The notes under the pieces are model-generated. The model was not told where the DNA came from. It saw only the letters and a program-made list of their open reading frames with translations, and made no database searches. A DNA stretch of 64,000 bases from Gemmatimonadota bacterium (GTDB lineage: Bacteria > Gemmatimonadota > Gemmatimonadetes > Palauibacterales > Palauibacteraceae), in contig JBDHAC010000017.1 in assembly GCA_039588275.1 (NCBI GenBank), positions 1 to 64,000 on the forward strand, given 5' to 3'. Of this stretch, positions 1 through 64,000 are shown piece after piece (the stretch's first letter is position 1; every line of letters begins with the position of its first letter). The position numbers and the translations under genes are program-made.

Positions 1-73
1 GAATGGTCGTTTTGCCGGCGCCCGAAGGACCGGCGAGGATGACCGGGAACGCACGCGCACGCAGCTCCGTCAC
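1..73 (-). CDS. gmk: Guanylate kinase, N-terminal part (runs off window start)
   Basis: Manual translation from GTG at 73 gives MTELRARAFPVILAGPSGAGKTTI (P-loop). GAGGT RBS upstream; directly follows yicC, a conserved order. Confidence 0.85.
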   Translation of the reverse strand, partial: MTELRARAFPVILAGPSGAGKTTI

Positions 74-83
74 GATCTGCACC

Positions 84-965
84 TCACTCGACGTTCTCCA
101 CCTGCTCGCGGAGCTTCTCGATCTCGTTCTTCATCTCGACCGCACAGCGTGAGATCTCGATGTCGTTCGCCTTCGCTCCGAGCGTGTTCACTTCGCGCTG
201 GAGCTCCTGAACCAGAAACCCGAGCCGCTTCCCCACGGGCTCGTCGGCGGGCGTGCGCAGGTACTCCTCGAACGCGTCGAGGTGGGAGCGCGTACGCACG
301 AGCTCTTCGCTGATCTCCCATCGGTCGGCGATGAGCGCGATCTCTCGGGCCAGACGGTCGTCCTCCAGATCCCGTGCCTCCGCAATCTCCGCGACTGCCT
401 GACGCAGGCGTTCGCGCTCGCGCTCGAGCCGCTGCGGGGCCAGCTCCTCTACGCGCACGATCCCTGCTCGTAGCGCGGCGACCCGGGCTTGCAGGTCCGC
501 CTCGAGCCGTGCCCCTTCCTGTTCGCGCATCTCGATCAGGCCGTCCAGCGCACGCGCGGTTACGTCGCGCACATCTTCGAACGAGATCGCCTCGGGATCC
601 CCGTTCGACTCGTGGAACAGACCCCCCGCTTGCACGAGGGTAGCGATGTCGGGGGTACCCGGGACGTCGAACTTCTCCTGAAGCTCCTGGAACCCGGTCA
701 GCAGCTCGCGGACCCGCTCCTCGTCCAACATGTGGCGATACCCCGGCGCGGTACCCTCGTCCACGGCGAAGGACAGTTCCACCCGACCTCGCTTCGCGCA
801 TCCTTCCACCACCGTGCGAAGAGATGGCTCCCAGGCCTCGCTCCCCGGAGGCCCCTTGACGACGAGCCTCAGGTGTCGCGAGTTGACGGACCGAGCTTCC
901 ACCGTGAGCCGGCCGCCGCGAAACGTCTCGCTCGCCGTTCCATACCCCGTCATGCTGCGGATCAT
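84..965 (-). CDS. yicC: YicC/YloC family endoribonuclease
   Basis: N-terminus MIRSMTGYG; C-terminal GKRLGFLVQELQREVNTLGAKAN...EKLREQVENVE. Start moved to ATG 965. Confidence 0.92.
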   Translation of the reverse strand: MIRSMTGYGTASETFRGGRLTVEARSVNSRHLRLVVKGPPGSEAWEPSLRTVVEGCAKRGRVELSFAVDEGTAPGYRHMLDEERVRELLTGFQELQEKFDVPGTPDIATLVQAGGLFHESNGDPEAISFEDVRDVTARALDGLIEMREQEGARLEADLQARVAALRAGIVRVEELAPQRLERERERLRQAVAEIAEARDLEDDRLAREIALIADRWEISEELVRTRSHLDAFEEYLRTPADEPVGKRLGFLVQELQREVNTLGAKANDIEISRCAVEMKNEIEKLREQVENVE

Positions 966-972
966 GAAACCC

Positions 973-2790
973 TCAGTTGAAGAACTCCCACCGAACTCCG
1001 AAGACATTCACCTGCTGTGGAAACCCGGCTCCGGGGATATCCGCGACAAGGACTCCGGTCGGGTTCGTCAGCCGCCAGAAGAACCGAAAGTCACGGATCC
1101 TGAACATGAAGTACCCCCCCGTCCAGGTGTAAGATGACAACAGAACAGGCTCGGTCGCTCCCGTGCTCGCCGACTTCGTTTCGCTGCGGTACTCCGCGAA
1201 GGCCCCCAGCCAGATCTCGAGGTTGCCGGCGAAGAAGTCGTCGTGGAGGAGGAGCTCGCCTCTCGCAAGCGTGCTGGGTAGGAAGAGGGCCTCCACGCCA
1301 CCCGCATCCTGATGACGCCAGTTGCCGCTCAAGCGAATCGGCGCCAGCCCCGAGATCAGCGCGCCGATCGGAATCAGCGGGCCATGGACGCCAACCTCCC
1401 AAGACTTCACATCCAGCTCCCCGCTCGCCACGAGCAGGCTGTCGAAGCCGGCTCCGAATGACAACTGTCGGCTCAGGTTCTGGATCCCGTACCGCCCGTT
1501 CAGCCGGTACGGACCCAGCTCCAGCTCGGCCGACGCACCCAACGCGTGAAACGATACGCTGTCGGCGCGTTCCTGTATGGGCACCGGGATCCCACGCGAG
1601 CCGGTGGAGCCGTCCGCGCGCAAGACGATCGGAAGTGCGGGGGGCGAGTAGGCCAGTGCGGCCCGGAGCTGCGACGTGGTGAAACCGTCCCAGCTCTGGC
1701 GGCCGACCCCCACTTCCAACGTCAAACGGTCGCCGACGGCGTAGCCGCCCGTCAGGCGGGCATCGAGCGAGGGGTACGCGCCGCCCGCCGTCGAGCTGAC
1801 TCCGAGAGCCAGGGTCGCATCGCCCGGTTTCGCGGACACTCCTACACCGACGGTCTTCGCCACCCGAAGGGTCGAGTCGGCAGCGCGCAACCCTGCGTTG
1901 GCGTAGTACGCTTCAAGCTGGACGTTGCTCGAGACGTCGAACCGGCTCCGGAGCAGGACCTGACGGCGCGCGATATCGGCCGTGTCGGCGGCCGTTCGGT
2001 CCACGTTCTCGTTCCGGTACTCGAACTGCAGCCCGAACCGGTCGCCCGGCACCCAATTCAACCGCGCGAGCACGTCGAAGCGGTCGTTCTCCACCCCGCC
2101 CTGCCCGATGTCTTGCAGGTCGAAGGCCCCCTCCAGCGTAAAGTTGCGACCGAAGCCGTTGGTGAACGTCCCGTCCAGAACCTGGGCGCGCGGCTGCCCG
2201 GTACCGCCCGAGATCCGCGAGTACGCCTCTTCGGTCGCATGCCGCCTCGTCTCCACGTCGACGATCAACCCATCCGCGTCACGCGTGACGCGCACGCGCT
2301 CGATGTACACGAGCGACGCGCGCCTCAGATCGGTCGAGCGCGACTCGAGGCTAGGGACCTCGCGGCCGTCGATGAACAACCGTACGAAGCCGGGTCCGTA
2401 CGGACCGTGTAGCGCGAAATGCGGCCCGGCGAAGAAGCCCGGGCGTACCCCGGTGATCCCGGGCACGGTCTCCTGGAGCAGTTCGAGCAACGAGAACGCC
2501 GTCGAGGCCTGCAGGCATTCGTGGTCGCACTCATACACGGTGTACGCTTCGCCACGGAGCGGCAGGAGGCGAGCAGGGAACGCGGGAGCCGACTCCGGCT
2601 CGGCGAATACCTCCCGCACGGAGTCCGGCAACACCTCGACCAACGAATCCGCGCGGACCGTGTCGGCGGGGGTCGGCTCCTGAGCTTGCAGCGGAGAAGA
2701 TGTCACGACCGGTACGAGCGCGAGGATCCCCGACAGACATGGCAGCGACGTACGGAGCACGCTGCCCCTCAGGCCGCGTCCCGTAACCAC
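973..2790 (-). CDS. Outer-membrane beta-barrel protein with TonB-receptor plug-like N-domain (putative porin/receptor)
   Basis: Signal peptide ending LQAQ; plug-like segment (LFIDGREV...IERVRV); amphipathic strands; C-terminal VRWEFFN beta-signal. Start uncertain. Confidence 0.65.
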   Translation of the reverse strand: MVTGRGLRGSVLRTSLPCLSGILALVPVVTSSPLQAQEPTPADTVRADSLVEVLPDSVREVFAEPESAPAFPARLLPLRGEAYTVYECDHECLQASTAFSLLELLQETVPGITGVRPGFFAGPHFALHGPYGPGFVRLFIDGREVPSLESRSTDLRRASLVYIERVRVTRDADGLIVDVETRRHATEEAYSRISGGTGQPRAQVLDGTFTNGFGRNFTLEGAFDLQDIGQGGVENDRFDVLARLNWVPGDRFGLQFEYRNENVDRTAADTADIARRQVLLRSRFDVSSNVQLEAYYANAGLRAADSTLRVAKTVGVGVSAKPGDATLALGVSSTAGGAYPSLDARLTGGYAVGDRLTLEVGVGRQSWDGFTTSQLRAALAYSPPALPIVLRADGSTGSRGIPVPIQERADSVSFHALGASAELELGPYRLNGRYGIQNLSRQLSFGAGFDSLLVASGELDVKSWEVGVHGPLIPIGALISGLAPIRLSGNWRHQDAGGVEALFLPSTLARGELLLHDDFFAGNLEIWLGAFAEYRSETKSASTGATEPVLLSSYTWTGGYFMFRIRDFRFFWRLTNPTGVLVADIPGAGFPQQVNVFGVRWEFFN

Positions 2791-4253
2791 TCCAGCACGA
2801 GCCTCACCCCCACGCCCGTGGCCCCCTTCGGCTGATAGCCGCTCGCCTCATCAGCCCATGCGGTTCCGGCGATGTCCAGGTGCGCCCACTCGAGGTCCCC
2901 CACGAAGGCCTGCAGGAAACTGCCGGCGGTGATCGGCGCGGCCGGGCGGCCTCCCGCGTTCTTGAGGTCCGCGATGTCCGAGTCCAGCTGACGCCGGTAG
3001 GCGGGCCACAGCGGGAGGCGCCACACGCGCTCGCCGCTCCGCATGCCGGCGGCCTCCAGGCCCGCCGCGAGCGTATCGCTCGTGGACATGAGCCCCATCG
3101 CCTGGTGACCGAGGGCGACCACGCACCCGCCGGTCAGGGTCGCCAGGTCGATGACCGCCCGCGGGCCGAGCCGGCGAGCGTAGCTCAGGGCGTCAGACAG
3201 GATCAGCCTCCCCTCGGCGTCTGTATTCACCACTTCGATCGACTTGCCCGACTCGCCCCGGATGACGTCTCCGGGCTTGAGCGCGGTCCCAGACGGGAGA
3301 TTCTCCGTCGCCGGGATCAGCCCGATGAGGCGGTGTGGGAACTCCAGCCGGGCGGCCGCCTCGAGGATCCCGAGCACAGCGGCCGCGCCCGCCATGTCGT
3401 ACTTCATGTCCTCCATGCCACTCGCGGGCTTGAGCGATATCCCCCCGGCGTCGAACGTGACGCCCTTCCCGACCACCACGTATGGGTCCCCACCTCCTCC
3501 CGTGTGCTCGAGGATGATGAACTGAGGCTCTTGTTCGGACCCGCGAGCGACCGCGAGCAGCGCACCGAAGCCGGCCTCGCGCAGCTTGTCGGATCCCCAC
3601 GCCTGGACGTCCACGTCCACCTCATCAGCGAGCTCCCGTGCGCGCTCGGCCAGAAAACGAGGTGTGACGATGTTCCCCGGCTGCGCCACGAGCTCCCGGA
3701 CCCGGTTCTGAATGGTCGCCAGGATTCTCCCTCGTCGCACCGATGCGTCCTGCGCGGCCAGGTCGGATTCGGCGCCGGCAGTCCGCCACAACGCTCGCAG
3801 ATCCAGGGGGGAAGACGTTCCGCGAGCGCTGGCGTCGCGCAACTCATCGTAGCTCCAGTCGCCCAGCAGCAGCCCTTCTGCCGCCGCCTGCCACGACTCC
3901 GCCCGGGCGTCCTCGGGCAGGGGACGGAACGCGAGGGAACGCGCGCCGCGCTCCCGCGCGACCCTGACCGAGGTTCCCGCCGCACGGCGAATCCACTCAG
4001 CCCGGCCGAGCTCATCGACCTTGCCGTGGACGAGCAACACATCGGGTCGCTCCGAATCGCCGATCGTCGCCCACGACGCACGGAGCGACCCGGGAGTCGG
4101 CTCCCGCTCCAGGACGCGACCGATGGCGCGGCCCCACCACGCATCGAGGGCGTCCGACGCCATCTCCGCACCCGGGCTCCTGACGAGCGGGATGGCGACC
4201 ACGTCGACCCCCAAGTCTTCGATCGCACCCGCCCGGATCTGAAGTTCGCTCAT
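2769..4253 (-). CDS. pepA: Leucyl aminopeptidase (M17)
   Basis: GKGVTFDAGGISLK, MKYDMAG, NTDAEGRL and HLDIAG motifs. Confidence 0.95.
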   Translation of the reverse strand: MSELQIRAGAIEDLGVDVVAIPLVRSPGAEMASDALDAWWGRAIGRVLEREPTPGSLRASWATIGDSERPDVLLVHGKVDELGRAEWIRRAAGTSVRVARERGARSLAFRPLPEDARAESWQAAAEGLLLGDWSYDELRDASARGTSSPLDLRALWRTAGAESDLAAQDASVRRGRILATIQNRVRELVAQPGNIVTPRFLAERARELADEVDVDVQAWGSDKLREAGFGALLAVARGSEQEPQFIILEHTGGGGDPYVVVGKGVTFDAGGISLKPASGMEDMKYDMAGAAAVLGILEAAARLEFPHRLIGLIPATENLPSGTALKPGDVIRGESGKSIEVVNTDAEGRLILSDALSYARRLGPRAVIDLATLTGGCVVALGHQAMGLMSTSDTLAAGLEAAGMRSGERVWRLPLWPAYRRQLDSDIADLKNAGGRPAAPITAGSFLQAFVGDLEWAHLDIAGTAWADEASGYQPKGATGVGVRLVLEWLRDAA

Positions 4254-4364
4254 CCTCGATTCGTGCCTCTGTCGATACCGACCCCGCTCAGGCCAGATGC
4301 TCGAACGTACGCTACGGGCGCCGGTCCACGGCGCTCAACGGGGCGAAGTTAGCCGGTATTCCAC

Positions 4365-4395
4365 ACAAAAAGAAAGCGGGTCGATCGACCCGCTT
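4365..4395 (-). terminator. Intrinsic terminator after citrate synthase
   Basis: Perfect palindrome AAGCGGGTCGATCGACCCGCTT (4374-4395), followed on the minus strand by TCTTTTTG. Confidence 0.7.
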
Positions 4396-4461
4396 CCGAG
4401 TGTTTCAGGAACGCGCGGACACGCGCCGCGCACCCGGCCGCGGAAGGACCGGAAGCGCCTG

Positions 4462-5589
4462 CTAACGCTGATCGATGGGAATGAACTCGCGATCCTTCAT
4501 TCCGGTGTACTCGGCTCGCGGCCGGATCAGGCGGTTGTTGGCGTGTTGCTCCATCACGTGCGCCGACCAGCCCCCGATGCGCCCCATGGCGAACAGAGGA
4601 GTGTATAGATCCGTCGGCAGGCCCAGTGCGTAGTACACCGTCGCGCAATAGAAGTCGACGTTCGGGTTCAGTCCCTTGCGTTCCTTCAGCAGGTCTTCGA
4701 GCCGTCTCGAGATCTCGTACCACTTGGGGTCGCCGAGCTCCTGACTCAGCGTTCTGGACATCTCGCGAAGATGGGTGGCGCGTGGATCCTCGGTCTTGTA
4801 GACGCGATGCCCGAAGCCCATGATCTTTCGCTTCTCCTCGAGAGCTCGCTCGATGTACGGGGTGACGTTCTCGACCTCGCCGATCTCGAGGAGCATGTCC
4901 ATCGCTTTCGCGTTGGCGCCCCCGTGCAAGGATCCCTTCAGGGCGCCGACGCCTCCGGTGACCGCCGAGTGCATGTCCCCGAGCGTCGCAGCGATCACTC
5001 TGCAGGTGAACGTCGATGCGTTGAAGCCGTGATCCAGGTACAGGAGGAGAGTCCGGTCCAGGGCGCGGGCCGCATCATCCGACGGCGCTTCACCGTCGCA
5101 CATGTAGAGGAAGTTGGCCGAGTGGTCGAGGTCTGGATCGGGCGCGACGGGCTCGCCACCCGCCCGCGTGCGGTGGTACGCGGCGATCATGGTCGGCATC
5201 TGCGCGACCAGGCGCTTCGACTTGCGCAAGTTCGCCTCCGGCGAGCTGTCCTCCGCGTCGGGGTCCAGGGTCCCCTCCGTGGACACGGCCGTACGGAGGG
5301 CCGCCATCGGTGTCGTGTCAGGCGGCAGAGAGCGGAGGACCTCCAGCGTTCCTCCGCTCACGTTCCGGAGGCTGGCGAGCTCCGCGTCGAACGCGGCGAG
5401 CTCATCTCGCGTCGGCAGACGATCGTTCCACAGCAGGTACACGCTCTCCGTGAACGATGTCGAAGGCGCCAGATCGTGAATGCTGATTCCGCGGTAGAGG
5501 AGTGTCCCCTCCTCGCCGTCAATGAAGCTGAGCGAGGTCTGCGCAGCGACGACGCCCTCGAGTCCCTTCGCGATCGTCGGTCCGGTCAT
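4462..5589 (-). CDS. Citrate synthase / 2-methylcitrate synthase (short dimeric type)
   Basis: KGLEGVVAA, DHGFNASTF, LKGSLHGGAN, MGFGHRVYKTEDPR, NVDF and RLIRPR motifs. Confidence 0.93.
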   Translation of the reverse strand: MTGPTIAKGLEGVVAAQTSLSFIDGEEGTLLYRGISIHDLAPSTSFTESVYLLWNDRLPTRDELAAFDAELASLRNVSGGTLEVLRSLPPDTTPMAALRTAVSTEGTLDPDAEDSSPEANLRKSKRLVAQMPTMIAAYHRTRAGGEPVAPDPDLDHSANFLYMCDGEAPSDDAARALDRTLLLYLDHGFNASTFTCRVIAATLGDMHSAVTGGVGALKGSLHGGANAKAMDMLLEIGEVENVTPYIERALEEKRKIMGFGHRVYKTEDPRATHLREMSRTLSQELGDPKWYEISRRLEDLLKERKGLNPNVDFYCATVYYALGLPTDLYTPLFAMGRIGGWSAHVMEQHANNRLIRPRAEYTGMKDREFIPIDQR

Positions 5590-5660
5590 TCCATTCCCTT
5601 TTGAGATGTCTGTACGTGCTGGGGGGGCGCGGTCATCTCCGCGCCCCCAGGGAAACGCGT

Positions 5661-5912
5661 TCAGCGGATGGCAGGATCCACGGGGGCTGCCAGGAAGCGA
5701 TCTCTCAGATCTTCGGTGCTCAGCTCCTCGAAGGAGCCGGAGGGTAACCGAGCTCGTCGCTGTGGCTGGTGAGGGTCAGAGAAGCATACAAAGACGACGG
5801 ATTCCGAATCCGGTTCCGGATCTACTTCTTCGGGATCGGGCCAAAAGACTTCACGTGTCGCCAACCACGCCTTCCAGTGGCGTCCCTGCTCGTCCCGGAA
5901 AGTTTTCGTCAT
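5661..5912 (-). CDS. Small hypothetical protein (83 aa)
   Basis: MTKTFRDEQGRHWKAW...RRARLP...LRDRFLAA; ATG at 5912 with AAGGT upstream. It is the C-terminal part of the 5661-6701 track ORF. Confidence 0.7.
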   Translation of the reverse strand: MTKTFRDEQGRHWKAWLATREVFWPDPEEVDPEPDSESVVFVCFSDPHQPQRRARLPSGSFEELSTEDLRDRFLAAPVDPAIR

Positions 5913-6022
5913 GACTACCTTCGCTTTGAGTCTGGGCCGGAGAACTGCTCCAACGAAGGGAAACAAATTAGGCCTTGAAGGGGGGATTTGGAAGGTGGGC
6001 CTCGGGCCTCGAACCCGGCGAG

Positions 6023-6148
6023 TCAGGACTCTTCGCGTTCCTCGCCCCGCCCGTCGAGCTCCGGCAACCGTCCTCCCAGAGCGAAGCCCGCACCGAACAG
6101 ACCGGCGATCAACACGCCGATCAGAATCGTGAGCAATACGTAATACAT
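6023..6148 (-). CDS. Small single-pass membrane protein (41 aa)
   Basis: Manual translation MYYVLLTILIGVLIAGLFGAGFALGGRLPELDGRGEEREES*; below the ORF-track cutoff; hydrophobic helix plus acidic tail. Confidence 0.6.
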   Translation of the reverse strand: MYYVLLTILIGVLIAGLFGAGFALGGRLPELDGRGEEREES

Positions 6149-6232
6149 GGCCGGAAGGATGCGGGACGCGCGTCCCGCTGTCCAGCCCGGGTCTCGGAGA
6201 GTATGGGAGGTCGGCGTGGAGTCCGTGGCGGA

Positions 6233-6967
6233 TCAGATTCCGCGTCCGCGGAAGCGGCGGATCACCCGACGCTGAAACCGGATCCGGTCCATCACTTTGT
6301 CGACCACCTGCTGGGCGATCTCCTTCGATCGAGTGTCTCCGACGAATGCGGAATAATCGACGGGCTTTCCGATGTACACGTACACCCGTTTTCCGAGTCG
6401 GGGGATACGGGCTCCGATCGGGAGCACCTCGTCCAATCCCTCGATCGTTACCGGAATCACCGTCGGACGATTCCCCAGGATCACCAGTCCGGCACCCGGA
6501 CGTCCCTTCCCGATGGAGCCGTCCCGACTGCGCGTACCCTCCGGAAACAGGATCAGCGTGCCTTCGCCGAGAGCCCGCATGGACCGGTACACGGCCTTGA
6601 GGTCGCGCCGCCCCGGACGCACGGGGATGCACTTGAGCTGATCGAAGAACCAGGCGAAGAGTCGGTTCCTGAAGAAGTTCTCCTCGGCGGCCGGATGCCA
6701 CGGTATCAGGTCGGGTCGTGTCAGGTGGCGGATATAGTACGCGCTCACCGCGACCACGAAGCTGTCGATCATCGATTGGTGGTTCGACAGCAACAGGGTG
6801 TTGCGCCGGAGGGGAACGCGGTGCCGGCCCATGACCCTGGTGCGGTTAAGAACGAAGAAGATCAGGATGAACACAGGAGCGATCAGATTCGCGGCCAGAA
6901 AGCTCGTCACCGGCCACAAGAGATCGGCGAACTTGCCCCTGTACTCTCCGCGGTAGCGTTTCTCCAT
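6233..6967 (-). CDS. Lysophospholipid / 1-acyl-sn-glycerol-3-phosphate acyltransferase (PlsC-like)
   Basis: NHQSMIDS (HX4D) and IFPEGTRS motifs; start moved to MEKRY. Confidence 0.88.
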   Translation of the reverse strand: MEKRYRGEYRGKFADLLWPVTSFLAANLIAPVFILIFFVLNRTRVMGRHRVPLRRNTLLLSNHQSMIDSFVVAVSAYYIRHLTRPDLIPWHPAAEENFFRNRLFAWFFDQLKCIPVRPGRRDLKAVYRSMRALGEGTLILFPEGTRSRDGSIGKGRPGAGLVILGNRPTVIPVTIEGLDEVLPIGARIPRLGKRVYVYIGKPVDYSAFVGDTRSKEIAQQVVDKVMDRIRFQRRVIRRFRGRGI

Positions 6968-7146
6968 CCCGACCCGGCTGCTGACGCCGACGGCTGGCCG
7001 GTCGACCGCTCGGCCGACACGTGGCCCGGCAACATACCGGACCACACTAGGATTGTCGAAGCCGCGATCCTAGAATAGCCACTTGGCAGCTGATCGAGGA
7101 ACCACGGGGGACCGCTCTCATCGGTCCCGGGAGGAGGAGTCCACGG

Positions 7147-9369
7147 ATGTCGTGCTCGATACGAAGAACGATCGCGAGTCTTTCACTCGTTTATTTGATG
7201 ACCGCGGGCGCGAACCCCGGCGCCCTTTCAGCCTCGTTGCTCCAGGCGGCGCAGCAGGCCAGTCCCACACCGCAGGAGGAGACCAGCCGGCTCACGCCCT
7301 CCCCCGAGGCGCAGCGCGTCTCGGAGGGCGCCACTCTCACCGGTCTCGAGACCGGCACCATGTGGACCTTCGAGAATCCACCGCTGGGATACTGGGAGTC
7401 CACCTACGGATTCCAGGCCACGCCGGAGTGGCTCGAGCATGTTCAACTCTCGTCCGTACGGTTCGGTGAGATCTGCTCGGCCTCGTTCGTATCGCCGGAC
7501 GGGTTGGTCATGACGAACCACCATTGTGCTCGGGATTGCGCGGAGGCGGTCTCCACGGCGGAAAGCGATTACGTCGAGACGGGGTTCTACGCCGGCGCTC
7601 GAGAGGAGGAGCTCCTGTGTCCGGATCTGTTCCTCGACCAGCTCGTGAACATCTCGAACGTCACCGACCGGGTTCGGGCCGCTGCACCCGTCGCCGGCTC
7701 CGACGCCGAGATCGCCGAGGCCCAGGACGCGGAGGGCGACCGCATCGAAGAGGAGTGCGAGAGCGAATCCGAGCTGGAGTGCGAGGTCGTGTCACTGTAC
7801 CACGGCGGTCAATACCAGCTATACGAGTACAAACGGTTCAGCCCGGTGAAGCTGGTGTTCATCCCCGAGCTTCAGGCCGGCTTCTTCGGCGGGGACCCGG
7901 ACAATTTCACCTTTCCGCGTTTCGTCCTGGATGTCGCTTTCGTGCGGGCGTACGAGCCGGAAGGCACCCAAGCGGCCAGCACGCCGCACCACTTCGAGTG
8001 GGACCCCGAGGGAGCCGATGAGGGCGAGCTGGTGTTCATCACCGGCAACCCGGGCTCCACCGATCGGCAAGCGACCGTCTCACAGCTCCTCTACGAGCAA
8101 GTGTACCGGCACCCGTTCATCGTCCAGATCCTCGCGGGGCAGCGCTCGATCCTGAACCACATCGCAACGTTCGGTCCCGAGGCCGAGCGGGGCGTGCGCG
8201 ACCAGCTGTTCAGCGTCGAGAACAGTCTCAAGGCGTTTGGCGGACAGCTGGGCGGCTTGCAGGACACGACGTTGATGGGTCAGAAGATGCGTTGGGAGGC
8301 GGAGTTCCGTGGCCGGATCATGGGTGACCCCGAGTTGAGCGAGATGTACGGGGATGTGTGGGACCGACTGACGGACCTCCAGCTCCGCAAGCTCCGAACC
8401 AGCCCGCGGGTGAACGTGAACAACCCCGGGTTCGGTGGTAATCCGCTCGTACAGGTGGCGGGCGATCTCGCGCGCTACGTGCGCGAGATGGACAGGCCGG
8501 AGATGGGCCGGAGCGAGGCGTACCAGGGAGAAGCGCTCGCCCAGGCGGAGGCGGCGCTCGGGGCCCCCCTCCAGATGAATCCGGACATCGCAGCCCGGCT
8601 TTTCGGCTTGCGACTCGCCATCGCGGATCGCTGGCTGGAGCCCGATGATCCGTTCCGGTCACTAGCCTTCGAGCCGGGCGAGTCACCCTCGGACGCAGCT
8701 GCGCGCATCGTGCGCTCCACGCGTATCGGCGACCCGGCCTTCCACCGCACCGTCATGCAGGGAGGGGTCGGCGCGCTCGAGACGACGTCGGACCCGCTGC
8801 TCCGACTCGCTGCGGCCATGGTAGAGGCGTACGACGAGCTAGAGCCCGAATGGGAGGAGATCCAGGCCTCGGAGACGGTGGAGGAAGAGCGCCTCGCGAA
8901 GGCGCTGTTCGCCGCGTTCGGGACCGATCTCCCGCCGGATGCGACGTTCACGCTGCGGATCAGCGACGGGGTCGTGAATCGGTATCCCTACAACGGGACG
9001 TTCGCGCCTCCTCAGACCTCGTTCTACGGCCTGTACGAGCGGGCGGCCAACTTCGGGAACGAGATGCCGTGGACGCTGCCGGAGAGTTTCGCTCAGAACC
9101 GTGACCAGGTCGACCTGGCGACCCCGCTCAACTTCGTCACCACCAACGACATCACCGGTGGGAACAGCGGGAGTCCGATGATCGACCGAGACGCTCGGGT
9201 CGTGGGTCTGGCGTTCGATGGCAACATCGAACAGCTGCCGAACGAGTTCCTGTTCCGCGCTCGGGCCGGGCGGACGATCGGGGTGCACTCGGCGGGCATC
9301 ACTGAAGCGCTGCGCAGCGTGTACGAAGCGGACGCGCTCCTGGCCGAGTTGCTCGGCGGGGGCCGCTGA
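7147..9369 (+). CDS. S46 family dipeptidyl peptidase (DPP7/DPP11-like), secreted
   Basis: GTMWTF, CSASFVSPDGLVMTNHHC, DATFTLR and DITGGNSGSP (catalytic Ser); signal peptide. Confidence 0.93.
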   Translation: MSCSIRRTIASLSLVYLMTAGANPGALSASLLQAAQQASPTPQEETSRLTPSPEAQRVSEGATLTGLETGTMWTFENPPLGYWESTYGFQATPEWLEHVQLSSVRFGEICSASFVSPDGLVMTNHHCARDCAEAVSTAESDYVETGFYAGAREEELLCPDLFLDQLVNISNVTDRVRAAAPVAGSDAEIAEAQDAEGDRIEEECESESELECEVVSLYHGGQYQLYEYKRFSPVKLVFIPELQAGFFGGDPDNFTFPRFVLDVAFVRAYEPEGTQAASTPHHFEWDPEGADEGELVFITGNPGSTDRQATVSQLLYEQVYRHPFIVQILAGQRSILNHIATFGPEAERGVRDQLFSVENSLKAFGGQLGGLQDTTLMGQKMRWEAEFRGRIMGDPELSEMYGDVWDRLTDLQLRKLRTSPRVNVNNPGFGGNPLVQVAGDLARYVREMDRPEMGRSEAYQGEALAQAEAALGAPLQMNPDIAARLFGLRLAIADRWLEPDDPFRSLAFEPGESPSDAAARIVRSTRIGDPAFHRTVMQGGVGALETTSDPLLRLAAAMVEAYDELEPEWEEIQASETVEEERLAKALFAAFGTDLPPDATFTLRISDGVVNRYPYNGTFAPPQTSFYGLYERAANFGNEMPWTLPESFAQNRDQVDLATPLNFVTTNDITGGNSGSPMIDRDARVVGLAFDGNIEQLPNEFLFRARAGRTIGVHSAGITEALRSVYEADALLAELLGGGR

Positions 9370-9447
9370 GCCGCCAGCCGCTGCCGAGCCGTCGAGCAGC
9401 CGACGGAGAATCGGGCGCTCCGCGCGGCTGACGACGCACCGGCGATC

Positions 9448-10665
9448 GTGATCGGATTGACGCAGTACGACCTCGCGATCGTCGGTGCGGGCCCCATCGG
9501 GCTGGAGGCTGCAGCGGCGGCCACGGCGGCCGGGCTCGAGGTCGTGCTGCTTGAGCGCGACGAGCCCGCACGGCACGTGGGCGATTGGGGTCACGTGCGG
9601 CTGTTCACGCCTTTCGGAATGAACGCCGGCCCCGCGGGACACGCGCTCCTGGCGTCAGAGGACATCGAGCTTCCCGACCCCGATCAGCATCTCACCGGGC
9701 ACCAGCTTCGAGAGCGGTACCTGCTGCCGCTCGCTCGCATTGTGTCGCGGCGAGCTCGGCTGCTGACGCGGCACCGTGTGGTCTCCATCAGCCGCGGCAA
9801 CCTCCTCAAGGGTGAGCTCCTGGGCCAAACTGCCCGTCGGGAGTCGCCGTTCCGACTCCTGTGCCAGGGTTCGGCGGACGAGGTGGAGATCACAGCGCGC
9901 GCCGTGTTCGATTGTAGCGGCACGTACGGTCGTTCCAACTGGGCCGGCCCGGGCGGCACCCCCGCTCGTGGAGAGCGATCGCTTCGCACCTCGATCGAAT
10001 ACGGGCTCCCGGATGTTCTCGGGCGCGATCGCTCACGGTACGAGGGCGTGCGCTCTCTCGTGTTGGGGAGTGGGCACTCCGCGGCGACGACCGTACTCTC
10101 GCTGGGCGCGCTCGCGCGCGAGGGCAGCGGGACTCGCTTCACCTGGGCAACCCGGCGGGGCGAGCCCCCACCCGTGGCCGCGATCCCCGACGACTCCTTG
10201 CCCGAGCGCCGATCGCTCGTGGATGCGGCCAACTCGTTGGCGCTGGATCCTCCGGAAGGGTGCGGGTGGCTCGGGGGCGCTCAGCTCGTCCAGGTCGCAC
10301 GGCGGGATGACGCGTATGCGGTGCGGCTCGCGGTGGCGTCCGGCGAGCGCGCGGAGCGCTTCGACAGGATCGTCGCGAACGTCGGCTACGAGCCCGATGA
10401 CCGGCTCTACCGGCAACTCCAGGTTCACGAGTGCTATGCATCTCGCGGCCCCATGAAGCTCTCCGCGGCTCTGCTCGCCTCGGCGAGCGAGGGGCCTGTG
10501 GACTGCCTGGAGTTGGGGGGATTCGGGCCAGAAGCTCTCGAGAATCCCGAGCCCGGGTTCTTCATCCTGGGTGCGAAGAGCTACGGGAAGACTCCCGCGT
10601 TTCTGATGCAGACCGGCTACGAGCAAGTACGAGACGCGCTGCGACTCTCTCTGACGACGGCCTGA
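9448..10665 (+). CDS. FAD/NAD(P)-dependent oxidoreductase (flavin monooxygenase-like)
   Basis: GAGPIGLEAA FAD motif, LGSGHSA NAD(P) motif, WGHVRLFTPF, GAKSYG. Confidence 0.8.
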   Translation: MIGLTQYDLAIVGAGPIGLEAAAAATAAGLEVVLLERDEPARHVGDWGHVRLFTPFGMNAGPAGHALLASEDIELPDPDQHLTGHQLRERYLLPLARIVSRRARLLTRHRVVSISRGNLLKGELLGQTARRESPFRLLCQGSADEVEITARAVFDCSGTYGRSNWAGPGGTPARGERSLRTSIEYGLPDVLGRDRSRYEGVRSLVLGSGHSAATTVLSLGALAREGSGTRFTWATRRGEPPPVAAIPDDSLPERRSLVDAANSLALDPPEGCGWLGGAQLVQVARRDDAYAVRLAVASGERAERFDRIVANVGYEPDDRLYRQLQVHECYASRGPMKLSAALLASASEGPVDCLELGGFGPEALENPEPGFFILGAKSYGKTPAFLMQTGYEQVRDALRLSLTTA

Positions 10666-10698
10666 GCCTGTACGCGCCCGAGCCTACGTACGTCGGGG

Positions 10699-12414
10699 CT
10701 ACATACGCTTGTAGGACGGACCGCTCCCACCCTCGCGCGGCAACCAGCGAGGACCGAGGACATCGGTCGCCTTACAGTCTACGCAGTTGGGCGCATTGAC
10801 CCGCAGCTCCTCCCCCTCGCGCTCGTAGACCCCCGCTGGGCAAAGGTGCTCGTAGAACTCAGCCATCTCACCCGACACGCCATCGGCGGTCACTAGATGA
10901 GACGGGATGTCATCGCGCGTCGCGTTCCCGGCGCGGAACACGGCGTCCACCTTGTCGAACGTCCGCATCCCATCCGCCACGTAGGACCGCCCGAGGCGCT
11001 TGGTGCGCTTCACCTCCACATCTGACTCGGCACCGATTCGACCGCCCGGGAATCTCCCGCGGGTCAACTGCATCGCGAGCGCCCGCGCGCCCCCCCGGAA
11101 CAGACCCGCTTTGAACGCGAGCCGCATGTTGCGGTTTCGGTACAGCGCGTCGGCGGCCAGGCTGGCCCTGAGCCGCTGATCATAGACGGCTAGCCGGGCG
11201 GCCGAGGGATCGTCGGCGGCGAGCGCATCGTAGATGACGTGAGCCGCCATGATGCCAGATCGCATCGCGTAGTGGATCCCCTTCAATGTGGCCACGTCCA
11301 CCGTCCCGGCCGCGTCCCCGACAATGAGGAGCCCGTCGCCGTGCAATCGGTCAGGGATCGCATGGTAGCCCCCTTCGGGAATCGTCTTCGCACCCCACTC
11401 GACCAATTCCCCGCCGTCCAGGACCGCGTCGACCAGAGGGTGCCGCTTCATCGACTGCAACAGGGCATGCACGTCCAGATCCACGTACGGGTGGTCGAGG
11501 CCGACCACGAGCCCCAGCGAGACGAGGTCGTCCGCCATCGGGTACAGCCAGCTGCCCCCGAAGGCGTCGCGGGGGAGCGGCCAGCCCATCGTGTGAGTCA
11601 CGGCGTCCAGAGGACGCTTTACCTGCCAGAGCTCCTTGACGCCCAGCGCGTAGATCTGGGGGTTCGCCGTTCCCACGCCCTCTCGCGCCAGATACGCCTG
11701 GGAGAGGGCGCCCCGAGTCCCTTCGGCCAGGACCGTGACCCGCGCGCCGATATCGGTCGGTGGCATGAAACCACTACCCGGGTTGCCGTCGCGATCGAGG
11801 CCGGCCGGCGTCGTCCGCGCACCGACTACCCGCCCCCCCTGCATGAGCAGTGACTCGGCCGGGAAGCCGGTGAACAGGTTGATGCCCAGCTCCTCGGCGC
11901 GCTCGCCCAGCCATCGTGCGATCTCGCACACGGACGCGACGTGATTCCCGTGGTTTCGCATGGTGGGCGGGGTCGGGAGACGCAGGCTGCGGGTCTCGGT
12001 CAGCAGGTAAACCCGATCCCTGTTCACTCGATCCCGCAACGGGAGCTCGGTCGCGGCCAGGTCGGGAAACAGGGTCCGAAACGGCTCCGGGTTCACGACC
12101 GCGCCCGACAGGCAGTGCTCGCCCAACCCCTCGGCCTTCTCCAGCACCGCGATCTCCAGCTCCCCGAGCGGCCCGCCATTCTCCCTGTCCCGGGCCACCA
12201 ACCGGGCGAGCTGGATCGCACCCGCGAGTCCCGCGGGCCCACCTCCCACGAATAGCACATCGACGGGCACTGCCTCCTCGCCGGGTCCTTCATCCACGAG
12301 GAGGCGCTCGGTCGGCAGAGCCGGTTGCGCCGCGTCGGGCCGTAACGCCGCTGCCGGGCCGGGCGCGCCGGCCGGAGCAACTCCGTTCGAGAGCGTGTCT
12401 TCTTCCACGATCAC
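10699..12414 (-). CDS. Electron transfer flavoprotein-ubiquinone oxidoreductase
   Basis: GGGPAGLA, LSGAV, AKTIPEGG, KGIHYAM and the C-terminal 4Fe-4S CPAGVYE...NCVDCK. Confidence 0.9.
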   Translation of the reverse strand: MIVEEDTLSNGVAPAGAPGPAAALRPDAAQPALPTERLLVDEGPGEEAVPVDVLFVGGGPAGLAGAIQLARLVARDRENGGPLGELEIAVLEKAEGLGEHCLSGAVVNPEPFRTLFPDLAATELPLRDRVNRDRVYLLTETRSLRLPTPPTMRNHGNHVASVCEIARWLGERAEELGINLFTGFPAESLLMQGGRVVGARTTPAGLDRDGNPGSGFMPPTDIGARVTVLAEGTRGALSQAYLAREGVGTANPQIYALGVKELWQVKRPLDAVTHTMGWPLPRDAFGGSWLYPMADDLVSLGLVVGLDHPYVDLDVHALLQSMKRHPLVDAVLDGGELVEWGAKTIPEGGYHAIPDRLHGDGLLIVGDAAGTVDVATLKGIHYAMRSGIMAAHVIYDALAADDPSAARLAVYDQRLRASLAADALYRNRNMRLAFKAGLFRGGARALAMQLTRGRFPGGRIGAESDVEVKRTKRLGRSYVADGMRTFDKVDAVFRAGNATRDDIPSHLVTADGVSGEMAEFYEHLCPAGVYEREGEELRVNAPNCVDCKATDVLGPRWLPREGGSGPSYKRM

Positions 12415-12424
12415 CTCGGTTGGA

Positions 12425-13897
12425 TCACGAGACTCGGGGACGCCGCCGCCGATCGTATCGACGCCACAGATCGGGGTGGAAGAGCAACAGGATCGTGAAG
12501 ATCTCCAGACGGCCCGCCAGCATCAGAAAGATGAGCACGACGTGTGACGCAGACCCCATCCAACCGTAGTTGTCGACCGCCCCTACCTCTCCGAGTCCGG
12601 GTCCGATGTTGCCGATGCTGGCCGCGCTCGCGCCGATCGCGGTCGTCAGATCATGACCCAGCAGCGTGAGTACGAGGGCGCCCGCGCCGAACAGCGCGAA
12701 GAAGAAGAGCGCGAACGCCAGGATGCGCAGGAAGACTCGGTCGCGGACCGGTCGCGGACCGAGGTGTGCGACGACGACCGCGCGGGGGTGAACGCTCCGC
12801 TTCAACTCGGTCAGTCCGTGTCGAACCAGCAGGTACACCCGCATGGCCTTCATCCCGCCTCCCGTCGAACCGGCCATTCCGCCCATGAACATCAGTCCCA
12901 GAAGCAGAAACTGGACACCCACGGTCCACAGCTCGAAGTCGTGGGTGACGAACCCGGTCGTCGTACCGATCGAGACGGTCTGGAACAGCGAATCGCGGAA
13001 CGCCCGCTCGACACCACCGTCGGATCCCTGGGCAACCGTCAGGAAGAAGATCAGAATAGTGCACCCCAGCAGGACACCGCTGAAGAACTTCCACTCCGCG
13101 TCCTTCCAGTAGTCGAAGCGCCCGTTCAGGGCCCGGAAATGGAGCGTGAAGTTGAGGGCGGCCAGGTACATGAACAGGATCGTGACGTACTGGATGTAGG
13201 GCGCATCGAAGGCCGCGAGCGACGCGTTGCGGGTGGAGAATCCTCCGGTAGAGAGCGTGGTGAAGGCGTGGTTTATCGCCTCGAACGGAGGTAGGCCGCC
13301 AAACAGGAACAGCACGATCTGGGCGGCGGTGAGGCCACCGTACACGACCCACAGGAGGCTCGCGGTATGTCGGACCCTGGGTGTGAGGAGCTCCGGAGTC
13401 GGTCCGGGCATCTCGGCGCGGAACAGCTGCATGCCACCCACTCCGAGAAACGGCAGGATCGCGATCCCCAGGACCACGATCCCCATCCCTCCGAGCCATT
13501 GGGTCACGGAGCGCCAGAACAGAACGCCGCGAGGGAGATTCTCGATATCCGCGAACACCGTCGCACCTGTCGTGGTGAACCCGGAAACCGACTCGAAGAA
13601 CGCTGCGACCGGCGACGTGATGACGCCGGAGAGGAGGTACGGGATAGCACCGGCGAGACCGACGGTGATCCAGGCGAGGGCGACCACCGCGTATCCCTCC
13701 CGGACCGTCAGGTCGCGCTCCATCCGCGTGCGGGCGTACGCCGTGTATCCGGTCAGTGCGGCGATCGCGGCAGCACCTCCGAACGCGACCGCGTCTCCTT
13801 CCCCGTAGTACAGCGACACGAGTCCGGTGAGCGCGAGAGCCACGCTCAGGGCCATGAGCGTGATGCCCACCACGTGGATGAGGTGGGTGTACTTCAC
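12425..13897 (-). CDS. trkH: Trk potassium uptake membrane protein
   Basis: SGFTTTGAT, QWLGGMG, STGGFS, GSTGGGMK, GNIGPG and GRLE motifs. Confidence 0.95.
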   Translation of the reverse strand: MKYTHLIHVVGITLMALSVALALTGLVSLYYGEGDAVAFGGAAAIAALTGYTAYARTRMERDLTVREGYAVVALAWITVGLAGAIPYLLSGVITSPVAAFFESVSGFTTTGATVFADIENLPRGVLFWRSVTQWLGGMGIVVLGIAILPFLGVGGMQLFRAEMPGPTPELLTPRVRHTASLLWVVYGGLTAAQIVLFLFGGLPPFEAINHAFTTLSTGGFSTRNASLAAFDAPYIQYVTILFMYLAALNFTLHFRALNGRFDYWKDAEWKFFSGVLLGCTILIFFLTVAQGSDGGVERAFRDSLFQTVSIGTTTGFVTHDFELWTVGVQFLLLGLMFMGGMAGSTGGGMKAMRVYLLVRHGLTELKRSVHPRAVVVAHLGPRPVRDRVFLRILAFALFFFALFGAGALVLTLLGHDLTTAIGASAASIGNIGPGLGEVGAVDNYGWMGSASHVVLIFLMLAGRLEIFTILLLFHPDLWRRYDRRRRPRVS

Positions 13898-15237
13898 GCG
13901 AACAGGCGTTCCATCTTCGGCACCGTGTGCGGCAGGCCGAACAACACGACGTGGTCTCCCGCGCGCACGGCGTCATCCCCGCGCGGCGTGATCACCTTCT
14001 TGCCGCGGATGATCGCGCCTACGACGCCGCCCTCGGGGATGTCGAGGCTGCGGAAGGGACGTCCGAGGGCGGGCGCGTCGCTTCCGATCCGGATCTCGAC
14101 CGCCTCCGCGTCGATACCCCTCAAAGCCACGACGCCGAGGACGTTGGCGCGGTGCAGGTAGCGCAAGATCGAGTTCGCCGCCGAGAGCCGTGGAGACACC
14201 GCCGCATCGATACCGACCTTGTTGGCCAGAGGGATGTACTGACGTCGATGGAGGAGGCTGACCACCTTGCGCGCGCCGGAGGCTTTCGCGAGCAGACTGG
14301 ACAGCATGTTGGTCTCGTCCTGTCCGGTGTACGCGACGAACCCGTCCACGCCCGCTATCCCTTCCATCTCCAGCAACTCCGCGTCGGTGGCGTCGCCCTG
14401 CAGCACGAGCGCCTCCGGCAGCCTGGATGACAGCTCCACGCACCGCTTGTGATCGATGTCCAGAATCGAATACGCGACGTCGTGCTTCGTGAGCGTGCGG
14501 GCGAGGTGCACGGCCTCCTGGCTCCCGCCGGCGATCATGACTCTCCGCAGCCGGTAGGGTTCGTACCCGGCGAGCGCGGGCAGCTCGGACATGTGGCCCG
14601 CGGGGCTGACCAGGAAGATCAGGTCGTCCGCTTCTATGCGACTCGACCCGGTCGGAATTTCGGTGTCGCCGTCGTGATTGATGGCGACGGTCGTGTATTG
14701 CCGGCCCCGTAGCTCCTCGTCCAGCTGTGAGATCGTCTTCCCCGCTACGGGGGCGTCGGGCATCACGCGCATCCCGATGAGGAACACCTTGCCCTCCGCG
14801 AAGCTCACGAGCTCGGTCGCTGCCTCGCTGCGGAGCAGCTGGAAGGTCTCTCTCGCGCTCTCGCGCTCGGGGTCGATCATCAGGTCGATCCCGAGCTGCT
14901 CCCGCGACAGGACGCTACCCTCGACGTAGAACTCGGGGCTGCTGATACGCGCGACCTTTTGCTGAACCCCGAGCCGTTCGGCTGCGAGGCAGCCGATGAT
15001 GTTGACCTCGTCCCTGTTCGTCACCGCGAGGAAGAGCTTGGCGTCGGCGACCCCCGCCGATTCCAGGACGCGGATCGACGCCCCGTTCCCGGCTATGGGC
15101 AGGACATCGAGACGGTCTCCGATGTGTTCGGCGCGCTCGGGATCGGAATCGATGACGACGACGTCCTGATCCTGCTGGGAGAGGGTCTCCGCCAGGTGGT
15201 ATCCCACCTGGCCGGCACCAACGATGATGATCTTCAT
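13894..15237 (-). CDS. trkA: Trk potassium uptake NAD-binding subunit
   Basis: MKIIIVGAGQVG; two RCK_N/RCK_C pairs; 4-bp overlap with trkH. Confidence 0.95.
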   Translation of the reverse strand: MKIIIVGAGQVGYHLAETLSQQDQDVVVIDSDPERAEHIGDRLDVLPIAGNGASIRVLESAGVADAKLFLAVTNRDEVNIIGCLAAERLGVQQKVARISSPEFYVEGSVLSREQLGIDLMIDPERESARETFQLLRSEAATELVSFAEGKVFLIGMRVMPDAPVAGKTISQLDEELRGRQYTTVAINHDGDTEIPTGSSRIEADDLIFLVSPAGHMSELPALAGYEPYRLRRVMIAGGSQEAVHLARTLTKHDVAYSILDIDHKRCVELSSRLPEALVLQGDATDAELLEMEGIAGVDGFVAYTGQDETNMLSSLLAKASGARKVVSLLHRRQYIPLANKVGIDAAVSPRLSAANSILRYLHRANVLGVVALRGIDAEAVEIRIGSDAPALGRPFRSLDIPEGGVVGAIIRGKKVITPRGDDAVRAGDHVVLFGLPHTVPKMERLFA

Positions 15238-15259
15238 GTTCTGGCTCGGAGTCGGTCGT

Positions 15260-16417
15260 TCACCGCCCTGGTGGCGCGTCGGGCTCGGGTGCGGCTCCCG
15301 CCTTTCGCAGGAGCTCGAGTGTTGGAGCGAGCGGCAAGGCCTCCCAACGACGTCCCTGGTGCCCGGTCACCGTGGTCGCCCTGAAGAGAGAATTTATCAC
15401 GGCCTCCTCGGTCGCCTCTACGGTGGCCTCGAACAGTGCCGACAGAAGCCGTGGATCGCGCGATGCGGGCGCTCGCGAGGTACTGAAGACGATCGCGTAG
15501 TCTCCCGATCCGTGCGACATGTGGGACCCGGCGCGAGCGATGCCCAGGAACGTTCGGAGCCCGATCCGCTCGAGCTCCCGGTGGGCGAGCGGGGCGTCCA
15601 CGGCCACGACGATCATGACCGAGCCGTCTTGGCCCTCACGATCCCCGGCGGAGCCCTGCCCGCGCAGACCCCGCGCGCGTAGGCTGTCTCCCACGGGAAC
15701 GCCGTCCACCCGTAGGCTCCCACCGAAGTTCGTCTGCACGAGCACTCCGAGCGTCACCGGGCCCATCTCGGTATCGAGGCGGCGAGACGCGGTTCCGATC
15801 CCGCCTTTCCACCCGAGCGCCCGGGCGCCGGTTCCCGCTCCGACGCTGCCCTCCTCCACCGGTCCGGCGGCGGCCGCTCGGAGTGCGGCCCGTACGTGCT
15901 CGGGTCGGATGGGTCGAGCCCGGATGTCGCTCAAATAGCCGTCGTTGGTCTCGCCCACCACGGGGTTGATCGAGCGTACTCCGGCGTTGTCCGGGTGAGC
16001 GAGCAGCGTGTCGATCAGCGCATCCGCGGCGCGGAACACGCTCAGGGTCCCGGTGAGCAGGATGGGCGTCTCGATCTCCCCCAGCTCGTTGACCTGGCTG
16101 AGGCCCACCAGTTTCCCGAACCCGTTTCCGACCGCGATGGCCGCCCGCACCGGGTCGTCATACAGGCTCCCATTGTGCGGGAGAATCGCCGTGACACCCG
16201 TGCGGATCGAGTCGCCGACCCACACCGTCTCGTGCCCGACGAGGACGCCGGAGACATCCGTGATCGCGTTCCAAGAGCCGGTCGGCAGCCGACCGATCGT
16301 CACGCCAGCCTCGCGAACCCTGGGTCTCACCTGTGCGAGCAGCTCGCCGCCCCAAAGACCGCCAGCGGTGAGCCCGATGAGCAGCCCGATCAAGCAGCGA
16401 TTCGAAGTCCTGTGCAT
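15260..16417 (-). CDS. P1 family peptidase (DmpA L-aminopeptidase/D-amidase-like), secreted
   Basis: NAITDV, RTGVTAILP, GNGFGK, VVGETNDG, GAGTG and the HGSGD autoproteolysis site; signal peptide. Start moved to MHRTS. Confidence 0.88.
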   Translation of the reverse strand: MHRTSNRCLIGLLIGLTAGGLWGGELLAQVRPRVREAGVTIGRLPTGSWNAITDVSGVLVGHETVWVGDSIRTGVTAILPHNGSLYDDPVRAAIAVGNGFGKLVGLSQVNELGEIETPILLTGTLSVFRAADALIDTLLAHPDNAGVRSINPVVGETNDGYLSDIRARPIRPEHVRAALRAAAAGPVEEGSVGAGTGARALGWKGGIGTASRRLDTEMGPVTLGVLVQTNFGGSLRVDGVPVGDSLRARGLRGQGSAGDREGQDGSVMIVVAVDAPLAHRELERIGLRTFLGIARAGSHMSHGSGDYAIVFSTSRAPASRDPRLLSALFEATVEATEEAVINSLFRATTVTGHQGRRWEALPLAPTLELLRKAGAAPEPDAPPGR

Positions 16418-16592
16418 TCTCACGATCCTCCCATCCCTCTTCCAGAGGTGGGCCCCGCGGGCTGGCCGGGCGGGCGGACAGTTCGCACGGTGGCGTTCGC
16501 CCGGTGAGGTGACGCTGCACCCTGCATCGCGCGCTCCGCAACCCCCTGTAACGCGCGTCGCTACGCTCTCTTGCCACACCACCAATCGGAGG

Positions 16593-16623
16593 TTGACAGG
16601 GCGCGTCGATTTGCGGTTATTTT
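16593..16623 (+). promoter_or_regulatory. Possible sigma70 promoter for the porin-family gene
   Basis: TTGACA (16593-98) followed 18-19 nt later by TTATTT/TATTTT in an AT-rich divergent intergenic region. Confidence 0.35.
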
Positions 16624-16720
16624 GGACCCATAAGGCTTTTATAGGTGTAGGGTCGACACACTTTCGGCTTGCGTGATGCCCCGTCCCGCTCATCCGCGCT
16701 CGCCAAAAGGAGGTCGTCGC

Positions 16721-17380
16721 ATGTTACATCGTTTAGCGACCGTGTTATTGGCTATCGTGGTCCTCGCATCCGTTCCGCCGGCGCTGGATGCACAAGATGT
16801 CGTGGTGGGGGCCAAGGGCGGCCTCAGCTTCGCGAACATCAGCACGGATGAACCCGACCTGGCGAGCTCTGATAGCCGCAACGGGTTCCTCGCCGGGTTG
16901 TTCCTCGAGATCGGACTTGGGGAGATCTTCGCGCTTCAGCCCGAGGTGCTCTACGCACAGAAGGGCTTCGCGGATCAGGAGGAGGGCGTCGAGGTGACCG
17001 CCGAGTTCGACTACATCGACATCCCGCTTCTCCTGAAAGCGAGGTTCGGCGCCGACGGCCGCGTCCGCCCCGGCCTGTACGCCGGCCCGGTGATCTCGTT
17101 CGAGAGCTCCTGCTCGCTCACGGGCGAGGACGTTGGCGTCTCGGTCGACGTGGATTGTGACATCGATGAAATCGAGGGCCTCGCAGATCGTAAAACGACG
17201 GACTTTGCGATCGCGTTCGGCGGTGAGATCCAATTCGACGTGAGCGATAACGTGGTGGGCCTCGTCGATGCCCGTTACGCGCTCGGGCTCACCGACATAG
17301 CGAGTGATATCACGGATGCCGAGAGCGTCAAGACCCGTATGTTCGCGATCATGGCCGGACTGGGCATCAAGGTCAACTAG
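16721..17380 (+). CDS. Porin-family outer-membrane beta-barrel (OMP_b-brl_2-like)
   Basis: AAGGAGG RBS; signal peptide; GAKGGLSFA, LQPEVLYAQKG, YIDIPLLLK, DARYALGL. Confidence 0.85.
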   Translation: MLHRLATVLLAIVVLASVPPALDAQDVVVGAKGGLSFANISTDEPDLASSDSRNGFLAGLFLEIGLGEIFALQPEVLYAQKGFADQEEGVEVTAEFDYIDIPLLLKARFGADGRVRPGLYAGPVISFESSCSLTGEDVGVSVDVDCDIDEIEGLADRKTTDFAIAFGGEIQFDVSDNVVGLVDARYALGLTDIASDITDAESVKTRMFAIMAGLGIKVN

Positions 17381-17427
17381 ACGGTCGGAGCTCAAGCTGA
17401 ACTAGCGGACCCACCGCACCCAACGAG

Positions 17428-17460
17428 AGACGGACGGCCTTCGGGCCGTCCGTCTTCTTC
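17428..17460 (+). terminator. Intrinsic terminator between convergent genes
   Basis: 12-bp stem AGACGGACGGCC/GGCCGTCCGTCT with a TTCG loop, followed by a pyrimidine run. Confidence 0.75.
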
Positions 17461-17482
17461 TCAGGCTCCGTTCCTTCTACGG

Positions 17483-19081
17483 TCAGTTCCGGCCGAGTCG
17501 GTGGCGGATACGCTCGCTCTTCTGCTGCCGACGCTGCGCGAGCGCTTTTTCCTCTTCGGATGCGGGGGCAGGTGACCGCCGTCGGCCGAAACGGGTGGTG
17601 GCGTCGATCGTATCGGGGCTCGCAGCTTCGGCGGGTAGTTCGACGCGGAACGACGACCCGATTCCGGGCTCGCTCTCGACACTGATCGTCCCGCCGTGCG
17701 CTTCGACGATCTCGCGCGCGATCGCCAGACCGAGACCCGCACCGACCTTCCCGGCGTGCTGACCCGCCTGATAGTACTTCTCGAATATGTAGGGCAGCTC
17801 GGCGGGAGGGATCCCGTGCCCGGTGTCCCGTATCTGGAAGACGATCCAGCCGGGCTTACCCCACGCCTTGAGATCGATCGCGCCGCCGCGTGGTGTGAAC
17901 TTGAACGCGTTCGAGAGCAGGTTCCCGAGGAGCTCGTCCCGCACCCTTCGTCGATCCAGCAGTACCGTGACGGGTGCGGTGGGCTCGGCCATCGTGCGGA
18001 ACACGATCCGCTTCTGCGCGGCGAGACCGGCGAAGTTGCGGCGGATCTCCTCGAGCAACTCCTCGAGCGAAACCGTCGTCAACTCCACATCGAGCCCCTG
18101 CGCCTCTAGACGGCTCATGGCGAGAAGTTGGTCGACCCTTTCGCGCAGGACGTCGGTCTGTTCGCGAACGTACCCGAGCACTTCCGCCTGTTTCGCGTCG
18201 ACCCTCCCGTACGACCCGTCCTCGATCATCTCGACGTAGCCGCGGATCACGTTCACCGGCGTCTTCAACTCGTGGCTGGCGATGCTCACGAACTCCGCCT
18301 TCAACCGGTCGAGTTCCGCCAAGCGTTCGGCCATGGAGCGAAACGAGCGCGTCAGATCCCCGATCTCATCCGTGCGTCCGTACGGTAGGTCGCGGGGTGG
18401 CACGAACCGTCCACCTGCCACGGCCGCCATCGCGGCACGCAATCGCCCCAGAGGCCCGGTCACGGCACCGACGCTGAGCAGAGCCAGCAGCACCGCCAAT
18501 CCCCCCGCCAGGCCGGTAGCGAGGGCCGCCGTGCCCGCCGTTCGCTGGCTGATCTCCTGCGCCCGGATGGCGGCCGCCGTACTCCGCCCGTCGATCGTCT
18601 CGGCGAGCAGGGTCAGGGATTCGCTGGCACTTTCGAACACCGGGTGGATGTCGGCGTAGGCCGCACCCGCCGCACTTATCCGGCGCCGGGTCATCAGCGT
18701 GTCGAGGCGTGCGGTGGCGGCCTCGAGCGTGTCGAGGCGGAGCCCTTCGGCTTGAGAGCTCTCGGGGTATCCACTCTCGCCCAACCGGGTCACGTAGAGA
18801 CGCGCCAGGTCGATCGACTCGTACATGGCGGAGCGGTTCTCCGGCGTCGCGGAGGCGACGAAGTTCCTCTGCTGACGGTTGAGCTCGGACAGGGTCGCCT
18901 CGATCCGGCCGACGGCGAGCAGCGCGGCGGCGTGACGGCTCTGGAGATCGAACGCTATGTCCCGTAGCTCCGCGAGCTGACGCAGGCTGTAATACGCGGG
19001 AGCGAGCAGCAGCAGGATGAGGGCGGCGGCGCCCAGGTAGAGACGCGACCGGAGACTGAGGCTGATGAGTGGGGAAGGCAT
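17483..19081 (-). CDS. HAMP-domain sensor histidine kinase
   Basis: Two TM segments, HAMP, SHELKTP H-box, NLLSNAFKFT, DTGHGI, GAGLGL; TGATG overlap with the upstream regulator. Confidence 0.9.
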   Translation of the reverse strand: MPSPLISLSLRSRLYLGAAALILLLLAPAYYSLRQLAELRDIAFDLQSRHAAALLAVGRIEATLSELNRQQRNFVASATPENRSAMYESIDLARLYVTRLGESGYPESSQAEGLRLDTLEAATARLDTLMTRRRISAAGAAYADIHPVFESASESLTLLAETIDGRSTAAAIRAQEISQRTAGTAALATGLAGGLAVLLALLSVGAVTGPLGRLRAAMAAVAGGRFVPPRDLPYGRTDEIGDLTRSFRSMAERLAELDRLKAEFVSIASHELKTPVNVIRGYVEMIEDGSYGRVDAKQAEVLGYVREQTDVLRERVDQLLAMSRLEAQGLDVELTTVSLEELLEEIRRNFAGLAAQKRIVFRTMAEPTAPVTVLLDRRRVRDELLGNLLSNAFKFTPRGGAIDLKAWGKPGWIVFQIRDTGHGIPPAELPYIFEKYYQAGQHAGKVGAGLGLAIAREIVEAHGGTISVESEPGIGSSFRVELPAEAASPDTIDATTRFGRRRSPAPASEEEKALAQRRQQKSERIRHRLGRN

Positions 19082-20097
19082 CAGACCGTTCGGGCGCTCT
19101 CGGTTTGCAGTAGAGCCTCCACGATCGCCGGATCGAATCGGCGGCCGGCAAGACGCTCCATTTCGGCGAGCGGGTCGTCCTGGCCCGAAGCGGACGCGCT
19201 CCCGTGGGTAAGGCTGTCGAAATGCGCCGCGACCGCCACGATCCTGGCGACGAGAGGGATCACCGGACCGCGCAACCCGCTGGGCGCGCCGCTGCCGTCC
19301 CACGACTCGGCGAGGCCGGAGAGCATTTCACGCGCCCTTTCCAGGACGGGAAGCGAGCTGCCCTCGAGCACCCGAAGTCCTGACCCCACCTCCTGCACGT
19401 TACCACGGCCCGCCTCCGCGCCCTCGAGCGGTCTTCCGGCCGGACGTGTCGACGCGAGACCGTGTAGCAACGCAGCGCGTCGGATCAGCTCGACCTCCTG
19501 ACTCGGCACTTCGAGCACCTCGGCGAGACGCCCGCTCAGCCAACTGACGCGCTTTGCATGACCGGCTTCACCCGGCGAAGCCCGCTCGAGCGTCGCCGCC
19601 CAACACTCCAACAGCTCGAACTCGGCGTCGAGCGCGCGCTCACCGCCGTCTCGGGCGAGCGTTCCCAGCTCCAGCGCCTGACTGGCGCACTTGAGATACA
19701 GAAAGCGCGTCTCCAGGAGGTTATCCACCCGGAGCCGCAGCTCGGTCGGGCTCATCGGCTTGTTGAGGAAGTCCTTGGCGCCACCGCCGAGGGCTCGTCG
19801 CCGCGCTTCGCTGCTGATGTCGGAGGTGAGGACCAGAATGGGCAGGTACGCGTCGTCGGAGAGCATTCCCTGGATAGTTTCCATGACGCCGAACCCATCC
19901 AGCTCGGGCATGAGCAGATCGAGGATGACGAGATCCGGATCCACCTCCTGATACCGCGGCACCGCCTCGAGAGGGTCGGTGACCCCCTCTACATGCTCGT
20001 ACCCGGCCCAGTTCAGAACGTCGGTGATGTACCGGACGTTCTGTGGCTCGTCATCAACGACGAGAATGCGCGCCTCTTTCCTCAGCTCGTCCTGCAA
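19081..20097 (-). CDS. Response regulator with degenerate HD-GYP output domain
   Basis: REC domain (VVDDE, LDLLMP, NKP), then an HD-GYP-like domain (GHAKRV, WDGSG.P, IPLVARIVAVA, FDP). TTG start at 20097 inferred from GAGG RBS. Confidence 0.85.
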   Translation of the reverse strand: MQDELRKEARILVVDDEPQNVRYITDVLNWAGYEHVEGVTDPLEAVPRYQEVDPDLVILDLLMPELDGFGVMETIQGMLSDDAYLPILVLTSDISSEARRRALGGGAKDFLNKPMSPTELRLRVDNLLETRFLYLKCASQALELGTLARDGGERALDAEFELLECWAATLERASPGEAGHAKRVSWLSGRLAEVLEVPSQEVELIRRAALLHGLASTRPAGRPLEGAEAGRGNVQEVGSGLRVLEGSSLPVLERAREMLSGLAESWDGSGAPSGLRGPVIPLVARIVAVAAHFDSLTHGSASASGQDDPLAEMERLAGRRFDPAIVEALLQTESARTV

Positions 20098-20455
20098 TGC
20101 CAGCCCCTCGATCTTCGAGCGGTTCCGGTATATGCCGGGCGGCGCTGCAAGATACGCGCGCATTGCAGGGGAGATTCAGCCCCGCTCGGGCCTGTCTCCG
20201 GCCGGGTCCGGGGCGAGGGTCGGGGCCCCCCGATTATCCGCTCGGCACGCGCTCAGTCAGGGGTCGGCGCCGAGGAGCGGTGGAGTTACCCAGACAAGTT
20301 CGGAGGCGTCAGACAGGGGGCTGAAGGGGGGCTCCCCCGGCAGAACGTTGCGTCCGTGCAACACTCTAGGGGGGGAGCGCAACGTCATTTGACGGCTGGG
20401 AGCGTCCCGGAGCGGGCCGGGCCGATACCGGGACGCCCCCGAGAGGGGCTTCGAA

Positions 20456-21214
20456 TCAGTCGGTGTCTCCCTCGACGATCCGAGCCTCGATGATGTAGTC
20501 CAGTTCCGGGAAGTCGGCTTCGAGGTACGCGTTCCCCTCCAACTGGATTCGGCGCTGGTTGGGTCCGGTCCCGCTCGGTGGTCCTTCCCCGTATGCGCTG
20601 TACAGACGGTCGACGACTTCCATCCCTTCCACCACCTCGCCCAGCGGGGAGAAACCCTGCTGATCCAAAGGAGAGTTGTCGCCGTAATTGATGAACAACT
20701 GGGTCGTGCGCGTGTTCGGCCCTCCGGTCGCATACGTGACGCGACCGCGCGTGTTGCTCTCGAGAACCGCGTCGTCCGCGATGCGCGCTCCACGCCAGGC
20801 GGTGGCCACCCGTGGATCACCGTGGATCCCGAACTGAGCCATGAAGCCGTCCAGGACGCGGAAGAAGCGCACCCCGTCGTAGAACCCGGCTCGTACCAGG
20901 TTGTAGAGACGGTCCGCTCCGTTTGGTGCCCAGGCACGGGTGACTGCCACGGTGAAGTCGCCCGCGGACGTCGAGAAACGGACCGTGAACTCACCCGGTG
21001 CGGTCCGATTGTTCTCGGGGCTGCCCGGGTCCAGCAGCTGCGAGTCACTCATCTCACTTTCCCCCTCGCTCGTGGCGTCGGGTGACGATGCATCGGTCCC
21101 GGGGACGTCGGCCTCGGAAGCCGAGTCTGGGACGGTGTCGGACCCACACCCGAAGACCAATGAGCTGCATACCAAGAACGCCGTGCACTCCACGGCTCCC
21201 CGCAACGACTTCAT
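20456..21214 (-). CDS. Cyclophilin-type peptidyl-prolyl isomerase, probable lipoprotein
   Basis: FYDGVRFFRV..FMAQFG, RTTQLFIN, GEVVEGMEVVD; VFGC lipobox-like. Confidence 0.88.
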   Translation of the reverse strand: MKSLRGAVECTAFLVCSSLVFGCGSDTVPDSASEADVPGTDASSPDATSEGESEMSDSQLLDPGSPENNRTAPGEFTVRFSTSAGDFTVAVTRAWAPNGADRLYNLVRAGFYDGVRFFRVLDGFMAQFGIHGDPRVATAWRGARIADDAVLESNTRGRVTYATGGPNTRTTQLFINYGDNSPLDQQGFSPLGEVVEGMEVVDRLYSAYGEGPPSGTGPNQRRIQLEGNAYLEADFPELDYIIEARIVEGDTD

Positions 21215-21343
21215 CCGTTCACTCCTTCTGTCTGATTAGGTTCGGGCGCCCGAGCTCTCGCGGGGCGCACCCATACCTATCAGGCTCCGTCGCGATGGGC
21301 AAAGGCCCACCGGCAGGGTGCGCCATCAGCCTTTCTCGCTGGC

Positions 21344-24300
21344 TCAGGCGGCGCGTGCTACGATCCACCGGTACGCGACCGGGATCGCGACCAGCACGAA
21401 GATCGTGCTCGAGATCAGCCCCCCGATCGTCGCCAGGGCGAGCGCGTTCCAAATGTTGGTGTCCTGCCCCCCCGCGAATACCACGAGCGGCAGCAGCCCA
21501 AAGACCGTCGTGAGCGTGGTCATGAAGATCGGCCGGACGCGCTCGAGCGTCCCCTGCAGAATGGCGGCCTGTACCCCCATCTCACGGCGCAGCTCGCCGA
21601 TATGGTAGACGATCAGAATCGCGTTGTTCACCACGATCCCGGCCATCATGATCGTCCCGATGTACGCCGTGCGGGTGAAGGTGGCGTCCGCCAGGAAGAA
21701 GATCAGGAACACCCCGATGAGCGCGAGCGGCAACGTCAACAAGACCACGAACGGTGCCGCGAGCGACTCGAACAGCGCTGCCGCGACCATGTAGATGAGC
21801 AGGACGGCGAAACCGAGGACGAGGTAGACCTGCAGTCGCTCCTCCTCCGACCAGCGCCAGCTCTCATCCTCCTCGATCCGGTACCCTGGTGGAAGCTCCA
21901 TGGCGTCGACGACCGCGTCTCGCACGAGGTCCCCGAGCTTGATCGGCCCACGAAACTCCCACGCGACCGTGCGCTCGTACTGCTGATCCTCCCGACGGAT
22001 GTTGGCCAGCACATCCCGCTGCTCGATGCGCGCCACATCGGTGAGTCGGATATCCGCACTCGAGTCCACCGGGATCCGCAACTCGCGCAGGTTCTGAAGA
22101 TCGAAGTCCCTGTACCCGGCCACCTTCACCGCGTAGGGCACCTCGTCTCCCCCGATTCGGAGTCGGTTACCATCGAACTCGGTCCGGACGTTCGCCGATA
22201 CGAAGGAGAGCAGCTGCTCGACGGATAGTTCATGTGACTCCAGCGCGGCTCGGTCGGGAGCGATAGTGAACTCGAACTCTTTGTCCCGCTCGTACCAGGC
22301 TCCGCTCGCGTTCGGATCCACATCCTGAATGCGGCCGAAGCGTTCCAAACGCCCCGCGATCTCACCTGCTATATCACGTACTGTCAGATAGTTATATCCG
22401 AGCACCTTAAGTCGATAGTTGGGCGGGCTTCCTCCTCCGCCGTAGAAGCTCGGACCGTACCCGTACACACGGACTTCGACCCCGGAGAACCCGTAGCTGT
22501 GGGCGACCATCTGCTCCTTGATCGCCGGCGGGACCGGAGAGTCCTCGAGCTCCTCCGGGAAGGTCACCTCGATCCGCGCGTATTGATCCTGTACGACGGT
22601 CACGTAGCGCTCGGGCTCCGGCAGCGTCGCCAGCTTCGCCTCGAACGCACGAGCCAGCTCATCCGTTCGATCGATGCCGGCCCCGCGCGGAAACTGGATC
22701 GTGATGAGGATGTACGTCCGCTGCCCCCAGAAGCTGGTCCACGGAACCCCGCGCGTGACGTTCGAGTCGAACAGCCAGAAGCTCCCCCCGAGGCACCCGG
22801 CGCACACCAGCCCCACCACGATCGGGTGTCTGAGGGCCCACGCGAGAGCCGTACGGTAGCCCTGGATATAGAACGGCTCGTGTACGTGCTGCGACTCGCT
22901 GTCGACGACGGGTGGCCGGACCCGCCCACCCAGACGTGCTGCCAGCGACGGCACGAACGTGAAGGCCACGAACAGACTTGCCAGGATCGAGAAACCGACC
23001 GCGAATGCCAGCGGGAGGTAGTAGACGCGGAGATCGCCCTGCAAGAACAGGAAGGGGACGAGCACGATGGCCGTAGTGAGCGTGGACGCTACGACCGGGA
23101 GCGCGACCTGACGCGCACCGCGTCTCGCGGCATCGCGTGCAGAGGCCCCCTTTCCATGGTGCCGGTCCACGTTCTCGAACACCACGATCCCGTTGTCGAC
23201 GACCAGCCCGAAGCCCCACGCGAGGCCGGCGAGGCTCAGGACATTGAGCGAGAACCCGCCCAGGTACAGGAGGTTCACCGCGAACAGCACGCTGAAGCCG
23301 ATCGTGGCAAATACGACGGCCACGGCCGAGAGCGAGCGCAGGAAGAGCATGAGCACGAGGAAGATCACGATCGCGGCCGCGATCGCGCGCAGCCTCAGGT
23401 CGCTCAGTTGCGTGCGGATGTCCTCGCTCTGGTCATCGAGCAACTCGAGCTCCACGCCCGGGGGGAGCGCCCCGGCGCGCTCCTCCAGATGCTCCTTCAG
23501 TCGGGCCGCGAGCCGGACGGCATTGGTGCCCGTCTGCCGCCGTATGACGAGCTGTACGGTCGGAAGCCCATCGATTCGAACCATGAGCCACGGGTCCGCC
23601 GTCTGGTCGCGCACGCGCCCCAGGTCCCGGATCCGTATCGCTCCTTCAGGACGGGCGCGCACGACGATGTCACCCAACTCCGCCACCGTGAACGCCCGAG
23701 TCCGAACGGCGAGGGCCACCCGTCGACCATCGAGCGTGACCGAGCCCGGCGCGCGAGGAGCCGATACCTCTTGGATCCGCAGCTGCACTTCCTCGGGTCG
23801 AAGGTTGAGCGCTTCGAGACGCGCACGGTCCAGCTCGATGGCGATCTCACGCTGCTCGCCCCCGTAGACCTGGGCATCCGCGACGCCATCGATCGCTCGC
23901 AGCGTGGGGACGATCTCCTCATCACCCAGGCGCCCCAACTCTCCAAACGTATAGGGACCCGTGAGCCGGTAGCTCAGGAAGGGCTGATCCTCCTCTTCGA
24001 ACTCGGGCGGGACGAACGGCTCCACGGTCGGATAGACGCCAGGCGGAAGCTCATCCAAGAGTGCGGCGATTCGCTCTCCGAGGTCGAGCCTGGCGAATTC
24101 CATGCGCGTGTCGCGTTCGAACTCGATCTCGATCGAAGCGTTCGAGCCCATACCGCGCTGATCGACGCGCGAGGTGGAGATCACCTTGCGCACTCCCCGC
24201 ACCTGCTGGATGACGGACTCGACGGGGGCGGTGACGAACGCTTCGAGCGCCTCCGGTGAGGCCCCCGCCCAGGACGCGCTCACCGTGAGCTTCGGGTAGT

Positions 24301-24415
24301 CGACCTCGGGAAGCAGCTCCACGGGGATGAGGCGAAAGCTGAAAGCGCCGAGAGCGAACAGCGCGATGTAGATGGCGGCTGTGGCGACCGGTCGCCGAAT
24401 AGAGAGGTCGATCAT
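21344..24415 (-). CDS. RND efflux permease subunit (AcrB/AcrD/AcrF family) 2
   Basis: RRPVAT, LLPEVDYP, VVDNGIVVFENV, GIVVNNAIL, RVRPIFMTT. Confidence 0.92.
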   Translation of the reverse strand: MIDLSIRRPVATAAIYIALFALGAFSFRLIPVELLPEVDYPKLTVSASWAGASPEALEAFVTAPVESVIQQVRGVRKVISTSRVDQRGMGSNASIEIEFERDTRMEFARLDLGERIAALLDELPPGVYPTVEPFVPPEFEEEDQPFLSYRLTGPYTFGELGRLGDEEIVPTLRAIDGVADAQVYGGEQREIAIELDRARLEALNLRPEEVQLRIQEVSAPRAPGSVTLDGRRVALAVRTRAFTVAELGDIVVRARPEGAIRIRDLGRVRDQTADPWLMVRIDGLPTVQLVIRRQTGTNAVRLAARLKEHLEERAGALPPGVELELLDDQSEDIRTQLSDLRLRAIAAAIVIFLVLMLFLRSLSAVAVVFATIGFSVLFAVNLLYLGGFSLNVLSLAGLAWGFGLVVDNGIVVFENVDRHHGKGASARDAARRGARQVALPVVASTLTTAIVLVPFLFLQGDLRVYYLPLAFAVGFSILASLFVAFTFVPSLAARLGGRVRPPVVDSESQHVHEPFYIQGYRTALAWALRHPIVVGLVCAGCLGGSFWLFDSNVTRGVPWTSFWGQRTYILITIQFPRGAGIDRTDELARAFEAKLATLPEPERYVTVVQDQYARIEVTFPEELEDSPVPPAIKEQMVAHSYGFSGVEVRVYGYGPSFYGGGGSPPNYRLKVLGYNYLTVRDIAGEIAGRLERFGRIQDVDPNASGAWYERDKEFEFTIAPDRAALESHELSVEQLLSFVSANVRTEFDGNRLRIGGDEVPYAVKVAGYRDFDLQNLRELRIPVDSSADIRLTDVARIEQRDVLANIRREDQQYERTVAWEFRGPIKLGDLVRDAVVDAMELPPGYRIEEDESWRWSEEERLQVYLVLGFAVLLIYMVAAALFESLAAPFVVLLTLPLALIGVFLIFFLADATFTRTAYIGTIMMAGIVVNNAILIVYHIGELRREMGVQAAILQGTLERVRPIFMTTLTTVFGLLPLVVFAGGQDTNIWNALALATIGGLISSTIFVLVAIPVAYRWIVARAA

Positions 24416-27400
24416 GCGCTCGTCTCCGGTAGCGGCACGCCGAGGGTCGCGGGCGCAGGGGCCGGCTCGGGCGTCGCCACGGACACCCGCGGCTCCACGA
24501 GGAGCGAATAGATGACGGGAACGACGAGAAGCGTGAGGAAGGTGGCCGAGATGAGCCCGCCGATCACGACGATGGCGAGCGGCGCGCGCAGATCCGCACC
24601 CGCCCCCCAGCCCAGCGCCAGCGGGAGCAAACCCACAACCGTCGTGACGGTCGTCATTATGATCGGCCGCAGCCGCAGCCGGCCCGCAGCCAGGATCGCG
24701 GCCCGCTTGGGAATGCCCACCGCACGCCGTTGATTGATGAAGTCGATCTTCACGATCGCGTCGTTTACGACGATACCGATGAGAATCACCAGCCCGATGC
24801 CGCTCATGACGTTGATCCCCGCACCCGTGAGAGCCAGCGCGGCGACGGTGCCAATGGCGGCGAGGGGCACTGCGGTCAGGACCACTAGCGGCTGGATCAG
24901 TGACTCGAACTGGGCGGCCATGATCAGGAACACGAGGAACAATGCGAGGAGAAACGCGAACCCGAGCGAGCGAAAGCTCGCGCGCATATCCTCGTTCTGC
25001 CCTCCCACGCGGACGCTGACGAGCGCCGGCCTCGGCACCTGCGCCAGGTCCTCCTCGACGCGGCGCACCGCGGCGGCGAGGCCACCGCCCTGCACATCCG
25101 CGAGCACCTGGACCGTGCGGTTCTGATCCTCGCGGCGCACCTCCAACGGACCATAGCCCGGTCGCGCAAGGACGAGCTCCTCGATGGGCACGCCCTTGAT
25201 CCGAACCGCCATCACCTCAGCGAGGTCCTGACGCGCGGCACCGGGTATGGCGACCCGAATGTCGATCTTGTCCGAGAACTCGGCGTACGACCGGTCGGTG
25301 ACCGACCCTCTCAGCAGCGCCTCGATTCCATCCGCGACCTCTCGCACCGTGAGCCCATGGAGCGCTGCGGCGTCCTGGTCGACGCGCACCTCGAGCACCG
25401 GCTGCGTCAGCTGTACATCCACCCGCACGTCGGCGAGCTCCTCGAGCGCCCGCATGCGGTCCGCCACGGCCTCGGCCACCGGCAGGAGCTCATCCAGTTC
25501 AGCACCCTGAACCTTGACGGCCAGGTCGGACTCTCCGACGTCGAGCGCGCGTCCGAGCGAGGTCGAGCGTCCCGTCTCTACCGAGACATAGACGGGGTCC
25601 ACGCCGGCACTTTGAATGGATCGGCGGAGCTCCTCGACGACGGCTCCCGTGCCCGTCCCACGCGCCAGCAGTCGCACCTCGATGGCGGCGCTGTTGAGAC
25701 CCGTTAGCTCACGCGTGGCGAGCTCGGAATCGCGGGCGCGTCCGACTCGCGTGAAGACGCCGTCGACGCCTTCCATCTCGAGCAGCACGCTCTCCAACCG
25801 TCCCGCAGTTTCGGAGGTGGTCTGCAACGGGGTTCCGACAGGCAACTCCAGCTCCACCCGGAACAGACGCTCATCCACCTCCGGCATCAGGCTCATCGGG
25901 AGCGCGCCGCCGATCAGTAGCGCCGCCGCGAGCGCGCCCGCAGCGATTCCCAGAACCGCACCGCGATGGGCCAGCGACCACTCGAGCGTCCTCTCGTATC
26001 GTTCCGCGAACCGCCGAAACGCCCGGTCGAAGGCGTCGAGGAACGGACGGAAACCACGGTCGAGTGTACGGCCCATGACCCGCCCGATATCCGCGAGCGT
26101 GAGCACGACCGACCGTCCGATGTACGCCATCAGCTTGAAAGGCGATGACGCGATGCGTGACGCTCGCGCCTGGGCACGATTCATCCATCGTTGACGATCG
26201 GATCTTCCCGCCGCAGCAGCACCCGCCGAGACGTCCAGACCGCCACCCACCGCTCCCACCGGGATTCCGGCCGCACGACGCTTCGCGCGCGACGCCATGA
26301 CCGGCAGCAGAGTTAGCGCGACCAGGAGCGAGGCGAGCAGCGAGAACGTCACCGCCAGGGACAGGTCTCCAAACAACGCCCCGGCCACACCCTCGACATA
26401 AAGCACGGGGAAGAAGACCGCGATCGTCGTGAGCGTCGAGGCCGTGATCGCGCCCGCGACCTCACGGGCCCCGATCGAAGCCGGCCTGGCATGCATCCGG
26501 CCCTCGACCGAGCTCCCGGCATCCCCGTCACCGGGCGCCGGGGCGCGATCCCCCGGATCCGGCGCTCGAGATGGCCCACTTTGCCGGTGCCGGAAGATGT
26601 TCTCGAGCACGACGATCGAGTTGTCGACCAGCAACCCTACCCCGAGCGCCAGGCCCCCGAGCGACATGATGTTGACGCTCACATCGAACACGTAGAGGAG
26701 CGCGAATGCCGCCATGACGGAGATCGGGATCGCCAGGCTGATCGCCACCGGATAGCGAGGCTCGCGAAGGAACAGGAACAGGACCAAGAACGCGAGCAAC
26801 CCACCGAGCAGCAGCGCCTGCACCACGTTGGAGATCGCGTTGCGGACGAAAATCGCCTGACTCGAGGCCAGCTCCATCTCCACGCGCGGGTACTCGACTC
26901 GAAGCTGGTCGAGCGTTCGCCTCACCCGGTCCGCCACGCGAACCGTGTTGGACCCCGACTCCTTGTAGATCTGCAGCCCGATCGCGGCTTCACCGTTGTA
27001 TCGTGCGATGGTCTCGAGCTCCGCGATGGTGTCCTTGACGGTCGCGACATCGGACAGCTGCACGACGTTGCCGCCCGGCGGGCGGGCGACCACGACCTCG
27101 GCGAACTGCTCGAGGGCGGAGAACTGCCCCAGGGTCCGGAGGCTGTAGCGGAACCTCCCGCGGTTGATCGCCCCTCCCGGGGCGTTGTAGTTCGCGGCAT
27201 CCAGCGCCGCCGCGATCTCGTCCAGCGTCACGTCGTGGATAGCGAGGCGCTCCGGGTCCACCTGGACGAGGATCTCCCGCTCCGGGCCTCCCGTGACGGC
27301 TGCGAGCGCGATTCCGTCGAGCTGCTCGAGACGTCGTTTGAACACCGCCTCCGCGAGCTGTCGGAGCTCTCGCAGATCCGCGCCGCTCACGGCGATGTTC

Positions 27401-27816
27401 ATGATCGGGTCGCTCTGCGGGTCCGAGCGGAGGATGACCGGGCGCTCGGCACTTCTCGGCAGCGCTTCGCGCAGGTTGTCGAGCCGCTCCCTCGTATTGA
27501 GGGTCGCGAACTCCATGTCCGTTCCCCACCCGAACTCGAGCCGAACGAGGGACTGGCCTTCACGCGAGCGCGAGGTCACCTCACGAGCGCCCGGAACGCG
27601 CCACAGGGCCGCCTCTATGGGCTCGGTCACGAAGCGCTCGACTTCCTCCGGGCCGGCATCGGCGTAGGTCGTCCACACCGAGAGGGTCGGGAAGGACACG
27701 TCGGGGAGGAGGTCGATGGGAAGTCGCAGAAAGGAGACGACCCCGAGCACGGCCACGGCGACGAACAACATGGATGTGGCCACGGGTCGACGGAGCGACA
27801 GGTCGGGAAGCGCCAT
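24412..27816 (-). CDS. RND efflux permease subunit (AcrB/AcrD/AcrF family) 1
   Basis: RRPVAT, LLPDVSFP, LVDNSIVVLENI, GIVVNDAIV, RLRPIIMTT. Confidence 0.92.
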   Translation of the reverse strand: MALPDLSLRRPVATSMLFVAVAVLGVVSFLRLPIDLLPDVSFPTLSVWTTYADAGPEEVERFVTEPIEAALWRVPGAREVTSRSREGQSLVRLEFGWGTDMEFATLNTRERLDNLREALPRSAERPVILRSDPQSDPIMNIAVSGADLRELRQLAEAVFKRRLEQLDGIALAAVTGGPEREILVQVDPERLAIHDVTLDEIAAALDAANYNAPGGAINRGRFRYSLRTLGQFSALEQFAEVVVARPPGGNVVQLSDVATVKDTIAELETIARYNGEAAIGLQIYKESGSNTVRVADRVRRTLDQLRVEYPRVEMELASSQAIFVRNAISNVVQALLLGGLLAFLVLFLFLREPRYPVAISLAIPISVMAAFALLYVFDVSVNIMSLGGLALGVGLLVDNSIVVLENIFRHRQSGPSRAPDPGDRAPAPGDGDAGSSVEGRMHARPASIGAREVAGAITASTLTTIAVFFPVLYVEGVAGALFGDLSLAVTFSLLASLLVALTLLPVMASRAKRRAAGIPVGAVGGGLDVSAGAAAAGRSDRQRWMNRAQARASRIASSPFKLMAYIGRSVVLTLADIGRVMGRTLDRGFRPFLDAFDRAFRRFAERYERTLEWSLAHRGAVLGIAAGALAAALLIGGALPMSLMPEVDERLFRVELELPVGTPLQTTSETAGRLESVLLEMEGVDGVFTRVGRARDSELATRELTGLNSAAIEVRLLARGTGTGAVVEELRRSIQSAGVDPVYVSVETGRSTSLGRALDVGESDLAVKVQGAELDELLPVAEAVADRMRALEELADVRVDVQLTQPVLEVRVDQDAAALHGLTVREVADGIEALLRGSVTDRSYAEFSDKIDIRVAIPGAARQDLAEVMAVRIKGVPIEELVLARPGYGPLEVRREDQNRTVQVLADVQGGGLAAAVRRVEEDLAQVPRPALVSVRVGGQNEDMRASFRSLGFAFLLALFLVFLIMAAQFESLIQPLVVLTAVPLAAIGTVAALALTGAGINVMSGIGLVILIGIVVNDAIVKIDFINQRRAVGIPKRAAILAAGRLRLRPIIMTTVTTVVGLLPLALGWGAGADLRAPLAIVVIGGLISATFLTLLVVPVIYSLLVEPRVSVATPEPAPAPATLGVPLPETSA

Positions 27817-27913
27817 CGCTCAGCTCATCTCCACCCGCCAGGGTGGTGGTCGGCGTGGTCCGCCAAGCGCCCTGAGAGGTCTGGTGGTGGCGGCAACCGG
27901 CGGCGTCGCGCTA

Positions 27914-29287
27914 TCAGAAGAACCCCCCGACGTGTGCGTCGAGCCGAGCCCAAGCCTTCAGGTACTCGAAGCGCTCGTCGATGAGCGCACGCTCCGCATC
28001 GGTTAGCTGCTCGGTGGCCTGCAGGAGCAGAGTATACTCGACCGTCCCCAGCCGGTACTGCTCGCGAATCATGTCCACCCGCTGTCGGGCGAGGTCGCGG
28101 TTGCTTTCCTGGAGCTCGAGCCGGCGCGCGCGCGTCCGGATCTCCCGGACCGCGTTTCGCACGTCCCGGTCGACTGTGATCTGCTCCAGCGCGAGCGATG
28201 ATTCGGCGGCACGCAGGTTGGCCCGAGCCTGAGCGGTCTGCTGCTCGCGAGTGAACCCGTCGAACAGGTTCCAGGACGCCGACACCTGGAACGCGTTGCC
28301 GGTGTTTGGGAGGTCAAACCTGAAGAACGGCGAAGTCGCGTCCCCCTGTTCCGAACGGGCGAGCCCGTAGCCCAAGCTGATGGTGGGCAGGTAACCGCTT
28401 CGCGCCCCCCAGAGCCCTGCCGAGGCCGCCGCCACATCCGACTCCAGCGCGCGGATCCCCGGCTTCGTCGACAGGGCACGCCCGGCGAGCGCCGAGTCAT
28501 CGAGTGCCGTCGCGTCGGGCGCGGGACCTACGTCGCGCAGGATGAACGGAGGCCCTTCCGCTGGAAGCCCCATGCTGAAGCGCAGCTCTCGTTGGGCGCC
28601 CGCTTCCTGATCGATCGCCTGGACCAGGGCCAGCTCCGCCCGGCCCACTTCGATCTCTGCTCCCAGCACGTCGGTTCGGTTGACCGCGGCGATCTCGTAA
28701 CGCCGCTGGGCCACATCCAGGTCCCGACGGCGTCCGTCCAGCTGCAAACGGGCGACCTCGACCAGGCCGCCCTGCTTCAAAGCTTCGTAGTACGCGACGC
28801 GTACGCCCGACGCCACATCGCGCTCCCGCTGGGAGAGTTGGTTGTTCGCCGAGCGAGTCGCCGCCCGCGTCCGCCGTAGGTCCGTGAACCGCCGGCCGCC
28901 CCGCAGCAAGTCCCAACTGAAGCTGAGATTCTGCGATGCCGCCTTGCTCACGTCCGTGAGCGGCTCGTCAAGGCGTTCGGACGGCCCTTCGGGGCTCTGG
29001 AACGTGACAGTCGTGAACTCGGACCGGCTCAACGACAGGCTCGCGCTGGCGTTCGGGAGGAACGCGCCCCACCCTGCGCGCTGGTCCGCCGCGGCGGCGT
29101 CCAGCGAGGCGCGTGCGCTGGCGATGTCAGGGTGCCGGTCCTGCGCGATCCGGATTGCCACCTCGAGACTGAGCGTGTCGGGGACCTGTGCCAGCCCGTC
29201 TCCCACTCCGCCTGTCGACAACCACGCGCTCGCCAGCGATAGTGCCCCGGTCAGGTGGCCGGCCCGCCGAAGCACCCGACGTCTCAT
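27914..29287 (-). CDS. TolC family outer-membrane efflux protein
   Basis: LSLEVAI, two OEP repeats (FLPNAS / YLPTIS), YRLG near the C-terminus; operon context. Confidence 0.88.
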   Translation of the reverse strand: MRRRVLRRAGHLTGALSLASAWLSTGGVGDGLAQVPDTLSLEVAIRIAQDRHPDIASARASLDAAAADQRAGWGAFLPNASASLSLSRSEFTTVTFQSPEGPSERLDEPLTDVSKAASQNLSFSWDLLRGGRRFTDLRRTRAATRSANNQLSQRERDVASGVRVAYYEALKQGGLVEVARLQLDGRRRDLDVAQRRYEIAAVNRTDVLGAEIEVGRAELALVQAIDQEAGAQRELRFSMGLPAEGPPFILRDVGPAPDATALDDSALAGRALSTKPGIRALESDVAAASAGLWGARSGYLPTISLGYGLARSEQGDATSPFFRFDLPNTGNAFQVSASWNLFDGFTREQQTAQARANLRAAESSLALEQITVDRDVRNAVREIRTRARRLELQESNRDLARQRVDMIREQYRLGTVEYTLLLQATEQLTDAERALIDERFEYLKAWARLDAHVGGFF

Positions 29288-30495
29288 CGGTCCGCTCCTA
29301 GCTCGGCGTGATTCTCAATCTGGACGCGAGCGTCGTGGATCAAGGTGGCGTGTCCTTCCACGAGCACGATCTGTCCAGGCTCGAATCGGTCCTGCTCGGT
29401 CTCGGGCTCGACCTCGATGAATCCGCCGCTCTCGATGCCCGTGGTGACGTACTTCCACTTCGCGCTCCCGCGATCGGATCCGGCCTCGTTCGGGTCGAAC
29501 ACGAAGATCACCTCCCGCCTCCGACCCGATCCGCTTCGCTCCACGATCGCGTCCCGCGGCACGAACATGCGGTCGGCCAGGAGTCGGCCCGCGATGCGGA
29601 GCTTGCCGAACATCCCCGGGACCATCCTGGCCTCCGGGTTCGACAAACGCACAGTGACGCGGGCAGAGTTCGATTCCGCGCTCACGAGCGGGTTGATCGT
29701 GACGACCCGCCCCGTGAAGCTCTGATCCGGGATGGCGGGGAAGGTGACCCGCACCTCCCTGCCCTGCTGCACGTATGGGAGCTCGGTCTCGAGCACATCC
29801 GCCTCCACATCGATGCGGGAGAGGTCGATCACCGTCGCGACCGAATCGCCCGTCCGCAGACGGCTCCCCTGCACGATGGCCAGGTTGGCCAGCCGGCCTG
29901 TGAACGGCGCCCGTATCTGCGTCTTCGCGAGCTCGTACTCCGCCTCTTCCAGGTCCGCCTCGGCCGCCGACAACCCGCTTCGGATACGAGCTTGCCGCTC
30001 CCGCCCCTCACGCAATGCGGGGTCCTCGATCTCCTCATCGAACAGCGTCAGGTTCTCGAACTCGGCCTGGGCCCTGTCCACCTCCGCTTGCCGGCGGCGC
30101 ACGGTCAGCTGGTACGGCACGGGATCGATGCGGGCCAGGAGCGCCCCCGCGGCGACCCGTTGGCCCTCGCGCACCGGGACCTCGAGCACCGACCCCTCGA
30201 CTTCGGCGTACAACGGCGCGCTGCGGAGGGCGGCCGCTCGGCCTTCCGCGTCGATCCACACGACGAACGTGTCGCGTCGGATGACCGCGCCCTGAACCGG
30301 AACGGCGATCTCGGACGCGAACGCGGCTTCGGCCGCAGTCGACTGCACGGCCGCCCGCACCGAGTCGGCGGTGGGGTCGGTGCCGGCGGAGGACGAGTCG
30401 TCTTCTTCCCCGGCTCGCAGACGCAACATGATCCCGACGAGAAGGGCCCCGGCGATCACGACGACGACCAGCGTGACCCAGTGGCGGGGTTTCAT
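29284..30495 (-). CDS. RND periplasmic adaptor (membrane fusion protein)
   Basis: VREGQRVAAGALLARID, IRAPFTG, MVPGMF; N-terminal TM. Start moved to MKPRHW. Confidence 0.9.
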   Translation of the reverse strand: MKPRHWVTLVVVVIAGALLVGIMLRLRAGEEDDSSSAGTDPTADSVRAAVQSTAAEAAFASEIAVPVQGAVIRRDTFVVWIDAEGRAAALRSAPLYAEVEGSVLEVPVREGQRVAAGALLARIDPVPYQLTVRRRQAEVDRAQAEFENLTLFDEEIEDPALREGRERQARIRSGLSAAEADLEEAEYELAKTQIRAPFTGRLANLAIVQGSRLRTGDSVATVIDLSRIDVEADVLETELPYVQQGREVRVTFPAIPDQSFTGRVVTINPLVSAESNSARVTVRLSNPEARMVPGMFGKLRIAGRLLADRMFVPRDAIVERSGSGRRREVIFVFDPNEAGSDRGSAKWKYVTTGIESGGFIEVEPETEQDRFEPGQIVLVEGHATLIHDARVQIENHAELGADR

Positions 30496-30782
30496 TCGGT
30501 AGCCTCCGTACGAGAGGGTCCGGGGCCTGACCCGTATCGGCCTCGGTCCCCTGTAGTAACGTGGATTATCAAGCGCCTGGCAACCGGAATCCACGCCGTT
30601 GGACCGCCGGGCACGCCCCGGGGTTGCCAGTCGTGCGCCACTCGGTCCGCTCGCGTCACGGTCACCCCGACCGTGGCGCGGTCGTACCACGCCCCCGACA
30701 CGCTGCGGAGCGGGGTGCTGCGCACCGGCCTCACCATGTAAGATGCTGCGGCCGTGCCGAAACCTTACACGGGAGGAGAATC

Positions 30783-31535
30783 GTGATTCGACGCGACGAC
30801 CGCGAGGGCATCACCGTCCTCAGGCTGGAACACGGTAGGGCCAACGCCCTGGACGTGGAGCTCAGCCGCGCCCTGGGCGCGTCGTTGGCCGGGCTCGAGA
30901 GCGAGGATCGCTGCGGGGCTGCCGTGATCACGGGTAGCGGCAATATCTTCTCGGCCGGCGTCGACCTCTTCCGGCTGCTGGAAGGAGGCGAGCCCTACGT
31001 GGAGGCGTTCCTTCCGGCGTTGATGGGCTTGATCGACCGTCTGCGAACGTTTTCGAAGCCCCTGATCGCGGCCATCAACGGGCACGCGATCGCCGGTGGA
31101 GGGGTGATCGCGTTCGCGTGCGATTACCGGCTCATGGCGGATGGAGAGGGGACGATCGGCGTGCCCGAGCTTCGAGTCGGCGTTCCGTTTCCGAGCGCGG
31201 CCCTGGACATCGTGCGAGACGCCGTGCCGCGCGCGCACCTCCGGGACCTCGTGTTACGCGGGAGTCTCTCGAGCCCTGGGGAAGCGCTGGCGCGCGGGCT
31301 CGTGCACGAGCTCATCGACGGTGGGAAGCTGATCGATCGGGCCGTCGAAGTCGGGCGCGAGATGAGCGGGATCCCGCGCGCGACGTTCGCGCTCACGAAG
31401 CGTCGGCTCACCACGCCGGATGGGGAGACCCAGTCCGAGTATGACAGGAACGTGGAGGTGCTTTGGAGGGACCCGCAGATTCACGCGACCATCCGTGCCT
31501 ACTTGGAGCGCACGATCGGGAAGAGCTCGCTTTAG
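30783..31535 (+). CDS. Enoyl-CoA hydratase/isomerase family protein
   Basis: FSAGVDL, KPLIAAINGHAIAGG, GVPELRVG; GGAGG RBS before GTG 30783. Confidence 0.9.
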   Translation: MIRRDDREGITVLRLEHGRANALDVELSRALGASLAGLESEDRCGAAVITGSGNIFSAGVDLFRLLEGGEPYVEAFLPALMGLIDRLRTFSKPLIAAINGHAIAGGGVIAFACDYRLMADGEGTIGVPELRVGVPFPSAALDIVRDAVPRAHLRDLVLRGSLSSPGEALARGLVHELIDGGKLIDRAVEVGREMSGIPRATFALTKRRLTTPDGETQSEYDRNVEVLWRDPQIHATIRAYLERTIGKSSL

Positions 31536-31570
31536 CGCGGCCGCTCGGTCAGGGTCGGCCGGTGCCGGGA

Positions 31571-33427
31571 CTACCCGCCAGATGGTCGCTCGTAGGCGAT
31601 CTCACCCCCGACGATCGTGAGCAGGACGGCGCCCGACAGAATTTCCTCGTACGACTCCGGTGGCGTCGCGAGAGGATCCACGCTCAGCACGGTGATGTCG
31701 GCCCAGCGTCCCGGAGCCAGCGCACCCGCCCGATCCTCCAAATACGCCGCGTACGCGGCCCCCGTCGTATAGCCGCGCAAGGCCTCCTCCGGCGTCAGGC
31801 GCTGCTCGGGATACCACCCCCCGGACGGTTCGAGGCCGGTATCGCGGCGCGTGACGGCGGCGTGCAGACCATAGAAGATGTCGTGGTCCGACCCGGGCAG
31901 ATCGGAGCTGAATACGAGCGGCACGCCGGTCTGACGAAACGTGCGCCACGCGTACGCTCCCAGGATTCGCTCCGGCCCCAGCCTCTGCTCCGCCCAGGTC
32001 TTGTCCTCCGCCATGTGCGGAGGTTGCATCGAGGCGATCACCCGCAGGTCCGCGAAGCGCGCGAAGTCGTCGGGGTGCACGATCTGCGCGTGCTCGATGC
32101 GCGGACGCAGCGCGTGGAGGCTCGCGGTGTCGGCGAACAGCTCCGCCACGAAGTCGAGCGTCTCGCGGTTTCCCGCATCCCCGATCGCGTGGATGGCGGG
32201 CTGGAACCCGGCTCGGGACAGCTCCGCGATTCGCTCGTGGTCGTAGCCGTATCCGTGCGAGCCCGTCCCGCGCTGCCCGGGAAGGTCGCTGTAGTCGTCC
32301 AGCAGCAGGGCTCCGCGTGATCCCAGCGCGCCGTCGTAGTGCCCCTTTACGGAACGCGTGATCAGACGTTCACCGGGGCCCTCCCCACCCGGTGCATCCG
32401 GCCCTCGCTCATGCCAGGCATCCAGAAGCGCCGAATCGCGGCCGGACAGCATGGCGTACACGCGGATCGGAAGCCTGCCATCGCGCTCGAGCGTCTCGAG
32501 CGCCGACATGAGCGCGCCATCCGCGCCGGCCTCGTGCACCATGACGAAGCCGTCCTCCGCCATCGCACCGAGCCCCGAGAGGACCTGCCCCGCGAGTCGC
32601 TCGGGCGTGGCCTCGGGCAGAGCGGCATCGAACAGCGCCGTGGCCCGGTTGAGGAAGAGGCCGGTGGGCCGCCCATCACGATCGCGGCGAATCTCGCCGC
32701 CCGACGGGGTAGGCGTGGCCGCGTCGATTCCCGCGCGCTCGAGGGCCCGGCGGTTCGCCCATAGCGCGAAGCCGTGCAGACCGCGCAACAGGACCGGGTG
32801 ATTCGGAACCGCGGAGCTGAGCAGATCGTGCGTCGGGTATCGATCCGCCCACGCACCCTCGTCCCAGCCCCACCCGAGGACCCACTCGCCCGGGGGAACC
32901 TGCGCCGTCCGTTCTGCGACGCGACCGATCGCTTCTTCCTCGGCTTCGACGCCGACGAGGTCGACCTGTTCGAGCCGCGCGCCCAGCGAGGCGATGTGCA
33001 CGTGCGCATCCACCAGCCCGGGAAGGACCGTGGCTCCCTCCACATCGATGACCCTCGCCGCGTTCGCGCGGTAGCCCTCGGCCTCCGAGTCCGAGCCGAC
33101 GAACACCAGGATGCCATCCCGTATCGCGACGGCTTCGGCGTCTGGCCGCCAACCAGCGGCCCGGTAAGGGGCGTCGGGCGCCGGAGTCCCGTCCGGCGCG
33201 GGTGCCGGCCACGTGAGGGTGTACACGCGACCGTTGGTGAGGAGCAGATCGACGGGTCGGCCGTCCGCACCGGGGCGGTCCGCACCGGTGCAGGCGGAGA
33301 GCCCGACGCACGACAGCGCGGCGACGAAGAGCGCCGCGCGAGAGGCAGGCCTGGCCACGTGCGCGGGGGAGCTGCGGCGAAGCGTCGGCGACCTGGGCCG
33401 GAGCCTGCCGGTGTGCCCTACGATCAC
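31571..33427 (-). CDS. Amidohydrolase 3 (YtcJ-like), probable lipoprotein
   Basis: PGLVDAHVH, DGALGSRGA, HAIGD, RIEHAQ, FSSD; LSAC lipobox; GTGA overlap with the upstream gene. Confidence 0.88.
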   Translation of the reverse strand: MIVGHTGRLRPRSPTLRRSSPAHVARPASRAALFVAALSCVGLSACTGADRPGADGRPVDLLLTNGRVYTLTWPAPAPDGTPAPDAPYRAAGWRPDAEAVAIRDGILVFVGSDSEAEGYRANAARVIDVEGATVLPGLVDAHVHIASLGARLEQVDLVGVEAEEEAIGRVAERTAQVPPGEWVLGWGWDEGAWADRYPTHDLLSSAVPNHPVLLRGLHGFALWANRRALERAGIDAATPTPSGGEIRRDRDGRPTGLFLNRATALFDAALPEATPERLAGQVLSGLGAMAEDGFVMVHEAGADGALMSALETLERDGRLPIRVYAMLSGRDSALLDAWHERGPDAPGGEGPGERLITRSVKGHYDGALGSRGALLLDDYSDLPGQRGTGSHGYGYDHERIAELSRAGFQPAIHAIGDAGNRETLDFVAELFADTASLHALRPRIEHAQIVHPDDFARFADLRVIASMQPPHMAEDKTWAEQRLGPERILGAYAWRTFRQTGVPLVFSSDLPGSDHDIFYGLHAAVTRRDTGLEPSGGWYPEQRLTPEEALRGYTTGAAYAAYLEDRAGALAPGRWADITVLSVDPLATPPESYEEILSGAVLLTIVGGEIAYERPSGG

Positions 33428-34548
33428 ACCCAACCGCGTGCGCGAAAGCCGCGCAGGGTCTCGGCGAAGCGCTCCATCTCCTCGGGCAAGCCGAACGAGA
33501 GGCGATTGTACTCGAGCATGGGCGGGAACGGCCGCCCTACACGGATCCCTTGCTCTGCCATCCGCCCGATGTAGGTCCTCAACTCACCCTGGATCCGGTG
33601 CATGAGGAAGTTCGTGTGCGTCGGCAGGTACTCGAGCCCCAGGTCGTCCAGACATTCATGCGCGATCGTTTTCGCACGGGTGTTGACGTCCACGCTCCGG
33701 CCCACAAGCTCGGAGTCCGTCAGCGAGGCGGCCGCGGCCACGGCGGCCATGTGGTTCGGGTTGTTCCTCGTCAGGAACGGCCGCATCCGCTGGACCGTCT
33801 TGGGGTGTGCGATCCCGTACCCGACTCGCATCCCCGCCATCGCGTAGATCTTCGAGAACGTCCGCACGACGAGCACGTTCGTCCGCTCCGCGGTCCAGCG
33901 TTGGGCGGACCAATACCCCGGATCGTTCGCGTACTCGAGATAGGCCTCATCGACGAGGAACAGCGTCTGATCCGAAGCTTCGCCGATCCACGCATCCACT
34001 TCCGCGGACGACGTGAGCGTCCCCGTGGGGTTGTTCGGGTTGCAGATGTAGACGATCGCCGGGTTCGAGGACCCATCGACGATCTCGCGCATCCGCCCGA
34101 TGTCGTGCGCGTGGTCCGCCGTCAGCGGGACGGACTCGACCTGGAACGGGAACGGCCGCGCGTAGCCGGGAACGTCCTCGAACGTGGGGCTTGCGAGGAC
34201 CAGCTTCGCGTTCGGCGTGCTCCACGCCTGTACGGCCACGCGGAGAATCTCGGTGGAGCCCGCCCCGAAGAAGAGCCGCTCCGGCGGCACGTCCACGTAC
34301 GGAGCCAGTACCTCGATGAGCGCCCGGCGCGACGCGCCCGGATACCGGTTCGCCTCCTCGCGGCCTTCGAGTACCGCCTCGCGGGCGACGGGGGCGAGGC
34401 CCAGGGGGTTCTCGTTCGAGCTCAGCCGTATGACTCCATCCTGTGCGTGCCGAGGATCGAACAACCACGACATGCCGTGCAGCGAAACGGGGGTGGCGCT
34501 CGCGACGCCGGCGGCCAGGCCGGTCCTGAGGAAAGCTCTTCGTTCCAT
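33424..34548 (-). CDS. HisC-like PLP aminotransferase with Tat signal peptide
   Basis: ERRAFL Tat motif; LSSNENP, CNPNNPTG, DEAY, RTFSKIYAMAGMRVGY. Confidence 0.88.
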   Translation of the reverse strand: MERRAFLRTGLAAGVASATPVSLHGMSWLFDPRHAQDGVIRLSSNENPLGLAPVAREAVLEGREEANRYPGASRRALIEVLAPYVDVPPERLFFGAGSTEILRVAVQAWSTPNAKLVLASPTFEDVPGYARPFPFQVESVPLTADHAHDIGRMREIVDGSSNPAIVYICNPNNPTGTLTSSAEVDAWIGEASDQTLFLVDEAYLEYANDPGYWSAQRWTAERTNVLVVRTFSKIYAMAGMRVGYGIAHPKTVQRMRPFLTRNNPNHMAAVAAAASLTDSELVGRSVDVNTRAKTIAHECLDDLGLEYLPTHTNFLMHRIQGELRTYIGRMAEQGIRVGRPFPPMLEYNRLSFGLPEEMERFAETLRGFRARGWV

Positions 34549-34667
34549 CACCGTCTCCTTGTGGCGGCGCGGGTTTCGACGGGGTGATGGGCCAACATGG
34601 ATCGCGGCGCCGGCCCGAGACAAGGGCGCGCGCGGCGTGAAGCGGCTGTCTGGCCGCAGGCCTCCAG

Positions 34668-36053
34668 TTAGCTCGGTGGGTCGCGTCGCTCGCGATCGGA
34701 GGGGGGCGGATCGCGCCGACCGTCCGGAGGTATCGGTGGCGGCCGGCCGAATCGGGGCACGACGACTCGCAGCGAGGAGAAGAGGTTCTCGAAGATAGAG
34801 TCCAGATTCACCTCGGGAATCTCACCGGCCCGCTCCACCTGAATCTGAGCGTTCGCCAGCAACGCTTCGAGCTTCTCCAACTGCTCCTCATCCATGTCCC
34901 GCTGTTGGAACGCCGTTCGGAGTTTTGGCAGCTGGCGTTGGACCTCACGCACGGCCATCGCGCGATAGCGGGTCTGGTCGTCGGCCGACGCGTGATCCTC
35001 ATCGGTGCTCAGGGCCATGAGGGCCAGCATGTTGGTCGAGTCCAGTCGGATCGAGTGCTCGAGCTTCACGCGCGCTTCCTCGTGCTGCCCTTCGCGCTGG
35101 AGTCGCAGCCCCTCGTAGAAGGCCCGTGCAGCTTGGGGATCTCGCGTCGCGACACGCGTCAACGGCGAAGGTCTCCTCTGGGAGGGCGGGTCGCCCGCTA
35201 GACGCCGCGCCAGCCGGGTCGAGAGGGTGTCTACGAGCTCGAACACGTCCCCGCCTCGCACCCGCTCCGCAGCCACGACCGTACCGGTCTCCAGGTCGAT
35301 GAGCTGTGCGTCGATCGCCAGCTCATCCGGCGAGCCGACCACGCTACCGCGCACCATGGAATGCGCGCCGGACTGCTCCGCGATGCTGGATGCCAGCCCC
35401 TCGGGGATCTGATCGGTCTCGTCGCGACCCGCCTCGCGCAGCAGGTCGAACAGACGCTGGCGCCCCACAACGCGTAGCTCTGGGATCTGTGCGAGGTTGG
35501 TGGTCAGCATGTCCGCGAGCCCGGAACCGAGCCAACCGAACTCGGGATCCGACACGTTGTTGTCGAACGGGAACACGGCCACTGACGAAGCCCCGAGGTC
35601 GAGCGTTTCCGAGGAGGCCGCGTCGATCAGAGCGGGCGCCGCGATCTGTCCACCCGGAGCGGCCGTGGACTCGGTTCCCACGGCGGCCGGCGGTTCCTCG
35701 GCCGTCGTGATCCGATACGTGCCGATCGCCGCCATCACACCCAGGGTGAGTAGCAACCACACCTCGGCCCGTGCGACCCGTTGGCGGCCCTTGGCGCCGT
35801 GGTTCCAGCCGATGACCAGCACGGCAGGGAACCCCAGCACGGCCAGCAGCACGGCGGTGTCGAGGACTTTGCGTGACAGCTCGTAATTGTCGACCAGGAA
35901 GCCGACGATCTCCACAAAGAACCAGGCCACACCCAGATACACGACGATGATCTGGAACAGGTGTCGCTTTCGCAGCTCGCTGAAGCCGCCGAGGAGTTTG
36001 TTCAATCTGGTCTCTGATATCGGATCGAAGGTTCCGTTCCCGTCGGCCGGCAT
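34668..36053 (-). CDS. Membrane protein with TolB-like/FlgO domain and TPR
   Basis: ELRKRHLFQ...Y 3-TM N-terminus, SVAVFPFDN, GLADMLTTNL, TPR-like helix, Pro-rich tail. Confidence 0.7.
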   Translation of the reverse strand: MPADGNGTFDPISETRLNKLLGGFSELRKRHLFQIIVVYLGVAWFFVEIVGFLVDNYELSRKVLDTAVLLAVLGFPAVLVIGWNHGAKGRQRVARAEVWLLLTLGVMAAIGTYRITTAEEPPAAVGTESTAAPGGQIAAPALIDAASSETLDLGASSVAVFPFDNNVSDPEFGWLGSGLADMLTTNLAQIPELRVVGRQRLFDLLREAGRDETDQIPEGLASSIAEQSGAHSMVRGSVVGSPDELAIDAQLIDLETGTVVAAERVRGGDVFELVDTLSTRLARRLAGDPPSQRRPSPLTRVATRDPQAARAFYEGLRLQREGQHEEARVKLEHSIRLDSTNMLALMALSTDEDHASADDQTRYRAMAVREVQRQLPKLRTAFQQRDMDEEQLEKLEALLANAQIQVERAGEIPEVNLDSIFENLFSSLRVVVPRFGRPPPIPPDGRRDPPPSDRERRDPPS

Positions 36054-36359
36054 CGTGCCCCGGCCACCCATCCCTCACCCTGAAAGACACTTCTCCCGGC
36101 CCACGAGTTGGCCGCGTTCACGTACCGGGCGCGTCACGCGCAACCTTACATCGGTCAACCTGGGACGCAGGCGGTCTGAACCGGCGCACCTCGTACCAGC
36201 GAACGAGTCAACGATACTGAACGTCGCCCACTCCGCGGAAGGCTAGCTTGCGAACCGGGCGGAGGATAGGGCCGACGGACCCTGCGGAGAGCGGGGCCCG
36301 CCGACTTGCGGAGCGTGCTTACTCGCCGGGCCGAAGGGGTTGCTCCAGCGGTCTCCGGC

Positions 36360-36926
36360 TCAATTGGGCCGCCTGAGGCGACGGGCGCCGCCGGGCATAC
36401 GTCGACCCGTGCCGCGTCTGACACCCACCCGTCCCGACCGGCCGAACCGCCCTTCGACCCAGCCCTCCATGCGCCCTCGCTGCTCGGCCGACAGCAGCTC
36501 CCTCGCGCGTGCCGTCGCCGTCACTGCGGCCATGGCAGCCTGTTGCTGCGCGTCGAGGATCGCGCGGGTGTGACGCTCTATGGCTCCCACATCCGTCGTC
36601 TCGGCCCGCCACGCCTCGCGCAACGCGTCCGCATGCTCTCGGATGGTCGCCGGGAGCGCCTCGCGGGTGCTTCGGGTCTCCGCCGCCAGCGCTTCGAGCT
36701 GCGTCACCTGCTCGTCCGAAAGATCCAGTGCTTCCCGACGTTGGATGAGTAGCTGCGGGTTGAACGCCATTCCCTGCCGGCCGATCTGAGCGGGGCCGGC
36801 CCGATTACCGATCGCCATACGCGGTCCGAACGCCTGCCCGCGCGGGCCCAGCGGCCTGCGCTGCGCGTCCAACACCGCCGGGACGACGATCGTCAGTCCC
36901 AGTGCTATGAGAATCCCCCTTCGCAT
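36360..36926 (-). CDS. Spy/CpxP-like periplasmic helical protein
   Basis: Signal peptide; LDLSDEQ and LLSAEQR (LTxxQ-type) motifs. Confidence 0.75.
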   Translation of the reverse strand: MRRGILIALGLTIVVPAVLDAQRRPLGPRGQAFGPRMAIGNRAGPAQIGRQGMAFNPQLLIQRREALDLSDEQVTQLEALAAETRSTREALPATIREHADALREAWRAETTDVGAIERHTRAILDAQQQAAMAAVTATARARELLSAEQRGRMEGWVEGRFGRSGRVGVRRGTGRRMPGGARRLRRPN

Positions 36927-37042
36927 CGCCGTCGCTCCTGCTAGGTGGTGTTCGCCTCCTCCGATCACCCTAGAGGACAGGTCACGACGCGAACGTGTTA
37001 AAAGGAGCGGCGCCACCCGCCCACGGACGGCCGGCGGGCGAC

Positions 37043-37561
37043 CTAGCGGATCAGCGCGTCGGCGCGGGATGGGTCTAGGTCCACGCTACGGTAGTGCTCC
37101 CGGGTCAATTCCAGGATTGAAAACCCGTCCTCGTACATGAGGAATGCGCCGTCCTCGTCCACGAACACGAGCGCTCCGGCGACGACGAACAGGATGATGG
37201 CCGGCTCGGTGGCATCCTCGGGCACCACGAGCGTATGCGCCTCGCCTGCAGGCTCGTAGATGAAGGACCCGGTGGTGGCGATCCAATCGTGCTCTAGGTA
37301 ACGCCAAGTTCCCTGCAGCGTGTACCCCTGCACCGTGCTGACGTGGTAGTGCTTCGGAACGACGGTTCCCGGGAGTGCTTTGAGGACGGCGGTGAAGCCG
37401 CCGGTCGTGACGTTGAACTGGCACGGCTGAAACCAGGCCGTCTCGCCGTACGGCACCCACAGACGCTCGTCCTCGAAGTCGAGCGTGGTGAGGAAGTGAT
37501 CCCTGCTGCGGCTCTCGGCCGCGAGGCCGTCGTCGAATCCGGGGAAGGATGTGATGGGCAT
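37043..37561 (-). CDS. Cupin, 2,4'-dihydroxyacetophenone dioxygenase / ChrR-like family
   Basis: HYH...G.W.YLEHDW...YEPAGEAHTL cupin motifs. Confidence 0.8.
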   Translation of the reverse strand: MPITSFPGFDDGLAAESRSRDHFLTTLDFEDERLWVPYGETAWFQPCQFNVTTGGFTAVLKALPGTVVPKHYHVSTVQGYTLQGTWRYLEHDWIATTGSFIYEPAGEAHTLVVPEDATEPAIILFVVAGALVFVDEDGAFLMYEDGFSILELTREHYRSVDLDPSRADALIR

Positions 37562-37644
37562 GGGGGTCTCCGATTCGTGGAGGAAATGGAAGGCCGCCCT
37601 GAGCGGCAATCGCCCCAGGCGGCCGTTCGCATCGGGATCAGGCG

Positions 37645-40600
37645 TCAGTCCGAGTCGCGTCCGTCCCAGAAGCCGAAGCCGTCTTTTCGGGTGACCTCGA
37701 CCTGGGTCGTGTACGTCTCGTCTCCGATCGTGACCGCTACGGTGTAGGTGCCTGGAGCGGCCAGCGACCCACCTCCGCCGCCGAAACCGCGGAATCCACC
37801 GACGTTCGCGCCCCGGGCCCGCATCCCGGATCGAATCTCCAGAAACGTGTCGCGCATCTCGCCCGGGTCGAAGCCACCGGGACCGCCAGGCCCACCCGCA
37901 CCACCGGGGCGGGCCGCACGACCGCTACCCGTACCGGCCTCCGGATAGCTTTCGCCTGGCCGCTCGCGCCACCCGGTAGCCTCACCGGCCCCTCCCCCGC
38001 GCCCACCCCCACCACCGAACATGCGGCGAAGCGCCTGGGGATCGCCGCCCGTCGCCAGCTGGATCACACGGTCGACGAGCTGACGGTTCGCGCCCTCGTG
38101 CGTCACGAGCGAGTCACCGACCTCCTTGTAGAGCCGGATGTTGCGTAGGCTGTCGGCCCGCTCCGAGGGGGACTGCTCCTCCCGCTCCGCTCGCTTTTGC
38201 AGGTTCCAGTGCGTCCGGTTCAGGCCGGCGTGGGCCGGGCCCGTGAGCGTCTGAACCGTATCACCGGCCGCGTCCAGGATCGCGATCTGCACCTGGGGCC
38301 CCTGCTGCCGGCTTCCCCTCGCGCCTGCCATGCGCGCCCGCATGGCCTCGCGACGGACCTCGGCTTCACCTTCGGCAGCTTCGGCCTCGGGAGCTTGTGC
38401 CTCGCCCTCGGCGCCTTCCTCACCCCCCGCTGCCGCCATGCGCTCGCGTGCCTCCTCGCGCGCCTTCTCCGCCAGCTCTTCGGCGGTGCTCTCCGGCACC
38501 CAGTAGGTGATCTCGGCACCATAGTCGGCGCTCTCGCCCTGGAAGACCCGTTGCGCGATGAACTCGCCACCGACCGGCACATCGCCGAATTGGATCGCCG
38601 TCTTCATCGCGAACACCGTGGGCGAGGACGGGAGCGCACCGTTCGCAAGCTGCTGGAGCGGTGCGATGTCCGCGATCCAGATCGAGCGACCGTGCGTGCC
38701 CGCGATCAGCTCGTGCTCGCGCGGGTGGATCTTGAGGTCGTGTACCGGGACCGTGGGAAGCCCGTTCATGAACTTCGTCCACGATCCACCGCGATCCGTC
38801 GAGACGTACACGCCCACATCCGTCCCGACGAACAGGAGGTTGGGATTGTCGGGATCTTCGCGGACCACGTGTACGAAGTCGGGGCCGCCCCTGGGGAGGT
38901 TGGACGTGATCGAGCGGAAGCTCTCGCCACCGTCGTCCGTGGCGTACACGTACGGCGTGTAGTCGTCCTGCCGGTGACCGTCGAAGCTCACGTAGAAGCG
39001 GCGGGCGTTGTGGCTCGAGGGCTCGATGCGGCTCACGTAGGTGTTGGGCGGGACGCCCTCGAAGCGGTCCGTGAGCTCGATCCATTCGCCGCTGCCGGGG
39101 CCACGCCACACGCGCCCGTCGTCCGTCCCGGCGTACAGCTCGCCCTCGGTGAGGGGCGACTCGGCCAGCGCGACGATCGTCGCGTAGTTCTCGGCGCCGG
39201 TTACATCGCGCGTGATGCCCCCGGTGGTGTTGTAGGCGACTTCGATCTTCTCCGGGTCTGCGTACGTGAGATCTCCGGACAGCGGCTCCATCTCATCGGT
39301 GTCGTAGGTCCATTTGAGGACCTTGTTCGATCCGATGTACAGAGTCTGAGGATCGTGCGGGGAGAGCTGAAGCGGAGTGTTCCAGTTGAAGCGAAGGCCA
39401 TACTGGGCGGAATCGGCCGCCACTCGCAGCTGGAGCGCGTCGATCCGTGCCTGGGCGTCGGCCGACACGTCTTCGGGATCGTCTCCCTGGAGGATGGCGA
39501 TCGAGTCGCGCAGCGCCTTCGTCTCCTCACGCCAGTCGGGCGCCTGGAGCGAATGACGCTCCCCCGTCGCGGTGTTTCTCCAGTAGATCCTACCCTGCTG
39601 GGACTCTCCGAACACGATGTCGGGGTCCGTCGGGTCTTGCGGGGCGTAGAAGCCGTCACCGCCCCCGATCGAGTACCACATGTGGTTGTCGATCTCCCCG
39701 TCGGCTCTCCGGCTCGGGCCGCACCAGGTGTAGTTGTCCTGGAGACCGCCACACACCCGGTACGGAACGTCCATGTTGTAGCTGACGGCGTAGAACTGCC
39801 CCATCGCCATCGTGTTCACGAAGTCGTAGTTCCCGCCCTTGTCCCACGAGACGGCGATCCCACCGTCGTTCCCGACGACTATGTGGTCGGGATCGGCCGT
39901 GTCCCACCACATGGCGTGGTGGTCGACGTGGACGCCGACCGCGGCGTTCCCCACCGTTTTCCCGCCATCCTTCGAGAAGTAGAAGGACGACCAGAACACG
40001 CGGTCCGGATCAGACGGGTCGACGCGTACCTGCGAGTAGTAGAACGGGCGCGTGTTGCTCGAGTTCATGAACGTCCACGTATCGCCCCCGTCCCCGGATC
40101 GATACAGACCCGAGCCGTGCAGATCGGCGCACTCGTCTGCACCGGACTCCTCGGCCTCGGCTTTCTCGGCCCCGGTCTCTTCTGCCTGCCCTTCCTCAGC
40201 TTCCGCCTCGGCCTCACCCATCTCCGAAGCCTCGGCCGTCGGGCACTCCGGGTCTTCGGCCTCGACGATAGCGTACATGATGTCGGGATCGCTCTGGGCG
40301 ATCGCGATCCCGATGCGACCTTTTTCGGTCTCGGGGAAGCCGCCGCCCGTGACCTCGGTCCAGGTGTCGCCCCCGTCGGTCGACTTCCACAGCGCGCTCC
40401 CGGGCCCTCCGCTCTCGAGGTACCAGGGACCTCGAACGCGCTCCCAGCTCGTCGCAAACAGCATGTCCGGGTCGTCCGGGTGCATCGCGAGGTCGACGAA
40501 TCCGGCCTTCTCGCTTACGTAATGGACGCGCTCCCAGGTCTCTCCGCCGTCCTTGGTCCGGTACAGACCGCGCTCCTCGTTATGCCCCCATGGGTGCCCG

Positions 40601-41091
40601 AGGGCCGCGACGTACACGCGGTTGCGGTCGCGCGGGTCGATCACGATCCGGCCGACGGCCTGCGTGTCTTCCAGCCCCATCAGCTCCCACGTCATGCCGC
40701 CGTCGGTGGATTTGTAGACGCCCCCACCGGGCGAGATCGAATTGCGGGAGTCCTCCTCACCGGTGCCGGCCCACACCGTCTCCGGATCGCTGGGCGCGAT
40801 CGCGAGGTCACCCATCGAGATGACGCGCTCGTCATCGAACACGGGGCGGAATGTCGTCCCGTTGTTGATGGTCTTCCAGATGCCGCTCGTCGCGCCAGCG
40901 ACGTAGAACGTCTTGGTGCCTGGGACACCCTCGATGTCGGTAACCCTGCCCGACATGTTCGCCGGTCCGACGGACCGCCACGTCATGCCGGCCATGAACG
41001 CGGAATCTGCGACCGCTGGGGTCTGCGCGAGCACCACCTGAGGGGCCGCGACGAGCACGGCGACGACCCCGAGGATGAGGCGTGTGGACAT
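37645..41091 (-). CDS. Secreted VPS10/sortilin-like BNR-repeat beta-propeller protein (putative glycosyl hydrolase)
   Basis: WRSVGPANMSGR, repeated S.DGG.TW Asp-boxes, GGLQDN, RFNWNTP, GTHGRSIW; signal peptide. Confidence 0.88.
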   Translation of the reverse strand: MSTRLILGVVAVLVAAPQVVLAQTPAVADSAFMAGMTWRSVGPANMSGRVTDIEGVPGTKTFYVAGATSGIWKTINNGTTFRPVFDDERVISMGDLAIAPSDPETVWAGTGEEDSRNSISPGGGVYKSTDGGMTWELMGLEDTQAVGRIVIDPRDRNRVYVAALGHPWGHNEERGLYRTKDGGETWERVHYVSEKAGFVDLAMHPDDPDMLFATSWERVRGPWYLESGGPGSALWKSTDGGDTWTEVTGGGFPETEKGRIGIAIAQSDPDIMYAIVEAEDPECPTAEASEMGEAEAEAEEGQAEETGAEKAEAEESGADECADLHGSGLYRSGDGGDTWTFMNSSNTRPFYYSQVRVDPSDPDRVFWSSFYFSKDGGKTVGNAAVGVHVDHHAMWWDTADPDHIVVGNDGGIAVSWDKGGNYDFVNTMAMGQFYAVSYNMDVPYRVCGGLQDNYTWCGPSRRADGEIDNHMWYSIGGGDGFYAPQDPTDPDIVFGESQQGRIYWRNTATGERHSLQAPDWREETKALRDSIAILQGDDPEDVSADAQARIDALQLRVAADSAQYGLRFNWNTPLQLSPHDPQTLYIGSNKVLKWTYDTDEMEPLSGDLTYADPEKIEVAYNTTGGITRDVTGAENYATIVALAESPLTEGELYAGTDDGRVWRGPGSGEWIELTDRFEGVPPNTYVSRIEPSSHNARRFYVSFDGHRQDDYTPYVYATDDGGESFRSITSNLPRGGPDFVHVVREDPDNPNLLFVGTDVGVYVSTDRGGSWTKFMNGLPTVPVHDLKIHPREHELIAGTHGRSIWIADIAPLQQLANGALPSSPTVFAMKTAIQFGDVPVGGEFIAQRVFQGESADYGAEITYWVPESTAEELAEKAREEARERMAAAGGEEGAEGEAQAPEAEAAEGEAEVRREAMRARMAGARGSRQQGPQVQIAILDAAGDTVQTLTGPAHAGLNRTHWNLQKRAEREEQSPSERADSLRNIRLYKEVGDSLVTHEGANRQLVDRVIQLATGGDPQALRRMFGGGGGRGGGAGEATGWRERPGESYPEAGTGSGRAARPGGAGGPGGPGGFDPGEMRDTFLEIRSGMRARGANVGGFRGFGGGGGSLAAPGTYTVAVTIGDETYTTQVEVTRKDGFGFWDGRDSD

Positions 41092-41222
41092 CCTCTCAAC
41101 TCCTGTTTCGGAATGACGTATGGCAAGGACTGCGGCGAGGCCTCGTGGCAAGCGCCTCACATCGTGCTTAGAACACTTGAGCGTCCAACCGCGCTGTTCG
41201 CCAGATCCCTCGGTCTCCTTCC

Positions 41223-41681
41223 TCAGGCTCCGAACTGCCGGAGGTGGTGGTCAAAATGTTTGTAACTGAACAAGGCCCAGTCCCGCTGGCTCATCCGGCC
41301 GAAGTGTGGATGCTTCGGCCAATCTCGGTCTGACTCGAGGGCCAGGAACTGATCGACCAACTCGGTGAGAATGCCCAGGTCTTCGGTCCAGCCCGTCGGA
41401 TCGGCATGAAATGCCTCAGGTGGTCCCTTAATGCTGCCCTTCGGCCACGGCAGGACGTAGAGATAGAGCTCGCGAAGAACCGGATAGTTGACGGGGCTTC
41501 GTATGGCCGCGCATGACTCGTCCGCCAGCGTCATCCGCATCTGGTCGCAGAGGTGCGAGAGCATGCGGGGCGCCGTAAGGCTCCCCCACCTTGGTGGCTG
41601 GTCGGGGTTCAGGGCCGAGAGACGCTCGAAGAGCTCGGCGCGGTTCGAAGGGTTGTTGAGCGTCCGGAGCAGGTACGTCAT
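41223..41681 (-). CDS. DUF1569 / DinB-superfamily protein
   Basis: WG.LT...MLSHL, HPHFG.MS..DW....KHFDHHLRQFG. Confidence 0.85.
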   Translation of the reverse strand: MTYLLRTLNNPSNRAELFERLSALNPDQPPRWGSLTAPRMLSHLCDQMRMTLADESCAAIRSPVNYPVLRELYLYVLPWPKGSIKGPPEAFHADPTGWTEDLGILTELVDQFLALESDRDWPKHPHFGRMSQRDWALFSYKHFDHHLRQFGA

Positions 41682-41781
41682 CGGGCTCCTCGCGATGATT
41701 TGGCCGGCGATGATCCTGGTGCTGATGGAGAGTGATGGTGCAGGATGCCGGTGGCTCGCGGCAAGGGCTTCGGAGCGTAGA

Positions 41782-41908
41782 TGCCGGAGGTGGACCGGAG
41801 GGATCCCAGAGGCCGGACTCGGGGCGCGAGCGTAGCGAGGGTCGAGCGAGGACGCGGCAGCGGCCGCAGCTCCCACCCTCAAGGGACTATGTCCCACCGG
41901 ATTTTGAG
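41782..41908 (-). pseudogene. tRNA-Leu(CAA) 3' half (att-junction remnant) with expanded T-loop
   Basis: 41875-41908 is identical (34 bp) to tRNA 45320-45353; 41782-41790 matches the tRNA 3' end; the 10 nt between them are replaced by 84 nt. Confidence 0.85.
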
Positions 41909-42004
41909 ACCTGCGGAAGGGGTCACACAGAGCGGAAATCGTGTACCATTTGGGGCTTCCTCGCGCCCGACGTGTCCCTAGATGGCCCTACGTGACCCTC
42001 CGTT

Positions 42005-42026
42005 TTGTCACCGAGTTGTCACCGAG
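42005..42026. repeat. Tandem 11-bp direct repeat, putative integrase arm-type sites
   Basis: TTGTCACCGAG TTGTCACCGAG, about 100 bp from the CTCAAAA core of the 3' half. Confidence 0.65.
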
Positions 42027-42069
42027 ATCGACTGCCCCTGCTCCGCCCTCGCCTCGTCCGGTCCCCGCT

Positions 42070-42226
42070 GGAGCTGGCAGACGCGCCGGACTCAAAAGCG
42101 GCTCGCCACTCCGGCGTATTTCGCTGAAACGCCAGACGCCACGCGGCCTCATGCGCTATTCTAGCGTATCTCCAAAGCTCTGATACGCTCAGCTAGCGAA
42201 TCAGAACCCGCCCATAAACCCGCCCA
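42070..42226 (+). repeat. Truncated tRNA-Leu 5' half + att arm (inverted copy of 49040-49186)
   Basis: GGAGCTGGCAGACGCGCCGGACTCAAAA then GCGGCTCGCCACTCCGGCGTATTTCGCTG...; ends with AACCCGCCCA twice (42205-14, 42217-26). Confidence 0.85.
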
Positions 42227-42336
42227 GCGTGGGGTCGAACGAGAACTCGAGACCTTCTCCGAGCCTCGACCTCCTCGAACCGATGGCCTACGTTTACGAG
42301 GGCCTGATCCATACCCCCCGACGGGCCGCGCTGGTC

Positions 42337-45085
42337 ATGGACGCAACTGACTGGGAGCCTCTGAAACGGCTGTTCGAGCGGGCCAGCGCGTTGCCTGCGG
42401 AGGAGCAGGCTGCCTTCCTTGAGAGCGCCTGCGCAGACGACCCCAGTAAGCAAGCCCAACTCGAGTCGTTGTTGGCTGCCGCCCAGGAAGCCAACCCCTT
42501 TTTCGACAGCCTCGCCGATGCCGTCCTCTCGCTCCCGCAATGGACGGACGATTCAACCCCCTCTGCGGCTGCGGAACCCGATCCCTTGATCGGTCGGACG
42601 GTCCACCAGTACCGGATCGACGAGAAGCTCGGAAGTGGCGGCATGGGGGTCGTGTACCGCGCACTCGATACCGGTCTCGACCGAACGGTCGCGCTCAAGT
42701 TCCTCCCGCACCACCTGCGTGCGGACGACGCAGCCACGGAACGCTTCCTGGTCGAGGCCCGGGCCGCGGCGGCCCTGGACCACCCGAACGTGTGCACCGT
42801 GCACGAAATCGGGGAGGACGAGGACGGGCGGCAGTTCATCGCGATGGCCTGTTACGAGGGTGAGACGCTCAAACAGAAACTCGAGCGGGGGCCGCTCCCG
42901 ATCGACGAGGCGATCGATTACGCGCATCAGATGGCGGCTGGGCTCGGGGCTGCACACGCACACGACATTGTTCACCGAGACATCAAGCCGGGGAATGTGA
43001 TCGTCACGCCGGAAGGTGTCGTCAAGGTCCTGGACTTCGGCCTGGCGAAGCTGACCGATGTCACCCTCACTGGCACGGGCACCACGCTGGGCACGGTGGC
43101 CTACATGTCGCCGGAGCAGATCCAAGGCGAAGGAGTGGATCGGCGCACGGACCTGTGGTCACTGGGCGTGGTGCTGTACGAGATGCTGACTGGCGATCGC
43201 CCGTTTAAAGGGGACTCGACGGCGGTCGTGCTTCACGCCATCCAGCACGAGGATCCGCTCCCGCCCTCCGTTCTGCGGTCGGAAGTTCCACCGGAGATCG
43301 ATGCGGTTGTCGGGCAACTGATCACAAAGGACCCCGAGCAGCGGCCCGAGAGGGCCGAAGCTATGGGCCTGGGCAGCGGCGAGACGACCGTGCCCAAAGG
43401 CGTGTTCGGCAGGCCGACCGGGTTGGCGCGGCTCCGCTCGTGGCAGACCGTGGCGGTTCTGCCCCTCCTCGCCGTGGCCATCATCGTGGGCTGGGGGCTC
43501 ACCCGCCCGTCGGGTCCGTCTCTCGCGGTGCCGCGGACGGCGATCGCTGTGCTGCCGTTCGAGGACTTGAGCGTCGAGGCCGAGCATGCCTACTTCGCGG
43601 CCGGACTGCACAGCGAATTACTGACCCAGCTCATGAAGGTGGCGATGCTCACCGTCACGGCGCGCACGTCGGTTCTGGGCTATGCAGATACGTACAAGCC
43701 ACTCTCGGTGATTGCAGACGAGCTGGGCGTGGGAAGCATCGTCGAGGGCAGCGTCCAGGTCCTTGGCGATCGCTTGCGGGTGAATGTGACGCTCTTGGAT
43801 GGCGAGACCGGCGGGGACCTCTGGGCCGACAGCTATGGCGGCACGTTGGAGGACGCCTTCGCGGTCCAGAGCGCCATCGCCCAGCAGGTGGTGGTGGCGA
43901 TTGGAGGGGTCCTCACAGAGACCGAGGCGAGCGCGATTGCCACGCCGCCGACCGCCAATCCCGAGGCGTACCTGCTCTACTTGCAAGGCGAGGAGTACCG
44001 CACGCGGCGGACGAGTTTCGAGCCAGACCTCGAGATCGCACAGCAGTTTTACGAGCGGGCTCTCGCCATCGACTCGACGTTCGCGCTCGCGTATGCCTCG
44101 CTGTCCCAAGTCCACGCATTTCTCTACTGGATGGGACACGACCCGTCCCTCGGGCGGCTCGAGCGCCAGCGTGAGGCGGCGGAGGCGGCGCTCCGACTCG
44201 CCCCCGATCTTCCGCAGGCACGCTGGGCCATGGCGCTGGTGCACTACTATGGTGAGCGGGACTACACCCGGGCCCTCGAGGAGCTAACCGCCGCGGTTGA
44301 GGAGCTCCCGGGATCCGCCGAGCTGTGGATCTTTGTCGGTGCCTTACACCGCCGTTTGGGCCAATGGGATCATGCGGTGGCCGCGTTCGAGAAGGCCACG
44401 GCGCTGGACCCGCGCAACGCGAGTTCCATCGCCGAGGTCGGTAATACGCTCGAGTTCCTGCATCGCTATGAGGAGGCCATCGCGGCGTTTGACCGGGCAT
44501 TGAGATTGGCCCCGGACACTTGGTGGTGGCAGTTGACCAAGGCCACGATTTATCTCCGCTGGCTTGGTGAACTGGATACACTACGGAACACCCTACTGCG
44601 TGGACCCGAGGACTACGGCCCTTATGGCAGCCGGAACCTGTGGAGGGCGCGGTTGGCGCTCTGGGAGCGGGAGCCGGACACGGTGTTGGCGCTGCTCGCT
44701 GCGCCCGAGTCGGTGACGTTTGAGACGCAGGGTTCACGTGAGCCAGGGTTGCTGTACGTCGCGTGGGCCCACCAGCTACGTGGGGATCGTGAGGCCGCAG
44801 CTCGAGCCTTCACGGGTGCGTTGGCGCAGGCGGATTCGTTACTGCGCGAGTTCCCCGACGATTGGCGTCTGCGCGTATCACGGGGTCTGGCATTGGCCGG
44901 CGTGGGGCATGGAATGGAGGCACGGGCGGAAGCGGAGTGGCTTCGTGCGAATGTGCTGGGTCAGCATTACGACCGATCTAGGCGGTCCATCCATCACGGG
45001 CGTGCACGACCTACGGCTCGATCCACGGTGGGATCCGATCCGCGACGATCCACGGTTCCAGGCCCTCCTGGAACGCTACGAGTAG
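42337..45085 (+). pseudogene. Ser/Thr protein kinase with TolB-like and TPR domains, frameshifted near the 3' end
   Basis: LGSGGMGVVY, HRDIKPGN, DFGLAK, GTVAYMSPEQ, IAVLPFEDL, TPRs. The family-typical C-terminus LRLDPRWDPIRDDPRFQALL is in another frame after ~44975. Confidence 0.75.
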
Positions 45086-45300
45086 CAGCCGAGTCACCGA
45101 GGCACCACCGCCGAGCCGATCGGCTGACCCATCAGATTCCTATGCCGCGTAACAGCCCGACGCACAACGCGAACTCGAGATAGGCGGATTGGGCACTCGA
45201 GCGTTGGGGGGTAACCGCGAGCCGACTTGGCACCGGAACGCTCAGGTGGGACCCCAACGAAGACCACCGAAGGTCGGCTAAGTACAAGCAGGTCTTGAAA

Positions 45301-45385
45301 TGCCGGAGGAGGGACTCGAACCCTCAAGGGACTATGTCCCACCGGATTTTGAGTCCGGCGCGTCTGCCAGTTCCGCCACTCCGGC
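45301..45385 (-). tRNA. tRNA-Leu(CAA)
   Basis: GCCGGAG acceptor stem, CCGGA-CTCAAAA-TCCGG anticodon arm, long variable arm GGGACATAGTCCC, GAGGGTTCGAGTCCCTC T-arm; CCA not encoded. Confidence 0.95.
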
Positions 45386-45448
45386 GTGTCGTCAGAAACA
45401 GCTTGCACGCTACAACCCAGCAGCGTTCGGCCACTTTCGGTTTCGGCG

Positions 45449-45470
45449 TGCTGGGCGGCTCTGCTGGGCG
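45449..45470. repeat. Direct repeat CGCCCAGCA x2 (minus strand), putative arm-type sites
   Basis: TGCTGGGCG at 45449-57 and 45462-70, between the integrase remnant and the tRNA; shares CGCCCA with the repeats at 42205-42226. Confidence 0.55.
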
Positions 45471-45474
45471 AGGT

Positions 45475-45630
45475 TTACTTGACCTCCCGCAGCTCCACCC
45501 CGTGTGTCACGACCTTGAGCATCGTCGCATCGTCGGGCTGTTGATACGCCTGCTTGAGCGCCTCCAAGCTACTCCAGTCTACCGCCTGTGCAACGTCCAA
45601 ACCGGGCAGGCCCTTCCGCAACTTGCCCAC
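45475..45630 (-). pseudogene. C-terminal remnant of a tyrosine integrase
   Basis: Manual translation RKGLPGLDVAQAVDWSSLEALKQAYQQPDDATMLKVVTHGVELREVK* resembles an integrase box II (W...Y); it ends 90 bp from the tRNA. Confidence 0.6.
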
Positions 45631-46003
45631 AGCGGAGTCTCTGGGAGCTCTCCTGCCCTCCTAGCCCCGAACGCCCGTTCTCCGCCCGAACCCGCCCAGA
45701 GAACCCGTCCATTCGAGACCGATCGCGTCAGCGGTCGCGCTATTACGCGGCAGAGGAATCGTCTGGGTCAGCAGAAACGGGTGTAGGCGCGTCAGATCGG
45801 AAACGTATCGGACCACCTGTTGGACCCACATCCACAGGCGGTCGCATCGTGAACGTCACGGCGGGACCTCATTTGACCCCAACCGCTCACGCCCCGCTCC
45901 GCCACGACCTGCTGCAGTCTGCGCTGTGCCGCGACGCCATGCGCGGCGCCCGAATCTGGCCCGCGCCTCTGGGGCAAGCCCCTTGTCGTGGTGATCTGAG
46001 CCG

Positions 46004-46501
46004 TCAGCGGCGCGTTGCCGCGAACACGCCAGCCCGGGGGAAGTACAGACGGTCTGAGAACGTGCCGGTCGCCGTCTCGTTCGAGATCACCCCGGCTAGG
46101 CTCAGGACCTCGGTACCGGAGGGGGAGCCTCCCTCCTCGAACAGGACGATCAGGAGCTCGCTCCCGCCGGAGCCGAGCCGGAACTCCGCGGCGCCTTGAC
46201 GTGGCTCCCGGTCGGGGTCTCCGTTTTCGGCCGTCCAAACGCCCGACACCGCCTCTCCCGGCCGGAGCTCCGCTGACGCGACCGAGAACCTCGTCGGCAA
46301 GCCCGTCGGGGTCGGGTTCTGGCTGGTCTGTGTCAGCTCGATGCCGAACGTGATGGACGGGCTCGCGCCCGGGGTCCCGCTCGAGAAGTCATCGCCCGAG
46401 GCCACGTCGCCGAGCGGTTCGGGCGTCCCTGGCCCACACCCGATCATGAGGCTGATCAGGCCGAAAGCCACAAATGAGCGCCCCACATATCCCATGGCCA
46501 T
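46004..46501 (-). CDS. Hypothetical lipoprotein
   Basis: AGGAG RBS; hydrophobic signal ending MIGC; beta-rich mature domain. Confidence 0.65.
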   Translation of the reverse strand: MAMGYVGRSFVAFGLISLMIGCGPGTPEPLGDVASGDDFSSGTPGASPSITFGIELTQTSQNPTPTGLPTRFSVASAELRPGEAVSGVWTAENGDPDREPRQGAAEFRLGSGGSELLIVLFEEGGSPSGTEVLSLAGVISNETATGTFSDRLYFPRAGVFAATRR

Positions 46502-46649
46502 CTCCTCCTTCCTCGGTCTCCGGTACCCCCGGGCTCGGTCAATGATTCGACCCCGGGAATGTGTTCCGGGGGGGTCACCTGCCGCACAAACGGCGGCAGG
46601 TGACCGACCCGCGAGGCGCCCCGTTTCGATGGGAACGGGACCACCCAGC

Positions 46650-48212
46650 TCATTTCTTCTTGCCCTGGAATCTCACTTCACTGAAGAAAACGTCGGGATC
46701 ACCGAGGCGGCCATCCCCCCAAACCGCGAAGGTCCGATTGCCGCTCGTGGAAATGTCGTTGTAGTCGCCGAAGTTGGGAATGATGTCGGTGGCCGTAGCC
46801 GCCCAGTCTGTCCCGACATCGCTGACTCGCACATTGGGGCCGAAGGTGACCCCGCCATCCGTCGACTGCGCCATGAACGTGTTCGTGATCGACGTCCCGG
46901 CGTTGAGCCGCCGATCATACCACATCACATCTACGTTGCCCCCGGGCTCGACATGGACCATCGGCCAGAATTGGAGGGCCCCAGGGCCGTCGTCGTTCAC
47001 CAGCACGGGCGTGCTCCAGGACGCACCGCCGTCGTCCGAGTAGCTGAGGAAGACGTCGGCGTCCCCCAACACGGCGTCGTGATACGTAACGTACACCCGT
47101 CCCCGGTGTACCCCGGTCTGCGCGACGGCAATGCGTGGGAAATCGTTGATCGTGGGCCGGTTGTATCCCGAGGGCGGACTGAAGGCGATGGAGCTGATGG
47201 TAGACACGAGGCTGGGCGGGCCGAAGCTCGCCCCGCCGTCCGTCGACGTGGCGACCACGATGTCCGGGGTTGGGGACGTCAACCAGCCTCGTTCCCATAC
47301 CACGTAGACATCACCGTTCGGCGCAACGGCCGGCTCCGACCCCTGGTTGACCGTTCCGGCGATGATCGGACCCGCTACCACGGGCGCCCCGAAGGAGGCG
47401 CCGCCGTCGTGGGAGGCGACTACATCGATCTGAGAATTGGCAAACCCTACGAACCGTGTGTAGGTCACGTACACGTCGGTTCCCGTGTGGTCCACGTCGA
47501 TGAACTCTTTGTCAAGGAAGTCCACCGTCGAACTGGCAGCGTAGATGGGCGTGGCCCAGTTCACGGTGACCGCATCCGCCAGCCCGGTCGTGACGCAGAT
47601 GCCGCTGATCGCCCCGTCGAAGCAGAGGTCCGCAAACAGGAAGTCCTTGTCGTTGTTGACGGCCAGGGCTGGATCACCGCCGTGGATGAACCCCGCTGTG
47701 GCCATCCGAGGGAATCCGCCCCCATCTGTCCACGTCTGTCCCCGGTCGGTGGAGACCCCCCACCCAGAGAGGCCGTCAGCGGGGACGTAGAAGCCTGCCG
47801 CATCGTTCCAGGCCGCCACGAGCGTGCCCCCGGACGAGGCTATGCTGACTTCGCTCTGGCCCAGCCCCGGTTGGGCGCGGTTGTTCACGAGGACATCGGC
47901 CATGTCCGTCGGGCCGCTGGCCGCGGCGACGCGGGAGAACGAGGGCATGCCGATCGAGATACCGGAGCTCCGCCCGCGGCTGGTCCGAGCGTCCGCCGCG
48001 TCCGGCCTGCCGAACAGGAGCCGATACGACGCGGCCCCCAGGTAGTCCTTGTACGGTTCAGCACGTTCGGCCATCTGGTCCAACAGATCACTCTCTACGA
48101 CGCTGAGCGCGGGAGCGGCGCCCGGCTGCAGCGGCCCCCCCGAATCCTCGCAGGCCGCCATGGCGAACAGGGCCAGGCCCGCTGCGAAAGCGGGGATACG
48201 TTTCCTAAACAT
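46650..48212 (-). CDS. Sialidase-like BNR/Asp-box lipoprotein
   Basis: MAAC lipobox; repeated S.DGG.SF/W Asp-boxes; GGDP, DKEFI, GDYN, WGDGR motifs; AAGGAGG RBS. Confidence 0.82.
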   Translation of the reverse strand: MFRKRIPAFAAGLALFAMAACEDSGGPLQPGAAPALSVVESDLLDQMAERAEPYKDYLGAASYRLLFGRPDAADARTSRGRSSGISIGMPSFSRVAAASGPTDMADVLVNNRAQPGLGQSEVSIASSGGTLVAAWNDAAGFYVPADGLSGWGVSTDRGQTWTDGGGFPRMATAGFIHGGDPALAVNNDKDFLFADLCFDGAISGICVTTGLADAVTVNWATPIYAASSTVDFLDKEFIDVDHTGTDVYVTYTRFVGFANSQIDVVASHDGGASFGAPVVAGPIIAGTVNQGSEPAVAPNGDVYVVWERGWLTSPTPDIVVATSTDGGASFGPPSLVSTISSIAFSPPSGYNRPTINDFPRIAVAQTGVHRGRVYVTYHDAVLGDADVFLSYSDDGGASWSTPVLVNDDGPGALQFWPMVHVEPGGNVDVMWYDRRLNAGTSITNTFMAQSTDGGVTFGPNVRVSDVGTDWAATATDIIPNFGDYNDISTSGNRTFAVWGDGRLGDPDVFFSEVRFQGKKK

Positions 48213-49039
48213 CCCATCCTCCTTCCTTCTTAGGTAGGCCGGCGGAGCTTGGGCGCTCCGCCCGACGGGGCTGACGACCGGGAAGTCGGTTCTCCCGGTC
48301 TGCGCTTTGATCCTGCTGCCAGACAGGATCGTGGGCGCGATCGCCCGCGGTGAACGGTGGGGACGCACGAGAACCCTCCCGGCTTTCCCTCCCTCGCGCC
48401 GTCGTCGCGGCGCTCGGGAGGAGTGGCTAGGAGACAGATTTCGTGGGCTCCAAGGAACGATCGGTCGAATATGCGAGGAACATCCGGACTCGTTCCCTGT
48501 AAGTTGGACTTGCCAAACACGTGCGCCCCCTGTGGGTGTCGTGTTGCGGTAGCTGTCAGCTGGTGAGTTCCGTCACAGAGCCGCCAGCTGGCAGCTTTCT
48601 TGTTCTATGGTCGCCCGTCCCGCTCATCCCCGCTGGGAACTAGGCAGTCGCCTCCTTATATCCGCCAAGAACGAGAAACGGGACGCAACCCACAGGCTAC
48701 GCCCCGCTATTACTTTTCGTGGCTGTTCGAATTGGTCGGGTTAGAGAGTCCGCGAGACGTGAGCCGAGTTCGGTGCGAAGGGAGAGCTACGGGAGCGGCA
48801 AACCACTCAGGAGGTAGGCACCGTAGGATCCTGATGCTCATGCCCAAGACCCGCGCAAAAGACCACTTCCGCCCCGAGCCACAACCCACCAACTCTTGCA
48901 GTCTACCAGACCCGCACACGCACCGGCAAGAGGCGTTCGGCAAGAGGGGGACTAGACACCGCACCACCGACCTCGGGCGAAGGGGCGTCAGCTAACGAAT
49001 TGCGCGTCAGGGGAGTTGGTTGTCCGGAAGAAGAGCAGC

Positions 49040-49198
49040 ATAGGGGGCCTTCTGCTTCGCTAGGTCAGCCCATCCGAGCTCGAGCTATACGCTGGGATAG
49101 CGAAGAAAGGCTCGTGGCGTATGGCGTTCCAGCGAAATACGCCGGAGTGGCGGGCCGCTTTTGAGTCCGGCGCGTCTGCCAGTTCCGCCACTCCGGCG
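49040..49198 (-). pseudogene. tRNA-Leu(CAA) 5' half fused at the anticodon loop to an att arm
   Basis: 49159-49198 is identical (40 bp) to 45347-45386; after CTCAAAA the sequence matches the 42098-42215 arm rather than the tRNA. Confidence 0.88.
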
Positions 49199-49340
49199 AG
49201 TGGAGTGATTAGTAAGGCCGAGCGAGCGCGTTCGCTACTGTCGGTTGTCTCGGGTTCTGCCCCCTCAACTCTCTGAATCGCGCACTGCAATCCACGCGTA
49301 CGCATGGGTGAACCTGACACGGTTACCTGGAGGCCCCCGC

Positions 49341-49676
49341 ATGGACATGGACCTGGCGCTGATTCTGGCATTCGTCGTGACATCGCTCTTCATCGTCGTC
49401 GGGGGAATCGTGCTCTTCCCGATCGCCCGACGGCTCGGCGCGTACCTGGAGACGTTGGCCCTCGAGCGCCGCAAGCCACAGGCGCCAGCCCTCCAGGATC
49501 CCACTGGCTTGCAGGAGTATCTCACGGGCGTGTCCGCCTCGCTCGAATCCATCGAGGGCCGTCTCGACCTGATCGACGAGCGGCAGACCTTCCTGGAGCA
49601 CCTCGTCGAGAATCGCTCGCCCGAGCGGTTGGCCCAGGGCGTGGCGCCGAAGGATGCCCGGACGCCCACCGCCTGA
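49341..49676 (+). CDS. Hypothetical membrane-anchored coiled-coil protein
   Basis: GGAGG RBS; N-terminal TM; LESIEGRLDLIDERQTFLEHL coiled coil. Confidence 0.75.
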   Translation: MDMDLALILAFVVTSLFIVVGGIVLFPIARRLGAYLETLALERRKPQAPALQDPTGLQEYLTGVSASLESIEGRLDLIDERQTFLEHLVENRSPERLAQGVAPKDARTPTA

Positions 49677-50028
49677 AGGGGTTTGCTCGTGAGCGGCCGC
49701 CCGACCTAGGTTGGGGATAAGAGAATGCCGGTGCGCGCGGTATTTGAGCGGCGTGATTGCCGTCATGTCCTTGCCACAGGAGGGTGCCGCGACGCACCGG
49801 CATTTTTTTCGCCTCGGGACTTCGCCCGGGCATCTATCTGTAATACGGAACTCGGGACCAAATTTGTTTCCCAGCCCGTCCGAGTTCTAAGACACCCGCC
49901 ACCGTCGTTTGGTTGCTTTTCGGCGTCCCTCACCAGAACGAGGCCAACGGTGAATGGGTGCCGCGGACGCGAGGAACCGAGCGCGCCCTCGACACGCGCC
50001 GGGGCGCGACGGTCAACCGAGGCGAGGG

Positions 50029-51135
50029 TTAGACGGGCAAGTAGAAGAACACCAGCCCGAGAATCAGGTAGATGGCGAGCAACAGGACCCCTTCCATCCA
50101 GTGCGTGATTCCATCGTCCGCAATGCTGGAGATCGCGAGCACGGATAGCCCTACCGCCACCACCTCGAGCGACGTGAAGCGCAGATCCATGGGCGCTGGC
50201 CCGATCGCGTAGCTGAGGAAGACGAGCAGCGGCGCCACGAAGAGTGCGATCTGTACAGAAGAGCCGACCGCGATCTGGACGGAGAGATCCATCTTGTTCT
50301 TGAGGGCCATCAGCACCGCGGTCGAATGCTCGGCCGCGTTCCCGACGAGCGCGACCACGATCACGCCGATGAACACCTCGTTCATGCCCAACGTGTGCGC
50401 AGCGTCCTCGGCGGCGCCAACGAGGATCTCGCTCATGAGCCCGACGACCGCTGCCGCAGCGAGGAGCACGCCCAGCGCCTTTCTCGCGGACCACGTCGGG
50501 GTGTCTTCGCCCGCATGGTCTCCGCCGTCTCCGGCCTCATGGTGGTGACGCTCGCCCACGTACAGGTGTTGGTGTGTGCGAAGCGTGAACACGAGCGCCA
50601 GGACGTAGCTGGCCATCAGGACGACCGCGATCGTCAGGCTGAGAGGCTGCTCGTTGGCTAGGCTGGTGGGCGCGATCTGGTGGTACACGGCGGGGACGAC
50701 GAGGCCGATGGCGCTCAACAGCAACATGGTGGACCCGAGGCTCGCCGCGGTGCGGTTGAACTCTTGCCGCCTGTAGCGCAGGCCGCCAAGCAAGGCGCTC
50801 AGACCGAACACGAGCAGGATGTTCCCGATGATGGACCCGGTGAGCGAGGCCTTGACCAGATCGGTCAGCCCCGCGCGGAGCGCGAAGATCGCGATGATCA
50901 GCTCGGCGGCGTTGCCGAACGTGGCGTTCAGCAGGCCGCCCAGCCCCGTGCCGACCCGCACCGCCAACATCTCGGTCGATCTTCCCATCAAGCCTGCGAG
51001 CGGGATGATCGCGAGCGCCGAGCACGCGAAGATGGCGACGGCGGACGCATGCCAAACGTATTCGATGGCCAGCGTGACGGGGATAAAGACCAGCAGGATG
51101 GAGAGTGCGTTTTCTGCGCTGAGCCGCCGTGTCAC
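50029..51135 (-). CDS. cax: Calcium/proton exchanger (CAX/ChaA family)
   Basis: [34 protein letters not shown] alpha-repeats; GTG start downstream of tRNA-Cys. Confidence 0.92.
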
Positions 51136-51178
51136 CGCCGCGTCTCCCGGTCCACGCACCAGAGTCCGATGGGTAAGA

Positions 51179-51249
51179 AGGCGCCGTCCGGATTCGAACC
51201 GGAGTAGGGGGCTTTGCAGGCCCCTGCCTAGCCGCTCGGCCACGGCGCC
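51179..51249 (-). tRNA. tRNA-Cys(GCA)
   Basis: GGCGCCG acceptor stem, GGGGC-CTGCAAA-GCCCC anticodon arm, TCCGGTTCGAATCCGGA T-arm, U discriminator. Confidence 0.95.
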
Positions 51250-51377
51250 ACGACGGACGAAAGCCTAATCGGTTTTCGGTCACCGGTAAAGACCGCGATC
51301 GGCCTCGCGCGGGCACATTCTACCCCCGAAGGTGACCCGGGGTCGCCGGGGCGACCCCGCCGGTCTATACTCGCCGC

Positions 51378-53327
51378 ATGCTGACCCGAATCTCTGGCCC
51401 GGACACCGGGTTACGCGGCCTCATGCCGCCGGCGCGACCGCCTGTGATGCACCCCGCATCGCGCGCTCCAGGGGCGCCGGGGGCATGGCTGGCGATCGTC
51501 GGGATGCTCGCCGTGCTCGCCTTGCCTGCCGGAGCCGCCGCCCAGTTCCGGGACGCGAGGCTGCCACCCAAAGGCGAGCTCTGGTTCGACCTTACCGGGT
51601 CGTTGCTCAACTGGGATTCGCAGTTCGCCCTGGACAGCCCGGACTCGGAGCTCGGGGACGGGGCGCGCGAGCCGCTGTTCAGGGACTTCGACGGCCCGAT
51701 CGCGGACCGCTTGTTCCCCGGTGCGACCTCACTGATCGACGGGCTCAACGCGGATGCCGATGCCCTCGGCTTCGACCCGGTCGCGCCGGAGGGCTTCTCC
51801 ATGGGCAACCTCGAGTTCGGGACGATCAACGCCCAGCGGCGGCGGCTCGAGTTCGGCTTCGAGCTCGGCTTCTTGGACCGGATAAGCCTCGAAGCTCGGG
51901 TTCCGCTGGCGTCCGCCGAAGTCGAGCCCTGGTTCGCGTTCGATTCAGCCTCCGCTACGATGCTGCCGGCGGCGAACGCGATCCCCACCGGCTTCTTCAC
52001 GGGGTTCCGAACGGCCGTGGCGGACCTGGATGGACTGATCGCGGCAGGTACGCTGTCGCCCGGCGATATGGCGATCGCCGTCGGGCTACGTGACGGAGCG
52101 ACGGTGTTCGTCGATGCGCTCGAGCGCCGGGTCATGGAGCTGCTGCTCATCCCGACGGGCCTCAGCCCCGCGGGGATGCAAATGATCTCGCACGTGGACT
52201 CGCTCGTTGCAGGGTTCGGGCTCTTCGATGTCACCCTGCCGGCGCTGCCACTTCCCGAAGTGGCAGCCGCCGCGGACATGACACGCCTGTTCACCGACCC
52301 GCCCCTGTCGGGAATGGTGCCGGGGCCCAGCGATCGAGCCTGGGCGTTGGGAGAGATCGAGCTCGGGGCTCGTTTCGGCATCCTGGACCAGATCACGCAC
52401 ACGCTCACCCTGGAGGCTCCGAGCCCGGCGGCAGAACCGCCCGTAGAGACACCCACCGAACCGCCCCTAGAGACACCCACCGAACCGCCCGCTCAGGACC
52501 CAGCCGCCGAGGCCGGCGAGCCGGAGCAGCCGGGGGAGGAGCCGGCGCCGGAGCCGGCGCAGGAACCGGTCATCGATACATCGCCCGCGAGCGATGTCAG
52601 CTTCCTCCGACTTCGCACGACCGTCGGGGCAAAGGTCCGCCTGCCGGCCGGATCTCCGAACGCGCTCCCGTACGAGAACCCGTCCGACTTCATCGGGATT
52701 CCGATCGGCGACGGTCAGATGGATGTCGAGGTCGCCCTCTACCAGGACATCGCCTTCGGCAAGCGGCTCCTGTTCAGCGTCGCCGCACAGTACGGTCTGC
52801 AGCTCGCGGATGAGCTCACGCTGCGGATCCGCCCGCCGGATCGTCCGTTCACGTTCGAGGGCACCCAAGCGTTGGTTCAGCGGGACCTGGGCGATTACGT
52901 GCAGGTGCGTCTGGCGCCGCGGTTCCAGCTCTCGGGTGGGATGTGGCTCGGGTTCGAGTACGGGGTGTGGCACAAAGGGGTCGACCGGTACGAGTTCGGG
53001 CCGACGCTCCCGGGGATCGAGGACGCCACTTCCCTCGAGATCGAATCCGAGCAGCGGCGCAACCGGTGGGGGATCACGTTCCTGTTCGAGCCGGGCCAGG
53101 GCGCCCGGCGCCCTGAGACGCCCCCTCGCCGCGAGTCCGCGGGCGATGCAGTCGCCGAAGGCGGTCCGGAGACGGCGGGACGGGAGGCAGTCCAGCGCCC
53201 TCAGCGCCGAACCAGTGGTTGGCGGTTCGCGATCACCCTGCAGCGCGCGGCATCGGGGTCGGGGGGACAGACTCCGGCCTCCTCGCTCGTGGCGGTGACC
53301 GTGCGAGCGCCGATCCGGATCTTCTAG
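51378..53327 (+). CDS. Hypothetical exported / outer-membrane protein with Pro/Glu-rich linker
   Basis: Signal peptide ending AAAQ; beta-strand pattern; terminal Phe. Start uncertain. Confidence 0.65.
   Translation: MLTRISGPDTGLRGLMPPARPPVMHPASRAPGAPGAWLAIVGMLAVLALPAGAAAQFRDARLPPKGELWFDLTGSLLNWDSQFALDSPDSELGDGAREPLFRDFDGPIADRLFPGATSLIDGLNADADALGFDPVAPEGFSMGNLEFGTINAQRRRLEFGFELGFLDRISLEARVPLASAEVEPWFAFDSASATMLPAANAIPTGFFTGFRTAVADLDGLIAAGTLSPGDMAIAVGLRDGATVFVDALERRVMELLLIPTGLSPAGMQMISHVDSLVAGFGLFDVTLPALPLPEVAAAADMTRLFTDPPLSGMVPGPSDRAWALGEIELGARFGILDQITHTLTLEAPSPAAEPPVETPTEPPLETPTEPPAQDPAAEAGEPEQPGEEPAPEPAQEPVIDTSPASDVSFLRLRTTVGAKVRLPAGSPNALPYENPSDFIGIPIGDGQMDVEVALYQDIAFGKRLLFSVAAQYGLQLADELTLRIRPPDRPFTFEGTQALVQRDLGDYVQVRLAPRFQLSGGMWLGFEYGVWHKGVDRYEFGPTLPGIEDATSLEIESEQRRNRWGITFLFEPGQGARRPETPPRRESAGDAVAEGGPETAGREAVQRPQRRTSGWRFAITLQRAASGSGGQTPASSLVAVTVRAPIRIF
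52434..52490 (+). repeat. 24-bp coding tandem repeat (2.4 copies)
   Basis: GAACCGCCC(G/C)TAGAGACACCCACC x2 + GAACCGCCC, encoding EPPVETPT-EPPLETPT-EPP. Confidence 0.85.
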
Positions 53328-53399
53328 ACGGTACTCCTTCGCGCGGCGCCCACCTCCCGGTGCAAGGTACGCTCGCCCTCACATCGACCGGCGAGCGGC

Positions 53400-55067
53400 T
53401 CAGGCGCTCGCTACCCCCAGGAGCTCCTCCGCGTGCGTGCGTGAAGCCTCGCTCTCGGGATCCCCACCCAACATGCGAGCCAGCTCCCGCACCCGGTCGC
53501 CGCCCTCGAGGGCCTGGACCCGAGTCCGCGGGCGCTCCCCCTCCGTGAGCTTGTCGACGGAGAGGTGAGCCGTGGCGCGCGCCGCGATCTGCGCCAGATG
53601 CGTCACGACGAGGACCTGGTGGGAGCCCGCGACCCCTGCCAACCGTTCCGCGACCCGATGGGCGACTTCGCCCCCGATGCCCACATCCACCTCATCGAAG
53701 ATGAGGATCGGCACCTCGTCCACCTCCACCAGCGCCGTCTTCAGCGCGAGCATGAGGCGGCTCATCTCTCCCCCGGACGCGACCCGGGCGAGAGGAGCCG
53801 GCTCGAACCCCGGATTCAGGGAAACCCGGAACTCGACCCGTTCCCTGCCCCCGGGCGTCACCTCATCCTGAGGCTCCAGGCAGACGACGAATCGACCTCC
53901 CGCCAGCCCGAGCTCGGGGAGCGACCGGCCGACCATGTCCTCGAGCCGTCGTGCGGCGCTTGCCCGCGCTTCGCTCAGGCTTCGCGACCTGGCATCCAGT
54001 CGGATCGCGCACGCCGAGCGCTCCGCTTCGAGCCGCTCGATCTCATCGTCGGACCCTTCGATCGAGGCGAGCTCGGCACGCGCTGCGGCGCCCGCCGCGA
54101 TGACCTCCGCCAGAGTGTCGCCGTACTTACGCTTCAGCCGATACAACGCATCGATGCGCTCGCGTACCTGGCTGAGCCGGGTCGGATCGTGCTCGACGCC
54201 CGTTCGGTATTCGCCAACCCGGCGACCGAGCTCCTCGAGGGCCCTGAGCGCCGTCTCGTGCAACTCCTCGAACGCTGCTCCCTCGGAATCGATGCGAGTC
54301 ACCTCGGTGAGACTGCCCGCGAGCTCCCCGAGGCGATCCACCACGGACCCCTCTCCTTCGTAGATCCCCTCGTACAGCTTCCCCGTCAGGGCGAGCAATT
54401 CCTCGGAGTGCGTGAGGCGTCTCGCCTCTCGCTCGAGCTGGTCTTCCTCGTCAGGATCGAGGGCGGCTGTCTCGATTTCCTCCGCCTTGAAACGCAGGTA
54501 GTCGACCCGCTCTCGACCTTCCGACGCCCTCTTTCGCGCTTCGGCGATGCGCTCATCGAGAGCTCGTAGCTCACCGTGCGCCCTAACCACGTCGGCCGCG
54601 AGCTCGGTGACACCTCCGAAGGCGTCGAGGATCTTCCGCTGCTCGGGTCGGTGCAGCAGATGTTGGTGTTCGTGCTGCCCGTGCAGGTCGAGGAGGCGGT
54701 CACCCAACTCCCGCACGAGCGACATCGTGGCGGGCGAGGAGTTGATCCACGCGCGGTGGCGACCCTCCCGCCGGAGCTCACGCTTCAGGACGAGCCAGCC
54801 ATCTTCCGCCTCCAGACCGGCCCTCTCGCAGCGCTCGACGATATCGGAGCGCGCTTCGATCTCGAACCGGCCCTCGATGCGTGCTCGCTCGGCTCCGGCG
54901 CGGATGTAATCGGCGGACGCACGTTCCCCCACGAGGAGCGATAGCGCCTCCACGAGTATCGACTTTCCAGTCCCGGTTTCTCCGCTTAGTACCGTGAGGC
55001 CCGGTCCGAACTCGACGGAGAGCTCGTCGATGACGGCAAAATCGCGGATACGGAGCTCGCGCAGCAT
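53400..55067 (-). CDS. recN: DNA repair protein RecN
   Basis: GETGTGKS, HGQHEHQ, ASGGEMSR, FDEVDVG, VTHLAQIA. Confidence 0.96.
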   Translation of the reverse strand: MLRELRIRDFAVIDELSVEFGPGLTVLSGETGTGKSILVEALSLLVGERASADYIRAGAERARIEGRFEIEARSDIVERCERAGLEAEDGWLVLKRELRREGRHRAWINSSPATMSLVRELGDRLLDLHGQHEHQHLLHRPEQRKILDAFGGVTELAADVVRAHGELRALDERIAEARKRASEGRERVDYLRFKAEEIETAALDPDEEDQLEREARRLTHSEELLALTGKLYEGIYEGEGSVVDRLGELAGSLTEVTRIDSEGAAFEELHETALRALEELGRRVGEYRTGVEHDPTRLSQVRERIDALYRLKRKYGDTLAEVIAAGAAARAELASIEGSDDEIERLEAERSACAIRLDARSRSLSEARASAARRLEDMVGRSLPELGLAGGRFVVCLEPQDEVTPGGRERVEFRVSLNPGFEPAPLARVASGGEMSRLMLALKTALVEVDEVPILIFDEVDVGIGGEVAHRVAERLAGVAGSHQVLVVTHLAQIAARATAHLSVDKLTEGERPRTRVQALEGGDRVRELARMLGGDPESEASRTHAEELLGVASA

Positions 55068-55094
55068 CAGGTCGAGGATGTCCGGGCCGGCGTG

Positions 55095-55970
55095 CTAGAC
55101 GTCGCTGGGGCGCACGTCACCCCACCGCAGCTTGCGACGCAGCACCGAGAAGAAGCTGTACCCCGGGAGCCGAAAGAGTCGGACGGGGTGCTCGGAGCGG
55201 ACGACCTCCACGCGGTCTCGGGCGCTCAGCTCGGTTCCGGGCTGCCCGTCGACGGTCAGGGCCAGGTCGTCGTGGCCCCCGAGGATTTCGACTGTGACCT
55301 TCGTCGTAGCCGGTAGCACCACGGGTCGAACAGCGAGCGTGTGGGGCGAGATGGGAGTGGCGATGAGCCCGTCCATCGTGGGGACCAGGATCGGCCCGCC
55401 TGCCGAGAGACTGTAGGCGGTGGAGCCTGTGGCGGTCGCCACGATGATGCCGTCCGCGCTGTACTGACCGATCGGCTCATCATCGGCCCACAGGCGTAGC
55501 GTGATGAGGCGCGCCGTCCCACTCTTGTGTACCACGGCATCGTTGACCGAATAGAAGGCGCGCATCGGATCCGGCGGACCGTCGTCGTCCTTCTGCCGGA
55601 CAGTCACCTGTAGCGCGAGGCGCTGTTCCTCGTCGCAGTCGCCGGATGCGATCACGCGGAGCGCTTCCTCCAACTCGTCCCGCGCCACCACGGTCAGAAA
55701 CCCGAGCCGACCCAGGTTGCACCCGAGGACCCGGAGGTTGCGAGGTCCGGCGATCCGCGCACCGCGCAGAAAGGTCCCATCGCCCCCGAGTGTCAGGATC
55801 CAATCGAGCTCGTCGAGTGACTCCTCGAGCGAGCCTCGGCCCGGAAGCGAATCAGCTCGGTCTTGCTCCAGGTGGAACTCCATACCGAGCGGCCGGGCCA
55901 CTTCGACGAGCCGCTCGAGGAGCGACTCCATCCCCTGGTAGTGCGGGTTTGTGACGACGCCTACATGCAT
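55095..55970 (-). CDS. nadK: NAD kinase
   Basis: LGGDGTFL, NLGRLGFL, ADG...TATGSTAYSLSAGGP. Confidence 0.95.
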   Translation of the reverse strand: MHVGVVTNPHYQGMESLLERLVEVARPLGMEFHLEQDRADSLPGRGSLEESLDELDWILTLGGDGTFLRGARIAGPRNLRVLGCNLGRLGFLTVVARDELEEALRVIASGDCDEEQRLALQVTVRQKDDDGPPDPMRAFYSVNDAVVHKSGTARLITLRLWADDEPIGQYSADGIIVATATGSTAYSLSAGGPILVPTMDGLIATPISPHTLAVRPVVLPATTKVTVEILGGHDDLALTVDGQPGTELSARDRVEVVRSEHPVRLFRLPGYSFFSVLRRKLRWGDVRPSDV

Positions 55971-55975
55971 GCGGC

Positions 55976-56914
55976 TCAGCTCTTTCGCTCGACGACGAGG
56001 TGCACCATAGCACGCAGTTGGCCTGCTCCCTCGAGCCCCACCAGCTCGGTGCGGGCCCGGGCTGCCAGCTCTCGCCCCAGGCGCGTCGCCTCCCGAACGC
56101 CCACAATCGATGGCACGGTGGCCTTCCCGAGGGCCGCGTCTCTCCCTCCGGCCTTCCCCATCTCTCGGGACGAGCCGGTGACGTCCAGGATGTCATCTAC
56201 GACCTGGAACGCCAAGCCCAGGTTCCGGCCGAAACGCTCGAGTCGCTGCTCCGTCTCGGTCGGGGCGTTCGCTGCAACCGCCCCCATCACACAGGCGGCA
56301 GCGATCAGCCGGGCGGTCTTTCCCAGGTGAATCTTCTCCAGCTCCTCCGGGGTCACGGCCCGTCCCTCGGCGTCCAGATCCCGGAGCTGGCCTCCGACCA
56401 TCCCGGACCCGCCCGCGGCGACGGTCAAGGCGCGAATCAGGCGGGCTACTCGATCCGGTTCCAGTCGCAGCCGAGCGCCCGCGACCGCGATCGCCCGAAT
56501 GGCGAGCGGCATGAGCGCGGCCCCGGCCAGCGTCGCCGTCTCAACCCCGAATTCCACATGTAGGGTAGGCCGGCCGCGGCGAAGCAGGTCATCATCCATG
56601 CACGGCAGGTCATCGTGGATAAGGGAGTAGGCGTGGACCAACTCGACACTGCACGCCAGCAATTCGACGCCCGACCGCGGCACCCCCGCCGTGCGCGCCT
56701 CACCCCCGGCCGCGCGATAAGACGCTACGAGGAGCAGCGGCCGGATACGCTTGCCCGGCGCGAGTACGGCGTGGCGTAAGGCCGCGGATACGGGCGGTGC
56801 GGCCTCCCGCAGCTCTCCATCGAGGAAGGCGGCCAGCTCGGTGTCGACCGCCTCCCGTACGCTCGCGAGATCCGCGTCGTGGAGCCGGGTCTCAGGACCG
56901 GTCCCCGTCGCCAT
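55976..56914 (-). CDS. ispA: Polyprenyl (farnesyl/geranylgeranyl) diphosphate synthase
   Basis: GKRIRP, HAYSLIHDDLPCMDDD..RRG, FQVVDDILD. Confidence 0.92.
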   Translation of the reverse strand: MATGTGPETRLHDADLASVREAVDTELAAFLDGELREAAPPVSAALRHAVLAPGKRIRPLLLVASYRAAGGEARTAGVPRSGVELLACSVELVHAYSLIHDDLPCMDDDLLRRGRPTLHVEFGVETATLAGAALMPLAIRAIAVAGARLRLEPDRVARLIRALTVAAGGSGMVGGQLRDLDAEGRAVTPEELEKIHLGKTARLIAAACVMGAVAANAPTETEQRLERFGRNLGLAFQVVDDILDVTGSSREMGKAGGRDAALGKATVPSIVGVREATRLGRELAARARTELVGLEGAGQLRAMVHLVVERKS

Positions 56915-57164
56915 CGGATTCGTCCTCGGGTTCGGGTGGACTGAACTCGACCTCGCTCAGCTCGCCCGTCGATTGGGTGATCAGCTCTTCGACCTTGCCG
57001 CGCGTTTCCTCCAACAAAAGGTTCGCCGCCCGAACATGCAGGATCCCCTCCTCGAAGAGCGCCATGGCCTCGTCCAGTCCGAGCTCATCCGAGTCGAGTG
57101 CCGCCACGATGCGCTCGAGCTCTGCCAGCGCCTTCTCGAAGTCGTCCATAGGCTCGGGCATCAT
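56892..57164 (-). CDS. xseB: Exodeoxyribonuclease VII small subunit
   Basis: FEKALAELERIV..L....LGLDEAMALFEEG. Confidence 0.92.
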   Translation of the reverse strand: MMPEPMDDFEKALAELERIVAALDSDELGLDEAMALFEEGILHVRAANLLLEETRGKVEELITQSTGELSEVEFSPPEPEDESDGDGDRS

Positions 57165-58429
57165 TCACTCCCGTGTGGCTCGACTCGATCGGAGCGGCAA
57201 TGGACCGTTCCATCGCTCACGCGGAGCCGAAACTCTCCTCCCTCCTCGAACATGCCGGTGGTGCGCAGCACGCGCCCATCGGGTGCGAGCGGTACCGCGT
57301 ATCCACGACGAAGCGTGTGCAACGGGCTGAGCGCATCGAGACGCTCCGCGAGCCGCAGCCACCGCGCGCCGTCACGCTCCAGTCGATACCGCATGTAGGC
57401 GCGAAGTCGTTCCTCGAGCCGCGCGGCGCGCCTGGCACCATCACGTCCGCGGCGGCGTAGCCCCGTCACCATTCCGGCGGAAAAGCGCCGGACTCGGGTC
57501 CGCAGGGCCTCCCGATCTGGCACCGCCATCTCCGCCGCAGCGGAGGGAGTGGGGGCGCGGACATCGGCGACGAGATCGACGATCGTCACATCCACCTCGT
57601 GCCCGACCGCTGCGATGACCGGAACCGGACACGCCGCCACCGCGCGCGCCACGGTCTCTTCGTTGAAACACCAGAGGTCTTCGACCGACCCACCACCCCG
57701 CGTGAGGATGATCAGGTCGAGGCCCGGGTACCTCCCGAGCGTTTCCAGAGCGCTTCGGATCTCGACGCCCGCGCCCTCTCCCTGTACCCGACAGTCTCGC
57801 ACCAGCACGCCGGTCCACGGAGCGCGACGCCGTACGACGGTGAGGATGTCCCGCAGCGCCGCGCCGCCACGCGACGTGACGACCCCGATCCGACGTGGGA
57901 CCATGGGCAGCGGTCGCTTTCTGGCGGGGTCGAGCAGGCCCTCGTCCTGGAGCAGGCGCCGAAGACGCTCGAACGCCAGGCGCCATAAGCCTTCCCCTCT
58001 CGCCTGGAGGTTCCGCACGATGAGCTGGTAGCGGCCTCGCTGTGGGTACAACGAAACCTGCCCGAACGCGCAGATCTCCATTCCCTCCTCGGGATCGGTG
58101 GGAAGGCGCCACGCATCACCCTGGAACAGCACGCATTGAATCTGCGCCCGGTCGTCTCGCAGGCTGAAGTACCGGTGCCCGGACGCCGCGACACGCCAGT
58201 TCGTGACCTCCCCGAGGATCCAAAGCGGTTGGAAGGTACCCTCCAGGACGTCCCGTGCCGCATCGTTGAGCGCGGAGACCGGGAGTGGTCGTTCCGGGGA
58301 GCTTCCGAGCGGCAGTCGCTCGAGGTCATCCGCCACGCGGCCGTCGCCCTGCTCGACGGACTCGAGGGTCGCGTCGGCGCGCTCGGGGGCGCGCCCGTCG
58401 AACAGCGAGAACTGTCGTCTTTGGCTCAT
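57161..58429 (-). CDS. xseA: Exodeoxyribonuclease VII large subunit
   Basis: SGHRYFSL, RGGGSVEDLWCFN, VGHEVD, APTPSAAAE; ATGA overlap with folD. Confidence 0.95.
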   Translation of the reverse strand: MSQRRQFSLFDGRAPERADATLESVEQGDGRVADDLERLPLGSSPERPLPVSALNDAARDVLEGTFQPLWILGEVTNWRVAASGHRYFSLRDDRAQIQCVLFQGDAWRLPTDPEEGMEICAFGQVSLYPQRGRYQLIVRNLQARGEGLWRLAFERLRRLLQDEGLLDPARKRPLPMVPRRIGVVTSRGGAALRDILTVVRRRAPWTGVLVRDCRVQGEGAGVEIRSALETLGRYPGLDLIILTRGGGSVEDLWCFNEETVARAVAACPVPVIAAVGHEVDVTIVDLVADVRAPTPSAAAEMAVPDREALRTRVRRFSAGMVTGLRRRGRDGARRAARLEERLRAYMRYRLERDGARWLRLAERLDALSPLHTLRRGYAVPLAPDGRVLRTTGMFEEGGEFRLRVSDGTVHCRSDRVEPHGSE

Positions 58430-59340
58430 CCGGTCGCCACCGGCCCGCCCGCGTGAATCTCGAGCTGGCGGGCGGCGGCCGCGACCGTGTTGCGCAGGAG
58501 CATGGCGATCGTCATCGGACCCACACCTCCCGGGACCGGAGTAATCCACGCGGCGCGCTCGGCCGCTTCCTCGAAGGCGACATCGCCGACGAGGCGGTAA
58601 CCCTTCTCCTTCGAGTCGTCCGGAACGCGGTTGACGCCCACGTCGATCACGACCGCACCTTCGCGCACCATGTCACCCGTCACCATCTCGGGGCGGCCTA
58701 CCGCGACGATGAGGATCTCCCCTTGCCGCGTAACCTCCCCCAGGTCATGCGTACGGCTGTGCGCCACGGTGACGGTGGCGTTGGCCCACGGTTCTTTCTG
58801 CAACAGGATCGCGGCCATCGGCATGCCGACAATGTTGGACCGCCCGACGATGACCGCGTGGCGGCCGGTCGGGTCGACGCCGGTGTGCTTGATGAGCTGT
58901 TGGATCCCCGCAGGTGTCGCCGGCCTGAAGGCGAGGGGATCGCCGCTCGCGACTCGCCCCACGTTCGTTGGATGGAAGCCGTCGACGTCCTTCGAGGGGA
59001 GCACTCGCTCCATCACCTCGGTCTCGTCCAGGTGATCCGGTAGCGGGAGCTGGACCAGAATCCCGTGTATCCCCGGGTCCTCGTTCAGCCCGTCGACGAT
59101 GGCGAGCAGCTCTTCGCGCGAGATGTCAGCCGGGGGCTTGATATCCCGAGCCATGATGCCGGCCTCCTCACAGGCGCGGGTCTTCATCCGAACGTACACC
59201 TGCGACGCCGGGTCCTCGCCGACGAGGACGACGCCCAAGCCCGGCTGCACCCCCTGCTCCGCGAGCCCCGCGGCACGTTCCGCGACCTCGGCTCGAATGT
59301 CGGCCGCGATCGCCCGACCATCGATCAGCTTCGCTCCCAT
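58426..59340 (-). CDS. folD: Methylenetetrahydrofolate dehydrogenase/cyclohydrolase
   Basis: GILVQLPLP, KDVDGFHP, GRSNIVG.P, TPVPGGVGPMT. Confidence 0.96.
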   Translation of the reverse strand: MGAKLIDGRAIAADIRAEVAERAAGLAEQGVQPGLGVVLVGEDPASQVYVRMKTRACEEAGIMARDIKPPADISREELLAIVDGLNEDPGIHGILVQLPLPDHLDETEVMERVLPSKDVDGFHPTNVGRVASGDPLAFRPATPAGIQQLIKHTGVDPTGRHAVIVGRSNIVGMPMAAILLQKEPWANATVTVAHSRTHDLGEVTRQGEILIVAVGRPEMVTGDMVREGAVVIDVGVNRVPDDSKEKGYRLVGDVAFEEAAERAAWITPVPGGVGPMTIAMLLRNTVAAAARQLEIHAGGPVATG

Positions 59341-59371
59341 GATATGTCCTCCAAGAGGCGGCTCCGCTCGG

Positions 59372-60922
59372 TCAGCGAGCGAAGTCGACCGTGCGTGTTT
59401 CGCGAACGACGACGACCTTGATCTGCCCCGGATATTGGAGCTCGTTCTCGATCCTTCGTGCGGTCTTCTCGCTCAGCTGCTCCATCTCTTCATCGGTAAT
59501 CTTGTCCGGCGTGACCATGATGCGGATCTCTCGCCCAGCCTGAATCGCGTACACCTTCTCCACGCCCTCATATGAGCTGGCGATCTCCTCGAGCTTTTGC
59601 AGCCGCTTCACGTAGTGCTCGAACGACTCGCGGCGTGCACCGGGGCGTGCGCCGGAGATGGCATCGGCCGCGGTCACGAGGAACGTCTCGGGGAAGCGCG
59701 CAGGCTCGTCTCCGTGGTGCGCTCGGATCGCGTTCAGCACCGCTTCGCTTTCCTCGCAGCGCTTGCAGAGCTCGTATCCGATCTCGACGTGGCTGCCTTC
59801 CTGTTCGTGGGTGAGCCCCTTCCCGATGTCGTGCAGCAAGCCCATCCGCTTCACGAGCGCCGTGTCCAACCCGAGCTCGGTTGCCATGTTCGCGGCGATC
59901 AGCGCTACCTCTCGCGCGTGCATGAGCTGATTCTGTCCGTAGCTGGTGCGGAACCTCAGATGGCCGAGCACCTCGACCAGGTTCCGGTGCAGGTCATGGA
60001 TCCCCAGCTCGTACAGGACCTCCTCGGCCGCCTCCTGCATCGATTTCTTGACGTCTTCCTGGGCTTTTTCGACCACCTCCTCGATGCGGCCCGGGTGAAT
60101 CCGACCGTCGGCGACCAGACGCTCCATCCCGATCCGCGCGACCTCGCGCCGGACGGGATCGAAGCTCGACAGGATCACGGCTTCCGGGGTGTCATCGACC
60201 ACGACGTCGACGCCGGTGGCCGCTTCGAAGGATCGGATGTTCCGGCCTTCGCGCCCGATGATCCGACCTTTCATGTCATCGCTCGGCAGGGCGACGACGG
60301 ACACGGTGGCCTCGGAGGAGTGATCCACGGCCAGCTTCTGGATCGCCATGGAGATGACTTTTTTTGCCTCGCGCTCGGCCTCGCGCCGCGCTCGCTCACG
60401 CATCTCGCGTACGTGCTGGGCGGCCTCGGCGCGGGCTTCGTCCTCGATCTGACTGATCAGTTGCCGGCGGGCTTCTTCGCGGCTCAATCCCGACAGGGCT
60501 TCCAGCTTTTGCCGCAGCTCTCGAGCTCGATCCGCGAGCGCCGCGGCCTGCTTCTCCGCTTCCTCTTTCTCACGCTCCAGCCCGTCCCGACGCTCATCGA
60601 GTCGGACCTGGCGGCTATCCAGCATCTCGAGCTTCCGATCGAGCAGTTCCTCGCGCTCGACTGCGCGCTTCTCCAGGCGCTCTGCCTCGGCCCGACGGCG
60701 CTCGGCCTCACGAGTCCACTCCTCACGGAGCTTCTGTGCCTCCTCACGTCCGGCGAGCTCGGCCGAGCGTCGAATTCCGTCAGCGTCCCGCTGCGCGGCG
60801 TCCAGGATCGCCTGGGCATCCTGCTCGACCTTCCCGCGATGCCGTCGAATCGCGACCCGCGCGGCGAACGCACCGACAACAGCGGCTGCGATCGCGACGA
60901 GCGCGACGGTCTCAACGTTCAT
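59372..60922 (-). CDS. rny: Ribonuclease Y
   Basis: N-terminal TM, coiled coil, KH (KGRIIGREGRNIR), HD (LLHDIGK), YAIQAGRE. Confidence 0.96.
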   Translation of the reverse strand: MNVETVALVAIAAAVVGAFAARVAIRRHRGKVEQDAQAILDAAQRDADGIRRSAELAGREEAQKLREEWTREAERRRAEAERLEKRAVEREELLDRKLEMLDSRQVRLDERRDGLEREKEEAEKQAAALADRARELRQKLEALSGLSREEARRQLISQIEDEARAEAAQHVREMRERARREAEREAKKVISMAIQKLAVDHSSEATVSVVALPSDDMKGRIIGREGRNIRSFEAATGVDVVVDDTPEAVILSSFDPVRREVARIGMERLVADGRIHPGRIEEVVEKAQEDVKKSMQEAAEEVLYELGIHDLHRNLVEVLGHLRFRTSYGQNQLMHAREVALIAANMATELGLDTALVKRMGLLHDIGKGLTHEQEGSHVEIGYELCKRCEESEAVLNAIRAHHGDEPARFPETFLVTAADAISGARPGARRESFEHYVKRLQKLEEIASSYEGVEKVYAIQAGREIRIMVTPDKITDEEMEQLSEKTARRIENELQYPGQIKVVVVRETRTVDFAR

Positions 60923-60982
60923 CTCGGCACCTCAACGATCTATCAAGCGATGGGTGATCCGAACCTCGTCACACCCCAAAAC

Positions 60983-61013
60983 AAGAAAAACCGGTGGTTA
61001 CATCGTCCACCGG
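60983..61013 (-). terminator. Intrinsic terminator downstream of the 6S candidate
   Basis: CCGGTGG/CCACCGG stem followed by TTTTTCTT on the minus strand. Confidence 0.7.
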
Positions 61014-61020
61014 CACGCTT

Positions 61021-61184
61021 CGATCGAGGCACGGCCTCGGAGCGAAGGTCCGTCGGCATTCCGATCGAGCCCTCGCCATCTATCTTTCACGCCAGTATAG
61101 GTTTGCGGCACACCGCAGACGACGTTGCTGCGATCAAGTTGCCGGGGCCTATCGCGCACCGCAAGCGAGCCCTCCGTGCGATGT
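61021..61184 (-). ncRNA. ssrS: Candidate 6S RNA
   Basis: Lies between zapA and rny (a typical ssrS position); folds as a long interrupted rod (GCACGG/CCGTGC, GGCA/TGCC, TTGATCG/CGATCGG, CGTCGTCT/AGATGGCG). Confidence 0.6.
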
Positions 61185-61185
61185 C

Positions 61186-61482
61186 CTACGACTCGAGCGC
61201 CCCCTCGAGTCGGGCCGTGACCTCCGCCAGTCGCTCGCGCACCTTCTGATCCAGCCCGGCCGCCTCCGCTCTGGCCCGGAACAGCTCATCGGTGATCTTC
61301 ATCGCGGCGAGGATCGCGGCTTTGTGAGGCTCGGTGATGTGCCCGCCGATGTGCGCAGCCTGTATCGCATCGTCCACGTAACGGGCACACTCTCGGGTGT
61401 ACTCCTCGCCGAGGTCGGTGCGAATCTGGTAATCCTCGCCGAAGATCGTGACGCGAACCGCCTTGCGATCCTGGGCGCTCAT
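61186..61482 (-). CDS. zapA: Cell division protein ZapA
   Basis: VRVTIFGEDYQIR, A.YVD, AILAAMKITDELF. Confidence 0.9.
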   Translation of the reverse strand: MSAQDRKAVRVTIFGEDYQIRTDLGEEYTRECARYVDDAIQAAHIGGHITEPHKAAILAAMKITDELFRARAEAAGLDQKVRERLAEVTARLEGALES

Positions 61483-61799
61483 AGCTCGTCCTCCACGACC
61501 TCGAGTCGAGTTCGAATCCGGTTCGCGCGCTCACGGGCTTTCTCGAGCACGTCCCGAAGCCGCTGGTTCTCTTCGTTCAATTGGGCGAGCCGCTCTTCGA
61601 CGTTGGCCGGCACGGGCGCGCCTTCCGCGCCCTTTACGGCCTTGCGGAGCTTCTCGTATGCGCCCTCGCAACTGGCGGCGCGCTCCGTGACGGACTCCAG
61701 CTCCGAAGCCACGCGGCCCACGGCTTCGCTCAGCCGATCCAGTATCGCGTCGACTTCGCTCACCCTGTCAGGCACTTCAAGATGTTCGGATTCGGGCAT
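61479..61799 (-). CDS. ZapB-like coiled-coil protein
   Basis: Coiled coil (LAQLNEENQRLR) between pheT and zapA. Confidence 0.7.
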   Translation of the reverse strand: MPESEHLEVPDRVSEVDAILDRLSEAVGRVASELESVTERAASCEGAYEKLRKAVKGAEGAPVPANVEERLAQLNEENQRLRDVLEKARERANRIRTRLEVVEDEL

Positions 61800-64000
61800 C
61801 GAACTGCTCCTCGAGTGCCGATGTGATCGCCGTCATCTCGGCGTCCACTTCCTGATCCGTGAGCGTACGGTCCCCGGCCCGGAAGCGAAACGCCCAGGCC
61901 AGGCTCCGTCGCCCCGCGTCGATCTCCTCGCCGGCGTAGACGTCGAACAATTGTACGCTCTCCAGCAGCTCTGACGCGCGCTCCCGGATGGCGTTCTCGA
62001 TCGCACGGGCCTCGGCATCCAGTCTCACCGTTACGGCCAAGTCGCGCCGCACCGCGGGGAAGGGTGAGAGCGGTCGGTGCGACGCCGCCCGCCCGAGGGC
62101 CACGCTCGCGAGGTCGAACTCCATGGCCCAAACGCTACCGCCCCACGGAGGCGCATCCACGGCGCCGTCGCGGACCCGACCCGCCACACCCACGGTCTCG
62201 CCGTCCCGAACCAGGCGAAAGCGCTCCGCACCCAACCATGCGCCATCCCACGGCGCGGCGATCGGCTCACCGTCGGGTAGGGGCTCCAGCATCGCGCCAC
62301 ACAACCGGGCGGCCGTCTCAGCCGCCAGACCCTTCAGGTCCCACAGCCCGACATCTTCCGACTCCGTCGACCAGTGTGCCGGATCCCGCTCGCCCGTGAT
62401 CAGAACGCCCACGCGGAGCTGTTCGTGGAAACGGTCGATCCCATCGGCGGCGGCATCCGACTCGCCTGCCCCTCGCCGCGCATCCGAATACCGGAAGACC
62501 GTCCCGATCTCGAACAGGCGGATGTCGCGGCGACCCCGGGCGTAGTTGTGCTCCGCCCGGCGCAGTAACACGGGAACGAGGGCGGCGCGCAGATAGCTCT
62601 CTTCGGCCGACAACGGATTCGGGACCGCCACCTCCGCTCGATTCCCTCGGTGTTCCTCGGGCATGAAGCTGAGGCTACGGGCCTCGAGGAGCCCCCGCGC
62701 CACGAAGAACTCTCGGACGCGGTCGGCCTGCGTCCAGGCCTCGTCGTTCGGCACCACGCTTGGCCGGAAACGCCGATCTTCGTGCGGAAAGTTCTCGAAC
62801 CCGAAACGGCGCGCGACTTCCTCCACGAGGTCGATCTCACGGGTCACGTCGCGGCGCCAGCCGGGGACCCGGAAGCCGGATTCCTGGCGAGTGAACCCGA
62901 TCGGCGCGAGCAAGCGCTCGAGGTCTTCGGGTCCGGGGTCGATCCCCAGCACCTGTTTCACCCGGGCCGGTCGGAGCGGGATCACGGCGAGATCCGGAGC
63001 CCCGACTCCTACGCGAATCCCGTCCGGGTCCGCGGTACCGCCCGCGATCGCGAGGATCAGCTCGACACACCGCGTCAGGGCGGCCTCGAGTCCATGCTCG
63101 TCGATGCCGCGCTCGAAGCGGTATGACGCATCGGTGTCGAGGGAGAGCGAGCGGCTCGTCGCCCGTACAGCCGCGGGCGCGAAGGCGGCGCACTCGATGA
63201 ACAGATCGGTCGTCTGCTCCGTGACCTCGGTCTCCTCTCCACCCATCACGCCCGCCAGCGCCACCGCCCGGTCGCGATCGGCGATCACCGTGACCGACGG
63301 ATCGAGCGTCCGAGCCTCGCCATCCAATGTGACGAGTCGCTCTCCCGCGGCACCCGCTCGGACGCGGATCTCCGACCCACTCAGCGTCCGCAGGTCGAAC
63401 GCGTGGATCGGTTGGTTGAGCTCGAACAACACGTAGTTGGTGGCATCCACCACGTTGTTGATCGGACGTGCGCCGATGGCGAGGAGTCGACCCGCGAGCC
63501 AGGACGGAGAGGGACCGACCGTCACGCCGCGAATCATGGCACCCAGGTATCGACTGCAGCGGTCAGGCGCCTCGATCGCGACCTTCACACCCGCTGCGGA
63601 GGCCTCGCGCTCGCCCTCCAGCCACTCGGCCGTCCAGCCGGGGCCGCCCACGTCGCGGAGTACGATCTCGGCCGGGTCTTCGCGCACCAGCTCGCGCGCG
63701 ACCCCGACATGACTCGCCAGATCGACCCGATTCGGATTCAGATCGAGGGACAGCCGCACGTCCGGCAGCCCGAGCGCCTCGACCAGCGGTCGTCCGGCCT
63801 CGAGCCCGTCGGGGAGCCGCATGATCCCACTCTTGTCGCGCCCCAGGTCGAGCTCCGCCTCCGAGCACAACATCCCGTGGCTCATCTCTCCGCGGATCTT
63901 CCGGCTCTCGATCCGGAAGCCGCCGGGGAGCGTGGCGCCGGCGGGTACGTAGGGATACAAGGCACCCTTCTCCACGACCGGGGCGCCGCACACCACGTCG
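61777..64000 (-). CDS. pheT: Phenylalanyl-tRNA synthetase beta subunit (5' end outside window)
   Basis: VVCGAP, SHGMLCS, INNVVDATNY, SYRFERG, EIDLVEEVAR, C-terminal FDX-ACB (RTLTDQEVD). Confidence 0.97.
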   Translation of the reverse strand, partial: DVVCGAPVVEKGALYPYVPAGATLPGGFRIESRKIRGEMSHGMLCSEAELDLGRDKSGIMRLPDGLEAGRPLVEALGLPDVRLSLDLNPNRVDLASHVGVARELVREDPAEIVLRDVGGPGWTAEWLEGEREASAAGVKVAIEAPDRCSRYLGAMIRGVTVGPSPSWLAGRLLAIGARPINNVVDATNYVLFELNQPIHAFDLRTLSGSEIRVRAGAAGERLVTLDGEARTLDPSVTVIADRDRAVALAGVMGGEETEVTEQTTDLFIECAAFAPAAVRATSRSLSLDTDASYRFERGIDEHGLEAALTRCVELILAIAGGTADPDGIRVGVGAPDLAVIPLRPARVKQVLGIDPGPEDLERLLAPIGFTRQESGFRVPGWRRDVTREIDLVEEVARRFGFENFPHEDRRFRPSVVPNDEAWTQADRVREFFVARGLLEARSLSFMPEEHRGNRAEVAVPNPLSAEESYLRAALVPVLLRRAEHNYARGRRDIRLFEIGTVFRYSDARRGAGESDAAADGIDRFHEQLRVGVLITGERDPAHWSTESEDVGLWDLKGLAAETAARLCGAMLEPLPDGEPIAAPWDGAWLGAERFRLVRDGETVGVAGRVRDGAVDAPPWGGSVWAMEFDLASVALGRAASHRPLSPFPAVRRDLAVTVRLDAEARAIENAIRERASELLESVQLFDVYAGEEIDAGRRSLAWAFRFRAGDRTLTDQEVDAEMTAITSALEEQFDARIRTS

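Follow-up and report, generated by a model that had tools for sequence, protein, structure and literature searches.

A probably decayed two-sided hot spot at a Gemmatimonadota tRNA-Leu(CAA) gene, with a hairpin insert in the T-loop of a displaced tRNA half

Described systems and their likeness to the locus

Mobile units that split and restore tRNA genes are known in several forms. The Islander survey, in the portion of the text available, counts 159 5′-fragment islands and 125 tandems of 3919 (PMC4383910). With tRNA-gene islands as the accessible parts of two sources present them (PMC4383910; PMC6563490), the locus studied here shares a gene with a co-oriented fragment on the right side, a break at the loop and, for Islander, a spacing of 2–200 kb and a tyrosine integrase pointing at the restored gene. 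Unlike the islands in those parts of the Islander text, however, it uses both sides of one gene and has an inverted third fragment, and because its integrase is a remnant only, Islander would reject both units. The damage described in the same excerpt is a small deletion near the discriminator, whereas here a hairpin is inserted in the T-loop.

CIMEs, whose accretion is described in the accessible part of PMC5704250, resemble the locus in having lost integration and transfer genes, as both units here have, and in being stacked at one gene. CIMEs retain attL and attR and can be mobilized in cis by a neighbouring element; at this locus att cores stand at all unit ends, with the 49-kb distal repeats decayed and the displaced 3′ half plugged. 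They differ in that the locus has no conjugation genes or adjacent ICE, that its likely parent is satellite-like and that the T-loop insert would keep the 3′ unit from excising cleanly. The Prochlorococcus tycheposon islands, according to the available part of their description (10.1101/2020.12.28.424599), likewise contain partial tRNAs, fragmented integrases and degenerate elements at island tRNAs, and their satellite-like and cargo elements share integration modules, as here; they belong to another phylum and presumably another integrase lineage, and neither two-sided use nor T-loop inserts figure in that part. Finally, the repeats associated with Ssn nucleases (SRM/NTS), enzymes that cut ssDNA sequence-specifically at the hairpin, are, in the available text of PMC11893778, short GC-rich hairpins of uncertain mobility, like the T-loop insert, but tRNA goes unmentioned there and the copies number in the hundreds, against 5 here, all in tRNA pieces. 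The literature searched reports no such islands for Gemmatimonadota.

Against this background the locus is probably a decayed two-sided hot spot of a known, CIME-like kind. Both inserts are likely decayed tyrosine-integrase elements whose crossovers fell in the anticodon loop, approached from opposite sides: an upstream one of type A and a downstream one of type B that carries a captured, reversed piece of type A and whose displaced 3′ half later received the T-loop plug. The present units are probably immobile or nearly so.

Two units flanking one gene

The window is a stretch of 64,000 nt (contig JBDHAC010000017.1, assembly GCA_039588275.1), in which a sequence-only reading had placed four copies of tRNA-Leu(CAA), with the anticodon loop, 7 nt long, as the breakpoint of each partial one. 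A BLAST search of the genome with the tRNA confirms all four positions. The gene at 45301..45385 (−) is intact and is the only tRNA-Leu(CAA) called in the assembly, and tRNA nt 1–39 match 49197–49159 (39/39, E 7e-14), nt 12–39 match 42070–42097 on the opposite strand (27/28, E 3e-6) and nt 26–66 match 41915–41875 (39/41, E 3e-12). Within 41–50 kb the loop heptamer is found at four places and no others (41902, 42091, 45347 and 49159), once at each copy, and in an Rfam search of 41–50.1 kb the tRNA alone passes its gathering score. Two of the copies are less complete than had been thought: the inverted 5′ half is indeed present and ends at the loop, but lacks nt 1–11, and the 3′ half does start at the loop, but is interrupted by a T-loop insert of 53 nt and a second insert of 24 nt.

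The upstream unit (45347–49158, 3.8 kb; gene-to-fragment spacing 3812) is a 5′-half-restoring island. Its outer end is the displaced host 5′ half (49159..49197, −; nt 1–39, attL-like), which ends at the loop. Beyond it lies host upstream sequence (49198..49218, −) that in both congeners, G001 and G002, runs directly into the intact tRNA, so that the 5′ site is empty in 2/2 congeners. The unit thus has two features by which Islander-type islands are recognized, a co-oriented 5′ fragment upstream within 2–200 kb (39/39, 3812) and an empty site in relatives; a third, an integrase gene inside the unit, is reduced to a 47-codon remnant here and is absent, gene and remnant alike, from the 3′ unit. 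An empty site had been foreseen in the arrangement DUF1569–tRNA–hypothetical, which did not turn up: none of the loci retrieved from other genomes matches the DUF1569 gene, and the conserved neighbour in the congeners is a sortilin/BNR gene beyond it.

Inward from the host half comes a type A arm (49050..49158, −) whose first 13 nt are a perfect complement of tRNA nt 1–13 and whose distal repeats have decayed. It is followed by a cargo gene whose BNR-repeat matches are weak and do not reach the Pfam cut-off (46650..48212, −) and by an ORF without a recognizable family (46004..46501, −), whose signal peptide and cysteine, judged by eye, suggest a lipoprotein. Sequence comparison then resolves a stretch of debris (45690..45933), comprising an inverted type A repeat pair (45690–45712), an inverted copy (45723–45775) of a 53-nt motif that follows the downstream kinase gene and, before that copy, a second kinase-end remnant (45848–45933) resembling the kinase on C21. 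Next to the gene lie the C-terminal remnant of a tyrosine integrase (45475..45618, −) and an element-derived region that replaces the host's upstream sequence (45386..45473, −; type A repeat pair at 45452–45473). This region presumably serves as the promoter region of the intact gene; a promoter scan returned 0 sites at the locus and no consensus promoter in 45386..45473. The whole type A arm was also considered as an inverted copy of the integrase-side arm, an idea dropped once the repeat pairs proved to have one and the same orientation at either end of the unit.

The integrase remnant was overlooked by the sequence-only reading, which had correctly noted that the window lacks an intact integrase. 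It holds the last 47 codons, 35/47 (74%) identical to the end of an intact 412-aa integrase (G094:C46; PHROG 1, E 1.6e-21) that itself lies upstream of tRNA-Leu(CAA), has terminase and head-protease genes as neighbours and is accompanied by an arm repeat pair matching at 21/22 positions. That element looks satellite-like, and the parent of the type A unit may, by sequence resemblance, have been of the same sort. On G094:C264 the end of another integrase of this kind directly precedes tRNA-Leu(CAA). Of 30 loci of the integrase family, 4 have the integrase immediately before an intact tRNA and in the direction of that tRNA, and in 7 it converges on a tRNA 3′ end. Junctions that stop at nt 39 recur in G092, G068 and G064, and 3′-half arrays occur in G001 and G127. 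Together with the empty 5′ site and the intact relative of the remnant, these junctions and arrays sustain the earlier proposal of two element types that exploited one loop, each from its own side. The tRNA-Leu(TAA) gene on C21 of the same genome has the same layout, and its last unit is absent from G001.

The downstream unit (41909–45346, 3.4 kb) is an ordinary 3′-half-restoring island with a co-oriented 3′ fragment downstream at a gene-to-fragment spacing of 3445. The displaced 3′ half (41782..41908, −; nt 33–85, attR-like) starts at the anticodon loop and is interrupted twice, the second time by 24 nt replacing 2 nt between T-stem and acceptor stem (41791..41814, −), an insert absent from the matching site at L175, a locus of another genome. 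The adjoining type B arm (41909..42026, −) bears an 11-nt direct-repeat pair at 42005–42026, likely integrase arm sites, and is 100/111 identical to L175 over 41916–42026; the searches identified no integrase for it. Then follow the inverted 5′ half (42070..42097, +; nt 12–39, ending at the loop), which unlike an Islander-type fragment is inverted and stops short of the gene end, and a type A arm (42098..42230, +) that begins with a near-complement of tRNA nt 1–13 and keeps its distal repeat pair (42206–42227). A Ser/Thr kinase–TPR cargo gene (42337..45085, +) is frameshifted near 44970, where some 79 nt are missing relative to the paralogue on C29, either in reality or through assembly error. 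After it come the 53-nt motif (45120..45172), also found in G002, and the near arm of the unit (45215..45300, −), common to G002 at 77% over 86 nt. A clean empty 3′ site was not found in the congeners: G001 carries different 3′ units, and in G002 the contig breaks off within the kinase.

The composite end, inverted half with its arms, recurs in L175, and the other end of the unit in G002, so that the inverted half-site is best read as cargo of the 3′ unit. The same recurrence bears on whether the extra copies are an assembly artefact or a chimera of the metagenome bin, an outcome that the sequence-only reading had named as fatal to its proposal. The genome is a bin of 103 contigs, and at a depth of about 3 no read contig of the two sets compared spans any junction; yet the composite end stands in an independent genome, the copies have diverged arms (the two 5′-type junctions are 83% alike over 137 nt), the flanks are collinear with both congeners, and exact-match pieces at a depth of about 3 fall in both flanks and inside the 5′ unit. 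An artefact is highly improbable.

Mobility and function of the half-sites

In the favored reading of two decayed elements, the sequence of events would be as follows. The type A element would have brought its own upstream region and 5′ half, pushing the host's 5′ half out to 49159–49197, and would later have lost its integrase except for the last 47 codons. The type B element would have restored the 3′ half in the usual way, and its unit carries the reversed type A piece (truncated 5′ half, arm and kinase gene), presumably by capture. The old 3′ half, once displaced, would then have received the hairpin insert, and the site can still receive new elements. Excision at an att site rebuilds the gene from the displaced half. 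Because the displaced 3′ half is now plugged, excision of the 3′ unit would yield a broken tRNA, and the unit is thus predicted to be locked in.

An alternative holds that the half-sites form a maintained, integron-like platform, in which type A and type B integrases acting in trans carry integrase-less units from one tRNA locus to another and a head-to-head double site lets either of them address the kinase unit. The type A arm does recur, in nine occurrences (ten places were listed, one of them a tRNA-Val arm sharing the distal part only) in the five matching of 145 genomes of the order, plus L175. In many cases it lies far from a Leu gene, in islands that adjoin tRNA-Arg in G001 or close to tRNA-Ile in G002, and it frequently precedes the same kinase; at 42 kb its distal repeats are intact. 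The truncated half is 28/28 identical in L175 amid neighbours that are 78–90% identical, and such full conservation, unlike pure debris, hints at selection (one genome pair, about 1–5% by a simple binomial estimate). Against this, no cognate intact integrase was found in the genome, the closest intact one being 32% identical to the cognate type; the 49-kb arm has lost its distal repeats and the kinase is frameshifted, which with the integrase remnant are signs of decay; and the stray halves are truncated at points ranging between about nt 3 and nt 21, with one loop mutated and one arm without a half. The arm pattern has no true hit in the viral scan (0 matches) or in the metagenome scan, where 0/10 matches continue into the arm or adjoin a tRNA half. 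By standard att-site logic, recombination between the intact gene and the inverted site at 42 kb would leave the tRNA gene broken, as would most possible recombinations at the locus.

An integron has an integron integrase beside its array and attC sites between its cassettes. Here none of the genome's 9 PF00589 matches is on this contig, and the unit junctions are tRNA halves plus arms. We consider a maintained platform unlikely, and active swapping or inversion, as the sequence-only reading had envisaged for its units, is not supported; the inverted half came as cargo common to another genome, and the units as they now stand are probably immobile or close to it. With the genome at 86% completeness, a cognate integrase could be missing from the assembly.

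The start of the type A arm might instead have been selected as RNA, folding onto the orphan 5′ half as the host transcribes it and so silencing or ending the transcript. The 49-kb stem is a perfect 13 bp, its 62 nt folding at −37 kcal/mol; the chance that an exact 13-mer falls within 30 nt is 2e-5, and the TAA locus forms a 13-bp stem with two G–U pairs, arm and tRNA co-varying at position 6. The other readable Leu(CAA) 5′-half junctions (G092 and G064), however, are without the complement in 2/2 cases, as are the Val 5′ halves; in L175 the half is of CAA origin but the arm of TAA type, the segment is still there where nt 1–11 are lost, and a terminator scan omits the 49-kb stem. An old inverted duplication of the tRNA 5′ end would explain the complement without any function, and selection for the fold seems improbable.

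The T-loop hairpin insert and its implications

The feature of this locus that we find undescribed, in an otherwise known kind of locus, is the 53-nt hairpin-forming insert that replaces T55 in the displaced 3′ half (41822..41874, −) and that the sequence-only reading had missed. It belongs to a family whose members occupy this one T-loop position in fragments of many different tRNAs: 30/41 GTDB loci pass a strict test (chance 0.6%), 39/41 insert records are from Gemmatimonadota, and all 5 copies in this genome are within tRNA pieces. The motif is in 0/112 called tRNA genes, a count that is partly circular, since plugged genes escape calling. One proposal, that the insert is confined to displaced halves, was set aside in view of L162, which, insert ignored, resembles a complete tRNA-Gly(TCC) within an array of tRNAs. 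No description of T-loop hairpin inserts was found in the literature searched.

Candidate sources for the insert were likewise sought. The viral scan gave no match, and the 41 insert loci have no dedicated neighbour gene, kinase-type cargo being the sole one shared. The small GIY-YIG nuclease gene that would be expected of an Ssn-type repeat is not associated with the insert and was not found in the genome, its 2 PF01541 matches being frames of 706 and 432 aa on other contigs. The sole Y1 transposase-like frame was rejected as a source, with no insert copy near it.

Our joint, tentative and rather doubtful proposal is that a protein-less hairpin mini-element of Gemmatimonadota homes to tRNA T-loops and survives only in redundant copies, that plugging a displaced half fixes a reversible island and may restrict plugged att sites to existing arrays, and that selection maintains the kinase unit's head-to-head double att end, which lets two integrase families move the unit.

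As an architecture, the locus is nothing new to biology. Software that insists on an integrase or throws out inverted fragments would overlook or misinterpret loci of this sort. One integrase family of this order uses both loop orientations and so offers a natural set for studying target-orientation flips. If the T-loop insert is a homing mini-element and holds islands where they are, it would give mobile cargo a simple way of becoming fixed.

Four tRNA-Leu(CAA) copies and the upstream unit

The genome under study, a 4.1-Mb bin that is 86% complete with 67% GC, has a single intact tRNA-Leu(CAA) gene in its assembly, called by ARAGORN at 45301-45385 on the minus strand. BLAST of the genome adds three fragments: nt 1-39 at 49197-49159 on the minus strand (39/39), nt 12-39 inverted at 42070-42097 (27/28), and nt 26-66 at 41915-41875 on the minus strand (39/41). 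With the anticodon-loop heptamer occurring four times within 41-50 kb, once per copy, the four loop-bearing copies described in the sequence-only reading are borne out; the inverted 5' half is indeed present but lacks nt 1-11, and the 3' half, also present, is interrupted twice. Both 5'-type junctions run on into one kind of arm, type A (83% alike over 137 nt), distinct from the type B arm of the displaced 3' half.

In both congeners searched (G001 and G002), the sequence of 49198-49218 leads directly into intact tRNA-Leu(CAA), so that the 3812 bp between the loops (the upstream unit, 45347-49158) are an insertion displacing the host 5' half, and the 5' site is empty in each congener. To the earlier account we add an integrase remnant adjoining the intact gene: 45475-45618 encodes 47 residues, 35 of which are identical to the C-terminal end of a 412-aa integrase (PHROG 1) on contig C46 of G094, a related genome. 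That enzyme is directed at a tRNA-Leu(CAA) 1.8 kb on, its element also carries terminase and head-protease genes, and a repeat pair immediately ahead of the tRNA matches the type A arm (21/22); in the window, the type A repeat pair comes after the stop codon of the remnant. Contig C264 of G094 has another such integrase end immediately upstream of tRNA-Leu(CAA). Two intact tRNA-Leu(CAA) genes per bin, each with an element-type upstream region, occur in G094 (C46, C264) and G090 (C212, C132), through either strain mixture or true duplication. Junctions terminating at nt 39 were found in at least three genomes (G092, G068 and G064), a lower bound from the best 150 matches, with 255 more beyond them. 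Many tyrosine integrases are established to cross over in the tRNA anticodon loop, and the break points, taken with this biology, suggest a crossover within the loop here.

The first nucleotides of the type A arm complement tRNA nt 1-13. Pairing is perfect at 49 kb and includes two G-U pairs at the tRNA-Leu(TAA) locus; the chance expectation is 2e-5. The complement is missing from both other readable Leu(CAA) junctions, and L175, a locus from another genome, has a TAA-type arm behind a CAA half. Judged by sequence, the predicted fold-back stem, arm start paired with orphan 5' half, is real but specific to this type A arm lineage. We read it as an old inverted duplication; a part in ending the orphan 5'-half transcript is the less likely alternative.

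Within the unit, a strong 45-nt palindrome (46566-46611) separates the two cargo genes, and a conserved non-coding block of ~100 nt (48498-48600), with a hairpin and T-run at its end, gave no match in an Rfam scan. Copies of the block lie elsewhere in the genome (C38:30233-30331, C73:1458-1560, C9:89482-89581, C47:23420-23488), three 87-90% alike and a fourth 77%, several of them upstream of secreted-looking cargo genes in divergent orientation.

The downstream unit and the prospects of mobility

The 3445 bp downstream of tRNA-Leu(CAA) (the unit at 41909-45346) have the typical layout of a 3'-restoring island. Its near end, comprising arm, 53-nt motif and converging kinase end, is common to G002, and its far end is found entire in L175, in the order kinase, type A arm, inverted nt 12-39, linker, type B arm and 3' half. 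Because L175 comes from a different genome yet shares this entire composite end, the inverted half-site is part of the unit's cargo, and not the assembly artefact that the sequence-only reading had held open. The inverted half is the same over all 28 nt in the window and L175, whereas arms (104/133 and 100/111) and linker (36/43) have diverged, which speaks against pure debris. Among the order's 145 genomes, 5 have matches to the type A arm. These arms often lie in islands at other tRNAs, distant from any Leu gene; they usually follow a Leu 5' half shortened to a point between about nt 3 and nt 21, and the kinase of this unit often comes next. Such a distribution is what would be expected if other islands carried pieces of type A elements with them. 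Arrays of 3' halves occur at tRNA-Leu(CAA) in G001 and G127.

The absence of an intact integrase holds, as none of the nine PF00589 matches in the genome falls on the window contig. The proposal that the units might be excised, swapped or inverted in trans fares poorly: the sole type A integrase found intact in the genome shares just 32% identity with the G094 enzyme and is located at tRNA-Lys, where the arm repeats differ, and the 49-kb arm has lost its distal repeats. The Ser/Thr kinase-TPR gene (42337..45085) is missing ~79 nt near its end relative to a 74% identical paralogue, giving a frameshift that is either genuine or an assembly error. Since the bin is incomplete, a helper integrase elsewhere is possible. 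By att-site logic, only excision of the upstream unit would restore a clean tRNA gene. The tRNA would be split if the 42-kb site recombined with the intact gene, and after excision of the downstream unit it would be reassembled with the plugged half; inversion between the 42-kb and 49-kb sites would leave the gene unharmed while joining two like ends.

The type A integrase family at other tRNA loci

An order-wide search with the intact family member on C70 as query gave matches in 66 of 145 genomes. The integrase is co-directional with and just upstream of an intact tRNA at 4 of the 30 family loci covered (Met twice, Pro, Ala) and converges on a tRNA 3' end at 7, so the family uses both orientations; at the remaining 19, no intact tRNA occurs within 330 nt. 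The genome under study holds further family remnants upstream of tRNA-Leu(TAG) and tRNA-Pro(TGG), and its tRNA-Leu(TAA) on C21 has the same 5'-half-plus-arm layout as tRNA-Leu(CAA), with a last unit missing from G001. Within C21:45392-53478, that gene too is used from both sides: upstream lie two units of type A, and a frameshifted integrase from a different family is directed towards its 3' end.

The island behind tRNA-Lys(CTT) (C70:2210-19218), with an intact 413-aa integrase, also contains clustered fragments of foreign tRNAs, namely three plugged Pro halves, one Arg half and one Ala-like piece. Two near-identical tRNA-Ile(GAT)-like 5' halves (C98 near 4100-4230, C2 near 1560-1680), each with upstream region and common arm, break at the anticodon loop; no intact tRNA-Ile was called in the assembly. 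An ARAGORN tRNA-Thr(GGT) at C98:517-608 is a false call produced by the fusion of a tRNA-Pro 3' half with an element arm. At L190 (G088:C342), two tRNA-Val(TAC) 5' halves stand in tandem, their arm having only the distal repeat pair in common with type A.

The T-loop insert and known systems

In the displaced 3' half, a 53-nt hairpin insert (41822-41874) replaces T55; elsewhere in the genome, tRNA-Pro 3' pieces contain four related inserts. Exact pattern matches in an order-wide search cluster in three genomes of the genus (5, 9 and 5); the fetched sites are T-loops in Pro, Leu(CAA), Leu(TAA), Gly, Arg, Ala and Lys pieces, except five that by eye are not tRNA-like. A GTDB scan gave 41 loci, several from one genome and some repeating sites of the order-wide search; 39 of 41 named records with the motif are Gemmatimonadota or its orders. 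By a strict criterion, a 5-bp T-stem closes around the insert at 30 of the 41 loci, counting L152 with its wrong, distant partner, versus 124 of 20,500 random positions; most of the 11 failures look by eye like worn T-arms. Inserts are 38-110 nt long and lie between T54 and T55 without clear duplication. Masking the insert allowed a relaxed tRNA call at 6 of 32 sites; one of these, L162 in a tRNA array, looks like an entire tRNA-Gly(TCC) carrying a T-loop insert of 75 nt. Given the T-stem test and L162, T-loops appear to be the insert's target, and its survival seems tied to spare copies in general rather than to displaced halves alone. A literature search aimed at such inserts found no published description.

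In other genera, Leu 3' pieces carry unrelated hairpin-rich inserts at this same T-loop position (L204, L205, L206, L209, L210). At L206, L209 and L210, the 3' half or gene is directly followed by short, tandemly repeated tRNA-Leu 3' ends, each carrying a hairpin-rich insert of a different family in the T-loop. In some plugged Pro halves of G001 and G002 (L129, L130, L132, L134, L136), a second hairpin-like sequence replaces the anticodon loop.

Integration at the tRNA 5' side is described as less frequent, yet known (PMC6563490), and the Islander account gives 159 islands with 5' fragments and 125 tandems among 3919 (PMC4383910). As far as these descriptions go, the locus works like Islander islands, but without the integrase that Islander requires (PMC4383910), like CIMEs, integrase-less units with att ends (PMC5704250), among which it is a candidate member, and like the islands of tycheposons, strewn with partial tRNAs and broken integrases (10.1101/2020.12.28.424599). 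Its architecture is otherwise that of a known kind of tRNA-gene island; what is new relative to known islands is the two-sided use of the tRNA gene together with the inverted captured site and the T-loop plug.
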